Shown here: positions 1 to 64,000 of the stretch, piece by piece | Position numbering within the stretch: position 1 is the first letter of the stretch | How the letters are laid out: every line of letters begins with the position of its first letter | Origin: an uncultured Acidobacteriota bacterium | GTDB lineage: Bacteria > Acidobacteriota > Thermoanaerobaculia > Multivoradales > UBA5704 | DNA length: 64,000 bases | NCBI GenBank assembly: GCA_963752235.1 | Contig: CAVVXL010000010.1 | Coordinates: 257,844-321,843, forward strand | Direction: 5' to 3' | Program-made: the position numbers and the translations under genes | The notes under the pieces: model-generated | Told to the model about the DNA's origin: nothing | Databases searched by the model: none | Seen by the model: only the letters and a program-made list of their open reading frames with translations

Positions 1-801
1 CTGACCGAGGACCTCGACCTCTCCTTCCGCGCCCAGCTCGGCGGCTGGCGCTTCCTCTACCTGCCCGGCCTCAAGGTCCCCTCCGAGCTGCCGGTCGACG
101 TCAACGGCTTCAAGAGCCAGCAGTACCGCTGGGCCAAGGGGGCCGTGCAGACGGGGCGCAAGCTGCTCGGCCGGGTGGTGCGCGCGCCGCTCCCCCTCAA
201 GGTCAAGCTCGAGGCGATCGTCCACCTCACCAACAACGCCAGCTATCCGCTGATGGTGCTCCTCTCGCTGCTGATCTTCCCGGCGATGCTGCTGCGCCAC
301 GGCACCTCGACGCTGGTGCTGCTGCTGGTCGACCTGCCGCTCTTCCTCTCGGCGACCGCCTCGGTGCTCACCTTCTACCTGATGAGCCAGTTCGCCGGCA
401 ACGACGACTGGCGCCGCGAGCTGCGCTACCTGCCGGCGCTGATGTCGGTGGGGATCGGCCTCTCGGTCAACAACGCCAAGGCGGTGATCTCCGGGCTCTT
501 CCACCAGGGCGGCACCTTCGTGCGCACCCCGAAGTACCGCATCGAGAAGGCCGGCGAGAGCTGGACCGCCAAGCGCTACCGGGTGGGGAGCGACCCCACG
601 CGCTTCGTCGAGGCCGTGCTCACCGTCTACTTCGTGGGCTGCACGATCTGGGCGGCGGCGGCGGGGATGTGGCTGTCGATCCCCTTCCTCCTCCTCTTCG
701 TCCAGGGGTACGGCTACATGGCCGTGCTCAGCTACCTCCCCTCGCTGCGCGACTGGTGGGAGCGGGGAAAAGCCGACGCCGCGGCGGCCGGAGCCCGGTA
801 A
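1..801 (+). CDS. glycosyltransferase family 2, C-terminal portion (5-prime truncated at window edge)
   Basis: Frame is open from nt 1 in the same frame as track ORF 145..801. Translation carries a GT2 QxxRW-type motif (QQYRWAKG) followed by multiple hydrophobic TM segments, as in cellulose-synthase-like processive GT2 enzymes. Confidence 0.6.
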   Translation: MTEDLDLSFRAQLGGWRFLYLPGLKVPSELPVDVNGFKSQQYRWAKGAVQTGRKLLGRVVRAPLPLKVKLEAIVHLTNNASYPLMVLLSLLIFPAMLLRHGTSTLVLLLVDLPLFLSATASVLTFYLMSQFAGNDDWRRELRYLPALMSVGIGLSVNNAKAVISGLFHQGGTFVRTPKYRIEKAGESWTAKRYRVGSDPTRFVEAVLTVYFVGCTIWAAAAGMWLSIPFLLLFVQGYGYMAVLSYLPSLRDWWERGKADAAAAGAR

Positions 802-831
802 TCAGCCTAATAATCCGTCTAAAATAGATCC

Positions 832-1392
832 ATGGCCCTTCCCGAGCGTCGTTCCAGCTCTCAGGTTTCCTTGCGGCCGGCGGCGCCTCGGGACGCCGAT
901 CTCCTCCGCCAGTGGCGCTCCGAGCCGAGCGTCCAGCGCTTCCAGCCGTTGAACGAGCTGCCCACCGCGCAGCTGCGCGCCGACGTGGCCAGCCAGCGCA
1001 TGGCCGACCTCTACCGCGGCCGGGGAGAGAAGTTCCAGTGGATCGTGCAGGTGGACGGCCAGCCGGCCGGCTGGATCACCCTGGTGGTCAGCAACTGGGA
1101 GCACGGCCTGACCGAGGTCGGCTACGCCCTCTCGACCGTGTTCCAGAACCGCGGGGTGATGACCGGCGCCCTCGCCACCCTTCTCGACGACCTCTTCCAC
1201 AACACTCTGCTCGAACGGGTCGAGGCGCGCTGCGCGGTCGAGAACCTCGGCTCGCAGCGGGTGCTCGAGAAGAGCGGCTTCGAAAGGGAGGGCCGGCTGC
1301 GCTGCTATTTCAAGCTGCGCGGCCGGCGGGTGGACAATTATCTTTATGCTCTGCTGCGCGAGGATTACCTGGCCCGGCAGGAGCGCGGCTAG
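832..1392 (+). CDS. GNAT family N-acetyltransferase (RimJ/RimL-like)
   Basis: 186 aa with the typical GNAT layout (W..E..GY.L......RG.G motif region [11 protein letters not shown]-terminal [14 protein letters not shown]). Confidence 0.75.
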
Positions 1393-2828
1393 GGGAAGAT
1401 CCCCAGATCCTCGTAGCAGATCGCGATCTTGTCGATCGCGTCGATGAAGGCCGCGGTGCGCAGGTCGGCCTTCCCCTGGTGGCGGGCGCGGATCTCACGC
1501 AGGCGGTGATAGGCGTTCCCCATCGTGTCCTCGAGGCCGGAGTGGACGAGGTCCGCCTCGTCCGGGCCATGGGCGAGGTCGTTCATCTCCTGCTCGGTGA
1601 AGTGCTTGCCGGTGCGCGCGCCGATCGCCTCCAGGATGCCGCGGTAGGCCTTCTCCTCGAAGCGCTTCTCCATGCGGCCGAAGCGGACGTGGGCGAGGTT
1701 CTTCAGCCACTCGAAGTAGGAGACCAGCACGCCCCCCGCGTTGGCGTAGTGGTCGGGGACGATCAGCAGCCCCTTCCTCTCGAGCGCCTCGCTGGCGCCG
1801 CTGGTGATCGGGCCGTTGGCGGCCTCGACGATGATCTTCGCCTGGATGCGCGGCGCGTTCTCGTCGGTGATCTGGTTCTCGAGCGCCGCCGGGATCAGGA
1901 TGTCGCACTCGAGCTCGAGCCCCATCCGCGGGTCGGCGAGCCGCTCGATCCCCTCGGGGAGGACCAGCTTGTGGATCGACTTCTCGCCGCGGCGCAGGGC
2001 GTTCCACTGCTCCACGATGGCGGCGGCGTCGAGCCCCTTGGGGTCGTAGAGGCCGCCGTCGAACTCGAGCAGGCCGACGATCGTCGCCCCCATCTCCTGG
2101 AGGAAGGTGGCGGCGTAGGAGCCGACGTTGCCCAGCCCCTGGATGACCACCCGCTTGCCGGCGATGCCGCGCGACAGGCCGAGCGCCTTCATGTCCTCGG
2201 CGACGTCGCAGACCTCGCGGGTCACGAAGGCGACGCCGCGGCCGGTCGCCTCGGTCCGCCCGCGGATCCCCCCCTGGGCGATCGGCTTGCCGGTGACACA
2301 GGCGGCCCCCTCCAGCTTGTCGTTGGCGAGGGCGATGTAGGTGTCGACGATCCACGCCATCTCGCGCGGTCCGGTGCCGAAGTCCGGCGCCGGCACGTCG
2401 ATGCCGGGGCCGATGAAGTTCTTCTTCACCAGCTCGAAGGCGTAGCGCCGGGTGATCCGCTCCAGCTCGTGGCGGCTGTAGATCTTGCTGTCGATCTTGA
2501 TCCCCCCCTTGGCGCCGCCGAAGGGAGCGTCGACCACCGCGCACTTGTAGGTCATCAGCGCCGCGAGCGCCATCACCTCGTCCTCGTTGACGTCGAGGCT
2601 GTAGCGGATCCCGCCCTTGGTGGGGAGCTTGTGGTGGCTGTGCTCGGCGCGCCAGGCGTGGATCACCTCGACGTCGCCGTTGTCGCGCTCGAGCGGGAAG
2701 GTGAAGTGGTAGACGCTGTTGCAGGTCTTGATGATGTCGAGCAGGCCGCGAGAGTGGCTGGTGAGCGCGGCGGCCCGTTCGAAGTTCCGGTTCACCTGCT
2801 CGAAGAAGCTGACTGGATGGTTCGGCAT
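1389..2828 (-). CDS. gdhA: NAD(P)-dependent glutamate dehydrogenase (Glu/Leu/Phe/Val dehydrogenase family)
   Basis: C-terminal 479 aa of track ORF 1389..4031, starting at [20 protein letters not shown] (ATG at 2828..2826 with upstream GGGAA). Contains the GDH catalytic lysine motif KGGIRY...PFGGAKGG and the dinucleotide-binding GLGNVGS. The upstream part of the long ORF is Arg-rich off-frame sequence. Confidence 0.9.
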
Positions 2829-3029
2829 ACGGTTCCCTTTGGGTTCCCTTGAAAAGGAAGCGGGCTGGAAAGGATCAGAGTGGCTCGAATTCTTGCTCCG
2901 GAGCTTCGAGGCGACGGAGTGATAGCATTCTTGACCGGCCGCCGCAACCCCGAAAGGGCTTTTTTCGTGCCGGACGCCCATTTTCACGTACCGCCCCGCC
3001 AATCTCACCCGCCACCCCACCCCGCCGTC

Positions 3030-4145
3030 ATGGCACCGTACCTGCCCGAGCCTCTCCTCGCCGCCGTCCCCATCCCCGCCCTCCCGGGCGGCGAGCGCGG
3101 GATGCTGATCGCGCTGGGCATCGCCGCCGGCCTCTTCCTGGTCCTCGCCGCCGTCCGCGAGCTGGTCGTCCGCCGGCTGGGGCGGCGCGCCGGGCGGACG
3201 GCGAGCGGTATCGGCGGCATCGGCGGCATCGACGACCTGCTGGTCACCCTCGGCCGGCGCACCCAGATCCTGGTGATCGCCGCCGTCGCGCTCTACGCGG
3301 GGAGCCTCTACGTCGACCTCCCGGCGAGGGCCGAGCGGCTCCTGCGCGGCGCCGCCGAGCTCGCCGTCTTCCTCCAGATCGCCCTGTGGTCCTCGGTCGC
3401 CATCGACTTCTGGATCGCCCGCCAGAGCCGGCGCCTCGACCACGACCCCACCTCGATCGCGCTGGCCGGCGTGCTGCGCTTCGCCGTCAAGGTGGTCCTC
3501 TGGGCGCTGCTGCTGCTGATGGCGCTCGACAATCTGGGGATCAACGTCACCGCCCTGATCACCGGCTTGGGGATCGGCGGCGTGGCGGTCGCCCTCGCCC
3601 TCCAGAACGTCCTCGGCGACCTGCTCGCCTCGCTCTCGATCGTGCTCGACAAGCCGTTCGTGATCGGCGACGCGATCACCGTCGACACCCTGACCGGCAC
3701 GGTCGAGTCGATCGGCCTCAAGACCACCCGCCTGCGCGCCGTCTCGGGCGAGCAGCTGATCTTCGCCAACGCCGACCTGCTGAAGAGCCGCATCCACAAC
3801 TGGAAGCGGATGGCCGAGCGCCGGGTCGTCCTCGCCTTCGGCGTGCCGCTCGCTACGCCTCCCGCGGCCCTCGCTACCCTCCCCGCGACGCTGCGGGAGC
3901 TGATCGAGGGGACTGACCTGGCCCGCTTCGACCGCGCCCACTTCAAGGGCCCGGGCGTCTCGACGCTCGACTTCGAGGCGGTCTACTGGATCCTGACCGC
4001 CGACTACGCCCTCTACATGGACCGCCAGCAAGCGATCAACCTCGGCCTGCTGGCGGCTCTCGCGAACGCCGGCATCCCCCTCGGCCCCGGCCCCCAGAGC
4101 CTGGCGCTGACCCGGCCGCGGCCGGAGGCGAAAACTTCTGCCTGA
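3030..4145 (+). CDS. mechanosensitive ion channel, MscS family
   Basis: Start taken at MAPYLPEP, in frame with track ORF 2880..4145. N-terminal TM helices, then the conserved MscS beta-domain region ([42 protein letters not shown]). Confidence 0.8.
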
Positions 4146-4195
4146 GCCCTCCGTACACCCGTTGGGAAAGACTCGATGTCTTGAAAGGAGATCCT

Positions 4196-7100
4196 GTGCG
4201 TAGATTGATCCAGAGGGTGGGAATCCCGGCGGGACTGTTGCTGCTCCTGCCGGCGCTGGCCGCCGCGCAACCGCCGGGGGAGTCGCGCCTGCTGCGCTAC
4301 CCCGATATCTGTGGCAACACCATCGCCTTCGTCTACGGGGGCGACCTCTGGCTCACCGACGCCCAGGGCGGGGTCGCCCGGCGGCTCACCTCGGGAGAGG
4401 GGGACGAGCTCGCCCCCAAGTTCTCCCCCGACTGCAAGTCGATCGCCTTCACCGGCCAGTACTCCGGCACCCGCCAGGTCTACGTGATCGGCGTCGACGG
4501 CGGCTCCCCCCGGCAGCTCACCTTCCACAACGAGGTGAGCGGCATGCCCCCACGGGGGGGCTTCGACAACCAGGTGTTCGGCTGGACCCCCGACGGCAAG
4601 CAGATCCTCTTCAACGCCCACCGCACCCCGTACAGCGAGCGGAACGCCCGCCCCTATCTGGTGCCGGCGGCCGGCGGCATGGAGACCCCGCTGCCGATCC
4701 GCGAGGGGTCGGCCGGCGTCCTCTCCCCCGACGGCAACCGCTACGTCTTCGCTCCCATCATGCGCGAGTTCCGCACCTGGAAGCACTACCGCGGCGGCCG
4801 CGCCCCGGATCTCTGGATCTACGACCTCAAGGCGAATACCGCCGAGCAGATCACCAAGGACCCGGCCAACGACTATATGCCGGTGTGGATCGGCGACACC
4901 GTCTACTTCGTCTCCGACCGCGACAAGGTCGGAGCCGTGACCACCAACAACCTCTTCGCCTACGACACCCGGACGAAGGCCGTACGCCGGGTGACCAGCC
5001 ACGACACCTTCGACGTCTTCTGGCCGAGCAGCGGCGACCGGAAGCGCATCGTCTACGAGAACGGCGGCTGGATCTACCTGTTCGATCCCGCGGACGGCAA
5101 GAGCCGCAAGGTCCCGATCCGGGTCGAGGGGGACCAGCCCCACGCGCTCCCCTACTTCAAGAACGTCGCCGAGGACATCCAGGGGATGGCGATCTCCCCA
5201 AGCGGCAAGCGGGTCCTCCTCAGCGCCCGCGGCGACCTCTTCTCGGTCCCCGCCGAGAAGGGGGAGATCCGCAACCTCACGCAGTCCGCCGGGGTGCGCG
5301 AGGGATTCGCCGCCTGGTCGCGCGACGGCCGCTGGATCGCCTACCTCTCCGACCGCTCCGGCGAGTACGAGGTCTGGGTGCGCCCGGCCGACGGCACGGG
5401 GGAGGAGCGGCGGGTGACCACCGACGGCGCCGTCTGGCGCTTTCCCCTCTCCTGGTCCCCCGATTCGAAGAAGCTCGCCTTCGGCGACACCAACGGCTGG
5501 CTCCACTGGGTGGACGTGGCGACCGGCAAGGTGACCGACGCCGACCGCTCCCGGCGCGCCGACATCCGCGACTACTCCTGGTCGCCGGACAGCCGCTACC
5601 TCGCCTACACCAAGCCCGGCGAGAACCAGTTCGCGGCGATCTGGGTCTACTCGCTCGACGACGGCAAGACCCACCAGCTCACCTCCGGCCTGACCGCCGA
5701 GGCCGAGCCGGTCTGGGACCCCTCGGGGCACTACCTCTACTTCTTCTCGAACCGCGACTACAACCTGACCTTCAGCGGCTACGAGTTCGACTACGTCTAC
5801 ACCAATCCGACCCGCGTCTACGTCGGCCTCCTCGCCAAGGACGGGCCGGCCCTCTTCCTCCCCGAGAGCGACGAGGAGAACCCGAAGCCCGACGCCAAGG
5901 CCGAAGACAAACCCGCCGCCGAGGCCAAGGCCGCCGCCCATAAGGCGATGGACGAAGCCGCCGCCGACAAGGCCGGCACCAAAGGAGAGAAGGCGGACCG
6001 CGCGCCGAAGCCGGGCGTGCGGGTGAAGATCGACTTCGACGGCTTCGAGGCTCGGGTGCGGGCGATCCCCGCTCCGCCGAGCAACTACCAGAACCTCTCG
6101 GTGAGCGCCGACGCCGTTTTCTATATGCGCGCCAACAATCCCGGTCCCGGCGGCGGCCCGCCGTCGCTGCGCATGTTCAACCTCAAGGAGCGCAAGGAGG
6201 AGACCGTCCTCGACGCCCTCGTCGGCTACGACCTCTCGGCCGACGGCAAGAAGATCGCCTTCCGGCAAGGGGAGACCTACGGGATCGTCGACGCCCGGGC
6301 CGGCCAGAAAGCCGGCGACGGCAAGCTCGACCTCAGCCACCTGACCCTGCGCATCCAGCCGCGCGAGGAGTGGCGCCAGGAGTTCACCGACGCCTGGCGG
6401 ATCTTCCGCGACTGGTTCTACGACCCCAACCTCCACGGCTTCGACTGGAAGGCGATCCGGGACCGCTACACCCCGATGCTCCCCTACATGTCCACCCGCT
6501 CCGACCTCGACTACCTGCTGAGCGAGCTGGCCGGCGAGCCCTCCGTGGGGCACGCCTACGTCGAGCCGGCGGAGGGCGGGGGGCCCGAGCGGGTCGACGG
6601 CGCCCTGCTCGGCGCGGAGGTCGAGCCCGCCGCGGGCTACTACCGGATCGCCCACATCTTCCCCGGCGAGAACTGGCACAAGGACTTCCGCTCGCCGCTG
6701 ACCGAGCCGGGAGTCCACGTCGAGACCGGCGACTACATCCTGGCCGTGGACGGCACGAGCACGAAGGGGGTGGACAACTTCTACCGCCTGCTCGAAGGGA
6801 AGGGGGACCGCCTGCTCACCCTGCTGGTGAACGACAAGCCGACGCGGGAGGGAGCGCACGAGGAAAAGGTCCGGCCGGTGGTCAAGGAGCAGAACCTCCG
6901 CTACCTCGACTGGGTCCTCACCAACCGCGCCAAGGTCGACAAGCTCTCGGGAGGCCGCATCGGCTACATCCACCTGCCGGACACGGCGGTGGCGGGCAAC
7001 CGCGAGCTGTTCAAGTACTTCTACCCCCTCTCGCACACCGACGCCCAGATCTTCGACGACCGCTACAACCAGGGAGGCTTCATCCCCGACCGCATGATCG

Positions 7101-7564
7101 CGCTGATCTCGCGGCCGCTGATGAACTACTTCGTCGGCCGCGGCGGGGTGGCCAACCCGACGCCGGCGTTCGCCAGCACCGGCCCCAAGGTCGCCCTGAT
7201 CAATGGCCAGGCGGGGTCCGGCGGCGACGCCTTCCCCTACTACTTCCGCGAGCTCAAGCTCGGGCCGCTGATCGGCACCCGCACCTGGGGCGGGCTCGCC
7301 GGCCTCTCCGGCAACCCGCCGCTGATCGACGGCGGCACCCTCACCGTCCCCACCTTCCGCATCCTCACCACGGAGGGACAGTGGACGATCGAGAACGAAG
7401 GGGTGGCGCCGGACGTTGAGGTCGTCGACGCTCCGGACGCCGTCGCCCGGGGTGAGGACCCGAGCCTCGAAGCGGGTGTGAAGTACCTCCTGGACCAGCT
7501 CCAGAAGAACCCGCCCAAGAAGCTCGTCGTCCCGCCGCCACCGGTCGGCGGCGCGCCGCGCTGA
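4196..7564 (+). CDS. tricorn protease homolog (N-terminal beta-propellers, PDZ, C-terminal S41-like peptidase domain), secreted
   Basis: Motif [20 protein letters not shown] characteristic of tricorn protease N-termini, repeated propeller blades, C-terminal S41-like region. Start proposed at GTG 4196 (AGGAG at 4186..4190, 5-nt spacer) rather than the track TTG 4181. A signal peptide follows. Confidence 0.8.
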
Positions 7565-7583
7565 GGCTCACCGAGGCGTGAGG

Positions 7584-7611
7584 AAAGGGCGGGCGTCAAG
7601 CCCCGCCCTTT
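7584..7611. terminator. GC-rich hairpin between convergent genes (putative bidirectional terminator)
   Basis: Perfect 10-bp stem AAAGGGCGGG / CCCGCCCTTT with an 8-nt loop, flanked by A-run and T-run, between the tricorn stop (7564) and the YdeN-like stop (7632). Confidence 0.4.
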
Positions 7612-7631
7612 CGTTCAAGACAAGCCTCCCG

Positions 7632-8198
7632 CTAGATTTCCGCGAGCAGTTCCTGGAGCAGGGCGAACCCCGCCGGCCAGGAACCGAGGCGGGAGGCGGA
7701 ATTGATGTGGCCGAGGGCACCCACGACCGCGAACCGCGAGCCCCAGGCGGCCGCGAAACGCTCCGCACGCTCCACGCTGATGTAAAAATCGTCCGTGCTG
7801 GCCACCACGATGCTGAGGAAAGGGAGCGGCGCGAGCGGCATCGGCGCGAAGCCGGTGGTGCCCGCGGGATACGACGGCGCCTCGACATCGCTCGGCGCCA
7901 CCAGCAGCGCCGCCTTCACCTGCGGCATCCGTGGCGTCAGCGGCATCCGCGAGCCGTCGCCGAGCGCGGCGGCCCAGTGCGCCACCAGGCAGCAGGCGAG
8001 GGAGTGCGCGACCAGGACCGCCGGCTCGGGCGAGGCGTCGATCGCCGCCGCGAGCGTCGCCACCCACTCCGCCCGGTCGGGGGTCTCCCAGTCGCGCTGG
8101 CGTACGCGGACGAACGCGGGGTGCTCGCTCTCCCAGCGGCTCTGCCAGTGCTCGGGGCCCGAGTCGTAGAGGCCGGGAAGGATCAGGACGCGCGGCAT
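7632..8198 (-). CDS. RBBP9/YdeN-family alpha/beta serine hydrolase
   Basis: 188 aa. N-terminal ILPGLYDSGPEHWQSRWE and a nucleophile-elbow-like HSLAC are typical of the Ser_hydrolase (YdeN/RBBP9) family. Confidence 0.7.
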   Translation of the reverse strand: MPRVLILPGLYDSGPEHWQSRWESEHPAFVRVRQRDWETPDRAEWVATLAAAIDASPEPAVLVAHSLACCLVAHWAAALGDGSRMPLTPRMPQVKAALLVAPSDVEAPSYPAGTTGFAPMPLAPLPFLSIVVASTDDFYISVERAERFAAAWGSRFAVVGALGHINSASRLGSWPAGFALLQELLAEI

Positions 8199-8279
8199 AC
8201 CCGCGAAGATAGCAAAACCGGGAAGCTGGAGAGGAATGCAGAGCAGAATTTACGTGGGGTGAATCGAGGATCAGGGGCA

Positions 8280-8303
8280 GGAGGCCGCCCAGGGGCGGCC
8301 TCC
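8280..8303 (-). terminator. hairpin 3-prime of the RRM protein gene
   Basis: Perfect 10-bp GC stem GGAGGCCGCC / GGCGGCCTCC with a 4-nt loop, 20 nt downstream of the stop codon on the minus strand. No U-tract, as is common in high-GC genomes. Confidence 0.4.
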
Positions 8304-8323
8304 CTCCGAAAGGAGCCTGGGTC

Positions 8324-8719
8324 TTAGTAGCGGCCGCCACCACCGCCGCCGTAGCCACCGCCACGGCCACCACCGCCGCCACCACCCCCACGGCCGCCAC
8401 CGCCACCACCGTAGCCACCACCGCCACCCCCGTAGCCGCCACCGCCGCCCTTGCCACGACCGCCGCCCTCTTCCTTCGGGCGGGCCTCGTTGACGGTCAA
8501 GTTGCGGCCATCCAGATCCTTGCCATTGAGGGCGGAAATGGCGGCCTGCGCCTCCTGGTCGCTGCTCATCTCCACGAAACCGAAGCCCTTGGAGCGGCCG
8601 GTGTCACGGTCCATGATCACTTGGGCCGAGTCCACAGTGCCATGGGCAGCGAACAGATCTTCCAGATCGCTGTCCCTGACGCTATAGGACAAGTTGCCGA
8701 CGTATAACTTTCTACCCAT
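8324..8719 (-). CDS. glycine-rich RNA-binding protein with a single RRM domain (Rbp/cold-shock-type)
   Basis: RNP1 KGFGFVEM and RNP2 LYVGNL motifs, then a C-terminal GGYGGGGGGR repeat tail. Confidence 0.9.
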   Translation of the reverse strand: MGRKLYVGNLSYSVRDSDLEDLFAAHGTVDSAQVIMDRDTGRSKGFGFVEMSSDQEAQAAISALNGKDLDGRNLTVNEARPKEEGGGRGKGGGGGYGGGGGGYGGGGGGRGGGGGGGGRGGGYGGGGGGRY

Positions 8720-9105
8720 TCGCGACTCCTCGCTTGACCGTCGTCCGATTCGGTCGTGACGACTCTGTGATTGCCTGACTTCTTCTTCTACGTAGCGTAC
8801 GAGCTATCCGAGACTGTCGTGTCACGACGAATCTGGACGGGGTACCGGAGTCTTTCTGAACCGACCCGAGCTTGGTGAACCGTGAGACCAAGAACCAATC
8901 CTAGCATCATACGGGAGAAATAATCTGCAACCCTCATGCCTGTCTGGCCTGCGGATGCCGGCCGGAGTCGCGCGAGGACGATATCTTCACCAGTCTTCGC
9001 GGCAAGCCCTCGCAGCAGGGGGCAGCGTCCGGGCGCGCCGGCAACGTAACGCGGCGTCGAACAGGAGCCGATCTCCAAGGCCTTTGCCTTGTTGAGTAGG
9101 ATCCA
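8720..9105 (-). promoter_or_regulatory. about 385-nt lower-GC leader/promoter region of the RRM protein gene with small palindromes
   Basis: Intergenic stretch with markedly lower GC than the flanks. Contains GTCGT-N-ACGAC type inverted repeats (GTCGTGACGAC, GTCGTGTCACGAC). The only ORF here (8788..9078) has poor composition. Long structured leaders are typical of rbp/cold-shock genes. Confidence 0.35.
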
Positions 9106-9489
9106 CTAGTTCACCATGTGCGGCACCGCCAGCGAGAAGGGGGCGATCTCGGCCTCGAACCGCTCGCCGTTCTCGAGGACCATGACGTAGGCGCCCTGCA
9201 TCGAGCCGACCGGGGTCGCCAGAGGACAGAAGCTCACGTACTCGAACGCTTCCCCAGGGGCGAGCACGGGCTCCTCGCCGACCACGCCCGGCCCCTGCAC
9301 CTGCTGCGTCTCGCCGTTGCCGTCGGTGATGATCCACTCGCGGCTGACCAGTTGCGCCGTCTCGTGGCCGAGGTTCGAGATCGTCACCTGATAGGCGAAG
9401 AAATAGTAGTTGTCCGGCGGCGAGCTCCGCTCCTCGTCGTAGAAGCTCTGAACCTGGACCCGGATGCCGCGGGTCGTCGTATCGCTCAT
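9106..9489 (-). CDS. apaG: ApaG (DUF525) protein
   Basis: 127 aa. IRVQVQSFYDEERSSPPDNYYFFAYQVTISN matches the ApaG signature. Confidence 0.85.
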   Translation of the reverse strand: MSDTTTRGIRVQVQSFYDEERSSPPDNYYFFAYQVTISNLGHETAQLVSREWIITDGNGETQQVQGPGVVGEEPVLAPGEAFEYVSFCPLATPVGSMQGAYVMVLENGERFEAEIAPFSLAVPHMVN

Positions 9490-9610
9490 AGGCTCGCCAT
9501 TATCTCATGGACTCAAAAAACTCATCGGCTCGCGGGATCGCACCGGGGACAGAAAACCCCTGGGATACAATCCCGCTCCGGCCTCAGAGGCCAGGGAGAG
9601 AGACGACGCG

Positions 9611-10357
9611 ATGGAGCTGCTGACCAACCCGGAGACCTGGATCGCGCTGCTGACGTTGACGGTGCTCGAGATCGTCCTCGGGATCGACAACATCATCTTT
9701 ATCGCCATCCTGGTCGGCAAGCTGCCGGCGGCCCGGCGGATGCGGGCGCAGCGGCTTGGCCTGTTCCTGGCCATGTTCATCCGCATCGGCCTGCTCGCCT
9801 CGATCGCCTGGATGGTGAAGCTGACGGCCCCCCTCTTCACCCTCTTTGGACAGGACCTCTCCGGCCGCAGCCTGATCCTCCTGGTCGGCGGCCTGTTCCT
9901 GCTCTACAAGTCGACCCGTGAGATCCACGACAAGCTCGAAGGGGACGAGGAGGGAGCGGCGGCCGCGGCGACGGCTTCGTTCCTTTCGGTGATCGTCCAG
10001 ATCCTCCTCCTCGACATCATCTTCTCGCTCGACTCGGTGATCACCGCCGTCGGCATGGCCAACCACCTGGGGGTAATGATCGCCGCCGTGGTGATCGCCG
10101 TCGGCGTGATGATGTTCGCCGCCACGCCGATCAGCGCCTTCGTGTCCCGCCACCCCACGATCAAGATGCTCGCCCTCTCCTTCCTCCTGCTGATCGGCTT
10201 CTCGCTGATCGCCGAGGCGTTCGACCGCCACATCCCCAAGGGGTACGTCTACTTCGCGATGGCGTTCTCGGTCTTCGTCGAGACGCTCAACCTGCGGGCG
10301 CGCAAGAAGCGCAAGGCGCGGGAAGCGGCGGTGCGGCTCCACGAGCCGCACGCGTAG
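9611..10357 (+). CDS. TerC family integral membrane protein
   Basis: Start at MELLTNPETW, in frame within track ORF 9464..10357. TerC motif LEIVLGIDNIIFIAIL, about 7 TM helices, and a second DSVITAVG repeat. Confidence 0.8.
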   Translation: MELLTNPETWIALLTLTVLEIVLGIDNIIFIAILVGKLPAARRMRAQRLGLFLAMFIRIGLLASIAWMVKLTAPLFTLFGQDLSGRSLILLVGGLFLLYKSTREIHDKLEGDEEGAAAAATASFLSVIVQILLLDIIFSLDSVITAVGMANHLGVMIAAVVIAVGVMMFAATPISAFVSRHPTIKMLALSFLLLIGFSLIAEAFDRHIPKGYVYFAMAFSVFVETLNLRARKKRKAREAAVRLHEPHA

Positions 10358-10408
10358 GTTTGTCGCGCCGGGACGCGATAAGTCGCCTTCGGTTATCATC
10401 TCCCCGCC

Positions 10409-11158
10409 ATGGAGCTCTCCGTCGCCACCTGGAACGTCAACGGCATCCGCGCCCGCCAGGCGCAGTTCCTCGAATGGCTGGCCCGCGACCGGCCGGATGT
10501 CGTCTGCCTGCAGGAGATCAAGGCGGCGCCGGCGCAGCTCCCCGAGGAGCTCTGCGCCCTCGGCGACTACTGGTGCTACTGGCACGGGGCGGGCGGCTAC
10601 TCGGGGGTGAGCCTCCACCTGCGCAAGGAGACCTTCCCGGCGGAGCCCAGGTTCGAGCACCCGGCGTTCGATCTCGAGACGCGGATCGTCACCGCCACGG
10701 TCGAGGATCTGGTGCTGGCCTCGATCTACGTCCCCAACGGCGGCAAGGACTTCGCGGCCAAGATGGACTTCCTGCGCGCCCTCGAGCGCTGGGCCGGCGC
10801 GCAGCGGGCGGCCGGGCGGCGGCTGGTGCTCTGTGGCGACATGAACGTCACCCGCAGCGACCAGGACGTCCACCCCAAGGAGCGCAAACCGTTCGTGATC
10901 GGCCAGCGCCCCGAGGAGCGCGAGCTGTTCGCGAGCCTCCTCGCCCACGGCCTCACCGACGTCGGCCGCGCCCTCGACCCGGACAACGACGGGCTCTTCA
11001 CCTGGTGGGCGCCCTGGCGGAACATGCGCCAGCGCAACATCGGCTGGCGCATCGATTACATCCTCGCCGGCGAGGGGCTCGAGCCGCTGGCCGCCCGAGT
11101 AATGCCGGAGGTGGGGACGAGCGACCACGCTCCGGTGGTGGTCCGCCTCGGGATCTGA
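10409..11158 (+). CDS. xthA: exodeoxyribonuclease III (AP endonuclease, EEP superfamily)
   Basis: 249 aa. N-terminal WNVNGIRAR, LQEIK, catalytic C-terminal RIDYIL...SDHAPV. Confidence 0.9.
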   Translation: MELSVATWNVNGIRARQAQFLEWLARDRPDVVCLQEIKAAPAQLPEELCALGDYWCYWHGAGGYSGVSLHLRKETFPAEPRFEHPAFDLETRIVTATVEDLVLASIYVPNGGKDFAAKMDFLRALERWAGAQRAAGRRLVLCGDMNVTRSDQDVHPKERKPFVIGQRPEERELFASLLAHGLTDVGRALDPDNDGLFTWWAPWRNMRQRNIGWRIDYILAGEGLEPLAARVMPEVGTSDHAPVVVRLGI

Positions 11159-11233
11159 GCCCGCCGCCGGTCCCGGGCCGCCGGTCCTTGCGGAAGGCGA
11201 TGAGGCGATATAGTCCTCGGCGAGGATCAATCC

Positions 11234-11770
11234 ATGGCCGAACCGGTCTCCCTTGCTGCTCCCGCTCTTTTTCCTCCCGATCCCGCCGAGGTCGCGAGGC
11301 TCGCGGCGCGCCTGAAGAGTCCGCTGCAATTTCGCGCCTACCTGCTGGCGAAGCTGCCGCTCGCCCTGTTCGCCGGGCTGCGGGTGCGGGAGCTGGACGC
11401 CGGGCGGTGCGCGGTCAGCGTCCCCTACGGCTGGCGGAGCACCAACCCGTTTCGCTCGACCTACTTCGCGGCGCTCAGCATGGCCGCCGAGATGTCGACC
11501 GGCGCCCTGGCGATGATGGCGACGCAGCTCGCCCCCCAGCCGGTGGCGCTGATCATCGTCGGCCTCGAGGCGACGTTCGAGAAGAAGGCGCAGGCCCTCA
11601 CCACCTTCACCTGCGAGGAGGGCGCGAAGGCCTTCGCCGCCGTGGCGGAGACGGCTCGCACCGGCGAGGCTGCCGTCGCGCGCATGGAGACGGTGGGCCG
11701 CGCGCCGGACGGCGTGGTGGTCGCCCGCTTCGCCTTCACCTGGTCGTTCAAGCGGCGCTCGCAGCGCTGA
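11234..11770 (+). CDS. hotdog-fold protein, DUF4442-like (putative thioesterase)
   Basis: 178 aa. Pattern LQFRAYLLAKLPLALFAGLRV... resembles the DUF4442/YiiD_C family. Assignment by recollection only. Confidence 0.45.
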   Translation: MAEPVSLAAPALFPPDPAEVARLAARLKSPLQFRAYLLAKLPLALFAGLRVRELDAGRCAVSVPYGWRSTNPFRSTYFAALSMAAEMSTGALAMMATQLAPQPVALIIVGLEATFEKKAQALTTFTCEEGAKAFAAVAETARTGEAAVARMETVGRAPDGVVVARFAFTWSFKRRSQR

Positions 11771-11785
11771 GCCAGGAGCCCGCCC

Positions 11786-12613
11786 ATGCGGATCGCCCTC
11801 GCCCAGCTCGCCTCGCCGCCCGGCCGTGCCGCCAACCTCGATCACGCGCTGGCGACCATGACCACGGCCCACCAAGCCGGCGCCGAGCTGATCGCCTTTC
11901 CCGAGGTGGTCCTCGATCCCTTCTTCCCGCAGTATCGCGATGGCGGCGACGGCCTCGCCCTCGCCCTCGCCGAGCCGATCCCCGGCCCCACCACCGACCG
12001 CATCGCCGAGCGGGCGCGGGAGCTGGGGTTGGTGACCGTCTTCAACCTCTACGAGATCGACGGCGAAGGACGGCGCTTCGACAGCTCCCCGGTCATCGAC
12101 GCGGACGGCTCCCTGCTGGGAGTCACGCGGATGATCCACATCACCGACTACGAGGGGTTCCACGAGCAGGACTATTACCACCCCGGCGATCGCGGCGTGC
12201 CGGTCTACGCGACGAGGGTGGGGCGGGTCGGCGTCGCCATCTGCTACGACCGCCACTATCCGGAGGTGATGCGCGCCCTGGGGGTGGCGGGAGCCGAGCT
12301 GGTGGTGATCCCGCAGGCGGGAACGGTCGGCGAGTGGCCCGAGGGTCTCTACGAGGCCGAGGTGCGCACCGCCGCCTTCCAGAACGGCTACTTCACCGCC
12401 CTCGCCAACCGGGTCGGCCCCGAGGCCGGCCTCCAATTCGCAGGCGAGTCGTTCGTCGTCGATCCCGAAGGGAAAGTCCTGGCGCGGGGGAAGAGCCTGG
12501 AGGAGGACCTGGTGCTCGCCGACCTCGACCTTACGGCCTGCGCGCGGTCGACCGCGCGGCGTCTGTTCTGGCGCGACCGCCGCCCCGCGCTCTATCCGGG
12601 ATGGCTGGGATGA
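11786..12613 (+). CDS. carbon-nitrogen hydrolase family protein (nitrilase/amidase-like)
   Basis: 275 aa. E-K-C catalytic triad context (FPE..., VAICYD), typical CN_hydrolase length. Confidence 0.85.
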   Translation: MRIALAQLASPPGRAANLDHALATMTTAHQAGAELIAFPEVVLDPFFPQYRDGGDGLALALAEPIPGPTTDRIAERARELGLVTVFNLYEIDGEGRRFDSSPVIDADGSLLGVTRMIHITDYEGFHEQDYYHPGDRGVPVYATRVGRVGVAICYDRHYPEVMRALGVAGAELVVIPQAGTVGEWPEGLYEAEVRTAAFQNGYFTALANRVGPEAGLQFAGESFVVDPEGKVLARGKSLEEDLVLADLDLTACARSTARRLFWRDRRPALYPGWLG

Positions 12614-12957
12614 GCTGGTTCGACACCCTCCTCGCCCATCCTCCCTGGGTGTTCTACGGCTTCGGGCTGCTCGACCTCGTCTTCGGCCTGCCGTTGGCGC
12701 TGGGCATGGTGCCGATGAACCGCTGGTACGGCATCCGGGTGCCGCGCGCCTACCGCTCCGAGGAGAGCTGGTACGCCGTCAACCGCATCGGCGGCTGGTG
12801 GATGGTGGTGGGCGCCCTGCTCACCCTCTTCGCGGGAACCTTCGTGGGCGACCTCAGCCTCGTGCCGCCGTACGATTCCCTGGTCATCGCCGGGCCCTCG
12901 GCGATCGTCGGCCTCTGCCTGCTGGTCGCGATGGCGCAGGCCTCCAGGATCGACTGA
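12610..12957 (+). CDS. SdpI/YhfL family small membrane protein
   Basis: 115 aa. ATG overlaps the upstream stop (ATGA at 12610..12613). Motif NRWYGIRVPRAYRSEESW is typical of the SdpI family, three TM segments. Confidence 0.6.
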   Translation: MSWFDTLLAHPPWVFYGFGLLDLVFGLPLALGMVPMNRWYGIRVPRAYRSEESWYAVNRIGGWWMVVGALLTLFAGTFVGDLSLVPPYDSLVIAGPSAIVGLCLLVAMAQASRID

Positions 12958-13048
12958 GCGGACCGACTGAGCGGGCTGGTGAAAACCAGCCGTGCTAGAG
13001 TTCTGTGTGGAACCCCGAAAACAGTCGTTTCGGCGAAAGGAGAGTGCC

Positions 13049-14671
13049 ATGGGCACTAAGAGATTCGCGAGGACGTACCGTCTGCTGGCCGCCGCTTTCT
13101 TCGCCGCTTCGCTGGCGGGAGCCCAGACGGGGGCTCAACCAGCGGCGCCAGCGGGAGGGCAGCCCGCCGCGCCCCAGGTGCGCATGCGCTGGCAGGACTT
13201 CATCAACGGGCCGGACGGCGCCAAGCGGCTCGCCAGCCTGCAGGCCGCGATCACCAAGATGAGGTCGCTCGACGGCAGCCCGCCGGGTTCGGCCGACTTC
13301 CGGCGCAGCTGGCAGTACTGGGCCAACATCCACGGCTACTACGGAGCGCAGAGCCCGGACGGCACGGTGGCGCAGCAGATCCAGTACCTCCAGGACAACG
13401 GGATGGGGCAGTACGTCTCCTACTACCAGGGGATCGTCGATCAGACGGCGCCGGACTCGACCGCCCAGGCCATCTGGGCGACCTGCCAGCACTCGCCTCC
13501 AGGCGAACAGGCCAACTTCTTCGGCTGGCACCGCATGTACCTCTACTACTACGAACGGGTCCTGCGCTGGGCCGCGGGCGACGACACGCTGCGCCTCCCC
13601 TACTGGGACTACACCGACCCGTCGCAGGTCACGCTTCCGGGAGCCTTCCAGGACACCACGTCCTCCCTCTACGACGCCAAGCGCGATCCGGACATGAACA
13701 CCGGCGCCTCGACGCTCAACCCGGTCGACACCAACGTCAACGCGGTGCTGAAGCTCTCCGACTACCTCACCTACGAAGGACGGGTCGAGGGGGGGATCCA
13801 CGGCTACGTCCACTGCACCGTCGGCCCCACCTGCCCGGTCGCCCACATGGGCGACGTGCCGGTCGCCGGCAACGATCCCGTCTTCTATTCGCACCACGCC
13901 AACATCGACCGCCTGTGGGCCTGCTGGCAGAAGCTCTACCCGACGCCGGCCGGCGCCTGGCAGGACCAGCAGTTCAGCTTCGTCGACGAGACCGGCACCC
14001 TGGTGACGCAGCCGGTGAAGAGCTTCCTCGACTCGACGGCGCTCGGCTACGTGTACGACAATGACAGCGACTGCTCGCGGCAGGCGGCGACCGACACGAC
14101 CAACACGACGCTGTCGACCAAGCCCGCGGTCTCCGGCAGCGGCAAGAAGACCACCGCCATGATCGGTTCCTCGAAGCCCATCGCGATCGATCAACCGCAG
14201 GTCAGCGTCGACCTCCCCGTGCCGAAGCCGAAGCTGCAGGGCGTGCTCGCGGACGCGAGCTCGACGACCGAGCTCGTGCTGCGCGACGTGACGGCGCAGA
14301 GCCACCCGGGCACGCTCTTCGACGTCTTCGTGGAGAAGAAGGGGGACCCGTCGACACGCACGCTGGTGGGCACCATCTCGTGGTTCGGCGGCTTCCGCCA
14401 CCATGGCCACACCGGCCCCGAGAAGCGGACCTTTCAGTTCGACGTCACCGAGCAGTTGCGGGCGCTGGGCAAGACCGCGTCCGCCGAGGGGCTGACCGTG
14501 ACGCTCGAGGCCTCCGACGGCCGCGTTGTCGCCGACCCGGCCAAGGCCGCGGCGAAGAAGACCCTCGCCGCCAAGGCGTTCCGGGCCCAGTCCAAGCTGC
14601 AGATCGGCGCCATCGAGCTGCAGGAGTCGTCCACCGCGGCCCCGCCGCCCCCCACTCCCAAGAAGCCGTGA
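13049..14671 (+). CDS. tyrosinase / polyphenol oxidase (type-3 copper), secreted, with C-terminal lid-like domain
   Basis: Start at MGTKRF (AAAGGAG 7 nt upstream), followed by a signal peptide. CuA site H..H...FFGWHRMYL and CuB site HGYVH...HHANIDRLW, plus a C-terminal beta-rich extension of about 170 aa. Confidence 0.8.
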   Translation: MGTKRFARTYRLLAAAFFAASLAGAQTGAQPAAPAGGQPAAPQVRMRWQDFINGPDGAKRLASLQAAITKMRSLDGSPPGSADFRRSWQYWANIHGYYGAQSPDGTVAQQIQYLQDNGMGQYVSYYQGIVDQTAPDSTAQAIWATCQHSPPGEQANFFGWHRMYLYYYERVLRWAAGDDTLRLPYWDYTDPSQVTLPGAFQDTTSSLYDAKRDPDMNTGASTLNPVDTNVNAVLKLSDYLTYEGRVEGGIHGYVHCTVGPTCPVAHMGDVPVAGNDPVFYSHHANIDRLWACWQKLYPTPAGAWQDQQFSFVDETGTLVTQPVKSFLDSTALGYVYDNDSDCSRQAATDTTNTTLSTKPAVSGSGKKTTAMIGSSKPIAIDQPQVSVDLPVPKPKLQGVLADASSTTELVLRDVTAQSHPGTLFDVFVEKKGDPSTRTLVGTISWFGGFRHHGHTGPEKRTFQFDVTEQLRALGKTASAEGLTVTLEASDGRVVADPAKAAAKKTLAAKAFRAQSKLQIGAIELQESSTAAPPPPTPKKP

Positions 14672-14683
14672 GCCTTCAGGATC

Positions 14684-14709
14684 GGACGGCGCTCGCCAGG
14701 GCGCCGTCC
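14684..14709. terminator. hairpin between convergent tyrosinase and tamB genes
   Basis: 9-bp stem GGACGGCGC / GCGCCGTCC with an 8-nt loop. Confidence 0.3.
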
Positions 14710-14720
14710 GGTTCGCAACT

Positions 14721-17700
14721 CTACTTCCCCGATCCGCCTCCACCCTGCGTCGTCCCCTGCGCGTCCGCCGGCGGTTTGACGTCGGTGCCGCGGTCGCTCT
14801 TGGGAGGCTCGGGGGCCTTTCCTCCCTTGCCGCGCTCGACCGTGTAGAGGAGGTCGACGCCGGTCGCCTGCCCCTGGCCGCCGACCGCCTCCCCCTGCTG
14901 TGCCTGGACGTTCCACTGGCGGCCGAGCAGGTAGCGGATGGTGAAGGTGTTGATCGGCTGGAAGAGGCCGACCCCGAAGTTCACGTAGAGCCGGGGGGAG
15001 AGGTACTTGCCGACGATCAGCGAGGTCTCCTGGAGGCCGCCGGTCGACTCGAGGCGCGCCTCCTGGAGGCCGAAGCGGGAGGCGATCTTCTTCGCCACCA
15101 GGTTCCCCCCCTTGAGGCCGAGCGAGGTGGCGGCATTGGCCAGCAGGTTTCCTTCCGAGGGCGAGGACTGGCCGAGCGGATGACCGAGCAGCAGGTAGGC
15201 GAGGGCGTTGCTCTCGTCCATCGGCGGGTCGGAGTAGAGGGTCGCCTGCGGCGCGCGCAGGGTGCCGGCGATGTTGATCCCCGCCACCGTGCCGTCGGTC
15301 GCCTTGCGGAATGCCTTGAGGTCGAGGCCGGGGTTGTCGATCGAGCCGCCGGCGAAGATCAGGCGGCCGTGATCGAGGGTGAGATCCTGGCCGTACGCCT
15401 TGTAGACGCCGTTCTTGACCTCCAGCTCGCCGATCGCGGCGGTCGCCTTGTTGGGCTCCTCGATCACCAGCAGGCTGCCGGTGAGATCGCCGCTGAAGCC
15501 GGAGGCCTTGATCGTCACCTTGTCGCCGAGGACGGCGCGGACGCGGGCATAGAGCTGGCGCGACGCCTTGACCGGCTGCTTGGCGACCTGGGACGACGGC
15601 GGCAGGATGATCACGTCCTTCGAGACTCCCACCGTCGCCTTCGCCGGCTTGTCCTGGTCGACCGTCAGCTCGGGGATGTCGATGTCGCCGGTGACGTCCA
15701 CCCGGGTGCCGCTGAGCGCGATGGCCAGCCGCGGCGAGGCGAGCACCTTGAGCTCCTTGGTGTTGGCGACCTGGAAGTTCTTGCCGTCGACCGTGATGCG
15801 GCTTGGGGCTCCGTCGAGCGACACACCGCCGCCGATCGTCACTGAGCCATTTCCCGAGCGGGCGGAGCCCTGGATCTGGAGCGGCCCGGTTCCCGAGCTT
15901 TTCGCGGTGAGCTGGAGCTGGCGCACCTGGAGGTTGTAGGCCGGCACGTCGACCTGCGCCCCCTGGAGCTGGGCCGCGCCGGTGATCGCTGGCTTCGCCA
16001 CCGTGCCGCCGAGGGTGAGGTCGGCGTTGAGCGTGCCGCGGGTGTTCTCGACGTCGGGGACGAAGGCTTCGACCAGGCCGAGGTTGGTGAAATTGGCGAT
16101 CACGTGGCCGGCGATCGTCTGGCTCTGGAGCGGCGCGCCGATCTTGTTGTACTGCGGCAAGCGCAGGTCGGCGCGCACGGAGCCGGTGTTGACGAAGGCG
16201 AGGTCGGCATGGCCGGTGAGACCATCGGCGCCGGCCACCACGCGCACCGTCCCCTGCTCGAAGTGGATGTCGCCGTTGCTCCCGCCCTTGACCGGATAGC
16301 GCAGGTCGCCCGGCCCCGGATGGAGCTCCACGTTGGCGGTCACCATGCCGCTCGGCGAGCCGGTGCCGGTGAAGGTGCCGCCGACGGCGCCGGTGACCTT
16401 GAGGTCAGGCGGCAGCAACGGCGTGAGCAGCGAGAACGGCACCTCGGCGAGGTTGCCGCTGGCGTTCCAGGGGCCGTTCTTCAGCCAATGGCCGTCGGCG
16501 CAGAGCCGGGCGGCGCCGGAGGTCCAGCAGAACCCCTTGAGCGCCGCCTGGGTGCCGCCGGCGGAGAGCTGCGCCGGGCCGGAGAGCTTCCAGGCCCCGA
16601 TCTTCGGGGTGCTGAGGTCGAGGCGGCGGATCTCGCCGCTCCACGCCGTGGTGCCGCGCAGCCCGCCGGCCAGGGCGAGGTCGAGGCTGGCGCCCTGCTG
16701 CGTGGCGGTGTCGATCGCCTGCCGCACGGAGAGCGCGAGCTGGTGGGCGCTGCGCGTCCCCTGGCCGGTGAGGGTGACGGTGTCGAACTTCTGCCCGGAG
16801 AGCCCGACGTTGCCGGCCCGCAGGTCGACCGCCAGCGGCCCATTGGCGCCGAGGTCGACGTCGGCCTTCAGGTTGAGGCTGCCGGCCGAGTAGGTCTGGT
16901 AGGCGAGGGCGCTGCCGGTCGCCTGGGCGGTGATCCGCGGCGCCGCCCAGCGCCCGGCGAGGTGCCCCTGGGCGTCGAGGGCGCCGGCGACGCCCGGCAC
17001 CGCCTCGGCCAGGTTGGGCGCCGCGAGCTGGAAGTAGAGGTTGCCGGCGGTCTTGGTGAAGCTCCCCTTGGCGGTGAGCCGGGCGGAGCCCGAGCGCAGG
17101 TCGAGCTGGGGGAGGCCGTACTGCTCGCCTGCGAGCTCCAGCCGCAGGCTGCCGGCGAGCGGGTTGCCCCGCAGCTGGCCGCTGAGCTGGGTGAGGTCGA
17201 CCTCGCCATAGGGGTTGCCGTTGCGCAGGTCGCCGTGGGTGGCGGCGGCGAAGGTGATCCGCCCCGGGTACTGCGCGAGGCGGGCGTCGGCCGCCGGATC
17301 GAGGCCGTCGCCGTTCAGTTGCAGCTTCCAGGCGACCTGCGGCTTCCAGGCGACGCTGCCGGTGGCGGCGAGCTGGCCGCTCAGCACGTCGCCGTGCAGC
17401 GAGCGGATGTCCATCCGCTCCTGGTTGCCGCGGCCGGCGAGCACCCAGTGGCCGGGCGGGATGCCGGGGCCGCCGAGCTGGGCGTCGAGGGCGAGCAGGT
17501 AGTCGGCGAGGGTGCCGGTCACGTGCGCCTTGCCGGCCGGGCTCACCACCACCGGCTTGCCGCCGGTCAGCGGATAGGCGAGCCGGCTCCAGTCGGCGGC
17601 CAGGTCGAGCTTCCCGCCCTTGGCGGTGTTCGCCTTGCCGCGGGCGTTGAGGACGGCCCCCTGGTCGGTCACCAGGTGGGCGGCGTCGATGGTGAAGTCG

Positions 17701-19025
17701 TCGCCGCGGCGGATCACCCGGTAGTCGACGGTGCCGGCGGCGTAGCCGGTGTAAGCGCCGGCGACCTTCCCCTGCGAGGTGAACTGGTCGAGGCTACCGT
17801 CGATCGCCACGTTCGCCTGCCGGATCTTCGCAGCCGGAAACTTCGCGTCGATCGCCTGCAGGTCGATGCCGCGGGCCTCGGCGGTGACGTCGAGCGCCAG
17901 CGGGCTCTTTGGGGTCGGCAGCGTGACCTTGCCGCGGGCGGCGACGGCGGCCCCCTTGTCGGTCTTCACATTGAGATAGGTGAAGACCAAGTCGTCCCCC
18001 TTGCGCGCCACCCGGTAGTCGGCCTCGCCCGAGCCGTAGCTCTCGTAGGCCCCGAAGATCTTCCCCTCCGAGGTGAAGTCGTCGAGCTGCCCCTTGATCC
18101 TGAGGTCGCCCTGGCGGATGAGGGCGAGCGGCCACTGCGGGTTGATCGCCCTGGCGTTGAATCCCTTGACCTGGGCGGCGAGATCCATGCCGACGACGCG
18201 CATCGGGGTGAGGACGTCCCCCGCGACGTGAGCTGCGAACGGCTGGCTCAGCGTCGCGTCGATCCCCAGCTTCTCGAGGGTGCCGGCGAAATGGCCGCCG
18301 ACCACGAACGGCGGCATCTTGGGATCGCGATAGGTCGCCTGCGCCTGCAGGTTCACCGCGTAGTCGCCGACCGGGTTGAGGTCGCCGGCGGCGCGCAGCT
18401 GGAAGGTGGGGCCGTCGACCGCCAGGGTACGGACGTGGAGGACGTCCCGCGTCCGCTCGCTCTGCGCGTCGAGGGCGATGCGGTCGAGCTTGAAGGGGGG
18501 TGAGCCGACGCGGCGGACCTCGAGGTCGCGGATCAGGGCATCGCGCACCAGGATGTTCACCGGCAGGTGGACGTCCACCAGCTTGCCGTTCGAGGTGGTG
18601 TCACCTTTCTTCAGCAGCGCGACGTGGATCCCCTCGGCGTGGAGCTGCTCGACATCGGCCATCCGCTGCCACAGCTTCCCCGGCCGCCAGGCGAGATAGA
18701 GATGGGCGATCGCCACGTCCATCGCATCGTTGCGATAGTGGACGTCGCGCAGGTCGAGCGGGCCGGTGAGCGGGCCGCGCTGGGCGCCGATCGTCAGCTT
18801 CCCCGGCAGCAGCGTGGCCACGCGGCCGAGCAGGAAACGGGTGCCGCTCTCGCTCGACACCGCGTACAGGGCGATCAGGGCGCCCAGCGTCAACGGGATG
18901 ATCACGATCGCGAAGAGGCGGAGCGCCCACCGCAGCCATCTCCGCCCCCGCCTGGGGGGTGCGGAAGCGGGAACGGGCGTCCGGTCCCGGGTCGCAGGAT
19001 CCGTCGTCGTTTGATCCAGGCTCAT
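14721..19025 (-). CDS. tamB: TamB (translocation and assembly module subunit B, DUF490/AsmA-like)
   Basis: 1434 aa starting at MSLDQTTT with an N-terminal TM anchor (LFAIVIIPLTLGALIALY). C-terminal DUF490 signature LSPRLYVNFGVGLFQPINTFTIRYLLGRQWNVQAQ. Its start ATG overlaps the tamA stop (ATGA 19022..19025). The upstream part of the 2448-aa track ORF is off-frame overlap with tamA and yihY. Confidence 0.85.
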   Translation of the reverse strand: MSLDQTTTDPATRDRTPVPASAPPRRGRRWLRWALRLFAIVIIPLTLGALIALYAVSSESGTRFLLGRVATLLPGKLTIGAQRGPLTGPLDLRDVHYRNDAMDVAIAHLYLAWRPGKLWQRMADVEQLHAEGIHVALLKKGDTTSNGKLVDVHLPVNILVRDALIRDLEVRRVGSPPFKLDRIALDAQSERTRDVLHVRTLAVDGPTFQLRAAGDLNPVGDYAVNLQAQATYRDPKMPPFVVGGHFAGTLEKLGIDATLSQPFAAHVAGDVLTPMRVVGMDLAAQVKGFNARAINPQWPLALIRQGDLRIKGQLDDFTSEGKIFGAYESYGSGEADYRVARKGDDLVFTYLNVKTDKGAAVAARGKVTLPTPKSPLALDVTAEARGIDLQAIDAKFPAAKIRQANVAIDGSLDQFTSQGKVAGAYTGYAAGTVDYRVIRRGDDFTIDAAHLVTDQGAVLNARGKANTAKGGKLDLAADWSRLAYPLTGGKPVVVSPAGKAHVTGTLADYLLALDAQLGGPGIPPGHWVLAGRGNQERMDIRSLHGDVLSGQLAATGSVAWKPQVAWKLQLNGDGLDPAADARLAQYPGRITFAAATHGDLRNGNPYGEVDLTQLSGQLRGNPLAGSLRLELAGEQYGLPQLDLRSGSARLTAKGSFTKTAGNLYFQLAAPNLAEAVPGVAGALDAQGHLAGRWAAPRITAQATGSALAYQTYSAGSLNLKADVDLGANGPLAVDLRAGNVGLSGQKFDTVTLTGQGTRSAHQLALSVRQAIDTATQQGASLDLALAGGLRGTTAWSGEIRRLDLSTPKIGAWKLSGPAQLSAGGTQAALKGFCWTSGAARLCADGHWLKNGPWNASGNLAEVPFSLLTPLLPPDLKVTGAVGGTFTGTGSPSGMVTANVELHPGPGDLRYPVKGGSNGDIHFEQGTVRVVAGADGLTGHADLAFVNTGSVRADLRLPQYNKIGAPLQSQTIAGHVIANFTNLGLVEAFVPDVENTRGTLNADLTLGGTVAKPAITGAAQLQGAQVDVPAYNLQVRQLQLTAKSSGTGPLQIQGSARSGNGSVTIGGGVSLDGAPSRITVDGKNFQVANTKELKVLASPRLAIALSGTRVDVTGDIDIPELTVDQDKPAKATVGVSKDVIILPPSSQVAKQPVKASRQLYARVRAVLGDKVTIKASGFSGDLTGSLLVIEEPNKATAAIGELEVKNGVYKAYGQDLTLDHGRLIFAGGSIDNPGLDLKAFRKATDGTVAGINIAGTLRAPQATLYSDPPMDESNALAYLLLGHPLGQSSPSEGNLLANAATSLGLKGGNLVAKKIASRFGLQEARLESTGGLQETSLIVGKYLSPRLYVNFGVGLFQPINTFTIRYLLGRQWNVQAQQGEAVGGQGQATGVDLLYTVERGKGGKAPEPPKSDRGTDVKPPADAQGTTQGGGGSGK

Positions 19026-20767
19026 AGGTCGGGTCCGATGTTGAGGTGAAACACGATGGGATGACGGGGATCCGAGAAGCCGCAGGCGACGTCGGCGCGG
19101 ACCGGGCCGATCGGCGAGCGCCAGCGGATGCCGATGCCGGCCCCCTGCGCGAGGCCGCCGGTCTTGAAGTCGTGGAAGGCGTTGCCGGTGTCGTAGAAGA
19201 CGGCGGCGCTCCACTTCGGCAGGAAGCGATGCTCGTACTCGAGACTGGCGAGGACGAGCGCCTCGCCGCCGATCACGTTCCCCGCCTCGTCCTTGGTGCC
19301 GAGCGATTCGTACTTGTAGCCGCGGACGCTCTGGTCGCCGCCGGCGAAGAACCGGTAGCGCGGCGGCAGCACGCGGAAGTCGCTGGTCGCGGTATAGCCG
19401 ATCTGGGTGCGGCCGATCAGCCGGTTGCTCTCGCCCACGGTGCGGATCACCTTGCCGTCCGCGAGCCCCTGGAGGAAAGTGGCGTCCGAGAGGGCGCTGC
19501 GGTCGGCACCCTGGAGCGTGAAGCGGAGGCGGTAGCCGTTGGTGGTGTAGATCCGGTCGTCGGCCCGCACGCGCTCCAGGCCGGCGCTCGGCACCAGCAG
19601 GTTCGAGGTCCCTTTGTCGAGCCCCACCTTGTAGTTCTCGCGCTGGTAGTTGAGCGAGTAGGTCTCGTTCCAGCCGTGCTGGAGGAAGGTGTACTGGGTG
19701 CCGACGAGGCCCGTCTTGCTCTCCAGGGTGTTGGTGATCTGGCGGTCGTAGGCGAGGTTGAAGGAGAGGTTGTCGCTGCGCGGGAAAGCCCCGGGGATGA
19801 TGTAGCTCGACTGGAAGCTCTGCTCGATCTGCGAGGCGCTGGCCGAGATCACGGCGCGGTGCCCCTCCTGATTGAGCCGCCGCAGCTCGAAGGCGCCCTT
19901 CACCCGCGGGCCGGTGTCGGTGCCGTAGCCGACGCCGCCGGTGAAGCGCACGGTCTTTGACGGCACCAGGTTGACGTCGATCGGCACCTCGAGGTTCTCG
20001 GCCTGATCCTGCCGGGTCACCACCTCGACGCGGCTCCAATAGGGGCTGTCCGAGAGAGCGCTCTGGAGCTTCAGCACCTTGTTGACGTCGAGCTTGTCGC
20101 CCGGCTTGAAATCGATGTAGCCGGCCAGCAGCCGGCCGTCGAGGACGTCCTGGTGGAAGTAGACCGGACCGAAGAGGTACTGCGGGCCGGTGTTGAAGTG
20201 CAGCACGACGTCGGCCCGGTAGCGCTCGAGGTCGACGCGCACCTGATTCTCCTGGTAGGCGGCGTCGAGGTATCCCTCCTCCGCGGCGAGGTCGGTGAGC
20301 GACTTCTTGCCGCGCTCGTAGTCCGGATGGTGGAGCACCTCGCCGGGGCGCAACGGAAAACCGCTCTGGAGCTGGCGGAAGGCGGGCTCCTCCGCGCCGG
20401 GGCCGGTGATCTGGAGATCGACGGTGGCGATCTTGATCGGCGGGCCGGAGTCGACGTCGAAGCGGGCGGTCCACGTCTTGCCGTCCTGGCGCAGAGTGGG
20501 ACGCACCTGCGGCTTGTAGTAGCCGTAGGGCTGCAACGCGACCCCGATCTCGTCGGGCGCCTGGGCATAGAGCTTCCGGATGCGCTCCTCGCTCAATTTG
20601 CCGTCGTTCTCGCGCTCCAGGCTGAGGGCGGAGAGGATGTTCTGCTTGAGCTCGCGGCGGACGCCGTCGACCTCCACCTTGACCTTGTCGGCATGGAGGG
20701 CGGGAGCGAAAAAGGTGAGACAGACCCCGAGGGTCAGGATGCGGGACAGGCGGAGATCTTCGTTCAT
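19022..20767 (-). CDS. tamA: TamA (Omp85/BamA-family outer membrane protein with POTRA domains)
   Basis: 581 aa. Signal peptide, POTRA-like N-terminal region, C-terminal beta-barrel with alternating aromatic pattern ending ...VFHLNIGPDL. Confidence 0.85.
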   Translation of the reverse strand: MNEDLRLSRILTLGVCLTFFAPALHADKVKVEVDGVRRELKQNILSALSLERENDGKLSEERIRKLYAQAPDEIGVALQPYGYYKPQVRPTLRQDGKTWTARFDVDSGPPIKIATVDLQITGPGAEEPAFRQLQSGFPLRPGEVLHHPDYERGKKSLTDLAAEEGYLDAAYQENQVRVDLERYRADVVLHFNTGPQYLFGPVYFHQDVLDGRLLAGYIDFKPGDKLDVNKVLKLQSALSDSPYWSRVEVVTRQDQAENLEVPIDVNLVPSKTVRFTGGVGYGTDTGPRVKGAFELRRLNQEGHRAVISASASQIEQSFQSSYIIPGAFPRSDNLSFNLAYDRQITNTLESKTGLVGTQYTFLQHGWNETYSLNYQRENYKVGLDKGTSNLLVPSAGLERVRADDRIYTTNGYRLRFTLQGADRSALSDATFLQGLADGKVIRTVGESNRLIGRTQIGYTATSDFRVLPPRYRFFAGGDQSVRGYKYESLGTKDEAGNVIGGEALVLASLEYEHRFLPKWSAAVFYDTGNAFHDFKTGGLAQGAGIGIRWRSPIGPVRADVACGFSDPRHPIVFHLNIGPDL

Positions 20768-20782
20768 TATTTATGAGCAGAA

Positions 20783-21724
20783 TTATGAGCAGCGGACAGG
20801 GGAAACCGGTGACGGCTCGAGCGGCACCTGCACGGTCTCCACCCGCACCGCGCCCGGCGAGGCGGGGGCGCGGCCGTCGCGGTAGCGGCGCGAGTGGACG
20901 CGGGTGAACTCGGCGCCGACCAGAAAGATGAGCGAGGAGTAGTAGACCCAGAGCAGGAGGAGCACGAGAGAGCCGGCGGCGCCGTAGGTGGTGGTGGCTC
21001 CGGTGCGCTGGAGGTAGAAGCCGATGGCGTATTTGCCGATCGAGAACAGGAACGAGGTGATCGCCGAGCCCCAGGCCACGTCGCGCCAGCCGATCTGGAC
21101 GTCCGGCAGCAGCCGGTAGACCAGGGCGAGCAGCAGCGCCATCAGCAGCCAGGAGAGGACGACGTCCGCGCCGCCGATCAGCTTCGAGAGGCCGATCTGG
21201 AAGTTTCCCTCGAGCACGTGCTGGAGCGCGGCGAGCCCGGCGCTGGCGGCGAGCGAGATCAGGAGCAGGGCGCCGGCGCCGACGATCACCAGGAAACAGA
21301 AGAGCCGCTTCTTGAACAGCGTCTTGAGGAAGAAGCCGGGCTTCGGGGTGACCTCCCAGACGGTGTTCAGCGTGTCCTGCAGCTGGATCAGGATGCCGGT
21401 GGCGCTGACCAGGATGGTCACCGTGCCGATCCAGGCGGCGATGCGGCCGGTCCGCGGCCGGGCGCTGGCGGCGACCAGCTGCTGCACCGCCCCCGCCGTA
21501 TCGGCGCCGATGAAGCGGCTGAGCTCCCGCTGCACCTCGCCGCGCGCGGCCTCGGGGCCGAACACCCAGCCGGCGGCGGCGATCACCAGGATCAGCAGCG
21601 GCGCGAGCGAGAACAGCGACAGGTAGGCGAGCGCCGCGCTGTGCGTGGTCGCGTTGTGCTTGCTCCAGTTGGCGAAAGTCTCCTGGACGTCGCTCCAGAG
21701 TCGCTGCGGTTTCGGCCGATGCAT
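20783..21724 (-). CDS. YihY/BrkB (virulence factor BrkB) family inner membrane protein
   Basis: Start at MHRPKPQRLW. Motif SAALAYLSLFSLAPLLI plus six predicted TM segments, typical of the YihY family. Confidence 0.75.
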   Translation of the reverse strand: MHRPKPQRLWSDVQETFANWSKHNATTHSAALAYLSLFSLAPLLILVIAAAGWVFGPEAARGEVQRELSRFIGADTAGAVQQLVAASARPRTGRIAAWIGTVTILVSATGILIQLQDTLNTVWEVTPKPGFFLKTLFKKRLFCFLVIVGAGALLLISLAASAGLAALQHVLEGNFQIGLSKLIGGADVVLSWLLMALLLALVYRLLPDVQIGWRDVAWGSAITSFLFSIGKYAIGFYLQRTGATTTYGAAGSLVLLLLWVYYSSLIFLVGAEFTRVHSRRYRDGRAPASPGAVRVETVQVPLEPSPVSPVRCS

Positions 21725-21817
21725 AGGGAACCTCTCCCCTCGCACCTGCGAGAACGGAGACGGACCCAAACTGTTTGCAAGAGGCTTGCCGCCCGGCCTG
21801 GGGTGGCGGCGGCGGGC

Positions 21818-22795
21818 TCAGTCGTCCAGCAATCCCTTCGCCTGCATCCAGTCGCGGTTGAGCTTGGAGAGGTAGCGGTCGCCGGCGTCGGGGAAGAGGG
21901 TGACGACCAAGGCGTCGGCGGCGGAACGCTGCGCCACCTGGCGGGCGCCGGCGGCGGCGGCGCCTCCCGAAGAGCCGGTGAAGATCGACTCCTTGCGGGC
22001 GAGCTCCATCGTCGCGGCGTAGGCGCTCTTGTCGTCGACGGTGACGATCTCGTCGATGTAGTCCCACCAGACGGTCGAGGGCATGAAGTCCTCGCCGATG
22101 CCGTCGATCAGGTACTGGTGGATCTGCTCCGCGGGAGGGAGAGCCCGGTGCTGGTGGTAGTAGGCGTAGATGCTCCCCACCGTGTCGATGCCGACGACGT
22201 GGACCGCCGGGTTCTGCTCCTTCAGATACTTGGCGGCGCCGCTGATCGTGCCGCCGGTGCCGATGCCGGCCACCCAGTGGGTGACCTTGCCGTCGGTCTG
22301 GCGCCAGATCTCGGGGCCGGTCGACCGGTAATGAGCTTCCGGGTTGGCCTGGTTGTAATACTGATACGGCAGGAAGGCCCCCTCCTCGTCGCGGATGCGC
22401 TCGGCCACCTTGTAGTAGGAGCGGGGATCGTCCGCCTCGACGTTGGTCGGGCAGGTGATCACCGTCGCTCCCATCGCCTCGAGCATCGCCACCTTCTCGC
22501 GGGGGATCTTCTCGGCCGCCGTGCAGATCAGCCGATAACCGCGCAGGTTGGCGGCCATGGCGAGCCCGACGCCGGTGTTGCCGGAGGTGGGCTCGACGAT
22601 CGTGCCGCCCGGCTTCAGCAGCCCCGCCTTCTCGCCGGCCTCGATCATGGCGATGCCGATCCGGTCCTTGACGCTGGAGCCGGGGTTGAACGACTCGACC
22701 TTGGCGGCCAGGGTCGCGGGCCCGGAAAAGAACCGCCCGAGCTTGACGAGCGGGGTATTCCCCAAAGTTTCCAGAATGTTCTCGTAAATTTCCAT
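21818..22795 (-). CDS. cysK: cysteine synthase family (PLP-dependent, CysK/CysM-like)
   Basis: 325 aa. PLP lysine motif NPGSSVKDR, glycine-rich TSGNTG, GIGTGGT loop. Confidence 0.85.
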   Translation of the reverse strand: MEIYENILETLGNTPLVKLGRFFSGPATLAAKVESFNPGSSVKDRIGIAMIEAGEKAGLLKPGGTIVEPTSGNTGVGLAMAANLRGYRLICTAAEKIPREKVAMLEAMGATVITCPTNVEADDPRSYYKVAERIRDEEGAFLPYQYYNQANPEAHYRSTGPEIWRQTDGKVTHWVAGIGTGGTISGAAKYLKEQNPAVHVVGIDTVGSIYAYYHQHRALPPAEQIHQYLIDGIGEDFMPSTVWWDYIDEIVTVDDKSAYAATMELARKESIFTGSSGGAAAAGARQVAQRSAADALVVTLFPDAGDRYLSKLNRDWMQAKGLLDD

Positions 22796-22852
22796 GAGAT
22801 CTCCGCTGAGGCGCGGGATGCTAGCACAGCCCGTGATCCACGCCGTCGGCGG

Positions 22853-23929
22853 CTACCCTTCCCAATCCCAGAAGTAGTCCTTGTTGGTGAGCGGCGACTC
22901 CTCGGCCGTGGCTTCCTCGTCGGTGAGCCGGGCCTCCGCCTCCTCGGGAGGGATCTCGCCGCGGATCACCGCCAGCTGCTCCTCGAGGTCCTGGGTCTCG
23001 CGTTCCCAGTAGTCGGGGGTGCCGAAGTGGGGCCACGCCGCGGGGAAGGCAGGGTCGTGCCAGCGGCGGGCGAGCCAGGCGGCGTAGTGGATGATCCGCA
23101 GGGCGCGCAGCGGCTCGATCAGCGCCAGGGTGGCGCGGTCGAAATCCCGGAACTGGATGTAGCCCTCGAGGAAGCGCTCGCGCAATCCCAGGGTGTAGGC
23201 GTCGCGCCCCGGCAGGGCCAGCCAGAGGTCCTGCACGGCCGGGCCCACCACCATGTCGTCGAAGTCGAGCACGTGGAGGAGGCCGTCGCGGAAGAGGATG
23301 TTGCCGAGGTGGAGGTCGCCGTGGAGCCGGTGGACGGGGACTCCGGCCAGCCGCCGGTCGGCGAGGGCGGCGATGGCGAGCGCCGTGTCCGCGTAGCGCT
23401 CGCGCAAGTGGGGCGGCACCACCTCGTGCTCCTCCAGCCAGTCGACGTTCTGCCGCACGTAGGTGTCGGCGTCGAGCCGCAGCCGGTGCTCCGCGTCGTG
23501 CGCCGCGCCGACGTTGTGCATCCGCCCCACCAGCATGCCGAGCCGGCGGGCCGCCGCCTCGTCGAGCTCGTCGGGAGCGCGCCCGCCGCGGCGGTCGGAG
23601 AGCGAGTAGAAGATGTTGTCGACCCGCCGCAGCGTGCCGCCGCCGGGGAACGGCCGCACCGGGCAGACCGGGATCTCCGCGCTCGCGAGCTCGGCGAGGA
23701 ACTGGTGCTCCTCGAGGATCTGCTCCTCGCTCCAGCGTCCCGGGCGATAGAACTTCGCCACCACGCGGGAGCGGTCCGCCAGCTCCACCTCGTAGACCCG
23801 GTTCTCGAACGAGTTGAGCGGATAGCAGACGGAGTTGCACTCGAGCCCCCCGGCCTCGACGGCCGTGAGCACCTTCTCGGGAGTAAGGGAGAGGAAGAGG
23901 TCGGTTCCGGTCTCGGCTGGGCCCTGCAT
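22853..23929 (-). CDS. srkA: stress-response Ser/Thr kinase RdoA/SrkA (YihE) family
   Basis: Start at MQGPAETG. Kinase-like HGDLHLGNILF and DFDD motifs, aminoglycoside-phosphotransferase fold family. Confidence 0.8.
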   Translation of the reverse strand: MQGPAETGTDLFLSLTPEKVLTAVEAGGLECNSVCYPLNSFENRVYEVELADRSRVVAKFYRPGRWSEEQILEEHQFLAELASAEIPVCPVRPFPGGGTLRRVDNIFYSLSDRRGGRAPDELDEAAARRLGMLVGRMHNVGAAHDAEHRLRLDADTYVRQNVDWLEEHEVVPPHLRERYADTALAIAALADRRLAGVPVHRLHGDLHLGNILFRDGLLHVLDFDDMVVGPAVQDLWLALPGRDAYTLGLRERFLEGYIQFRDFDRATLALIEPLRALRIIHYAAWLARRWHDPAFPAAWPHFGTPDYWERETQDLEEQLAVIRGEIPPEEAEARLTDEEATAEESPLTNKDYFWDWEG

Positions 23930-24015
23930 GGACTCAATGTAGCAAAGAACCCGGAACGGCCCTATTCGAGCCGTTCCGGGAGGCACGCCACAGCGCGGGC
24001 GCTAGGGCGCTGGCG

Positions 24016-25965
24016 TCACGGTGCCTTGGTGACGATCAGCGAGAAGCGGAAGTTGAAGTTGTTGACCTGATTGAACGTCACGCCGTCGGTCGAGAGGTAG
24101 GACAGACCGTTGATCGGCACGTCGTTGGTGGCGTTGCCGCCATCGAGCCCGATCGACGGCGGCAGCCCCGAGATCCCCGGGAAGGGAGTGGTCGTGGGCA
24201 CCCGCAGGACCATGAAGAGGTTCTTGATCTGGCCGCTGGCGATCTTCTGCTTCACCAGGCGCCCCAGCAGATCGGGGAACGGGAAGTAGAACGGCGCGAA
24301 GTCGTTGTCCTGGCCGACGAAGTTGGTCACCTTGGCCAGCGGGTGGGCGAGGTCGAGCGTCGCCGTGGTGCCGCTGACCGTGCCGGTGACGAGGTCCGCC
24401 TCGGCGAAGATGGGGACGACGGACGCGTCGACGACGAAGGTGTCGTACGCCGCCTCCTGGATGTAGAGGTTGCCGCCGGGGTTGATCGCCGAGATCTGGC
24501 TCGCCGGCACCCGCACCGCGTAGTAGGTCCCCGGCGCGGCGCCCGTGAAGCCGATGAAGTCCCGGCTGCCGAAGTTGCTGATGTTGATCTGGTTGTTGGT
24601 GACGAAGTCGATATGGGATTGGGCGAAGCCCGGGATGCCGGCCACCGGGAGCCCGAAGCCGGGCTGGATCTCGATCGCCGATTCGAGCGGGGCCGGGCCG
24701 CTCCAGAACTCCTCGTTGAAGTCCTGCTGGCCGAAGATGTCGCCGATCTGCGCGTTGAGGCTGACCGAGCTGGACGGCACCGGCAGGCCGTCGACCGCCT
24801 CGATCCCCACCGTGTAGAGGCCGAGCGGCACCGGCATCGTGTAGTTGCCGTTCAGGATGTCGTAGGCCGGGCTGACCAGGAAGATCTCGCCGGTCGTGGG
24901 ATCGAACGAAACCTGGCTGGTGCCGCTGAAGGCGGAGGCGACCTCCTCACCGTTGAGCAGATTGATCGCCGAGACGCTGGCCCCCGCGATCGGCTCGTTG
25001 AGCACGCCGTGGGTGACCGAGCCCTTGATCGTGCCGTAGACGAGGTTGAACGGGATATCTCCCGGCTGGAGCGCCGCCGGACCGCTGGCCGCCGAGCCTT
25101 CCGGGTAGTAGAAGGAAGCGTAGGCGATGTCGTCGCTGTCGAGCGTGCGCTGCGCCAGCTCCGAGGCCGGATCGGTGGTATCGATGAACGGGAACATCGT
25201 GGCCGCGGTGCCGTCGGTCGGGCTCTTCTGATTGTTGAGCACGTGCGACAGGCCAAACGAGTGGCCGAATTCATGGGTGGCGGTCGCCTGGAGGTCGACC
25301 GACAGGGGGTTGGTGTCGACGTCGGCGTCGTTGACCGTGAAGCGGAACTCCCCGGTGTTGAACTCGACGTCGACGTCGAGGATCGTCCCCGCCTTGTAGA
25401 AGCCGGCCGGGAAGATGGTGTGGCCGCTCGCGTTGACCTTGCAGGTCGTGATGGCGCTCGAGACGTCCGAGACGCCGTCGCCGTCGATGTCGTCGCCGTC
25501 GTTGAGCTGAGTGTCGGCGATCAGCGTGATCGACGGGGTGACGGCGATGAAGCCGAAGCCCGGCGGCACGTTGAAGGTCAGCTCGTTGATCATGTCGAAG
25601 CCCGAGGTGCCGGGGTTGTTGATCGTCCCCCCGATCTTCTCCTCGATGTACGAGGTGGGGATCTTGTTCCAGGTGTCGAAAGACTTCTGGAGCGTCGTCC
25701 GGGCCGCCGCCAGCGAGACCACCGGGCCGCTGCCGAGCGGGTTGTGGATCGGGTCCTGGTTCCTGTTGAGCTGGAACTGGACCGGGATGCAGCGCGGGTC
25801 GTGGAAGATCCGGACCAGCCTGGCGTTGATCTGGCCCGGGATGGGCGAGGGGACGTTGCCGGTGATGTCGAGGCTCTCGAGGAAGCCTCCGGCCAGTGCC
25901 GGACCGGCACCCAGGGATGCCGCGAGCAGGGCGGCCAGGGAGATCTTGGTGACGATTCCTCTCAT
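24016..25965 (-). CDS. secreted zinc metalloprotease of the metzincin clan (HExxHxxGxxH)
   Basis: Start at MRGIVTK with a signal peptide (AGGAGAAG upstream). Zinc-binding HEFGHSFGLSH motif. Long C-terminal beta-rich extension. Confidence 0.7.
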   Translation of the reverse strand: MRGIVTKISLAALLAASLGAGPALAGGFLESLDITGNVPSPIPGQINARLVRIFHDPRCIPVQFQLNRNQDPIHNPLGSGPVVSLAAARTTLQKSFDTWNKIPTSYIEEKIGGTINNPGTSGFDMINELTFNVPPGFGFIAVTPSITLIADTQLNDGDDIDGDGVSDVSSAITTCKVNASGHTIFPAGFYKAGTILDVDVEFNTGEFRFTVNDADVDTNPLSVDLQATATHEFGHSFGLSHVLNNQKSPTDGTAATMFPFIDTTDPASELAQRTLDSDDIAYASFYYPEGSAASGPAALQPGDIPFNLVYGTIKGSVTHGVLNEPIAGASVSAINLLNGEEVASAFSGTSQVSFDPTTGEIFLVSPAYDILNGNYTMPVPLGLYTVGIEAVDGLPVPSSSVSLNAQIGDIFGQQDFNEEFWSGPAPLESAIEIQPGFGLPVAGIPGFAQSHIDFVTNNQINISNFGSRDFIGFTGAAPGTYYAVRVPASQISAINPGGNLYIQEAAYDTFVVDASVVPIFAEADLVTGTVSGTTATLDLAHPLAKVTNFVGQDNDFAPFYFPFPDLLGRLVKQKIASGQIKNLFMVLRVPTTTPFPGISGLPPSIGLDGGNATNDVPINGLSYLSTDGVTFNQVNNFNFRFSLIVTKAP

Positions 25966-25999
25966 TGCGTCGCTTCTCCTGATGTTCACATCCATGGCC

Positions 26000-26569
26000 T
26001 CACCGCTGCCTCTCGAAGGGCTCGACGTCACGGATCTTCGCCCGCAGCTCGTCGAGTTGGATCGTCTTGCCGGTCGCCGGCCGGAGCGTGCCGTTGCTGC
26101 CCTGCAGCTTCAGCCCGCTCAAGCTCTGGGTGGCCACCTTCTTCCCCTGGGCGTCCTCGACCAGGGTGAACTTCCCCTGGGAGTAGCCGACGACCGAGTA
26201 GCTGCCGGCGACCAGTTGCTGAGGGGTGAGGAACAGCAGCACCTTCTCCTGCTGCAGGATCACCGGCCCGGCGGGGTAGTTCATCGCGATCGGAATGTGC
26301 CGGTTGGCGTCGACGCCGCCCGGGAGCGCGATCGTCACCGTCGAGCCCGCCTTCCCCTTGAGCACCTCCGACACCTCGATCGTCGCCAGCGTCACCAGGA
26401 TCTTGCCGGCCCACTGGCTCTGCAGGTGCGTGCAGCGTCCGGTGACGATCATCGCGGACTCCTTGATCATGTCGGCTTCCGTCCGCTCGACTGCCGTGGT
26501 CGCCCAGGCCGGTACGGCCAGGGCTACGGCGAGCAGGACCGAAGCTGTCTTCACTACGCTTCTCAGCAT
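26000..26569 (-). CDS. hypothetical secreted protein (signal peptide), co-transcribed upstream of the metzincin
   Basis: 189 aa, cleavable signal peptide (AVPAWA), good GC3, 34 nt upstream of the protease start. No recognisable family. Confidence 0.5.
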   Translation of the reverse strand: MLRSVVKTASVLLAVALAVPAWATTAVERTEADMIKESAMIVTGRCTHLQSQWAGKILVTLATIEVSEVLKGKAGSTVTIALPGGVDANRHIPIAMNYPAGPVILQQEKVLLFLTPQQLVAGSYSVVGYSQGKFTLVEDAQGKKVATQSLSGLKLQGSNGTLRPATGKTIQLDELRAKIRDVEPFERQR

Positions 26570-26754
26570 GTCCCCTCCTTCTGGGGTTGAGCTACAGTGC
26601 CGCCTGGCGGGAAGCCGGCGGAGCCTGTAGGGTGTTGGTATTGAGTGAGTGTCTCCAGATGTGGAAATGTGACATTCGCGATGGACTGCGGAGACGGTCC
26701 GCCCAGCTCCCGACGAGGAAGTCCCGCGGGGCTCCCGGGCCGAAAGGAGGATCC

Positions 26755-26970
26755 ATGCGGATCATAAATCAAAACATCATGAATCAGCTCTTTGCGACCA
26801 CCGACGAGATCCCCCTCGACCGCGAGGCGGTCCAGGTGCCGCTGGCGATGGAGGGAGAAGGAAGGGTGGCGCGGACCGCGAAGGGGAAGATCGAGATCAC
26901 CCTGCCGGACGCCGAGGACCTCGCACCGTTCCTGGCGGCGCTGCCGGCGAAGGTGCGGGAGTTGGGCTAG
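26755..26970 (+). CDS. small hypothetical protein (71 aa)
   Basis: ATG preceded by AAAGGAGG at 26743..26750. GC3 about 87% with an AT-rich first few codons. No family recognised. Confidence 0.4.
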
Positions 26971-27119
26971 ACCGGGAACAACGCGCGGATCGCGAGCGGC
27001 ACGCCGAGAGCCGCCTCGCAAACCGCGCTGAGGTAGACGAGCGCCAGGGGATGAAGAGGTGGGGCGGCACGGCGCGCCTGGCGCTGCGCTGGAGCCCGCA
27101 TGCCGGCCGTGCCACCGGG

Positions 27120-27362
27120 CTAGGAGGCGACCTCACCCTCGCCGGAAGGCGGGTTGCCGCCCTCCTCGGGCTGCCGCTTCTTCTCCGCCTTGCGCTGCTT
27201 CTTCTCCTCCGCCTTCTTCTTCTTGGCGATGTCCTTCTGGCGCTTTTCGTGCTGATAGTTTGGTCTGGCCAACGTTGGCGTCCTCTTGGTAGGTATCGCA
27301 CGAGGGGATGCCCGGATGGAGCACCGGCCTCGTGCCGTCTGGTTCGGCGTACGGGCAAACAC
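27120..27362 (-). CDS. small Lys/Glu-rich basic protein (start uncertain; alternative TTG start at 27272 gives 50 aa)
   Basis: C-terminal 50 residues ([38 protein letters not shown]...) have GC3 about 87% and an AAGAGGA 8 nt before the TTG. The upstream part of the track ORF has poorer codon bias. Confidence 0.25.
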
Positions 27363-27488
27363 GCTAGCACAGTTTGCGCGCGACTCTCGCTGCCGCGGTG
27401 CTGTCGCGGCGTCCTTGGGTTACAATCCCCTCCTTCTGCGTCCGTTCGTTCCCTTCCAGGTTACGCAGCCCCGAGGAGCTCAATCGAC

Positions 27489-29174
<1,686 letters not shown>

Positions 29175-29476
29175 TCCCTTTTTTACCGAGCTGAAGCCGT
29201 CGCCGCCGTGGATCCCATGGCGGCGACCCTTCGCTTTCCTAATGGCGGCGTCCTGCCTCCCGGGGAGATCGTTGCGGTTCTCCAGACTGGCATTGAGGTT
29301 GCAATGAATCTATGCGTGCAACGGCGGTGAGGCGCCACGGCTTCGACAAGGCGCGCCAGGAACTCCGGAGAGCCGAAGCTTCTCGCCACATCGCAAAGAG
29401 TACTCATACTGAGAGAGAGCGGAGAGCGTCCTTCGGGCGCCTCTACAAAGGAAACCTTTCTGGAGAGGAGCTTTAT

Positions 29477-30094
29477 ATGAAGCGTCTTACCCTCACGACC
29501 GCCCTGTTGGCCACGCTGGCCGCTCCGGCCCTGTTCGCCCAGAGCAGCCTCAACACGACCGCCCCGGGCCCCTCGCAGGAGAGCAAGCCGGGCCAGACCA
29601 ACAACAACCTGCAGAACCCCGGCTCGAACATGCAGCAGCCGGCGGCCCAGAGCGGCACCTATCAGGAGCACGGCACGGTCGAAGGTACCGCTTCCGAGAG
29701 CACGACGGGCACCAACAGACTGAACAGCCAGACCGGCACCTCCACCGGGACGACCGGAACCACCGGGACCACGGGTACGATGGGCACGACCGGCACGATG
29801 AACAACAACAACACGACCGGGACCACCACCGGGACGATGAACAACGATTCGACCACCGGCTCGACCACCACGGGCACGGGCAGCTACAACGGCACCACGG
29901 GCACGGGTGGCAGCTACAACGGCTCGAGCTCGACCGGCGCCGGCACGTCCACCACGGATACGACCAACACGTCGACGACCTCCTCGAGCCGCCTGCCGCG
30001 CACCGCGAGCGAGCTGCCGACGGTCGCGATCGCCGGCCTGCTGGCCCTGGCGGCCTTCTTCGCCGTCCGCCTCTACTCGAAGCGGAATGCCTAA
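29477..30094 (+). CDS. secreted Thr/Gly/Asn-rich low-complexity protein with C-terminal LPXTA-type sorting signal (putative sortase substrate)
   Basis: Signal peptide MKRLTLTTALLATLAAPALFAQ (GGAGAGGAG upstream). About 100 residues of TGT/TTG tandem repeats. C-terminus LPRTAS-ELPT-VAIAGLLALAAFFAV-RLYSKRNA, that is motif + hydrophobic helix + basic tail. Confidence 0.6.
   Translation: MKRLTLTTALLATLAAPALFAQSSLNTTAPGPSQESKPGQTNNNLQNPGSNMQQPAAQSGTYQEHGTVEGTASESTTGTNRLNSQTGTSTGTTGTTGTTGTMGTTGTMNNNNTTGTTTGTMNNDSTTGSTTTGTGSYNGTTGTGGSYNGSSSTGAGTSTTDTTNTSTTSSSRLPRTASELPTVAIAGLLALAAFFAVRLYSKRNA
29700..30000 (+). repeat. tandem ACC-GGN-ACN (Thr-Gly-Thr) coding repeats inside the sortase-substrate gene
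   Basis: Visible nucleotide periodicity accgggaccaccggaaccaccgggaccacgggtacgatgggcacgaccggcacgatg... Confidence 0.6.
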
Positions 30095-30121
30095 AGGCAC
30101 TCCTCATCCTGTAGGATCGAG

Positions 30122-30158
30122 ATCACCTGGCACTCCGGTGCCAGGTGATTTCTGTTTA
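30122..30158 (+). terminator. intrinsic terminator after the sortase-substrate gene
   Basis: Perfect 12-bp stem ATCACCTGGCAC / GTGCCAGGTGAT with a TCCG loop, immediately followed by TTTCTGTTTAT. Confidence 0.75.
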
Positions 30159-30184
30159 TAGGTCCCTTCTTGCAACGAAAGATC

Positions 30185-30880
30185 ATGAACGGGCTCGACA
30201 CGCTTCCCGTGAAACCGGGCCGCCTGCGCTGGCTGGAGCGCGGCCTGCTGCTCGTCGCCGCGCTCTGCCTGGGTTTCTGGGTATACGTCTGGCTCGACGC
30301 CGCCTACGTCCAGCACCGCGACAACGAGATCCTGGATGCCGCGCCGGACTCGGCGCCGGCGGCCCTGCCGGCTCCCATTCCCGCCGCGCAGACCGACTCC
30401 CTCGGCAGCTTCCAGGCAGCGCCGCCGCCCGAGCCGCTCCCGGCCGCCGAGGAGGGCTCGCTGGTCGGCCGCGTCGAGATCCCCCGCCTGGGAGTGTCGG
30501 CGATCATCCTCGAGGGGGTGGAGAGCTCGACGCTACGGCGCGGCGTCGGTCACATTCCCGAGACTCCGCTCCCCGGCAGCTCCGGCAACGTCGGGCTCGC
30601 CGCCCACCGGGACAGCTTTTTCCGTGCGCTGAGAGATATTCGTAAGAATGACACGGTGAAGATCAAGACGCTGGCCGGCACGTACCGCTATCAGGTCGAA
30701 TGGACCAAGGTTGTCGAGCCGGAGCAGACCGAGGTGCTCGCCGCCGACATCACCGCGGGCCCCGAGCTCACCCTGGTCACCTGCTATCCATTCAACTATG
30801 TCGGCTCGGCCCCGCACCGCTTCATCGTCCGCGCCCGGCAGGTCGCCGATTCTCCGGCAAGCGACGCGACGATCAACTAG
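30185..30880 (+). CDS. sortase (cysteine transpeptidase; membrane-anchored, Gram-negative single-substrate type)
   Basis: Start at ATG 30185 (the track used TTG 30170). N-terminal TM anchor, catalytic His region GNVGLAAHRD, and the TLxTC active-site motif LTLVTCYPF. Confidence 0.75.
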   Translation: MNGLDTLPVKPGRLRWLERGLLLVAALCLGFWVYVWLDAAYVQHRDNEILDAAPDSAPAALPAPIPAAQTDSLGSFQAAPPPEPLPAAEEGSLVGRVEIPRLGVSAIILEGVESSTLRRGVGHIPETPLPGSSGNVGLAAHRDSFFRALRDIRKNDTVKIKTLAGTYRYQVEWTKVVEPEQTEVLAADITAGPELTLVTCYPFNYVGSAPHRFIVRARQVADSPASDATIN

Positions 30881-33327
30881 CGCACGACGAGCGGCAGGCG
30901 CACCTCGATCTCACTTCCCCGCCCCGGACCCTCGCTGCGCGCCTCGACCCGCCCGCCGTGCATCTCCACCAGACTGCGGACCAGGGTCAGCCCGATCCCG
31001 AGGCCCGCGCCCGCGCGGTCGAGACCCTGCTCCCCCTGAGCGAAGAGGTCGAAGATCCGCGGCAGCAGGTCGGCCGAGATGCCGATCCCGTCGTCGCGCA
31101 CCCGCACCACCGCCTCCCCGGCGCCACCCTTGCCGTCGCGATGCGCGGAGACCTCCACCCGTCCCCCCTCCTCGGTGAACTTGAGGGCATTGCGCAGCAG
31201 GTTCGAGAACACCTGCTCGAGGCGCGTGGCGTCGCCTTCGACCGGCAGCGGCGGACCAGCGAGATCCATCCGCAGGCTCTGGCTCTTGGTTGCAGCCAGA
31301 GGGCGTGCCGCCTCTACCGCATGTTGCAGCACCTCTCCCAGGTCGAGCGGCTCGCGTCGCAGCTCCACCTTGCCGCGGGTGATCCGCGAAACGTCGAGCA
31401 GGTCGTCGACCATCCGTACCAAGTGCTGGATCTGACGGCGGATGATGACGACCGGCTTGCCCATCCGTTCGTCCAGATCGCCGGCGCCCAGCTGCTCCAA
31501 CAGGTAGGAGGCGTTGGCGATGGCGCCGAGCGGATTGCGCAGCTCGTGAGCCAGCATGGCCAGGAACTCGTCCTTGCGGCGGTCGGTCTCGGCGAGCGCT
31601 TCGGCGCGGGCGCGCAACTCGGCGGCCAGCCGCGCGCTCTCATGGGTGCGCGCGGCCAGCCGGTCGCGCATCTCCGCGAAAGCGGCGGATAGATGGGCGA
31701 CTTCGGTAATGCTGCTGGCGGCGCCGAGCGGGGCCGCGAGGTTCCCTGCCGTCAGCTCGCCGACCGCCACGGCCAGGTCCCCCAGTGGGCGGGCGATGCG
31801 GCGCGATGCGTAAAGGCCGGCGACCACCGTCAACGGGATCACCACCAGGAGCAGCCCGAAGGCGAGGTCGCGCCCCCTCCGCACGCCGGCCAGGGCGTCG
31901 GCCCGTGGGCGCTCGACCGCCACCGCCCAGCCGAGCTGTGGAATGCGGGCGAACCCCGCCACCTCGGGCGCGCGGCCGGGGCCTCGGTGGTGGTCCGGCC
32001 GATCCCAACCGGCAGGGAGAGGGGGAAGCGGCGGCTCCGAGACCACGCCGTCGACTCGCGCGATGGTTCGTCCCCGGCCATCCGCCACGGTGACTCGCGA
32101 ACCCTGGCGGGAGATCCGCCCCTCCAGTCCGCCGGCGGCGAAAGCGGCCACCAGGGTCCCCTCCAGGCGAGCGTCGCCATGGATCGGCGCGCCGAGCAGA
32201 AAAAGGGCGCGCCCGCCGAGCTGAATCGGCGTGATCTGCATCCGCCGGGGTGAGTGGCCGACGTCCGCGGCGATGCCGAGCACTTCCGGCAGCGGCAGCG
32301 GCTCGCCTCCCGCGGCCGCCACCACCCGGCCGCCGGTGACCGTTCGCAGCGCGACCAGATCGGGATATTCGGTCCGCGCTTCCCGCAGCAGCTCGCCCTG
32401 ATCTTCCGCCGTCATCGCCGACCGCCCCGCGAAAGCGGCCAGGGTGGCGGCGCGGGCGCCGTTCATCTCGATGAAGTCCGACACGTTCTGGGCGATGGAC
32501 TTCGCCTGCGCGGCTTGCGCGGCCTGAGCCTCTTCCTCGGTGAGCTTCTCCTCCTGTGCCGTCACCACCGCCGTCGCCAGGATCAAGGCCAGCGAGGTGG
32601 CGATCACCAGCACCAGCGAGACGCGGGCCTGGAGCATGGCGGTATCGAGCGCGTCCAGACGGGGGCGGAGCCAGGGTAGCGCGGCGAGCGCGGCGCCGCC
32701 GCCCCAGTAGAGCGCCACTCCCGTCCAGCTTCGCGCAGGGAGCGCGAAGAGCGCGCCGAAGGTGAGGAAGGTGAAACCGGCGGCCAGGTGAAAGATCCAG
32801 ACCCAGGTACGCCGCAGACCGGGACGCAATTGCGCGTAGACGAGGAAAGGGCCGGTCACCAGCATCACCAACCCGATCAAAATCAGCTGATCTCGGTAAG
32901 GGCCGTAGAACGCGCTGCGGAAGAGCTGCGGCCGCACCGCGACGATCAGACCCGAGAGGGTGGCGACGAGCCCCATCAGCAGGCCGAACAGGTCTCCGCC
33001 GGCGGCGGCCTGCCGCCGCTGCGGCAGCAGGCCGGCGAGCACGACCCCCAGGCCGAGGACGGCGTAGACCACCGTGCCCGACGCCGCTCGCACCGCGGCA
33101 AAGCTGAGGGCCAGGGCAAGAAGCGTCAGCCCGGCCAGCAGGTCGGCGAGCCGGGCCGCCCAGGGCGAGGGGCGCAGCACGGCGACGGCGACCAGCCCCA
33201 CGCCGGAGGCGAGAGCGAAAGCCCCCCAGGCGAGAGCGTAGGGGAGCAGCGCCTGGTAGGGAGCGGTCTGGAAGTGGTGGGGGGCGATGAGCAGGAACGC
33301 GCCGATGAAGGAGCAGAACAGCCCCAT
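30877..33327 (-). CDS. sensor histidine kinase with N-terminal multi-TM sensor region (about 7 TM), HAMP, HisKA and HATPase_c domains
   Basis: HisKA H-box [14 protein letters not shown]-box [10 protein letters not shown]-boxes DDGIGI and GAGLGIGL. Start uncertain: M at 33327 chosen, the ORF is open to 33450. No response regulator adjacent. Confidence 0.8.
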
Positions 33328-33535
33328 CACCCAGCGCAGGCTGTCGGCGGAAAGATCGCACAGCCGGCCGTGGAGAACCGCCGGCCGACGGCGGTCACCG
33401 TTTACCGATCCCTGTTGCAAACCTTCTTGCAAAGCCTTCGTACCTCCCACGCGCCCGAGCTCACGGAGCGCTAGAATGCCGCTCGTTGTTCAACCCCTGG
33501 AGGGCCGGCGGACTTCCCACCGGCCGGAGGAATCC

Positions 33536-35817
<2,282 letters not shown>

Positions 35818-35821
<4 letters not shown>

Positions 35822-37345
35822 CCAGTCCCCACCTCGGCGTCGAACACCGCCGTCTGCACCTTGCCGCCGATCTTGACCTGGACCCACAGGCGGTAGCGTC
35901 CGGGTTGGGGAAACTCGTAGGGAAAGGAGAGCGTCCCCGGCCGGGCGCTCTCCCTCGTCATCTTCATTCCGGCCATCCCGGCCATGCCGTTTCCCCCGGC
36001 CCCACCCTCCTGATTTTCGAACGCCTGCTGGGCCGCCATGCTGACGGTGCCCATCGGGTGGAGGTGGACGAACACCCGGCCGTCGTCGCGGCTGATCACG
36101 GCATGGCTCGGCATTCCCATGTAGGACTCGAGCGCGGCGGGCTCGCCGTCCGCGCCGCGAACCTCGAAGCGCAAGGTGACCTCGCGGCCGGCCCGCAGCG
36201 GCTCCTGGTGCCAGAGCATCGAGCCGCCGTCCTCGAGCAGGGCAAGCTTCGGCCCGGCCGTCGAGGCCCTTCCCAGCGGCTCCGTGATCCGCAGGGAATC
36301 GTCGGGATCGACGTCCGGCGCAACGCCCTGTCCCCCCTCGGAAAAGCTCGCCGGGAGCGTCACCCGGTCCACCAGGGTCTGCGGGAAGCCGCTCTCGTGG
36401 ACGACGTCGGCGTAGACGCGGTAGGAGCCCGCCGGCAGCGGCGGCAAGGAGACCTGGAAACGGTCCGCCCCTTCGGCCACCGGATGGAGATGGGCGAAGG
36501 CGTCGAGGCCGGGCTCGCGCAGCAGGAACAGGTGCATCAGCTTGCCGTGATCGGGGATCAGCGGCGTCCAGTCGTGGCGGCGCGGATCGTCGATCGTCAG
36601 GGTGAGCACGGGCCGGCCACCGGCGAGGCCGACCGCGGCGTGGGTGCGGAACGGCTTGAACAGGCTCGACTGCGCCTCGCCGTCCACCTGGTCCCACCAT
36701 CTCTTGCCACCCCAGAGAGCGGCGGCGAAGAGGAGGGTGGCGAGGACGACGACGACGCGCGCCCGCCGCCGGCGCCGGTCGTCCACCGTCGCGGTGACCG
36801 GCAACGCCCCCTCGCGCACGGCGGCGCCGACGATCGAGACCGCCCCGGCGAACAGGAACAACCCCAGGCCGGCCAGGATCAGTCGGAGGCCGCGGTCCAT
36901 CCCCAGCACGCGGCTCGGCTCGGCGAGGACCGGCACCTGCGCCACCCCGTCTCCCGCCGGCCCCTGGATATGGACCCGCACGCTGTAGGAGGAGGCGACC
37001 ATCAGCCAGAGCTCGCCGCTCCAGGTCCCCGGCGCGCCCGGGACGGGCACGGCGACGTCCGGCGGCGGAGCGCCCCGGAGCCCCGCCTGGAACTGGACCG
37101 GCTGCACGGTGACCTTCAGACGCTGGTCCGCCGGGTACCCCTCGCGCAGCCGCACCGTGATCTCCGCGAGGCCCGGAACCACCACCGGCGGACGGATGAT
37201 GACCCGTACCGGATACGGCCCGGCGTTGCCGTCGTAGAAGACGTTGGGGCTGCCGACGTGCGCCCTGGCGGGGACCGCCGCCGTCGAGCAGGGCCAGGAG
37301 GAGAACGGAGACGGCAGCGCCCCTCCTCATCCTCATCGCTCTCAT
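35818..37345 (-). CDS. exported/membrane-anchored beta-rich protein, apparent frameshift in the signal-peptide region
   Basis: ATG 37345..37343 (MRAMRMRRGAAVSVLLLALL, a good signal peptide) overlaps the upstream stop as ATGA, but after about 25 codons the convincing protein (…ARAHVGSPNVFYDGNAGPYPVRVIIRPPVVVPGLAEITVRL…, track ORF 35818..37185) continues in another frame. The shift lies near the C4/G3 run at about 37266..37285. Two central TM helices and a C-terminal beta domain (HLHPV, GRYRLWVQVKIGG). Confidence 0.4.
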
Positions 37346-38443
37346 CGCTGCACCTTCGCCATCCACTCTCCCCACCAGAGGCCGAGGCGGGTCGAGGCGA
37401 TCGCCCACAGCAGCGCGATGCCGAAGCGCGCGAGCGTCATCGGGTCCTCTTTCCGCATCCAGAACTGGTGATGGAACGCCCCGGGGCGGGAGAAGTAGGC
37501 CCAGAAGCGGTCCCCCGCGAAGAACCAGTTGTCGGCCGCGGGAGAGAGCTGAAAGTCGGCGAAGAACCAGTGGACCGTGAAGAAGACGACCAGGAACGCC
37601 GTTCCGATCGCCGCCGCGTCCCGCCAGCCGGCGCGCTTCTCTTCTCCCCGGGACCGCGCGCTGGAGCAGGAGGTCGATCGCCAGCGCCGGAATCACCAGG
37701 AGCAGCGGGAAGAGCGGCGGCGCCATGTGGTCGACCGGCAGGTTGATCGGTCCGAGCCTGGGATGGGCCGGGAAGAGCGGCAGGATCCAGACCATGAGGA
37801 GCTTGAGCAGCATGTAAAAGGCCGCCGTGATCGTGGCCGCCCAGCGCAGACGCGACGAGCGCGCCACGGCGACCAGCAGGAGCGGGAGGACGGCCGCCAT
37901 CAGCTCATAGAAGAGGCCGCCGTGCCGGCGGTTCGGCTCGCTGTACTCGAGCAGGAGGCCGGTGATCATCGTCACCACGATCCCGGCCGCGTACAGATGA
38001 GCGAGCCCGAGCTTGCGCACCTCCCCGGCGGGCGCGCGGTTCTGGGCGGACAGCGCGAGCAGCATGGCGCCGAGCTCGATGGTGATCATGCCGGCGCCGA
38101 GCAGACTGTGCGGCGGCGAGAGCACCTTGACGTCGAGGCCATAGGCGGCGTGCCACCAGTTGTCGAACGGCGCCGAGGTGAGCATGGCGATGGCGCCCCA
38201 GATCGCCACCCAGGCGCCGAGCGGCGCGCGGAACCCCCAGAAACGGACCGCCCGCCCGCGTTCCGCCGCGCTGCCGCCGAAGGTGGTGCCGAGCGCCAGG
38301 GCGCCGCACGAGATCCCCGCCAGCACCCCGCCGAGGTAGATCGCCATGTGGGCCGGCGTCCAGAAGGTGTCGCGGCCGATCGTCATGTGCCAGGAGATGT
38401 CCCAGAGCAGGCCGACGATGATGCTGGTCGACCCGGCGAGCAT
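37342..38443 (-). CDS. polytopic membrane protein (8 or more TM), apparent frameshift near 37640..37660
   Basis: N-terminal 265 aa in the frame of track ORF 33461..38443 (MLAGSTSIIVGLLWDISWH...LLQRAVPG). C-terminal 100 aa (...EEKRAGWRDAAAIGTAFLVVFFTVHWFF...GEWMAKVQR*) continue in the adjacent frame after the CCCGGGG run. Stop at 37342. Confidence 0.4.
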
Positions 38444-38564
38444 GGCGGTCAGGTACCAGGGGAGGGCGGCGCTCGCCGCGCGCGGCTCGAGGACGGGCGG
38501 CTACGGAGCGACGGATTCCATGACGGTTCTCCTCGCGACGGAATGGCTGCTCAGAGGTTATACG

Positions 38565-39741
38565 ATGCGCGGCATGATTCGTTCCTTCCGCGCTCCCACC
38601 CGCCTGGTGATGGCCCCCGGCGCCCTCGCGCACCTGCCCGAGATCGTCGCCGGCTACTTTTCCGATCGCCTTTCCGGCCAGCCCCCCGGGCGGGTCGTCC
38701 TGGTGACCGATCCAGGGGTCGAGGAGACCGGCATTCCCGAGCACGTCTGGCAGGCGCTGGCGGAGATCGACGTCGAGGCGATCACCTTCGACGACGTCGA
38801 GCCGAACCCGCGCGCCGCGACCGTCGACCGGCTGGCGGCCTGGGCGAAGGAGGAGGGGGCGGCGCTGGTGATCGGACTCGGCGGCGGCAGCGTCCTCGAC
38901 GCCGCCAAGGCCGCCGCGATGGTGATGGCGAACGGCGACGCCCCGGTCGCCGGCTACGAAGGGCGGGACCGTTACACTGAGAAGCCCCTCCCCTTCATCG
39001 CCATCCCCACGACCTGCGGCACCGGCTCCGAGGTGACCTGGGTCTCCGTGCTCACCGTCGAGGAGCGCCACGCCAAGATCAGCGTCAAGGGGGAGACGAT
39101 GTTCCCCGACTGGGCGATCGTCGACGCCGACCTCCTGCGCACCCTGCCCGGCCGGCTGGTCGCCTGGACCGGAGCCGACGCCCTGACCCATGCCGTCGAA
39201 GCGGTCACCTGCAAGGTCGCCAACCCGGTCTCGGACGCCCTCGCCACCACCGCCGTCTCCCTCCTCCTGCGCTACCTGCGCCGGGCCGCCGCCCACATCG
39301 GCGAGGACGCCGAGGCGCGCGAGGCCGTGATGCGGGCCTCGACTCTCGCCGGCCTCGCCTTCGGCAACGCCGACGTGGGGGCCGTCCACTGCCTCTCGGA
39401 GACGCTCGGCGGCCGCTTCGACCTGCCGCACGGGCTCGCCAACGCCGTCCTCCTGGCGCCGGTCGTGCGCTACGAACCTCCCCGCCTGCGCCGACCGGCT
39501 GGCCACCCTGGAAACCGCGCTGCCGCCGGGGAGCGGTCACAGCGGCAAGGGCGCCGAAGGGGTGCTGCAGGCGATCGAAGAGCTGGTGCGGGACCTCGGC
39601 ATCCCCCGTTTCCGCGACCTCGGCATCCCCGCCGAGGCCCACCCGTGGATCGCGGAACGGGCGGCGCAGAACGGCTCGAACCCGTCCAACCCCCGTGAGA
39701 TGGGGCCGGCGGAGTACCTGGAGCTGCTGGGCTCGCTCTAG
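38565..39741 (+). CDS. iron-containing alcohol dehydrogenase, apparent frameshift near 39485..39500
   Basis: Start at MRGMIRSF, in frame within track ORF 38346..39698. GGGSVLDAAK and Fe-ligand His motifs. After ...LLAPVVRYEP the real C-terminus (CADRLATLETALPPGSGHSGKGAEGVLQAIEELVRDLGIPRFRDLGIP...LGSL*) runs in the +2 frame to the TAG at 39739..39741. The shift lies at a CCCC run. Confidence 0.7.
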
Positions 39742-41438
39742 AGCAGAGAGCCCGGCTTGGCGCCCAGCATCGCCTTGCGCACCAGCGGCACCGGCGGTCC
39801 GCCGTAGGAAAGGAAGCGGTCGTGGAACTCCCCCCACGCCTCGCGGCCGTCGCCGGCGACGCGCGTGGCGCTCCAGTCGTCGCGCAGCTTGCGCACCATC
39901 AGCTTGCCCAGGGTGTAGTTGAGATAGCCGGGATCGAAGGTCCCCCGCGCCGCCTGCTGGCGGGCGCTCGCCGGATCCTGCAAGCCCTCCTCGCGGAACA
40001 TCCGCTCGGCCTCGGCGAGCGTCATGTCGCCGGTATGGAGCCCGAGGGCCACGATGTAGCGCACGTTGCGCAGCAGCGCGTTCTGGAGCTGGCCGATGCG
40101 GAGGAACGGATCGCCGCCGCCGAAGCCGGCCTCCCAGATCATCTCCTCCGAGTAGTGGGCCCACCCCTCGGCGAAACCGTAGCTCACGAACAGCCGGCCG
40201 AGCTCCGACTCGGCGCGGTTCGAATGCAGGAACTGGAGGAAATGGCCGGGCCACACCTCGTGCGCGGTCACGAACAGCAGGTCCGCCTCGTTGGGAATGT
40301 ACGCCGCCTGCTCCGCCGCGGACCACGCGGGGTCCGGCGGCGCGATGTAATAGATCGAAGGGAGGTGGCGGTCGTAAGGCCCCGGGATGTCGATGTACGC
40401 CGAGTTCCAGCGCTGGTACGGCGGCGCCTCCTCGATCCGCACCTCCTCCTCGCCGGGGATCGAGACCAGCTCCTGCTGCTCGAGGAAGCGGCGCAGCCCG
40501 GCGAGCTGCCGGCGGGCGGCGGCCACCGGGCCGTCCGCCGGCTTCGCCGCCGCCACCCGGGCGAGGCAGTCGGCGATCGAGAGCCCCGGCGCGTAGTCGG
40601 CGCACGCCTGGCGCAGGGCCTCCAGGTTGCGGTCGAGGTCGCGCCGCCCGGCGGCGGCGAGCTCCGCGAGCGGGAGGTCCACCCGCTCGGTCTCGCGCAG
40701 CATGCGGGCGAACAGCTCGGAGCCCAGCCGCAGCTCGCCCGGGGCACCGGCGGCATCCGCCGGGGCCGCGAGCTGCTCGTTGAACCAGGCGCCCAGCTCG
40801 AGGAAGGCCTGGGCGGCGCCGGCGTTGGCCGCGCGCAGCTCCGCCTGGAGCCCTGCGTCCTCGACCGCCGCGAAGGCCCGCGGCACGTCCGACTCGCAAT
40901 AGCCGGCGAGGCCCAGGAACGACACCTTGCCGAGCATGGCGCAGGTGCGCGGCATCGGCGTCCGGAGGTTCGCACGGATCTGCGCCGCCGCCCGCGGCAC
41001 CGCCCGCGCGTAGCCGATGTACCCGCGCATCCGCCATTCGAGAGGCGCGTACTCGCGGGAGAGGTAGAGATTGGGATCGAGCGTCTCGGTGTAGTAGAGC
41101 GGGTTGCGCCGGTGCCACTCGGCGGCCTCGAGCCAGAAGAGGTCGGCGTCCACCGCCACCTTCACCACCTCGCGCTCGAAGGCGCGCCGCTCGTCGAGCG
41201 TCGCGGGGTCGGTCTCCTCCACCCGGTCGCGCTCCCAGCGCAGCCAGGCGATCTCCCGCTCGATCGCCTCCGGGCTCCAGTCGGGCAGCCGGCCGTCGAG
41301 GTCGTGCCGCCCCGCCCGCGCCGCGAAAGCCGGGTGGATCTCGAAGTACCCGTCGATGAACGACCTCACGAACCGGTCCCAGGATCCGGCGGCGATCGCC
41401 GGATCGAGACTCTGCAGCTCCTTGGCTTCCGCGTCCAT
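39738..41438 (-). CDS. DUF885-family protein (HExxH zinc-peptidase-like)
   Basis: 566 aa from MDAEAKELQS. Conserved VTAHEVWPGHFLQ motif and the general DUF885 architecture. Its stop overlaps the Fe-ADH stop as the palindrome CTAG. Confidence 0.7.
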   Translation of the reverse strand: MDAEAKELQSLDPAIAAGSWDRFVRSFIDGYFEIHPAFAARAGRHDLDGRLPDWSPEAIEREIAWLRWERDRVEETDPATLDERRAFEREVVKVAVDADLFWLEAAEWHRRNPLYYTETLDPNLYLSREYAPLEWRMRGYIGYARAVPRAAAQIRANLRTPMPRTCAMLGKVSFLGLAGYCESDVPRAFAAVEDAGLQAELRAANAGAAQAFLELGAWFNEQLAAPADAAGAPGELRLGSELFARMLRETERVDLPLAELAAAGRRDLDRNLEALRQACADYAPGLSIADCLARVAAAKPADGPVAAARRQLAGLRRFLEQQELVSIPGEEEVRIEEAPPYQRWNSAYIDIPGPYDRHLPSIYYIAPPDPAWSAAEQAAYIPNEADLLFVTAHEVWPGHFLQFLHSNRAESELGRLFVSYGFAEGWAHYSEEMIWEAGFGGGDPFLRIGQLQNALLRNVRYIVALGLHTGDMTLAEAERMFREEGLQDPASARQQAARGTFDPGYLNYTLGKLMVRKLRDDWSATRVAGDGREAWGEFHDRFLSYGGPPVPLVRKAMLGAKPGSLL

Positions 41439-41498
41439 GGCGAGGAGTCTAACCCGCCCTGGGATACGATGGCGTCCCGAACCGGGAGAGGAGAGATC

Positions 41499-41975
41499 AT
41501 GGCCCAGCCGATCGCCGAGCCGATTGCCACGCAGAATTTCGCGAACCATCGCAGGTACGTTCCGGGTTTCCACTACGCCACCTTCGCCCTGCTGGGGGTC
41601 AATCTGATCTGGGCGCTGTTCCGGCTCTTTTACGGGCTGACGAGTGTGGGAGCCCTGGGAGTGATCGATCGCATCGTCAACCTGGCGGTGGCGGTCGCCC
41701 TGGTGCTGCTCGCCTGGTACCTGCGGACTTTCCCGCTCAAGGCGCAGGACCGCGTGATCCGCCTCGAGGAGACCCTCCGCCTGGAGCGCCTGCTGCCGGC
41801 GGACCTCCGCCCGCGCATCGGCGACCTCCGCCCCGGCCAGCTCGTCGCCCTCCGCTTCGCGAGCGACGCCGAGGTCCCCGAGCTGACGCGCTCCGTGCTG
41901 GAAGGGAAGATCAAGAGCGCGGACGAGATCAAGCAGCAGGTGCGCAGCTGGCGGGCCGATCACTTCCGGGTGTAG
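41499..41975 (+). CDS. hypothetical small membrane protein (2 TM plus C-terminal soluble domain)
   Basis: 158 aa, GGGAGAGGAGAG upstream, good GC3. No family recognised. Confidence 0.5.
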   Translation: MAQPIAEPIATQNFANHRRYVPGFHYATFALLGVNLIWALFRLFYGLTSVGALGVIDRIVNLAVAVALVLLAWYLRTFPLKAQDRVIRLEETLRLERLLPADLRPRIGDLRPGQLVALRFASDAEVPELTRSVLEGKIKSADEIKQQVRSWRADHFRV

Positions 41976-41999
41976 GAGCCGAAAGGAAACGCGGACCGC

Positions 42000-43350
42000 T
42001 CAGGGGCAGGTCGAGAACGCCGACGAATCCTGGACCGGCCGGAAGGCCGTCCCCTGCGGGTTGTCGTAAGTCTTGACCGCGCCGGTCTGGGTGTCGGTCA
42101 CCGTGAGGTGGACCCGCACGTTGGTGAGGCCGCCGGCGTAGACCCAGTAGCGCTGGTTGAAGCCGCAGGCGTTCAGCACCTTGAGCACCACCTCGACGTT
42201 GCTGGCGGCGAAGAACCAGAAGTAGCCGGTGTCGGGGGTCAGGGCCACGGCGTGGCCGGCGCCGCTGACGCCGTTCGCCGTGTACTGCGCCTCCACCTGG
42301 AAACGGCCGCCGTTGAGGCAGAGGCGGGTGTCGCCGGGAAGGCAGCCGGTGGGAGTCGAGGAGGGCTTCCAGCCGAGTTGGACCACCTCGAAGTCGCTCG
42401 CCTTCAGGCTGGCGAAGGCGGGGTTCAGCACGTCGTTGTTCCAGCGCGTGTCGTAGGCGCCGGTAATGTAGAGGTTCGAGCCGTTGTCGGCCACGATCAG
42501 CCCGTAGGTCTTCATCGCCTGGAAGATCTTCTGCACCTCGGGCGGATACCCCGCGATGTTCTTGCTCGCCTTGAGCCGCAGGCGCCCGCCCATCGGCAAC
42601 GCCCCGTTCGAGCCGCCGGCGTCGTGCGAGGCGGGAAAGACGTAGCCGTTGCTCTCCTCGACGGTGAAGCGGAAGGCGTGGCGGATCGGCGCCGAGCCGA
42701 AGGTCTCGTCGTAGCGCACCAGCCCCGGCAGGATGGCGAGGCCGGCCGCGTCGGCGCTGGTCCAGCCGTCGGGGCGGCGCAGGTTCGAGTCGAGCGGGAA
42801 GACGGCGCCGGACCCCGCCTCCCAGCGGCTGCGGGCGGCGTTCCAGTGCGTGTGGTAGAGCTCGAAGAGGAGGTGGTGATCGCGGTCGACGATCAGCATG
42901 TGGCGGTCGCCGCCGGGGTCGGCGTTGCCGGGATAGCCCCCCTCGATCCACTTCCCCTGCGTCTTCGCCTCCTCCGGAATCGGATAGCCGGCCGGCCGCC
43001 CCGGAGCCCCCGCATCGCTCTCGCTCCCGAACTCGACGAAGGTCACCGGCACCAGGGCTTGAGTGCCCGGCACCGAGAGATAGACCATGCCGTAGATCTC
43101 GGGCGCGGGATCGGAGTCGCCGCCGAAGTCGGGGTGCAGACCCACGTCCGCGCCGAGGAAGTTGATGTAGGCCGCGCTGTGCGGATCGACCGGCGCCGCG
43201 CTGACGTCCGCGTTCCACCAGTTGTCGGCCGGGAACAGCGGCAGCGGCGCCGGGAGAGGGACCGCCCGGCTGGGCCGCGGCGACGGTGGCCGAGAGGAAG
43301 GTCAGCGCCAGGGCGAGGGCGAGCCGCGCCGGAAGGATGTTCCTGTTCAT
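42000..43350 (-). CDS. hypothetical secreted protein, apparent frameshift just after the signal peptide (about 43239..43273)
   Basis: Signal peptide MNRNILPARLALALALTFLSATVAAAQ in one frame (track ORF 41929..43350). Mature protein (PLPLFPADNWWNADVSAAPVDPHSAAYINFLGADVGLHPDFGG...AFSTCP*) in the adjacent frame (track ORF 42000..43145). Junction at CCGGGCGG / CCCTCTCCC runs. Confidence 0.45.
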
Positions 43351-43415
43351 AGTTAAAGGCGAGTTTATCAGAGCGGCCCCTGCCTTTTCGGAGTCGCCTG
43401 CGGTAAGTTGCCGTC

Positions 43416-44192
43416 ATGGAGGTCCGCGACTTCGCCCTCACCGTCGTCTCGACTGAGGATCTCGGAGTCAAGCTCGCGTCGGCTCCAGCCGAGCTGACCG
43501 ACGAGGAGCCCGGCCCGCCGTTGCGAATCGCGCAGCCGGGCCGGCCGCCGGGTTTGGAGTTCCAGCGGCGGATCGAGGTGCCGGCGATCGAGGGGATGCC
43601 CGATCCGGCGCAGCGTCCCCGCATCCTGCACGCCCTCGCCAACCACGAGCTGCAGGCCGCCGAGCTGTTCGCCTGGGCGCTCCTGGCGTTTCCCGACGCG
43701 CCGCGGGAGTTCCGCCGCGGGCTGCTCGAGATCCTGGCGGACGAGCAGCGCCATACCCGGATGTACATCGCCCGGCTGGAGGACGCCGGAGCGCGCTTCG
43801 GCGACTTCCCCGTCAGCGGCTACTTCTGGAGCAAGATCGAGGCGATCACCTCGCCCCTCGCCTTCGTCTGCGCCATGTCGCTCACCTTCGAGAACGCCAA
43901 CCTCGACCACACGATCGATTACGAGGAGGCGGCGCGGCGGGCGGGCGACGCCAAGACCGCCGCCGTGATCGAACGCGTCCATCGCGACGAGATCGAGCAC
44001 GTCCGTTTCGGCTGGACCTGGCTTCAGCGCTTCAAGCGCGAGGACGAGCCCGCCTGGGAGACGTTCGAGGCCAACCTCGCCTGGCCGCTCCGCCCCGCGA
44101 AAGGAAAGGGCCGGACCTTTCATCGCGCGGGGCGCGAAGCCGCCGGGCTCGACGCCGAGTTCATCCGGCAGCTCGAAGAGAGCCTCGATTGA
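43416..44192 (+). CDS. DUF455 family protein (ferritin-like fold)
   Basis: 258 aa. ILHALANHELQAAELFAWALLAF...LADEQRHTRMYIARLE matches my recollection of PF04305. Confidence 0.6.
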   Translation: MEVRDFALTVVSTEDLGVKLASAPAELTDEEPGPPLRIAQPGRPPGLEFQRRIEVPAIEGMPDPAQRPRILHALANHELQAAELFAWALLAFPDAPREFRRGLLEILADEQRHTRMYIARLEDAGARFGDFPVSGYFWSKIEAITSPLAFVCAMSLTFENANLDHTIDYEEAARRAGDAKTAAVIERVHRDEIEHVRFGWTWLQRFKREDEPAWETFEANLAWPLRPAKGKGRTFHRAGREAAGLDAEFIRQLEESLD

Positions 44193-44205
44193 TATCGAGG
44201 GTGCC

Positions 44206-45204
44206 GTGACCCGACGCATCCTCGCCAACCTCCTCGCCGAGGAGGAGCTCGCCCGGACCCATCGCCGGGCCCCGCCGTCCCGCTCCGTCCTTGCGACCGC
44301 CTCTCGAATGGCCCTGCTCCTGCGCGTCTTCGCCCGCGAAGGGGACCATCTGTGGCTCCCGGGGACGGTCGACCCCGCGCTCCTCCCCGCGATCCCGGGC
44401 GGGCCTCAGCCGATCCTCGAATCGGGCCCTCTGCGCGGTCTTCCTCCAGCCGACGAAGTTCTCGCCTGGTGCGAGACTCCCACGGCGATGGCGCATCGAG
44501 GGGGGGCCCGCGCGGGACCCGGAAGATCTCCTGGGACGCGCCGCTGCACGATCTCCTCTGGCAGCTGCCGACCCCCTCCCCCGAGGTCGTCGCCAAGGTT
44601 CACCACCGCGGCTTTCATCTCCAGGTCGCGGCGGAGATCGGCTGCGCCTTACCGGGCGCTCGGAGGGTGGAGTCCCTCGCGGACCTCGACCGCGCGCTCC
44701 ACGGCGGTCCGCCAGAGCTGGGTCGTCAAGGCACCCTTCTCCGCGTCGGGGCGATCCCGCTACATCGAGCGGAACGGCCCGGGGCTGATCGATCCCAAAG
44801 CCCGCCGGACCGTCGAGCGGCTGTTCGCCTACCACGGCGCCCTGTACTTCGAACCGTGGATGGAGCGCACGGAGGATTTCGGCGTCTCCGCTCTCCTCGC
44901 GGATGGCGCAGATGCCGAGCTGCGGATCGTGGGGATTCACCGGCAAAGGGTGGACCGCAAGGGGCAGTTCGAGGGGATCGATCTCGACGCCGGGCTCTCG
45001 GCGCAGGATCGGGACCGTCTGCTGCAGACCGTCGAGGCGGTGGCCGCGGCCTTGCGCCGGGAGGGCTATGCCGGTCCCTTCGGGATCGACGCCTGGCGCT
45101 ATCGCCGGGCGGACGGCGCGCTCATCCTGAATCCCCTGGGAGAGATCAACGCCCGCATGACCTTCGGGCTGGTGGCGTGGACGGCGGCGGGACGGGCGGG
45201 CTGA
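44206..45204 (+). CDS. ATP-grasp-like ligase, two compensating apparent frameshifts (about 44500 and about 44705)
   Basis: N-terminal 100 aa and C-terminal 165 aa in frame 1 (…WVVKAPFSASGRSRY…GEINARMTFG…). The central part reads sensibly only in frame 3 (KISWDAPLHDLLWQLPTPSPEVVAKVHHRGFHLQVAAEIGCALPGARRVESLADLDRALHGG), whereas frame 1 there is Arg/Ser-rich nonsense. The first shift coincides with a run of 7 G at 44500..44506. Confidence 0.4.
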   Translation: MTRRILANLLAEEELARTHRRAPPSRSVLATASRMALLLRVFAREGDHLWLPGTVDPALLPAIPGGPQPILESGPLRGLPPADEVLAWCETPTAMAHRGGARAGPGRSPGTRRCTISSGSCRPPPPRSSPRFTTAAFISRSRRRSAAPYRALGGWSPSRTSTARSTAVRQSWVVKAPFSASGRSRYIERNGPGLIDPKARRTVERLFAYHGALYFEPWMERTEDFGVSALLADGADAELRIVGIHRQRVDRKGQFEGIDLDAGLSAQDRDRLLQTVEAVAAALRREGYAGPFGIDAWRYRRADGALILNPLGEINARMTFGLVAWTAAGRAG

Positions 45205-45207
45205 TTC

Positions 45208-47244
45208 CTACCCGACGAGCCCGAGGAGCTCCTGCCCGTATTTCTGCACGATCGTCGGTCCGATGCCGGGGACGTTAAGCAGCTCGGCCTCGTTGCGCGG
45301 ACGGCTGGCGGCGAGCGCGGTGACGGCGCGGTCGGTGAGGATGCGGAACGCCGGCACGCGGCGGCGCTGGGCCTCGGCGCGGCGCCAGACCTTGAGCGCC
45401 TCGACGACCTGCGGCGAGACGAGGTCGGGAGCGGTCGCCGGCGTCAGGCCCGCAGCGATCTTCTTCGCTGGATACGCCCGGGGCTCGCCCTTGTCGGGCC
45501 TGGCCGCGCGCTCGCGCTTCTTGCGCGTCTTCGGCATCTCCTCGGCGATCTCGACCCCCGACGCCGCGGCGGCAGGGTCGCAGCGGTACCCTTCCGGGGT
45601 GAGCTGGGCGCGCTGGAAGCGGATCGTCCGGCCGTCCTTCTCGAACTCGTCCTCGGTGATGCGCAGCAGGGCGGCGCGGCTCAGGCCCGCCAGCAGGCGC
45701 TCGAACGACTTGCGGTCGGAGAGCTCCTCGGGGACCACCTCGCGGTAGAGCTGCCCGGTCGACTGGCCGTCGCGGCCGCGCAGGGCGGTGAGCGTGCGGT
45801 CGACGAGCCCGCGCTCCAGGGCGTTGAGCGGCCGCATCCGGCGCACCCCGCAGTCGGCCGGCGCGCAGATGTCACAGATCCCGCAGGGCTCGCCCGAGTC
45901 CTCCTGGTCGCCGAAGTGGCGCACCAGGTGGAGCATGCGGCAGCCGTGCGCCTCGGCGTAGCGGCTGATCAGCTCGAGCTGCTCGAGCTTGTGGTCGCGC
46001 TGGGCGAGATAGGGCTTCTGCCAGCCGGCGGAGCCGGCCGCGACGTTGCCGTCCGGGTCCACCAGGGCGCCGCCGTGGATCCAGAGCTTCTCGAGCGCCT
46101 TCTCGAACAGCTCGTCGTCCATCTTCAGGCGCTTCCTGATCTGGCCGTCCACCTGCGGCTCGGCGCCGAGGGCGCGGTAGATGCGGTCGAGCTCCGTCAC
46201 CTCCGGGTAGTCCCGGCCGTGGAACCACTCGTGGTTGCGGCGGTCGGCGAAAGAGTAGAGGAGGATCGCCCGCGAGAGCTGGCCGTCGCGGCCGGCGCGG
46301 CCGATCTCCTGGTAGTACCCCTCGGTGCTGCCGGGAAGGCCGGTGTGGATCACGGTGCGCACGTTCGCCTTGTCCACCCCCATGCCGAAGGCGATGGTGG
46401 CCACGATCACCTCGAGGCGGCCGGAGAGGAACGCCGTCTGCACGCGGTCGCGGTCGCCGGTGGTCATCCCGGCGTGGTAAGCCGCGGCGGGGAAGCTCTC
46501 CTGGAGGGCCTCGCCCAGGAAGTCCGCCTCCTTGCGGGTGGGGGCGTAGACGATCGCCGGCCGGCGGGCCGGGTCGGCGAGGATCTTGCGCACGGCGTCG
46601 CGGCGCTCCGAGGGGCGCATCTCCACCACCTCGACGGCGATGTTGGTGCGCCGGAAGCCGTGGATGAAGCGCCCCTCCCCGGCGAGGCCGAGCTGGCCGG
46701 CGATGTCGTCCTGCACCCGCGGCGTGGCGGTGGCGGTCAAGGCGATCACCGGCGCCGGGCGGAGCAGCGGCAGGCGCTGGCCGAGCAATCGGTAGTCGGG
46801 GCGGAAGTCGTGCCCCCACTGCGAGATGCAGTGCGCCTCGTCGACCGCGATGAGCACCGGCTTGCGCCTGGCGAGCATCTCGGGAAAGCCGGGGACGGCC
46901 AGCCGCTCGGGGGCGATGAAGAGGTAGTCGAGCCGGCCGGCGAGGTAGTCGATGCAGACCTGCCGCGACGCCGAGCGGTCCCGCCCGGAATGGATGCGCT
47001 CGGCGCGCAGCCCCAGCTCGCGGAGCTTGCCGACCTGGTCCTCCATCAGCGCGATGAGCGGCGAGACGACCAGCGTCGTCCCTCCCCGCGCGAGCCCCGG
47101 GAGCTGATAGCAGAGCGACTTGCCGGCCCCCGTCGGCATCACCAGCAGGACGTCCTTCGCCTCCACCACCGCCCGGCAGACCGCCTCCTGATAGGGACGG
47201 AAGGAGGGGAGGCGGAAGGCGGTGTGGAGAAGGTGGTCGATGTC
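45208..47244 (-). CDS. recQ: ATP-dependent DNA helicase RecQ (helicase core, RQC, HRDC); start codon unresolved
   Basis: C-terminal 678 aa of track ORF 45208..49284: Motif 0 region [12 protein letters not shown], Walker [18 protein letters not shown] box [15 protein letters not shown], Zn-binding C..C...C..C, and a C-terminal HRDC domain ([30 protein letters not shown]). No in-frame start for more than 60 codons upstream. A candidate ATG at 47318 lies in the topB frame and requires a shift at the GGGGG run 47246..47250. Confidence 0.85.
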
Positions 47245-49532
47245 TCCCCCGGCCGGTCGGGAAGCGGGCGGCGGGGCGGTGAACGGGAGAGTGGGAGCGA
47301 AGCCCGGACGCGCGCCATTCGGCCCCTTGGCGGCAGGCGCGGTAGTCGTGGCAGCCGCGCCATGCGAGCCATTCCCGCCTGGGAGGAGGCTGCGCTGCCC
47401 GTTGCCGTCCGGTCTCCCCTCCCTCGTCGGCCGGGGAAAGACGCCGGGGGCGCGAGGGGCGCCGGGGAACGGTTTTCGTCGGTGCTCCGCAGCGTCTGCG
47501 CGGCGGCGGCGGGCGTCAGGACCGGACCGCCTCCCACCACCTCGCGCACATACTCCTCGATCCCTTGCATGAAAGCGGCGAGGTCCCCCTCCCCGCGCTG
47601 GATGCGCTGGAGCTGGGCCTCCCAGCGGCCGGTCATCTCCGGGCTCTTGACCTGCGGGTGGACGATCTCGATCAGCCGGATCCCCTTGTCGGTCGCCTCC
47701 AGGGCCTTGCCGTCGCGGCCGCCGCGGACGATGTACTCGCGGCGCAGCAGGGTCTCGATGATCTCCGCGCGGGTCGCCGGCGTGCCGAGCCCCGAGTCCT
47801 TCATCGCCGCCGAGAGCTCGCGGTCGTCGAGCGTCTTGCCGGCGGTTTCCATGGCGGTCAGCAGGGTGGCCTCGGTCAGCCGCTTGGGGGGGCGGGTAGC
47901 CTTGGCCACGGCGCGGACGTCCTCGACCTCCTGCGGCTGCCCGGCGGCGAGCCCCGGCGGCAGGTCCTGGTTCTCCTCGACGGACAGGGGCTCGGCGGGC
48001 TCCGGCTCCTTCTCTCCTTCCCCCTCCTTCGCCTCCTTGGGAGCCGCCTTCTTCTTGCCACCCTTCTTCTCGATGTCGAGGATCTTCCACCCCACCTGGT
48101 CGATCAGGGTGCCGGTGCTGTGGTAGCGATCGAGCAGCGGCTCGCCGACGCCGGAAGGTGGCGGGGTGGAGACGGCGGTGATCACCGTCGTCACCGACCA
48201 GACGTGGTCGTCGTGCCAGGCCGAGAGGAGGCGCCGGCAGACCAGGTCGTAGATCTTCTTCTCGTCGTCGGCGAGCGCGGCGACGTCGAGGGACGTCGTG
48301 GTGGGGATGATCGCGTGGTGGTCGGTGACCTTGGAGTCGTCGACGAAGCGGCGGCTCAAGGGCCGCTCGCCGGTGCCGGGAGCGAGCTTCTCCGCGTAGG
48401 GGCGGCGGACGGCGCTCACGATCTCGCCCAGGGTGGCGGCGACGTCGGTCGAGAGATGGCGGCTGTCGGTGCGCGGGTAGCTGATCAGCTTCCTCTGCTC
48501 GTAGAGGGCTTGGGCGACCCCCAGCGTCTTCTTGGCGCTGAAGCCGTAGAGGCGGTTGGCGTGCCGCTGGAGCTCGGTCAGGTCGTAGAGCAGCGGCGGC
48601 GGCATCCGCTTGGTCTCGGCGCGGATCGACTCGACGGCGGCCTGCCCTGCGCGGGCGCGGCGGACGATCTCCATCGCCGCCGCCAGATCCTCGCCGTCCT
48701 TGCCGCCGGGCGGCGTCTTGATCCGCTTCGCCTCGGCGTTGGGAAACAGCCCGCGGAACCAGGTGCCCTTGTAGGAGGGCTTCGCGCCCTCGGAGCTCTC
48801 GGCGCTCTCGCTCGGCACCGCCCCCTGGGGCACGAAGGTGGCCACCACCTCCAGGTAGTCCTCGGGCACGAAGGCGCGGACCGCCAGCTCGCGCTCGACC
48901 ACCATGGCGAGCGTCGGGGTCTGCACCCGCCCGACGGAGAGCTGCTCCTCGTTGAAGTCCAGCGAGTAGGCCCGCGAGAGGTTCATGCCGACCAGCCAGT
49001 CGGCGCGGCTGCGTCCGCGGGCGGCGTCGGCCAGCGGATCGAGGTCGTGGCCGTCGCGCAGCCGGCTGAACCCTTGGCGGATGGCGTCGGCGGTGAGCGA
49101 GGAGATCCAGAGGCGCTGAAACGGCTTCCGGCAGCCGGCGGCCTCGTAGATGTAGCGGAAGATCAGCTCCCCCTCCCGGCCGGCGTCGGTGGCGCAGATC
49201 ACGCGCTCGACCTCCGGGGCGGTGATCACCCGGCGGACGGCCTCGAACTGTGCCTTGGTCTCCTCGGAGACGACCAGCGGCCACTCAATGGGGAGGATCG
49301 GCAGGTGGTCGCGCCGCCAGCGTTTCCACTCGGGGTTGATCTCGTGCGGTTGCGCCAGGGCGACCAGATGACCGATCGCCCAGGTGACCACGTAGCCGTT
49401 GCCATGGAGGAAACCGTCTCCCCGCTGATCCGCGCCGAGCACGCGGGCGATGTCCCGGGCGACGGCGGGCTTTTCGGCGAGGACGGCAATGGTGGTCGGG
49501 TGCATCTCCGGGGAAGGGCGCGGTGTCGACAA
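47139..49532 (-). CDS. topB: DNA topoisomerase III-like type IA topoisomerase; 3-prime end uncertain
   Basis: Toprim N-terminus [20 protein letters not shown]...[12 protein letters not shown], catalytic Tyr region ([12 protein letters not shown]). The core is about 665 aa, then an Arg-rich tail that overlaps the recQ frame by about 180 nt. Confidence 0.8.
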
Positions 49533-49672
49533 GCCGCCGCAATCTTACGTCAAATCGCCACCTGGCGTGGCCGGGAGAGGGAAGCCTTGAGGGAGGAACA
49601 TTCCCCGCCGCCGGCTCTCTAGGAGGGGACCCGTAAGCCGGCGGCGGGGGAAGGTACAGCTTCAGCGCCTTT

Positions 49673-49687
49673 GAACATCATTTGAAC
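49673..49687 (-). promoter_or_regulatory. GAAC-N7-GAAC direct repeat (GTTC-N7-GTTC on the coding strand), a candidate LexA/SOS box upstream of topB-recQ
   Basis: tttGAACatcatttGAACatca lies 140 nt upstream of the topB start, in the DinB_2-topB intergenic region. Confidence 0.3.
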
Positions 49688-49780
49688 ATCAGAGGACTTC
49701 AATTTAATTTTCAACGCTGTCTCAAGAGTGTGACCGCCGCCGCGAATCGGGACACTCCGAGATGCGATCCGGCGTGATTT

Positions 49781-50362
49781 TTATTTTTCGCCCGCGGACC
49801 CGGTGGCGGAACGCGCGAACATCGCCGCATTGAGCTCCCTCGTCCCGCCGCGCGGGACGGAGAGCGTCCGCCAGGTCGCGGAGGCGAAGTGCTTGGCGAG
49901 CAGGACGATCTGACCGGCGTGGTAGGCCTGATGGGTCAGCTGGCGGCCGATCGCCCGGACCACGCTGTGAGGCTCGGCGCGGATGTGGACGGTCCGCGTC
50001 AGGTCGTCACGGCTGAGCGCGCCGAGCGAGTCGAAGAGGAGCCCCCACCCCACTTCCCAGCGGGCCAGGAGGTCAGCCCGGGTCGTCCCCTCGCCGGCCA
50101 CGAACTCCGCATCGCGGTCGCGGTCGGGCTTCTCGCCGTCGGTGGTCAGGAAGTCCGTCCAACGGGAGATCAGGTTTCCAGCCATGTGCTGGATCAACAG
50201 GGCCAGGCTGTTCGTTTCCGGGTCGAGGACGACGAAGAGATCCTCGTCCCGCACCTGGGCCAGGGCGCGGTCGGCGAGGCTCTTGATCTTGCGGAACTGG
50301 TCCGCGACATCCTCCAGATAGAGGGCGGCGAGAGAGCGGTCCATGCTGTCCATGCTGTCCAT
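49781..50362 (-). CDS. DinB_2/DUF1572-like (DinB/YfiT superfamily) protein
   Basis: 193 aa from MDSMDSMD. The four-helix His-rich pattern (HMAGNL...H...HQAYHAGQIV) resembles the DinB_2 family. Confidence 0.55.
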   Translation of the reverse strand: MDSMDSMDRSLAALYLEDVADQFRKIKSLADRALAQVRDEDLFVVLDPETNSLALLIQHMAGNLISRWTDFLTTDGEKPDRDRDAEFVAGEGTTRADLLARWEVGWGLLFDSLGALSRDDLTRTVHIRAEPHSVVRAIGRQLTHQAYHAGQIVLLAKHFASATWRTLSVPRGGTRELNAAMFARSATGSAGEK

Positions 50363-50631
50363 GCTGAAAAAATACCACGGGCCGGAGCCGGTAAACGGAC
50401 CCACGGTCCGGCCGCACGGGGAGGGGACCCGCACGGCCGGACCGGAGGCCCAGGCTCAGTTCGGCATCAAGCCGGACGGAACCAGCCTATGCATAATAAA
50501 CTATATTTTAGATCTTGGATGTGACGTTTTCCACAGTGCTGAAGCTCCGGGAGAACCGGCAGCGGAGCGCGGCGCTCGGGCGTATAATCCAGATCCAATT
50601 TATTCTTTCGGTCGAAGAAGGAATCGCTCTG

Positions 50632-53118
50632 ATGCGTGCGCTTTTGCTGGAAAATGATGCGACGCGGCTGCGGACTCATTTCGAGACCGAGGAGGCCCTG
50701 CGCCTGACGCAGTTCCTGCTCGACCGCGCCGGCGAGGGAGCCTTCTGGATCGACCCGCGCGGCCGCATCTTCTACGTCAACGAGGCGGCCTGTACGCTCG
50801 CCGGCTACAGCCGCGACGAAATGCTGGGGATGGGGGTCGCGGACCTCTTCCCTCCGGAGCAGGACAAGCTGTTCCTCGAGCTGGCGCGCCAGGTGCGCGA
50901 GGGCGGCCCCGCCACCTTCGAGGTGGTGCACGTCCGCAAGGACGGCGGCCGGTTCCCCGCCGAGGTGACGCTCAACCACCTCTCCTACGAAAGGCGGGAG
51001 TACTACTGCGCCTACGCGCGGGACATCACCGAGCGCAAGCGCGCCGAGGCCGCGCTGCGCGATTCGGAGGAGCTCTACCACGGCCTGTTCGAAGGGGTGC
51101 CGGTGGGGCTCTACCGCACCACCCCGGCGGGACGGATGCTGAAGGCCAACTCGGCGCTGGTGCGCATCCTCGGCTATCCGGACCTCGCGGCTCTGCTCGA
51201 GACCAACGTCGGCGACATCTACCTCGATCCGGAGGACCGCCGCCGCTGGCAGCGCCGGATGGAGCGCGCGGGGTCGGTCGAGAGCTTCGAGGCGGCGGTG
51301 CGCCGCTTCGACGGCGCGATCATCTGGGTCCGCTTCACCGCCCGCGCGGTGCCCGGCGACGACGGCGTGGTCCTGCGCTACGAGGGGGTGCTCGAGGACG
51401 TCACCGACCGCCGGCGCGCCGAGGAAGGGCTGCGGGCGAGCGAGGAGCGCTTCCGCTCGCTGGTCCAGCACGCCTCGGACCTGATCTCGATCCTCACCGC
51501 GGAAGGGGTGGTGCGCTACGAGAGCCCGGCGCACCGGCGGGTGCTCGGGCTCGATCCGGACGAGCACGCGGGGCAGAGCCTGCTCGACCTCGTCCACCCG
51601 CAGGACCGGCAGGCGGTGGCGGAGGCGTTGCAGCGGCTGCTCGACCGCCCGGACGAGCTCACCACCTTCGAGCAGCGGCTCCTCCATCGCGACGGCTCCT
51701 GGCGGGTGCTCGAGTCGACCGCCTCGAACCTCCTCGGCCAGCCGGCGGTCGCCGGCATCGTGCTCAACTCCCACGACATCACCGACCGCAAGCGGTCCGA
51801 GGAGAAGCTCCTCCACGACGCCCTGCACGACGGGCTCACCCAGCTCCCCAACCGGGCGCTGTTCATGGACCGGCTGCGTCAGGCGATCGAGCGCTCGCGC
51901 CGCGAGCCGGAACAGATGACCGCCGTCCTCTTCCTCGACCTCGACCGCTTCAAGATCGTCAACGACAGCCTCGGCCATCCGATCGGCGACGAGCTGCTGG
52001 TGCAGATCGCCGGCCTGCTCGTCTCGGCGCTGCGCCCCTCGGACAGCATCGCCCGCGTCGGCGGCGACGAGTTCGCCCTCCTTCTCGAAGGGGGGAGGGA
52101 CGTCCGCGACGCCATCCGGGTGGCCGAGCGCATTCACGAGCGCCTGGCGGAGCCGGTCAACCTGGCCGGCCAGGAGGTCTTCGTCACCGCGAGCGTCGGC
52201 ATCGCCGTCTACACCCCCGAGTACGAACGCCCCGAGGACCTGCTGCGCGATGCCGATACGGCGATGTACCGCGCCAAGGCCTCGGGACGCGCCTCCCACG
52301 TCGTCTTCAACCGGGAGATGCACCGCTTCGTGATGGCGCGCCTGCAACTCGAGACCGATCTGCGCCGGGCCGTCGAGCGCGGCCAGATGCGGGTCTATTA
52401 CCAGCCGTTCGTGAATCTGGCGACCGGCGAGGTGGTCGGCTTCGAAGCCCTGCTGCGCTGGCACCATCCCCGCCGCGGCCTGCTCCCGCCCGAGGAGTTC
52501 CTCGCCGCGGCCGAGGAGACGGGGCTGATCGTGCCGATGGGGCGCTTCGTGCTGATGGAGGGGTGCCGGCAGATCGCCGAGCTCCAGCGCAAGCACCCCG
52601 AGCTCGACGCCCTCAAGCTGAGCGTCAACCTGTCGAACAAGCAGTTCTTCCAGGCCGAGCTGTTCGATCACATCGCCGAGGCGCTCGCGGCCTCGGGGCT
52701 CGCTCCCGCCTGCCTGGGGCTCGAGATCACCGAGGGGGTGATCATCCGCAACGCCGACTCGGCGGCCGGCCGCTTCTCGCGCCTGAAGAGCCTCGGGGTG
52801 CAGCTCTACCTCGACGACTTCGGCAAGGGCTACTCCTCGCTCAGCTACCTCCACCGCTTCCCGATGGACATCCTGAAGATCGACCGTTCGTTCGTCTCCA
52901 GGATCGAGGAGGCGGAGGGAAACCACGCCATCGTGCGGGCGATCGTGACGCTCGCCCACCAGCTCGGCATGGAGGTGGTGGCGGAAGGGATCCAGACCGC
53001 CGAGCAGCAGAGCAAGCTCCGCGACCTCGGCTGTGAGTACGGCCAGGGGTTCCTGCTCTCCGAGCCCGTCCCCGCCGATCTCGCCGAGGCCCTGCTGATG
53101 CGCCGGGCCCGGCGCTGA
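50632..53118 (+). CDS. signalling protein with three PAS/PAC domains, GGDEF and EAL domains
   Basis: Start at MRALLLEND (GAAGAAGGA upstream). GGDEF motif RVGGDEF, EAL motifs EALLRW...DDFGKGYSSLSYL...QGFL. An AT-rich promoter-like stretch lies upstream (50480..50520). Confidence 0.85.
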   Translation: MRALLLENDATRLRTHFETEEALRLTQFLLDRAGEGAFWIDPRGRIFYVNEAACTLAGYSRDEMLGMGVADLFPPEQDKLFLELARQVREGGPATFEVVHVRKDGGRFPAEVTLNHLSYERREYYCAYARDITERKRAEAALRDSEELYHGLFEGVPVGLYRTTPAGRMLKANSALVRILGYPDLAALLETNVGDIYLDPEDRRRWQRRMERAGSVESFEAAVRRFDGAIIWVRFTARAVPGDDGVVLRYEGVLEDVTDRRRAEEGLRASEERFRSLVQHASDLISILTAEGVVRYESPAHRRVLGLDPDEHAGQSLLDLVHPQDRQAVAEALQRLLDRPDELTTFEQRLLHRDGSWRVLESTASNLLGQPAVAGIVLNSHDITDRKRSEEKLLHDALHDGLTQLPNRALFMDRLRQAIERSRREPEQMTAVLFLDLDRFKIVNDSLGHPIGDELLVQIAGLLVSALRPSDSIARVGGDEFALLLEGGRDVRDAIRVAERIHERLAEPVNLAGQEVFVTASVGIAVYTPEYERPEDLLRDADTAMYRAKASGRASHVVFNREMHRFVMARLQLETDLRRAVERGQMRVYYQPFVNLATGEVVGFEALLRWHHPRRGLLPPEEFLAAAEETGLIVPMGRFVLMEGCRQIAELQRKHPELDALKLSVNLSNKQFFQAELFDHIAEALAASGLAPACLGLEITEGVIIRNADSAAGRFSRLKSLGVQLYLDDFGKGYSSLSYLHRFPMDILKIDRSFVSRIEEAEGNHAIVRAIVTLAHQLGMEVVAEGIQTAEQQSKLRDLGCEYGQGFLLSEPVPADLAEALLMRRARR

Positions 53119-53135
53119 AGAGCTTTCCTGGAGGT

Positions 53136-57522
<4,387 letters not shown>

Positions 57523-57591
57523 GGCGAAAGAAGAGCGGAAGATCCGCTCAGGATAACAGGAATTCAGCCGGGGGGATTCCCCTGTTGAAGC

Positions 57592-57807
57592 CTAGGAGAG
57601 CGGCTCGTTCTTGCTCTCTTCGGCGTCGACGGCGCGCAGCAGCTCGGCCGGGCTCTCCCGGACTTCCAGCGGCTCGCCGCTGCCGGCGAGGATCACCACG
57701 CTCCCCTCCTGCGGCTTGCCCGGCACGCGGGCGAGGATCGCCGCGATCTGGGAGGTGTTGAGGTTGGCGTTGCGGTCGTCGAGGGTCGTCGCGGAGATCC
57801 ATGCCAT
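57592..57807 (-). CDS. small hypothetical protein (71 aa) immediately upstream of lhr
   Basis: MAWISATTLDDRNANLNTSQIAAILARVPGKPQEGSVVILAGSGEPLEVRESPAELLRAVDAEESKNEPLS. GC3 about 96%. No obvious SD. It lies in what would otherwise be the deaD leader on the opposite strand. Confidence 0.4.
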   Translation of the reverse strand: MAWISATTLDDRNANLNTSQIAAILARVPGKPQEGSVVILAGSGEPLEVRESPAELLRAVDAEESKNEPLS

Positions 57808-57861
57808 GGCATGGAGGGTAGCACGCCGCCAAACAGGATAGAGTCGAGACCGGAGGACATC

Positions 57862-59559
57862 ATGGCGACAGACGAAGAAGAGGCAGGGGCAACTTTCGCG
57901 AGCCTGGGGCTCTCGGAGCCCCTCCTGAAGGCGATCACCGAAATCGGCTACGAGGCGCCGACACCGATCCAGGAGAAGACGATCCCGCCGATGCTCGCCG
58001 GGCGCGACCTGATCGGCCAGGCGCAGACGGGAACCGGCAAGACGGCGGCGTTCGCCATCCCGATCCTGGAGAAGATCGACCTCACGGTCCCCGGGGTGCA
58101 GGCGCTGGTGCTGGCGCCGACCCGGGAGCTGGCGATCCAGGTGGCGGAGGCGGTCCACGTCTACTCCAAGTACCTGGGCCGCGTGGCCGTGCTGCCGGTC
58201 TACGGCGGCCAGCCGATCCAGCTCCAGCTCAAGCGGCTCGACCGCGGCGTCCACGTGGTCGTCGGCACGCCGGGGCGGATCATGGACCACCTGCGGCGCG
58301 GGTCGATGCGCCTCGACGCCGTCCGCGTCGTGGTGCTCGACGAGGCGGACGAGATGCTCCGCATGGGCTTCATCGAGGACGTCGAGTGGATCCTTTCGCA
58401 GGCGCCGGAGGGGCGGCAGACGGCGCTCTTCTCGGCCACTCTGCCGCGCGAGGTGCGCCGGGTCGCCGAGCGCCACCTGCGCAACCCGATCTCGATCGAG
58501 ATCGAGCACAAGACGATGACGGTGCCCGCCATCGACCAGCGCTACCTCAACGTCCTGCCGCAGCAGAAGCTCGACGCGCTCACCAGCATCCTGGAGACCG
58601 AGCCGACCGAGGCGGTGCTGATCTTCACCCGCACCAAGAACGGCGCCGCCGAGCTCACCGAGCGCCTGGAAGGGCGCGGCTACGCCGCCGAGGCGATGCA
58701 CGGCGACATGAACCAGGCGCAGCGCGAGAGCGTGATCCGCCGCCTGAAGTCCGGCCAGCTGGAGATCGTGGTGGCGACCGACGTCGCCGCCCGCGGCCTG
58801 GACGTCGAACGGATCAGCCACGTCATCAACTTCGACGTCCCCAACGACGTCGAGGCCTACGTCCACCGCATCGGCCGCACCGGCCGGGCGGGACGCTCCG
58901 GAGTCGCCGTGCTCTTCGTCTCCCCCCGCGAGCGGCGGATGATGACGGAGATCGAGCGCTACACCGGGGCGCGCATCACGCCGATGAAGATGCCCTCCCA
59001 AGCCGACGTGGCGGCGCGGCGGACCGCTCTGTTCAAGGAGAGCATCCGGCAGTCGGTCGCCGAGGGGGACCTCGACCTCTATCTCACCCTGGTCGAGGAG
59101 CTGGTGGTGGAGGGGCTGGACCTCGCCGAGATCGCCGCGGGCGCCGCCCGGCTGGCCCGCGGCGACAAGCCGCTCGCGGTCGCGCTCGAGCCCGAGCCCA
59201 GGGGGGTCCACCGGGCCGAGGACGGCATGGTGCGGCTGTTCATCGACGCCGGCAGCCGGGCCGGCGTGCGGCCGGGGGACATCGTGGGGGCGATCGCCAA
59301 CGAGGCCGGGGTGCCGGGCAAGGCGATCGGCTCGATCGACATCTACGACAATTTCACCTTCGTGGAGCTGCCGGCGCAGTTCAGCGACCAGGTGCTCGAG
59401 CGGATGGCCAACGCCACCATCCGCGGCCGGCCGGTGGGCATCCGGGTGGCGACCACCGAGGGGGACGGGGAGAGGCCGCGCGACCGCGGGCGGCGCCCCG
59501 GGGGCGAGAGGCCGCGCGGCGACCGGCCGCGCCCGCCCTATCAGGACCGGCGGCGCTGA
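57862..59559 (+). CDS. deaD: DEAD-box ATP-dependent RNA helicase (DeaD/CsdA-like with DbpA-type C-terminal RNA-binding domain)
   Basis: Start MATDEEE (GGAGGA upstream). Q motif, Walker A AQTGTGKT, DEAD box VLDEADEM, SAT, HRIGRTGRAG, and a C-terminal DbpA-like domain plus an RGG-like basic tail. Confidence 0.9.
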   Translation: MATDEEEAGATFASLGLSEPLLKAITEIGYEAPTPIQEKTIPPMLAGRDLIGQAQTGTGKTAAFAIPILEKIDLTVPGVQALVLAPTRELAIQVAEAVHVYSKYLGRVAVLPVYGGQPIQLQLKRLDRGVHVVVGTPGRIMDHLRRGSMRLDAVRVVVLDEADEMLRMGFIEDVEWILSQAPEGRQTALFSATLPREVRRVAERHLRNPISIEIEHKTMTVPAIDQRYLNVLPQQKLDALTSILETEPTEAVLIFTRTKNGAAELTERLEGRGYAAEAMHGDMNQAQRESVIRRLKSGQLEIVVATDVAARGLDVERISHVINFDVPNDVEAYVHRIGRTGRAGRSGVAVLFVSPRERRMMTEIERYTGARITPMKMPSQADVAARRTALFKESIRQSVAEGDLDLYLTLVEELVVEGLDLAEIAAGAARLARGDKPLAVALEPEPRGVHRAEDGMVRLFIDAGSRAGVRPGDIVGAIANEAGVPGKAIGSIDIYDNFTFVELPAQFSDQVLERMANATIRGRPVGIRVATTEGDGERPRDRGRRPGGERPRGDRPRPPYQDRRR

Positions 59560-59592
59560 GCCGGGTCGGACCGCCGGGTGGGAGGCTGAGCC

Positions 59593-61764
59593 TCAGAGGT
59601 CGTGCACGAGGGGTTGCGGGCGGCAGAGCCAGAAGCCCTGGGCGTAGTCGATCCCCATCTCCTTCAGGGCCTCGAGGGTCTGCCGGTTCTCCACCCATTC
59701 GGCGATCGTCTGCAGCCCCATGACGTGGCCGATCTGGTTGATCGACTCGACCATCGCCCGCTTGACCCGGTCCTCCATCATGTTCTGCACGAACTCGCCG
59801 TCGATCTTCAGGAAGTCGACCTGGAGGTCGCGCAGGTAGGCGAAGGAGGAGAGGCCGCTGCCGAAGTCGTCGAGGATGAAGCGGCACCCCTTGGCCTTGA
59901 GGGCGGCGATGAAGCGCATGGCGCTGTCGAGCTTGCTGATCGCCGCCGTCTCGGTGATCTCGAAGCAGATGCGCGTCGCGTCGACGGCGCTCCGCTCGAG
60001 CTCCTCGACGACGAAGGCGAGGAACCCCTCCTCGCCGAGCGACTGGCCGGAGAGGTTGATCGCGAAGAGGACGGGGCGCGACCACTCGCGCTTCTGAGCC
60101 TCGGAGAGCGCGGCGAAAGCGGTCTTCACCACCCAGCGGTCGATCGAGGAGATCAGGTGGTAGCGCTCGGCCGCCGCGATGAAGGCCGAAGGCTCGATGA
60201 CCCCGCCCGCGCGGTCGAGCATGCGGATGAAGACCTCGCAGAGCAGGTCGCGCGGCGCGACCTCGTCCCCGGCATCGCCGAGCGGCTGGATCAGCTGGTA
60301 GAAGAGGCGGAAGCGCTTGTCCTCGAAGGCGCGGTGGATGCGGTGGATCCACTGCATCTCGCCGTAGCGCTCGGCGACCAGGGTGTCGTCGATCTCGTAC
60401 TCATGGACGCGGTTGCGGCCGCCGTCCTTGGCCACGTAGCAGGCGGCGTCGGCGGCGGAGAGCACCTGCGCCAGGTCGCCGCTGTCGGCGTCGATGGGGA
60501 CGAGGCCGATCGAGGCGCCCACCTCGAAGATCTGGTCGCGCCAGCAGAAACGGAACTCGCGGACGGTGCGCCGCATCTCCTCGGCGATCTGCCGCGCATG
60601 GTCGATCGGGCAGTCCTCGAGCAGCACGCCGAACTCGTCGCCGCCGAGGCGGGCGAGGATGTCGCTGCGGCGGATCCGGCTGCGCAGCAGGGCGGTGATC
60701 TGCTTGAGCATCTCGTCGCCCACCAGGTGGCCGCAGGTGTCGTTGACCACCTTGAACTCGTCGAGGTCGAGATAGAGCAGCACGTGGTGGCGCCGCTCGG
60801 CCCGCGTGCTGCGGATGGCGCGCTTGAGCCGCACCTCGAACTCGCGGCGGTTGATCAGGCCGGTCAGCGCGTCGTGGCTCGCCAGGTAGACCATCTCGCG
60901 TTCCATGCCGCGCAGCTCGGTGACGTCCTTGAAGACGAGGACGGCGCCGAGCGCGGCGCCCGAGCGGTCGTAGATCGGCGCCGCCGAGTCGCGCACCGAG
61001 TACTCCTTGCCGTCGAGGCTCAGCAGCAGCGCATGGCCGGGGGACTCGACCACCCGCTTCTCCTCCAGGCAGCGGGCGACCGGATCGGCGAGCGGCTGGC
61101 GGGTGATCTCGTCCACCACCCGGAAGACCTCGGAGACCGTGCGGCCGATCGCCGCCTCCGTCCGCCAGCCGGTCAACCGCTCGGCCACCGGGTTGAGGTA
61201 GTCGATCGCCCCCTCCGCGTCGGTGCGGACGACGCCGTCGCCGATCGAGGCGAGGGTCACCTGGGCGCGCTCCTGCTCGCGGGAGAGCGCCTCCTCGGCC
61301 TGCTTGCGCTCGGTGATGTCGACCGCGATCCCGATGCAGCCGGTGATCTCGCCCGCCTCGTCCCGCAACGGCTCGACGCGGGTCTGGAACGTATGCTCGC
61401 CCCAGACGTGCTCGAAGCTCACCGACTCGCCGGCGAGCGCCAGATGGTGGGCGCGGATGGCGTCCGGATTGCCGGTGCCGTCGTGATCGAACAGCCGGGT
61501 GCCGGGGGTGACGCGCAGGCCGAAGGAGGCGAGGCCGCCGCCCAGGCTGGAGTCGAAGCGCAGCTCGCGGTCGGTCGTCCAGACGATCGCGGGGACCGGC
61601 TCGATCAGCAGACGCAGGCGCGCGTTGAGGGAGTCGTCCAGCTCCGCCAGCTCGGACGAGACGGGCGACGGCAGCGATACCCGCTCGTCGCCGTCGAAGG
61701 ACGAGTCTTCGTCGAGAGCCGGAACGTCGTCGGACGGAAGCCGCATGGGTTCGAAAGCGAGCAT
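59593..61764 (-). CDS. PAS-PAS-GGDEF-EAL signalling protein
   Basis: 723 aa. GGDEF motif RLGGDEF, EAL ...DDFGSGLSSFAYL...QGFW. Close paralog of the next gene. Confidence 0.85.
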   Translation of the reverse strand: MLAFEPMRLPSDDVPALDEDSSFDGDERVSLPSPVSSELAELDDSLNARLRLLIEPVPAIVWTTDRELRFDSSLGGGLASFGLRVTPGTRLFDHDGTGNPDAIRAHHLALAGESVSFEHVWGEHTFQTRVEPLRDEAGEITGCIGIAVDITERKQAEEALSREQERAQVTLASIGDGVVRTDAEGAIDYLNPVAERLTGWRTEAAIGRTVSEVFRVVDEITRQPLADPVARCLEEKRVVESPGHALLLSLDGKEYSVRDSAAPIYDRSGAALGAVLVFKDVTELRGMEREMVYLASHDALTGLINRREFEVRLKRAIRSTRAERRHHVLLYLDLDEFKVVNDTCGHLVGDEMLKQITALLRSRIRRSDILARLGGDEFGVLLEDCPIDHARQIAEEMRRTVREFRFCWRDQIFEVGASIGLVPIDADSGDLAQVLSAADAACYVAKDGGRNRVHEYEIDDTLVAERYGEMQWIHRIHRAFEDKRFRLFYQLIQPLGDAGDEVAPRDLLCEVFIRMLDRAGGVIEPSAFIAAAERYHLISSIDRWVVKTAFAALSEAQKREWSRPVLFAINLSGQSLGEEGFLAFVVEELERSAVDATRICFEITETAAISKLDSAMRFIAALKAKGCRFILDDFGSGLSSFAYLRDLQVDFLKIDGEFVQNMMEDRVKRAMVESINQIGHVMGLQTIAEWVENRQTLEALKEMGIDYAQGFWLCRPQPLVHDL

Positions 61765-61850
61765 TTGGAGGCCCCCTCAGGGGACTCCGATACCTTAAGC
61801 AATAATCGCGCCCAATTGGGATCTTCTTGGCCGAGGAGGCGGCGAAGGAG

Positions 61851-64000
61851 TCAGATGAGGGGTTCCGGCATCGAGAGCCCATAGCCCTGGGCGTAGTTGA
61901 CGCCGATCTGGCGCAGGACCTCCAGGGTGGGCAGGTCCTCGACCGATTCGGCGATGGTGCGGATGCCCATGACGTGGCCGATCTGGTTGATCGACTCGAC
62001 CAGGGCGCGCTGGACCGTGCTGTTCACCATGTCGCGCACGAAGGCGCCGTCGATCTTGAGGAAGTCGACCTGCAGGTTCTGGAGGTAGGCGAAGGAGGAG
62101 AGGCCGCTGCCGAAGTCGTCGAGCACGAAGCGGAACCCCAGCTCTTTGAGGACGCGGATGAAGTGGGTCGCCTTCGCAAGGTTGCCGACGGCGGCGGTCT
62201 CGGTGATCTCGAAGAAGATGCGCTCCGGCTCGATGCCCGTCGCCTCCACCTCGGCGAGGATGTAGTCGAGGAAGGCTTCGTCCCCCACCGACTGCCCCGA
62301 GAGGTTGATGGCGAAGCGGGTGGTGTCGCCGTGCGAGAGGGTGCCGCAGGCCAGGGTGACGAAGGCGGCGTGGATCACCCAGCGGTCGATCGAGGCGATC
62401 AGGTGATAGCGCTCGGCGGCCGGGATGAAGGCGGCCGGGGTGGCGATGCCCCCCTCCTCGTCGACCATGCGGATGAAGATCTCGCACAGCGGCGGCTCCG
62501 AGCCGCCGTCGTCGAGCGGGTGGATGCTCTGCCGGTAGAGGCAGAAGCGGTGCTCGGCGAACGCCTTGTGGATGCGGTAGATCCACTGCATCTCGCCGTA
62601 GCGCTCGGCGACGGCGCTGTCGTCCGGCTGGTACTCGTGCATCCGGCTGCGCCCGCTCTCCTTGGCGACGTAGCAGGCGGCATCGGCCGCGGAGAGCACG
62701 CGCGCCATGTCGTCGCTGTCGGCGGTGATCGGCACCAGGCCGATCGAGACGCCGATCTCGAAGATCCGCTCCTGCCAGCCGAAGCGGTACTGGCGGACGG
62801 CGGTGAGCAGCCGCTCGCCGAGCTCGCGGGCGTCGGCCAGGCTGGCGTCCTCGAGCAGCACGCCGAACTCGTCGCCGCCGAGGCGGGCGAGGGTGTCGGT
62901 CTTGCGCAGCAGCGAGCGCAGCAGCGACGTCACCTGCTTCAGCATCTCGTCCCCGGCGAGATGGCCGCAGGTGTCGTTGACCACCTTGAACTCGTCGAGG
63001 TCGAGATAGAAGAGGGCGTGCTCGCGCTGGTCCTCCACGGCGGTGTCGAGGCTGTGCTGGAGGCGCTTCTCGAACTCGCGGCGGTTGATCAGGCCGGTGA
63101 GGGGGTCGTGGCGCGCGAGGTAGATCATCTCGCGCTCCATGCCGCGCAGCTGGGTGACGTCCTTGAAGACGAGGACGCTGCCGGTGGTACGCCCGGCGCG
63201 GTCCTGGATCGGCGCCACCGAGTCGCGGATCGCGAACTCCCGGCCGTCGCGCCGCACCAGCATGGAGTAGCCGGAGTGCTCGATGACCCTACCCTCGGCG
63301 AGGCAGCGCTCGACGGCGTTGGGGAGCGTCTTGCCCGTCCCCTCGTCGACGACGTTGAAGATCCGCGTCACCGGCTGGGCACAGGCGTCCGCGGCGCTCC
63401 AGCCGGTCAGCCGCTCGGCGACCGGATTGAGGTAGTCGACGAGCCCCGCGGCGTCGGTGCGGATGACGCCGTCGCCGATCGAGGCGAGGGTGACCTGGGC
63501 GAGCTCCTTCTCCTGCGCCAGCGCGGCCTCGGTGAGCTTGCGCTCGATCTCGACGGCGGCGCGGGCGGCGAAGATCTTGAGGATCGACAGCGCCGGCAGG
63601 TCGTCGCCGACCGGCGAGGTGCTCATCACCGCCACGTGTCCGAGCGGCCGGTGCTCGCGGTCGAAGAGCGGCACCGCTATGTAGCTCTCGATGCGCGTCT
63701 TCTCCAGCCAGCGATCCCCGGGGAAGAGCTGCCAGACGCCGGAGGGGTGGTACGAGATCTCACGGCCGACCACCTCCTCGCAGGGGGTGCCGCGCAGGTC
63801 GTACTCGAACAGCGGGCTGTAGTCGTCGACCTCCCAAAGGGCCAGCAGGCGGACCCGGGTGACGGCCTCGTCGACCACCTCGGAGACGAAGGCGTACTCC
63901 ATGCCCAGGGCGCCGGCGAGGTGGCGGACGAGGGAGCGCAGGAAATCGGTGCCGATGGTCGAGGAGGTCCCCTCGACGATCGCCCGCAGCCGCTCCTCCC
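61851..64000 (-). CDS. GAF-PAS-GGDEF-EAL signalling protein (5-prime truncated by window edge)
   Basis: Frame stays open beyond nt 64000 (…ERLRAIVEGTSSTIGTDFLRSLVRHLAGALGMEYAFVSEV, a GAF start). The downstream PAS-GGDEF-EAL part is about 70% identical by eye to the 59593..61764 protein. Confidence 0.85.
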   Translation of the reverse strand, partial: EERLRAIVEGTSSTIGTDFLRSLVRHLAGALGMEYAFVSEVVDEAVTRVRLLALWEVDDYSPLFEYDLRGTPCEEVVGREISYHPSGVWQLFPGDRWLEKTRIESYIAVPLFDREHRPLGHVAVMSTSPVGDDLPALSILKIFAARAAVEIERKLTEAALAQEKELAQVTLASIGDGVIRTDAAGLVDYLNPVAERLTGWSAADACAQPVTRIFNVVDEGTGKTLPNAVERCLAEGRVIEHSGYSMLVRRDGREFAIRDSVAPIQDRAGRTTGSVLVFKDVTQLRGMEREMIYLARHDPLTGLINRREFEKRLQHSLDTAVEDQREHALFYLDLDEFKVVNDTCGHLAGDEMLKQVTSLLRSLLRKTDTLARLGGDEFGVLLEDASLADARELGERLLTAVRQYRFGWQERIFEIGVSIGLVPITADSDDMARVLSAADAACYVAKESGRSRMHEYQPDDSAVAERYGEMQWIYRIHKAFAEHRFCLYRQSIHPLDDGGSEPPLCEIFIRMVDEEGGIATPAAFIPAAERYHLIASIDRWVIHAAFVTLACGTLSHGDTTRFAINLSGQSVGDEAFLDYILAEVEATGIEPERIFFEITETAAVGNLAKATHFIRVLKELGFRFVLDDFGSGLSSFAYLQNLQVDFLKIDGAFVRDMVNSTVQRALVESINQIGHVMGIRTIAESVEDLPTLEVLRQIGVNYAQGYGLSMPEPLI

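Follow-up and report, generated by a model that had tools for sequence, protein, structure and literature searches.

The 64-kb stretch of DNA analysed here (hereafter the window) holds a two-gene cassette in which a gene for a small exported protein, the putative substrate, is followed on the same strand by a gene for a sortase. A sigma-54 promoter consensus and a structured leader precede the first gene, a hairpin stands between the two, and a sensor kinase gene converges on the second. The features on which the account below draws are the following.

14721..19019, minus strand: TamB (PF04357, 1.3e-58)
19022..20770, minus strand: TamA (Omp85 and POTRA_TamA_1)
29288..29303, plus strand: sigma-54 (RpoN) -24/-12 promoter consensus TGGCATTGAGGTTGCA, 173 nt upstream of the substrate ATG
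29304..29476, plus strand: 5' leader with two conserved stem-loops (leader alignment and individual folding)
29462..29471, plus strand: invariant Shine-Dalgarno sequence GGAGAGGAGC within the leader (leader alignment)
29477..30094, plus strand: substrate gene, 205 aa (sequence, composition, GC3 of 0.93)
29477..29539, plus strand: signal peptide of the substrate (sequence)
29540..29623, plus strand: N-terminal peptide QSSLNTTAPGPSQESKPGQTNNNLQNPG of the substrate, kept in orthologues
29624..29992, plus strand: T/G/S/N-rich spacer of the substrate, the variable middle in orthologues
29993..30010, plus strand: LPRTAS of the substrate, with predicted cleavage after the T (codon 30002..30004)
30011..30091, plus strand: transmembrane helix and basic tail of the substrate, the conserved end in orthologues
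30119..30152, plus strand: intergenic hairpin, with a U-rich tract to about 30162 (folding and covariation)
30124..30147, plus strand: hairpin core CACCTGGCAC-TCCG-GTGCCAGGTG, near-invariant across loci
30185..30880, plus strand: class-D-like sortase, 231 aa from the ATG at 30185 (PF04203, class D profiles, PDB, AF2 model)
30605..30607, plus strand: sortase catalytic His146, invariant in homologues
30782..30784, plus strand: sortase catalytic Cys205 (TLVTCYPF), invariant in homologues
30818..30820, plus strand: sortase catalytic Arg217, invariant in homologues
30877..33450, minus strand: convergent multi-TM sensor histidine kinase with HAMP, HisKA and HATPase_c domains (Pfam)

The substrate ORF overlaps an antisense ORF of 305 aa (29183..30100), and GC3 separates the two clearly, at 0.93 for the former against 0.50 for the latter, so that the plus-strand ORF is the real gene and the antisense candidate is ruled out. 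Its product opens with MKRLTLTTALLATLAAPALFA followed by QS and ends in SSSRLPRTASELPTVAIAGLLALAAFFAVRLYSKRNA. Fully 72% of the 155-aa mature part consists of T (30%), G (17%), S (14%) and N (11%), and hydrophobic residues make up 6%, which bears out the signal-peptide-bearing, Thr/Gly/Asn-rich protein described in an earlier note on this DNA. The C-terminal sorting architecture proposed there is likewise complete: LPRTAS is followed by a hydrophobic helix (residues 179-197, with a mean Kyte-Doolittle hydropathy of about 2.0 over a 19-residue window) and by the basic tail RLYSKRNA. The same note had called the protein essentially domain-less. Profile searches do assign it no Pfam family and no NCBIfam domain, but it is not wholly featureless, because comparison of orthologues reveals a conserved peptide of about 28 residues, S[ST]LNTxAPGPSQETKPGQTNNNLQNPG, at the mature N-terminus; orthologues are conserved at both ends and variable in the middle. 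Lys is conserved nowhere in the substrates of family A (the window's own locus type), the K of SQETKPG being replaced by R, E or others in loci L007, L008 and L010, and this absence disfavours pilin-type polymerisation of the substrate. Heavy O-glycosylation of the protein is a matter of speculation, with no supporting gene nearby.

Only one ORF in the window carries such a sorting tail, and general models of the LPXTG anchor recognize it poorly: TIGR01167 gives the substrate 10.7 bits, below its cut-off of 15.9, and PF00746 returns no match. The substrate of a related locus, L029, lies barely above the cut-offs of both models (16.1 bits on TIGR01167; 20.3 against 20 on PF00746). Word-index searches yielded 8 matches, mostly truncated, for the N-terminal 80 aa and a single match for the C-terminal 45 aa. 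The substrate family is poorly represented among called proteins, and both gene callers and word-index searches find it badly. One source annotates the substrate as CobN.

For the sortase, the ORF as listed opens at an alternative start (TTG 30170), and the start is most likely the ATG at 30185, which matches homologues P0006 and P0002. That a membrane-anchored sortase with the active site TLVTCYPF lies directly downstream of the substrate had been claimed from the sequence, and profile searches agree, scoring the protein at 103.8 bits (6.8e-30; cut-off 26.6) on PF04203, which belongs to the MEROPS C60 superfamily, and at 85.4 bits (cut-off 39.35) on TIGR01076. A single transmembrane helix lies near the N-terminus, and H146, C205 and R217 occur without exception in 21 aligned homologues; the earlier note had named loss of this triad as grounds for refuting its reading, and the triad is intact. 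More than 5,000 database proteins match the sortase, and the named homologues come from Thermoanaerobaculia (Acidobacteriota).

Comparison with sortase class models, a check that the earlier note had proposed, ranks class D first among the NCBIfam classes A-F and GN, followed by GN, E and C in that order and with F far behind, though the two class D profiles score below their cut-offs (NF058671, 131 against 140; NF033746, 124.6 against 165). The homologue at L029 exceeds the first of these cut-offs, with 144.7, and stays below the second, with 127. The top PDB sequence matches, 2LN7 (3.2e-19) and 4D70 (5.5e-15), are both class D enzymes. Judged from these comparisons, the nearest relatives of the window sortase are class D sortases, scores under the curated class D cut-offs notwithstanding. 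The AF2 model (mean pLDDT 67.5) forms a sortase barrel that matches solved sortases with a Foldseek probability of 1.0, and its linker of residues 61-97, which includes a conserved TDxLGxF motif, falls below a pLDDT of 50. As a means of assigning the class, fold comparison proved uninformative, since classes A, C, D and E match about equally.

The pairing of the two genes extends far beyond the window. By a strict pattern, the sortase is preceded at 70 of 80 loci by a same-strand gene whose product closes with LPxTAS-x-LP, a helix and basic residues, and once variants such as MPxTAS and LPKSAS are counted the same type of tail is found upstream at 75 of the 77 informative genome loci. The two genes are not paired by chance. 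The sorting tail had been proposed as the feature whose conservation should be checked, and conserved it is, at loci from Thermoanaerobaculia, Terriglobia, Bryobacterales, Vicinamibacterales, Blastocatellia, Holophagales, Eisenbacteria and one MAG labelled Gemmatimonadales; the sortase clade as a whole occupies at least 585 stretches of species-representative genomes. Across 187 distinct tails the extended signal LPxTASx[LM]P...G is kept, with Ala at position 5 in 172 and Ser at position 6 in 177. The signal is thus of the LPxTA rather than the LPxTG type, as is the window's own LPRTAS. When 1.84 billion representative proteins were scanned with a tail-profile HMM, the signal appeared in 126, each of them no longer than 342 aa and each matching at the C-terminus or within about 50 residues of it. 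Outside the window's own class the flanking genes differ and the N-terminal parts of the substrates belong to unrelated families, and the sorting tail alone is common to all. Sister cassettes in Terriglobia and Bryobacterales carry a VWA-domain gene (TIGR03436, 2.4e-64) between substrate and sortase; tblastn found no TIGR03436-type VWA gene in the window.

The intergenic hairpin consists of 12 perfect base pairs, or 15 with flanking pairs, and is followed by TGTTTAT. The 86-nt intergenic stretch has a minimum free energy of -39.1 kcal/mol (z = -6.5), which none of 200 shuffles equalled. Of the strong terminator claimed earlier, with a 12-bp stem and a T-run, the stem therefore stands, but the T-run is interrupted (TTTCTGTTTAT). 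Most related copies have ATTTYGTTT directly 3' of the stem, and L014 and L031 retain the core and lack the U-tract; with the tract interrupted here and absent there, the hairpin may not be a simple terminator. Compared across 17 sequences, which come from the window and from 15 loci found by protein similarity and so represent 16 independent places, the core is constant except for compensatory changes, and its covariation score exceeds those of all 500 shuffles and of all slid controls. One copy is present in the window and one at each related locus, always between substrate and sortase, so that we reject the idea of a repeat dispersed through the genome or of a terminator in general use. The bare 20-nt core is not exclusive to the cassette: of 120 metagenomic matches to it, about 42 fall at a sortase locus and 78 elsewhere, in unrelated contexts. 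More generally, hairpins of -25 kcal/mol or lower follow 42 of 68 substrate genes, compared with 5 of 80 random windows and 3 of 77 positions after the sortase stop. The loop ranges from 3 to 11 nt among loci, a variation in arm spacing that suits a hairpin better than an operator bound by a dimer on double-stranded DNA. The element is probably a partial terminator or an mRNA 3' stabiliser. That it sets the substrate-to-sortase ratio is plausible, the more so given its conservation, the gap of only about 33 nt between hairpin and sortase ATG, and a search of 29100..31100 that found no sigma-70-like promoter.

Upstream of the substrate, the motif TGGCAY-N5-TTGCW has a single match in the window, at the position listed above, against 0.02 expected from shuffles, and every family-A locus has a sigma-54 motif, followed by a structured leader, ahead of its first substrate gene. 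Across 1.9 Mb of window and loci, 17 of 20 matches to the strict pattern TGGCAY-N5-TYGCW occupy this substrate-upstream position, and the window's copy, with the GG at -24 and GC at -12 of TGGCAC-N5-TTGCW, recurs at a conserved spacing in 17 family-A sites. A six-frame translation of the window gave no GAFTGA, ESELFG or Walker-type match to a sigma-54 activator; family-A loci likewise contain no GAFTGA-type activator, the sole matches lying in four unrelated family-B loci. In 13 aligned leaders, 8 of 16 predicted pairs still pair after changes on both sides, and leaders folded singly share a long hairpin (GGCGGTG...GGCTTCGG/CCGAAGCC...), with another one ahead of the Shine-Dalgarno sequence. 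Rfam returned nothing at E <= 1 within 29100..31000 for either the leader or the intergenic hairpin. The promoter with its structured leader, the conservation of the hairpin and the N-terminal peptide are new relative to the earlier note.

That note had also placed the cassette in a diderm and beside a convergent multi-TM kinase, and both observations hold. TamA and TamB are each confirmed in the window, and the organism, a bacterium of soil type, therefore has an outer membrane. The stop codons of kinase and sortase overlap by 4 nt, and a kinase lies downstream of the sortase in 13 family-A genome loci and in L201-L203; within the class, the genes keep to the sequence EttA, substrate, sortase, kinase, M28 peptidase. 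Against NCBIfam the kinase matches generic kinase-core models alone, all below cut-off and none of a specific family. No response regulator was found among the neighbours scanned, and no OmpA-family PdsO gene among the neighbours examined. The kinase is a conserved neighbour, with at most a putative functional link to the cassette.

The explanation that we favour, and hold to be moderately likely, is that the two genes form an envelope cassette in a Thermoanaerobaculia-like diderm and that the sortase links the substrate to periplasmic peptidoglycan. What the analysis shows directly is how the genes are built, that the catalytic residues are present, that pairing, sorting signal, promoter motif and hairpin are conserved, and that the host is a diderm; for cleavage, acceptor, expression ratio and any part played by the kinase we infer, and the proposed course is as follows. 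Transcription from the sigma-54 promoter, through the structured leader, would yield a small exported protein, which after Sec export would stay anchored in the inner membrane through the helix and basic residues at its C-terminus, placing LPRTAS at the periplasmic face. The sortase would be a type II membrane protein, class-D-like in sequence and with a periplasmic catalytic domain; it would cut LPRTAS between Thr and Ala to form a thioester on Cys205, and would then join the Thr that now ends the chain to an amine acceptor. The likeliest acceptor, as demonstrated for the class D sortases of Bacillus, would be the meso-diaminopimelate side chain of lipid II or peptidoglycan; a peptidoglycan acceptor is in this sense presumed from Firmicutes. 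The product would be a disordered T/G/S/N-rich chain of about 155 residues, fixed to the sacculus by its C-terminus and with its conserved N-terminal peptide free for contact with a partner. The hairpin would end or stabilise most transcripts after the substrate gene, leaving the sortase to be made by read-through only, at a much lower level. The literature searched contained no experiments on any member of the sortase clade.

Several alternatives must be weighed against this explanation. It is exceedingly improbable that the two genes are adjacent by chance or inherited gene order and that the LPRTAS tail is no sortase signal at all; the order from EttA to the M28 peptidase is conserved within the class, so that synteny alone could explain adjacency among close relatives, but the pair persists in classes where the flanking genes and the substrate N-termini are different and the tail is all that is shared. 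Sortases hydrolyse their own signal slowly if no nucleophile is offered, and the acceptor in the window cassette is itself only inferred, which leaves room for an enzyme that is a maturation protease only, hydrolysing between LPRT and AS to free a soluble periplasmic or secreted T/G-rich protein. We consider this very unlikely: a Cys transpeptidase and signal conserved across the phylum would be a costly device compared with enzymes of the signal-peptidase type, and the characterised sortases are all transpeptidases in vivo (PMC8225981). A nearer competitor, though still an unlikely one, keeps the same enzyme-substrate pair and replaces peptidoglycan with another acceptor, be it an outer-membrane or periplasmic protein, a glycan, a lipid amine, or a further copy of the substrate. 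A 2023 study describes the role of sortases in Gram-negative bacteria as still unknown (bioRxiv 10.1101/2023.05.05.539549), the sister cassettes of Terriglobia and Bryobacterales and the proteobacterial sortase system both include VWA proteins, and the modelled fold fits the pilus sortases of class C as well as those of class D. Set against this are the missing conserved Lys in the family-A substrate, the absence of the VWA gene from the window, and best sequence matches to class D enzymes, which use DAP (PMC8225981).

A further alternative concerns the hairpin, which might be mainly a sequence-specific recognition element rather than a plain intrinsic terminator, for example a site for an RNA-binding protein or for RNase processing that controls sortase translation or the fate of the mRNA. 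The 10-bp core is invariant even though the sortases are 48-65% identical and the flanking intergenic DNA is unconserved; it survives without a U-tract in L014 and L031, and the variable loop points to a hairpin over a DNA operator. We nevertheless lean against this possibility, as most copies show the classic terminator layout with ATTTYGTTT after the stem, the strong unrelated hairpins after the substrate gene in other classes fit generic termination or stabilisation, and the 20-nt core also turns up in those unrelated metagenomic contexts.

Sortase genes in outer-membrane bacteria have been known since 2004. The Thermoanaerobaculia cassette is near-minimal, comprising one promoter, one small substrate, one hairpin and one enzyme, and this conserved pair of genes offers a simple system for asking what sortases do in diderms; cultured relatives carry the sister cassette. 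Were its product bound to peptidoglycan, it would represent a new class of covalently wall-attached envelope proteins of diderms, in a phylum highly abundant in soil. The cassette also illustrates an annotation problem, in that the substrate is easily missed by gene callers and word-index searches, bears the label CobN in one source and falls below the cut-off of the LPXTG model. A more ambitious reading, which we regard as quite unlikely, would have the grafted disordered protein span the distance from peptidoglycan to outer membrane, under sigma-54 and envelope-sensor control, with two RNA elements and a kinase that senses the precursor. If so, an abundant disordered protein, joined C-terminally to peptidoglycan and docking an outer-membrane partner through its N-terminal peptide, would take the place of Braun's lipoprotein with another chemistry; two conserved RNA elements not described before, namely the leader with its structure and the intergenic hairpin with its invariant sequence, would determine how much of it is made, and the multi-TM kinase would sense unprocessed precursor in the membrane, much as PilS does pilin.

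Among known systems, the class D sortases are the most obvious comparison, represented by B. anthracis SrtC (BasH/BasI, LPNTA), B. subtilis YhcS (YhcR/YfkN) and C. perfringens SrtD. The window sortase resembles them in its best NCBIfam scores and PDB sequence matches, in its His/Cys/Arg triad and TLxTC motif, in the Ala after Thr of its signal (LPxTA[ST]), and in its neighbouring substrate gene; each class D enzyme has few substrates, which are often encoded close to it. The published class D signal is LPXTA and the published acceptor the DAP cross-bridge, an attachment known from B. anthracis SrtC (PMC8225981), and this is the peptidoglycan chemistry to be expected of a Gram-negative wall. 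The differences are that the window sortase falls below both curated class D cut-offs, that its host is a diderm member of the Acidobacteriota whereas class D hosts are spore-forming monoderms, and that its cassette combines an extended signal, LPxTASxLP...G, with a disordered T/G-rich substrate and a sigma-54 promoter consensus.

The dedicated (marine) system of proteobacteria relies on class GN sortases (TIGR03784), as in Shewanella oneidensis, where SO2194-SO2196 lie beside PghK/PghR. It shares with the window a lone sortase beside its predicted target, an outer membrane and a sensor kinase alongside; Comfort and Clubb (2004), as relayed in PMC8225981, noted that such genomes have one sortase with one candidate substrate, and in Shewanella damage to peptidoglycan induces the system (bioRxiv 10.1101/2023.05.05.539549). 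On TIGR03784, however, the window sortase reaches 95.1 bits, below the cut-off of 158.25, its target lacks the VWA/inter-alpha-trypsin-inhibitor domain (TIGR03788), the PdsO gene and response regulator were not seen among the neighbours examined, and its kinase matches through the generic core alone.

PEP-CTERM proteins, handled by exosortase (EpsH) and accompanied by PrsK/PrsR, are similar in their C-terminal motif, helix and basic tail, their sigma-54 motif and their kinase. They are small, exported proteins of environmental Gram-negatives, encoded mostly in single-gene operons whose long upstream intergenic regions contain a sigma-54 motif, and have an associated transmembrane histidine kinase (PMC1569441); an RpoN-dependent PEP-CTERM gene has been reported (PMC9850573). 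Exosortase, however, is polytopic and unrelated to the sortase fold, and its motif is PEP rather than LPxTAS, so that the resemblance is one of design by analogy and not of membership.

Finally, among envelope proteins bound covalently to peptidoglycan, Braun's lipoprotein (Lpp) owes its attachment to L,D-transpeptidases, which use the Lys at its C-terminus, and its N-terminal lipid lies in the outer membrane. The window substrate differs in having no lipobox and in its proposed linkage through Thr by a sortase, with any contact to the outer membrane being hypothetical. Should the acceptor prove to be mDAP, the two would have in common that each is a small, probably abundant protein held covalently on the sacculus in the periplasm.

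Sortase relatives were sought by scanning one genome per species, which returned at least 585 stretches, and the best 80 of these were analysed. The loci derive from Thermoanaerobaculia, Terriglobia, Bryobacterales, Vicinamibacterales, Blastocatellia, Holophagales and Eisenbacteria, together with one MAG labelled Gemmatimonadales. In 70 of the 80, a same-strand ORF 5' of the sortase gene has a C-terminus made of LPxT[AGS] followed by a hydrophobic stretch and basic residues; five more carry variants of this signal (MPxTAS, MPxTAG, LPKSAS), and three remaining loci end upstream at a contig edge, leaving 77 of the 80 informative. The earlier note had proposed that the Thr/Gly-rich exported protein of the window (the substrate) and the sortase encoded directly 3' of it form a dedicated pair. 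The pair is real, as a neighbouring sorting tail is found in 75 of the 77 informative loci (among the best 80 of at least 585). These per-locus counts support 'dedicated' in the sense of linked and narrow; an exclusive relationship would be a further step. Across 187 distinct tails, chosen by motif or profile so that the first signal positions are partly fixed by design, the signal extends to L-P-x-T-A-S-x-[LM]-P-x-x-x-L-x-G-L-L-x-L, longer than the classic motif, with Pro9 in 182 and Gly15 in 185. Inherited gene order might be offered as the cause of the pairing, but is insufficient alone because the N-terminal parts of the tail-bearing proteins belong to unrelated families and only the tail is common to all. 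Judging from these sequences, sorting tail and sortase travel together.

The features of the window that bear on this system are the following.

14721..19019, TamB (Pfam)
19022..20770, TamA (Pfam)
27486..29174, EttA (TIGR03719, 962 bits), 5' of the cassette
29199..29227, + strand, hairpin 3' of EttA, 13-bp G+C-rich, then CCTTCGCTTT
29288..29303, + strand, sigma-54 -24/-12 promoter motif TGGCATTGAGGTTGCA, 173 nt 5' of the substrate ATG
29304..29476, + strand, structured leader with two stem-loops and the SD GGAGAGGAGC
29477..30094, + strand, substrate gene, ATG 29477, stop 30092..30094, 205 residues
30119..30152, + strand, intergenic hairpin, 24 bases 3' of the substrate stop, core at 30124..30147
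ATG 30185 (TTG 30170 in the ORF list) to a stop overlapping the kinase gene, + strand, sortase gene
30877..33450, - strand, sensor kinase, about ten hydrophobic segments, domains HAMP, HisKA and HATPase_c

The substrate begins with a typical signal peptide, MKRLTLTTALLATLAAPALFA|QS, and ends in ...SSSRLPRTAS-ELPTVAIAGLLALAAFFAV-RLYSKRNA; every element reported for 29477-30880 (signal-peptide protein, LPRTAS, hydrophobic helix, basic tail and sortase) is correctly placed. A 305-aa antisense ORF (29183..30100, - strand) crosses the gene and could misdirect gene callers; in a window of 69.9% G+C, third-codon-position G+C is 0.93 for the substrate gene vs 0.50 for this ORF, which rules out the latter and establishes the + strand gene. 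The predicted mature chain, from Q22 to the Thr of LPRT, comprises 155 residues (T 30%, G 17%, S 14%, N 11%), of which 6% are hydrophobic. A Pfam search returned no family for the substrate, and on the NCBIfam LPXTG-anchor model its 10.7 bits fall short of the 15.9 cut-off. The substrate family is rare and often truncated in protein databases (P0121-P0129); the source of P0127, a full-length member, names it 'cobalamin biosynthesis Mg chelatase CobN', apparently in error.

To gauge the breadth of the signal, a tail profile was scored against 1.84 billion representative proteins at E <= 0.001. All 126 matches are 35-342 residues long, and in each the matched tail is C-terminal or lies no more than about 50 residues from the C-terminus, so the signal labels a restricted group of small proteins and not large adhesins or enzymes. 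One or two tail-bearing proteins occur per locus, and one in the 64-kb window. The 60 of 126 sequences that were read fall into four families and a few singletons. Family A comprises the Thermoanaerobaculia-type loci (L001-L012, L026, L201-L203 and the window) and family B those of Terriglobia, Bryobacterales and Blastocatellia type. The third is defined by an 'SGTVVSS..LVI.T..G....F' module, sometimes duplicated (P0141, P0144, P0166, P0180, P0198, P0208, P0221, P0231; loci L030 and L069), and the fourth by a 'CLQ...MGPATTV' module (P0196, P0214, P0219).

In family A the substrate gene lies immediately 5' of the sortase gene, and both ends of the protein are conserved around a variable middle. 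The signal peptide is followed by S[ST]LNTxAPGPSQETKPGQTNNNLQNPG, with QEHGTVEGTAxES in addition among closer relatives. The spacer varies in length and composition, being T/G/S/N-rich in some loci and made of acidic DVDVDTG repeats in others. The tail reads LPxTAS[DE]LPTVA...KRNA, so the LPRTAS-TM-basic architecture is conserved among orthologs. Two conserved ends with a freely evolving linker between them suggest a chain that is anchored by one terminus and may contact a partner through the other. The absence of a conserved Lys from the ortholog alignment argues against pilin-type polymerisation. The substrate had been called essentially domain-less, which holds with respect to Pfam, but its conserved N-terminal peptide means that it is not featureless. 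Family-B substrates consist of a folded N-terminal domain of ~130 residues (ADDWNRKTVxTFSGPVEVPG...) and the LPxTAS tail, and the gene order is substrate, a VWA gene (TIGR03436 'acidobact_VWFA', 2.4e-64) and sortase. This three-gene cassette occurs at L029:4144-6654 and in about 40 further loci (e.g., L025, L015, L018); no VWA gene of the TIGR03436 type was found in the window.

The sortase has a Pfam Sortase domain (6.8e-30) and one N-terminal membrane helix (AF2 helix 16-57), and its homologues begin at the equivalent of ATG 30185 (MNGL...). On alignment, the catalytic His146, Cys205 (TLVTCYPF) and Arg217 are invariant in 21/21 homologues. The highest NCBIfam scores are to class D (NF058671, 131 bits; NF033746, 124.6 bits), followed by class GN (95), E (92), C (78) and F (19 bits), every class-specific score lying below its curated cut-off. 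The best solved structures by sequence are likewise class D enzymes, 2LN7 (3.2e-19) and 4D70 (5.5e-15), and LPRTAS fits the published class D motif, LPxTA (PMC8225981). The enzyme is accordingly best described as class-D-like, resembling class D by sequence while scoring below the curated membership threshold. The AF2 model is a sortase barrel (mean pLDDT 67.5), better modelled than the linker, where residues 61-97 fall below 50; Foldseek matches it about equally to classes C, D, A and E. The linker between TM helix and barrel (30305..30455, residues about 46-95) carries a conserved Q.RDN.ILD...A.ETD.LG.F, possibly a lid like that of class C sortases. In Chloracidobacterium, the sortase L029:5968-6654 reaches 144.7 bits on NF058671 (cut-off 140); because its neighbouring substrate ends in LPQTAS, not LPxTATN, the product name 'class D sortase, LPxTATN-specific' would be misleading for this clade.

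Absent from the earlier note is the sigma-54 motif, which fits the consensus TGGCAC-N5-TTGCW and is the only match in the window vs 0.02 expected. Every family-A locus has it, 75-195 nt 5' of its first substrate gene, and of the 20 strict matches on both strands of 1.9 Mb (window and loci), 17 are these sites. None was found before family-B substrates in the related loci searched, and no enhancer-binding protein gene was found in the window or the family-A loci. Two tandem substrate genes precede the sortase in L004, L014, L023, L031 and L077; in L004 both genes have a sigma-54 motif and a hairpin copy of their own, and in L014 and L031 the motif precedes the first only. The leader (155-181 nt across loci) retains conserved blocks, an invariant ribosome-binding site and two stem-loops kept through compensatory changes in 13-15 loci (e.g., GGCTTCGG/CCGAAGCC, GGGACCTCGG/TCGAGGTCCC, GGGCTCCGG/CCGAGCCCC). 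It matches no Rfam family and may be a new cis-acting RNA element, stabilising or regulatory.

A strong intrinsic terminator had been claimed between the two genes; the strong hairpin is there, but the T-run after it is interrupted. Its core is CACCTGGCAC-TCCG-GTGCCAGGTG (arms CACCTGGCGC/GCGCCAGGTG), then TGTTTAT, and the folding energy of the 86-nt intergenic stretch is -39.1 kcal/mol (z = -6.5). Seventeen sequences from 16 places share the 10-bp core with few exceptions; the places are the window and 15 loci that protein similarity had brought up (named loci L001-L012, L014, L023, L026, L031), whose sortases are only 48-65% identical to that of the window. Departures from identity comprise a compensatory double change in the window (G-C to A-U), another in L026 (U-A to C-G), a single G-U pair and, in the L004b copy, an unpaired cell in which G faces A. 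The pair just outside the core covaries as UA 12, AU 2 and GC 2. The covariation score of 0.153 compares with 0.099 in shuffles (0/500 as high) and 0.096 or less in slid controls; the flanking intergenic DNA is not conserved. A single hairpin is present per locus (two in L004, one for each tandem gene), invariably between substrate and sortase. Of 120 matches to the bare core in a metagenome scan, about 42 adjoin this sortase and the others lie in unrelated contexts. Because L014 and L031 keep the core without a U-tract, it may be more than a terminator. In nearly all classes a strong hairpin lies 3' of the substrate gene (median -26.8 kcal/mol), 42/68 being at or below -25 vs 5/80 random windows and 3/77 windows after the sortase stop. 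Hairpin and sortase ATG are only about 33 nt apart, and a search of 29100..31100 gave no sigma-70-like promoter, so the sortase, as the DNA reads, must be transcribed by read-through.

The hairpin after EttA, probably its terminator, lies 61-89 nt 5' of the sigma-54 motif; related loci do not conserve the sequence of this hairpin. Downstream, the convergent multi-TM sensor kinase is present as described, its stop overlapping that of the sortase by 4 nt. About nine N-terminal hydrophobic segments, a ~230-aa loop and a tenth TM precede HAMP/HisKA/HATPase_c. Family-A loci conserve this orphan kinase beside the sortase; no response regulator was found among the neighbours, and no Pfam family in its N-terminal sensor region. 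Since Pfam confirms TamA and TamB, the organism has an outer membrane and the diderm assignment stands. The closest named sortase homologues are 'class D sortase [Thermoanaerobaculia bacterium]', from a class of Acidobacteriota.

From this observed anatomy and conservation we infer a course in which catalysis, acceptor and stoichiometry, like any role of the kinase, are conditional. The substrate would be transcribed sigma-54-dependently, exported by Sec and held in the inner membrane by its tail. The periplasm-facing sortase would then cut LPRT|AS and join the protein to an amine, for which mDAP of lipid II or peptidoglycan is the likeliest candidate, leaving a disordered wall-anchored chain with its conserved N-terminal peptide free for a partner. 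Through termination, or through stabilisation of the upstream transcript, the hairpin would hold the level of sortase mRNA below that of substrate mRNA. Bacillus anthracis class D SrtC joins LPNTA proteins to the DAP cross-bridge (PMC8225981).

Gram-negative sortase genes with a neighbouring candidate substrate were already known (Comfort and Clubb 2004, via PMC8225981), and NCBI already names relatives 'class D sortase'. In the literature searched, no study of an Acidobacteriota sortase system was found, and Solibacter sortases appear in gene-count tables only. New findings are that the pairing is conserved across the phylum and that the signal is extended to LPxTASxLP, together with the architecture of family-A substrates, the sigma-54 promoter and the two conserved RNA structures. 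Not surprising in principle, the system offers an unusually clean, testable handle on a twenty-year-old open question. Its design resembles the sigma-54/PilS-PilR control of pilin genes with terminators after them. The Shewanella 'marine sortase system' is similar in adjoining a two-component system, PghK/PghR, and is induced by peptidoglycan damage (bioRxiv 10.1101/2023.05.05.539549). PEP-CTERM genes are similar too, with a sigma-54 motif, long leaders, single-gene operons and a PrsK/PrsR kinase pair (PMC1569441; PMC9850573).

Follow-up and report, generated by a model that had tools for sequence, protein, structure and literature searches.

A topoisomerase III–RecQ fusion of soil bacteria, probably split by an assembly error in an Acidobacteriota contig

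Introduction

Does a topoisomerase gene that runs without a gap into a recQ gene encode two proteins or one? The question is raised by a locus in the window, a 64,000-nucleotide stretch of contig CAVVXL010000010.1 from an uncultured Acidobacteriota bacterium, for which a sequence-only reading had proposed either an overlapping, translationally coupled pair of topB and recQ genes or a fusion of the two. As partners in BLM–TOP3A and Sgs1–Top3, RecQ and Topo III decatenate late replication intermediates and hemicatenanes and dissolve double Holliday junctions. E. coli RecQ stimulates both catenation and decatenation by Topo III in vitro (Harmon et al. 1999, as cited in PMC7140829), and section 6 of PMC7140829 treats the in vivo partnership as disputed. 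A fusion bears on this disputed question of a bacterial in vivo "toposome." In eukaryotes, BLM and Sgs1 tether Top3 via a disordered N-terminal region (PMC3905885).

Organization of the locus

The topB-like gene is indeed followed by recQ on the same strand with zero intergenic space, the strand being the minus strand and both genes being recognizable by their Pfam domains. The type IA Topo III ORF covers 49532/49505..47139, carries Toprim and Topoisom_bac, and codes for 788 aa as assembled; the RecQ frame is open over 49284..45208 and carries DEAD, Helicase_C, RecQ_Zn_bind and HRDC. The ATG at 49505 is the start of the relatives P0001 and P0002, from which a 27-nt TTG extension (from 49532) is missing. 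The whole fusion gene extends over 49505..45208 (ATG 49505; stop 45208-45210) and occupies two frames in the assembly, which become an ORF of 1,432 aa when one base is restored. The junction has the following parts:

47251..47525, minus strand: low-complexity linker rich in P, A, G, S and R, which follows the final Topo helix (YVREVVGGG) and leads to the N-terminus of RecQ
47435..47458, minus strand: frame-change zone, in which the Topo frame gives way to the RecQ frame (–1); likeliest site of the missing base
47139..47434, minus strand: out-of-frame tail of the Topo-frame ORF, ~100 Arg/Pro-rich codons ending in TGA (47141-47139)

The RecQ frame lacks ATG, GTG and TTG from at least 47650 down to a GTG at 47169, which falls downstream of the conserved motif 0. 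The claim that this frame is start-free for more than 60 codons was, if anything, cautious, the stretch exceeding 160 codons. Family-conserved RecQ sequence begins at ~47250 (GGDIDHLL), and the suspected overlap of the Topo frame with RecQ homology does exist but comprises about 110 nt, not ~180 nt; counted from the frame-change zone, the out-of-frame tail is ~300 nt long. Across the tail, GC3 falls to about 0.72–0.76 in the Topo frame and climbs to 0.84–1.0 in the RecQ frame, and it is to the RecQ frame, not the Topo frame, that relatives align. By composition and alignment, the tail is an artifact of the frame break, noncoding in that frame.

The linker is disordered, flexible and variable. 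It is ~90 aa long in the window copy, which has an 84-nt insertion (47381-47298) relative to the relative L001, and it spans 55–259 aa across 115 relatives when counted from YVREVV to FRPYQEA inclusive. No linker motif was conserved family-wide among these 115, and the motifs PTLPF and NGNG were confined to the window's own subclade. 

Origin of the frame break

Aligned over the whole gene, the window copy showed 93–94% nucleotide identity to L001 and L002, and all indels were multiples of three, bar a net 1-nt deficit in the linker. The tblastn comparison with relatives placed the frame change within 47487-47409. In a scan of one-base insertions, any site in 47381-47520 gave the uninterrupted 1,432-aa ORF, and the match of the linker to relatives was best on a plateau at 47435-47458, the divergence of the linker being too high to place the indel at a single nucleotide. 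The coding frame as judged by GC3 switches within the same zone. A homopolymer scan found there a plus-strand G5 (47446-47450) and a G4 (47456-47459), and a second G4 (47433-47436) lies partly within the zone. The G5 that had been assigned to the exact junction is a different run: the minus-strand GGGGG at 47250-47246 belongs to the codons G-G-D and is not the site of the frame change, the true zone lying ~200 nt upstream, by the plus-strand G5. The interval 47200..47350 that had been suggested for resequencing misses the zone.

The 24-kb section that includes the fusion gene contains four further conserved genes split by 1-nt indels against the same relative:

~55725: Lhr
~43257: 449-aa secreted protein
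~39472: Fe-ADH
~37657: 391-aa protein

With the fusion gene included, 5 of the 14 genes shared with this relative are frame-broken, and the proteins of the window are otherwise 90–97% identical to it. The dN/dS of the RecQ half was 0.07–0.09 versus 0.08 in a control between two intact relatives, indicating that purifying selection on this half is not relaxed. Other long-read MAG copies of the fusion gene contain scattered breaks at differing positions. Because the same kind of break recurs in several conserved neighbors and the RecQ half is under unrelaxed purifying selection, we consider it very probable that the minus strand of 49505..45208 is one Topo III–linker–RecQ gene (~1,432 aa) split by an assembly indel error. 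Frame-breaking indels occur in the window at a rate of about one in 5 kb, and therefore other observations of "overlapping" or "split" genes from it deserve suspicion.

Were the frameshift genuine, a recent one-base deletion would have split the fusion and left a young pseudogene or split gene, producing Topo III with ~100 junk C-terminal residues and a RecQ half that either goes untranslated or is made only from GTG 47169 onward and lacks motif 0. The break is present in the given sequence, and no contradicting same-strain copy of the linker was found in metagenome contigs with exact-pattern scans, which used tight anchors at the switch zone and wobble-tolerant codon anchors for YVREVVGG and SFRPYQEA. 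In the gene-position collection, neither the 788-aa Topo ORF nor the intact 258-aa DUF455 neighbor had an identical counterpart. Such a deletion is nevertheless unlikely, as the share of frame-broken genes is far too high for a living genome with proteins this similar to those of its relative, the RecQ half has a dN/dS as low as in intact relatives, and the other long-read copies are broken elsewhere.

The frame-change zone also overlaps T_TTC_CCC (47439-47433), a canonical X_XXY_YYZ heptamer in the Topo frame at which a –1 slip leads into the RecQ frame. Programmed frameshifting at this site would yield Topo III alone and Topo III–RecQ in a regulated ratio. The heptamer is missing from the closest relatives, however, which are already in frame, and the 93 nt downstream are no more stably folded than shuffled sequences (z = +1.1). 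The zero-frame tail has a low GC3, as in noncoding frames, and breaks of this kind affect the neighboring genes without any such logic; we therefore regard a programmed shift as very improbable. CCC in the YYZ position is not known to be an efficient bacterial shift site.

A pair of separate, overlapping and translationally coupled genes would agree with the shared strand, the overlapping frames and the lack of intergenic space, and adjacent recQ and Firmicutes-type topB genes are known from Listeria monocytogenes, on one strand with a 23-nt gap, so that genomic linkage exists in bacteria. The Listeria genes are separate, though, with recQ first, in the opposite order, and show about 39–44% identity to the fusion. 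In the window, the only candidate start of the RecQ frame after the long start-free stretch lies past the invariant motif 0, close and distant relatives all have a single ORF, one inserted base gives the same ORF here, and four neighbors show similar breaks. The coupled pair of the sequence-only reading is thus scarcely credible, and a single fusion gene interrupted by an assembly error is the reading that we follow below.

Domain content of the two halves

The Topo half contains the following features, with motifs that do not vary among 115 fused proteins:

49098..49484, minus strand: Toprim domain (Pfam PF01751, 40.2 against a cut-off of 23.1)
49481-49467 and 49193-49167, minus strand: Toprim motifs LAEKP (catalytic Glu) and ATDAGREGE (acidic)
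47565..49037, minus strand: topoisomerase IA core, Topoisom_bac (Pfam PF01131, 7e-105, 351.7 against a cut-off of 35.1)
48482-48456, minus strand: catalytic Tyr in SYPRTDSRH

Curated domain thresholds and catalytic residues identify this half as a type IA Topo III (TopB): it scored 642 with NCBIfam NF005829 (cut-off 597) and 547.8 with TIGR01056 topB (cut-off 515.75). The best PDB match was E. coli Topo III with an E-value of about 3e-80 (top entry 11yy; 1D6M, 3.6e-80). The second Asp of the Toprim DxD is replaced by Gly (DxG), as in 19 of 19 free-standing Clostridia Topo III, and with NF005829 this assigns the half to the Firmicutes-type subfamily. At none of 19 Clostridia Topo III loci was a RecQ found within 6 kb. 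The segment 47849-47793 aligns without gaps, with modest similarity, to the region of the Topo III-specific decatenation loop of E. coli Topo III, which we take to be residues 502–519, and is conserved within the fusion family.

The RecQ half is composed as follows:

46282..47250, minus strand: RecQ helicase core (Pfam DEAD and Helicase_C) with the N-terminal helix GGDIDHLL
47202-47188, 47136-47116, 46842-46831 and 46302-46282, minus strand: the motifs FRPYQ (motif 0), PTGAGKS (Walker A), DEAH and GRAGRDG, invariant in the family
46033..46200, minus strand: extra winged-helix-like insert of three helices and two strands (AF2 residues 355–410), between lobe 2 and the zinc module
45865..45942, minus strand: RecQ zinc-binding Cys4 cluster (Pfam PF16124), the four Cys invariant in 115 sequences
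45601..45822, minus strand: RQC-type winged-helix domain (AF2 residues 481–554)
45214..45411, minus strand: HRDC domain (Pfam PF00570, 5e-19; AF2 helices 617–683)

The SF2 core with motif 0, Walker A, DEAH and Arg finger, the zinc Cys4, the winged helix and HRDC identify a RecQ-family helicase, consistent with 375.4 bits for TIGR00614 recQ_fam against a cut-off of 219.8. E. coli RecQ was matched at 2.4e-86 (1OYW); with 1D6M for the other half, the E. coli proteins are the nearest solved structures to both. Foldseek gave BLM (4CDG) as the top match for the RecQ half, with about 710 aligned columns, and aligned 596 columns to 1OYW, the E. coli RecQ catalytic core. The Pfam RQC model gave no match to this half. 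A Lys/Arg-rich segment before HRDC (AF2 residues 576–614) is disordered. In contrast to E. coli RecQ, the half scored below the cut-off of the RecQ equivalog model TIGR01389 (460.9 versus 640.2), and it has a longer C-terminus and the winged-helix-like insert. The insert (~70 aa) is missing from E. coli RecQ, and query residues 388–461 stay unaligned when HMMER compares the half with 1OYW.

Distribution of the fusion

Each of the best 120 database matches was a single protein of 1,113–1,570 aa that combined RecQ domains with a topoisomerase core; about 115 were full length, most with 1,330–1,490 aa, and the matches came mostly from Thermoanaerobaculia/Acidobacteriota. At least 115 relatives, 59–92% identical, carry both halves in a single ORF, the window protein being up to 92% identical to intact members. 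Uninterrupted fusion ORFs occur at about 55 genome loci in Acidobacteriota, Myxococcota, Oligoflexus and others, the best genome-contig match being 77% identical. Six divergent representatives with 39–42% identity keep the fused architecture, Toprim–Topoisom_bac–DEAD–Helicase_C–RecQ_Zn(–HRDC) in a single ORF, HRDC being missing from some distant members. The catalytic Tyr, the Toprim Glu/Asp, Walker A, DEAH and the zinc Cys are invariant across 115 sequences. The window copy shares the architecture, interrupted by the net 1-nt deficit that one inserted base repairs. The fused architecture is common to the best 120 matches, the roughly 55 genome loci and the divergent representatives, which supports the proposal of a fused TopoIII–RecQ with a domain order opposite to reverse gyrase.

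As judged from genome sequences, the Topo III–RecQ fusion is real and widespread in soil bacteria. It is also, as far as could be found, undescribed: the openly searchable full-text literature gave no description of a natural bacterial Topo III–RecQ fusion. No RMI1-like, SSB or other partner gene was conserved next to the fusion beyond close Thermoanaerobaculia relatives, and a promoter and terminator scan of 44900-49900 was uninformative. An origin on mobile elements was rejected, as the fused copy is missing from 72,556 plasmid and 50,697 phage records.

Discussion

In the mechanism that we propose, the RecQ half would translocate 3′→5′ on ATP and unwind duplex DNA, and the unwound single strand would pass to the tethered Topo III for strand passage. 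The fusion would then represent a covalent form of the RecQ/Topo III partnership seen in BLM–TOP3A and Sgs1–Top3. The label "dissolvasome" is extended to it by analogy with the E. coli and eukaryotic partnerships. We give an even chance to the proposal that the chains of Acidobacteriota and Myxococcota are a natural "dissolvasome" of bacteria that has gone undescribed, in which the Sgs1/BLM tethering via a disordered N-terminal arm has become covalent.

If correct, the fusion would be Rosetta-stone evidence for RecQ and Topo III as a working unit in bacteria and would offer a one-polypeptide system for dissecting helicase–topoisomerase coupling. In at least two bacterial phyla, functional coupling has direct evolutionary support from a conserved and widely spread fusion of a genuine Topo III with a complete RecQ, both halves being under strong purifying selection. 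The fusion also lends itself, as a simple substrate free of RMI-type accessory subunits, to studies of this cooperation by single-molecule and structural methods.

The fusion has its catalytic motifs in common with E. coli RecQ and TopB, includes a region that aligns, at modest similarity, to the decatenation loop, and its RecQ has the zinc, winged-helix and HRDC modules. The E. coli genes are unlinked and their products do not interact physically, according to PMC7140829, whereas the fusion is one chain with a disordered linker. Unlike in E. coli TopB, the Topo half is of the Firmicutes type and continues into the linker and RecQ in place of a C-terminal tail of its own. The BLM–TOP3A–RMI1/2 and Sgs1–Top3–Rmi1 complexes likewise combine a RecQ-family helicase with Topo III, and in both cases the topoisomerase is attached N-terminally to the helicase core via a disordered segment, noncovalently in Sgs1/BLM and covalently in the fusion. 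In contrast to the eukaryotic dissolvasome, the fusion is bacterial and has no RMI1-like OB-fold gene nearby.

In reverse gyrase, too, a type IA topoisomerase and an SF2 ATPase occur naturally in a single chain, and according to PMC7245102 it was "uniquely" in hyperthermophiles that the two functions became fused. The likeness could mean that the fusion is a mesophilic analogue of reverse gyrase, making positive supercoils and not acting on recombination or replication intermediates. We consider this highly unlikely: reverse gyrase has its helicase-like part N-terminal and its topoisomerase C-terminal, the opposite order; the score with the reverse gyrase model TIGR01054, 116 bits, is far below the cut-off of 471.7; and zinc, winged-helix and HRDC modules make the helicase half a complete RecQ, unlike the ATPase of reverse gyrase, which is no full RecQ. 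The modules of reverse gyrase meet at a fixed interface mediated by the latch, against the flexible and highly variable linker of the fusion. The hosts differ as well, those of the fusion being mesophilic bacteria of soil and sediment and those of reverse gyrase hyperthermophiles.

A Single Topo III–RecQ Gene, Probably Split by an Assembly Error

As assembled, the window carries a topB frame and a recQ frame on one strand, with no spacer between them, overlapping and with RecQ devoid of a start codon, as the sequence-only reading had described; the strand shared by the two is the minus strand. The frames run as follows:

49532 (TTG) to 47141–47139 (stop), minus strand: Topo-frame ORF of 797 aa with Toprim and Topoisom_bac domains
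49284 to 45208, minus strand: open RecQ frame, –1 (one base behind the Topo frame)

The Topo frame more likely starts at ATG 49505 than at TTG 49532. In the RecQ frame, the sequence from ~47250 downwards specifies a helicase of the RecQ family, its domains being DEAD, Helicase_C, RecQ_Zn_bind and HRDC. No ATG, GTG or TTG precedes GTG 47169 in this frame as far back as 47650 at least, and that GTG falls past the invariant RecQ motif 0 (FRPYQ, 47202–47188). The Topo frame overlaps recognizable RecQ sequence by ~110 nt, compared with an earlier estimate of ~180 nt. Relatives encode both enzymes in one ORF, and one added base restores that ORF in the window. The gene (49505–45208) is best read as a fused Topo III–RecQ, one of the two possibilities originally raised; the other, an overlapping or translationally coupled gene pair, does not hold.

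The position of the frame change was approached from several directions. The third-position GC content is 0.9 to 1.0 in the Topo frame down to ~47480 and in the RecQ frame from ~47200, and the two curves cross at ~47470–47440. We compared the gene at the DNA level with its two nearest relatives (L001 and L002), which show 93–94% nucleotide identity and the same gene neighborhood. The indels were all multiples of three (27, 60, 12, 9, 84 and 12 nt) bar one, a single-base gap in the window within the linker. Searches with the relatives' proteins (tblastn) placed the change within 47487–47409. Inserting one base anywhere in 47381–47520 gives an uninterrupted ORF of 1,432 aa, and in an insertion scan the restored linker best matched the intact fused proteins of relatives (P0001 and P0002) with the insertion at 47435–47458. 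This zone holds a plus-strand G5 (47446–47450) and a flanking G4 (47456–47459) and touches a second G4 (47433–47436). The G5 first noticed at the junction is a different one, the minus-strand GGGGG at 47250–47246 (codons G–G–D), and is not the site of the frame change.

Origin of the Frame Change

The same zone offers an argument for programmed –1 frameshifting in the linker as the source of the RecQ frame: a canonical X_XXY_YYZ heptamer, T_TTC_CCC (47439–47433, minus strand, Topo frame), lies exactly where the frames switch. The heptamer is, however, missing from the in-frame relatives, the RNA downstream of it folds no better than shuffled sequences (z = +1.1), and the breaks in neighboring genes come without any such heptamer, so that we consider this explanation highly improbable.

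Those neighboring breaks emerged from a comparison of 24 kb of the window, with 14 shared genes, against the locus of a 94%-identical relative (L083). Besides the fusion gene, four conserved genes were split in frame by single-base indels:

57522–53139, minus strand: Lhr helicase (about 1,464 aa), break at ~55725
43350–42003, minus strand: 449-aa secreted protein with its signal peptide in another frame, break at ~43257
38574–39738, plus strand: iron-containing alcohol dehydrogenase (Fe-ADH), break at ~39472
38521–37345, minus strand: 391-aa protein, break at ~37657

The four are otherwise 90–97% identical in protein to their counterparts, and the majority of their breaks are 1-nt insertions outside homopolymers. 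Frame-broken genes thus make up 5 of the 14 shared, a proportion that is not credible in a living genome. The pattern is typical of an indel-prone assembly, and the indels probably stem from long-read chemistry. Given that the window looks indel-prone, genes in it that seem split or overlapping call for caution; the apparent overlap of the topB and recQ frames is most likely an artifact and of no interest in itself. Breaks also occur in copies from other metagenome-assembled genomes (MAGs), namely L040, L048, L053 (with four) and L056 (an ONT bin), and their positions are unrelated.

A genuine recent mutation breaking the fusion gene in this strain is unlikely; a same-strain sequence able to decide the matter was looked for and not found. 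Between the window and its relatives, dN/dS was 0.19–0.20 for the Topo half and 0.07–0.09 for the RecQ half, matching the values of 0.21 and 0.08 between two intact relatives used as a control and hence indicating no relaxed selection downstream of the break.

Distribution of the Fused Family

Using the conceptual fusion protein as the query, we searched 5.8 billion proteins. The best 120 matches (59–92% identity) were single proteins, nearly all 1,330–1,490 aa in length, mostly from Thermoanaerobaculia and other Acidobacteriota. In addition to the topoisomerase core, they carry DEAD, Helicase_C and RecQ_Zn_bind, and nearly all have Toprim and HRDC as well. An exhaustive HMMER search among 50%-identity representatives yielded at least 35 of at least 1,150 aa; in the six most divergent ones checked (39–42% identity), the domain order was the same in every case and HRDC was missing in some. 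Scanning a single genome for each species, we found an uninterrupted fused ORF at about 55 loci, covering Thermoanaerobaculia, Bryobacterales/Solibacteraceae, Terriglobia and Acidobacteriaceae on the Acidobacteriota side, Myxococcota (Polyangia, Myxococcaceae and Archangium) and Oligoflexus, together with single MAGs labeled Geobacter and Competibacteraceae. The next-best matches in the scan were unfused Clostridia Topo III proteins with 40–45% identity, and none of 19 Clostridia topB loci had a RecQ nearby. Plasmid and phage collections held no fused copy. Carriers of the fusion include the complete genomes OY970373.1 and OY970385.1, and a Bryobacterales member is shorter than most, at about 1,300 aa. 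The representatives also include apparently stand-alone RecQ proteins whose subtype matches that of the fused half (P0144 with 693 aa, P0148, P0164 and others); they are 680–740 aa long, 45–59% identical and carry HRDC, and may come from truly separate genes or from fusion genes that are split or frameshifted.

A Topo III and a Complete RecQ on a Variable Linker

The Topo half scores higher than the curated thresholds for NF005829 (DNA topoisomerase 3) and TIGR01056 (topB); among solved structures, E. coli Topo III is closest to it. Across 115 fused proteins there is no variation at the catalytic Tyr (SYPRTDSRH), the Toprim Glu or the ATDAGREGE motif. The acidic motif has the DxG form, which free-standing Clostridia Topo III proteins share and which therefore marks the subfamily rather than decay.

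The RecQ half passes TIGR00614 (recQ_fam) and fails the RecQ equivalog TIGR01389; its closest solved structure is E. coli RecQ. In the fused proteins, no differences occur in motif 0, Walker A, DEAH, the arginine finger or any of the four Zn cysteines. An AlphaFold2 model of this half (pLDDT 82, pTM 0.72) superposes on the BLM and bacterial RecQ cores (Foldseek) and predicts, in order, two RecA lobes, a winged-helix-like insert, a Zn module, an RQC-type winged helix, a disordered basic segment and HRDC. The insert is kept across the fused family, whereas E. coli RecQ lacks it:

46200–46033, minus strand: predicted extra winged-helix-like insert of ~55–70 aa, placed after helicase lobe 2 and before the Zn-binding module

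The linker is rich in P, A, G, S and R, and its length in the family, counted from YVREVV to FRPYQEA, ranges from 55 to 259 aa. Even between close relatives it is not constant: compared with L001, the window shows an 84-nt insertion (47381–47298), and among relatives with 93–94% nucleotide identity (L001/L002 linkers) the in-frame length differences are 84 and 21 nt. No linker motif was found across the fused family; NGNG, PTLPF and PPLPVREGGRGRERGPGGEG are short motifs of the window's subclade and are not in other clades.

Relation to Known RecQ–Topo III Systems

The fusion gene belongs to an apparently new architectural variant of the known RecQ/Topo III partnership. The protein would resemble beads on a string, with a presumably active Topo III on a flexible arm at the N terminus of a complete and likewise presumably active RecQ. 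This tethering mirrors Sgs1 and BLM, which, according to PMC3905885, hold Top3/TOP3A on their disordered N-terminal region. In the simplest model, the protein would work as E. coli RecQ and Topo III do together (Harmon et al. 1999, summarized in PMC7140829 and PMC7245102). By analogy, the RecQ half would unwind duplex DNA with ATP and present single strands to the Topo III half, which could then pass strands in catenation/decatenation, in resolving hemicatenanes or converging forks, or in the dissolution of double Holliday junctions. Reverse gyrase is ruled out by the opposite domain order, a TIGR01054 score far under the cut-off, a helicase that is a full RecQ, and a variable linker in contrast to a fixed interface.

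In Listeria monocytogenes (L084 3980–7929, NZ_LR134400.1), recQ is followed, after 23 nt and on the same strand, by a Firmicutes-type topB. They are separate genes, in the order opposite to that of the fusion, and the two functions may have become linked in this genome independently.

In public databases, family members are listed under automatically assigned names ("DNA topoisomerase 3," for example). Searches of openly accessible full texts yielded no account of a naturally occurring Topo III–RecQ fusion; one in subscription-only papers is possible. A 2020 paper calls reverse gyrase the unique fusion of both functions (PMC7245102), and a 2020 review emphasizes that evidence is lacking for a bacterial Topo III–RecQ toposome (PMC7140829). 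The fusion bears directly on the open question of such a toposome.

Gene Neighborhood

No neighboring gene is conserved beyond close relatives. A DinB_2/DUF1572 gene (50353–49805, minus strand) lies immediately upstream of the fusion gene, and other SF2 helicases are nearby (53139–59499), namely Lhr and a DeaD/DbpA-type RNA helicase (57862–59499, plus strand); this arrangement is shared by close relatives within Thermoanaerobaculia and not beyond. A 332-aa hypothetical gene (44206–45204, plus strand) runs toward the fusion gene in convergent orientation; it is 73% identical to its counterpart, compared with 90–97% for its neighbors. Two indels set it apart from L083, +1 (~44711) and +2 (~44500), and it may include a compensated frame-shifted stretch. 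Next to it, L083 has a PIN-domain toxin gene with a small upstream partner (15216–15879) that is absent at window 44192–44206; this toxin–antitoxin-like cassette has thus been gained or lost between the two.
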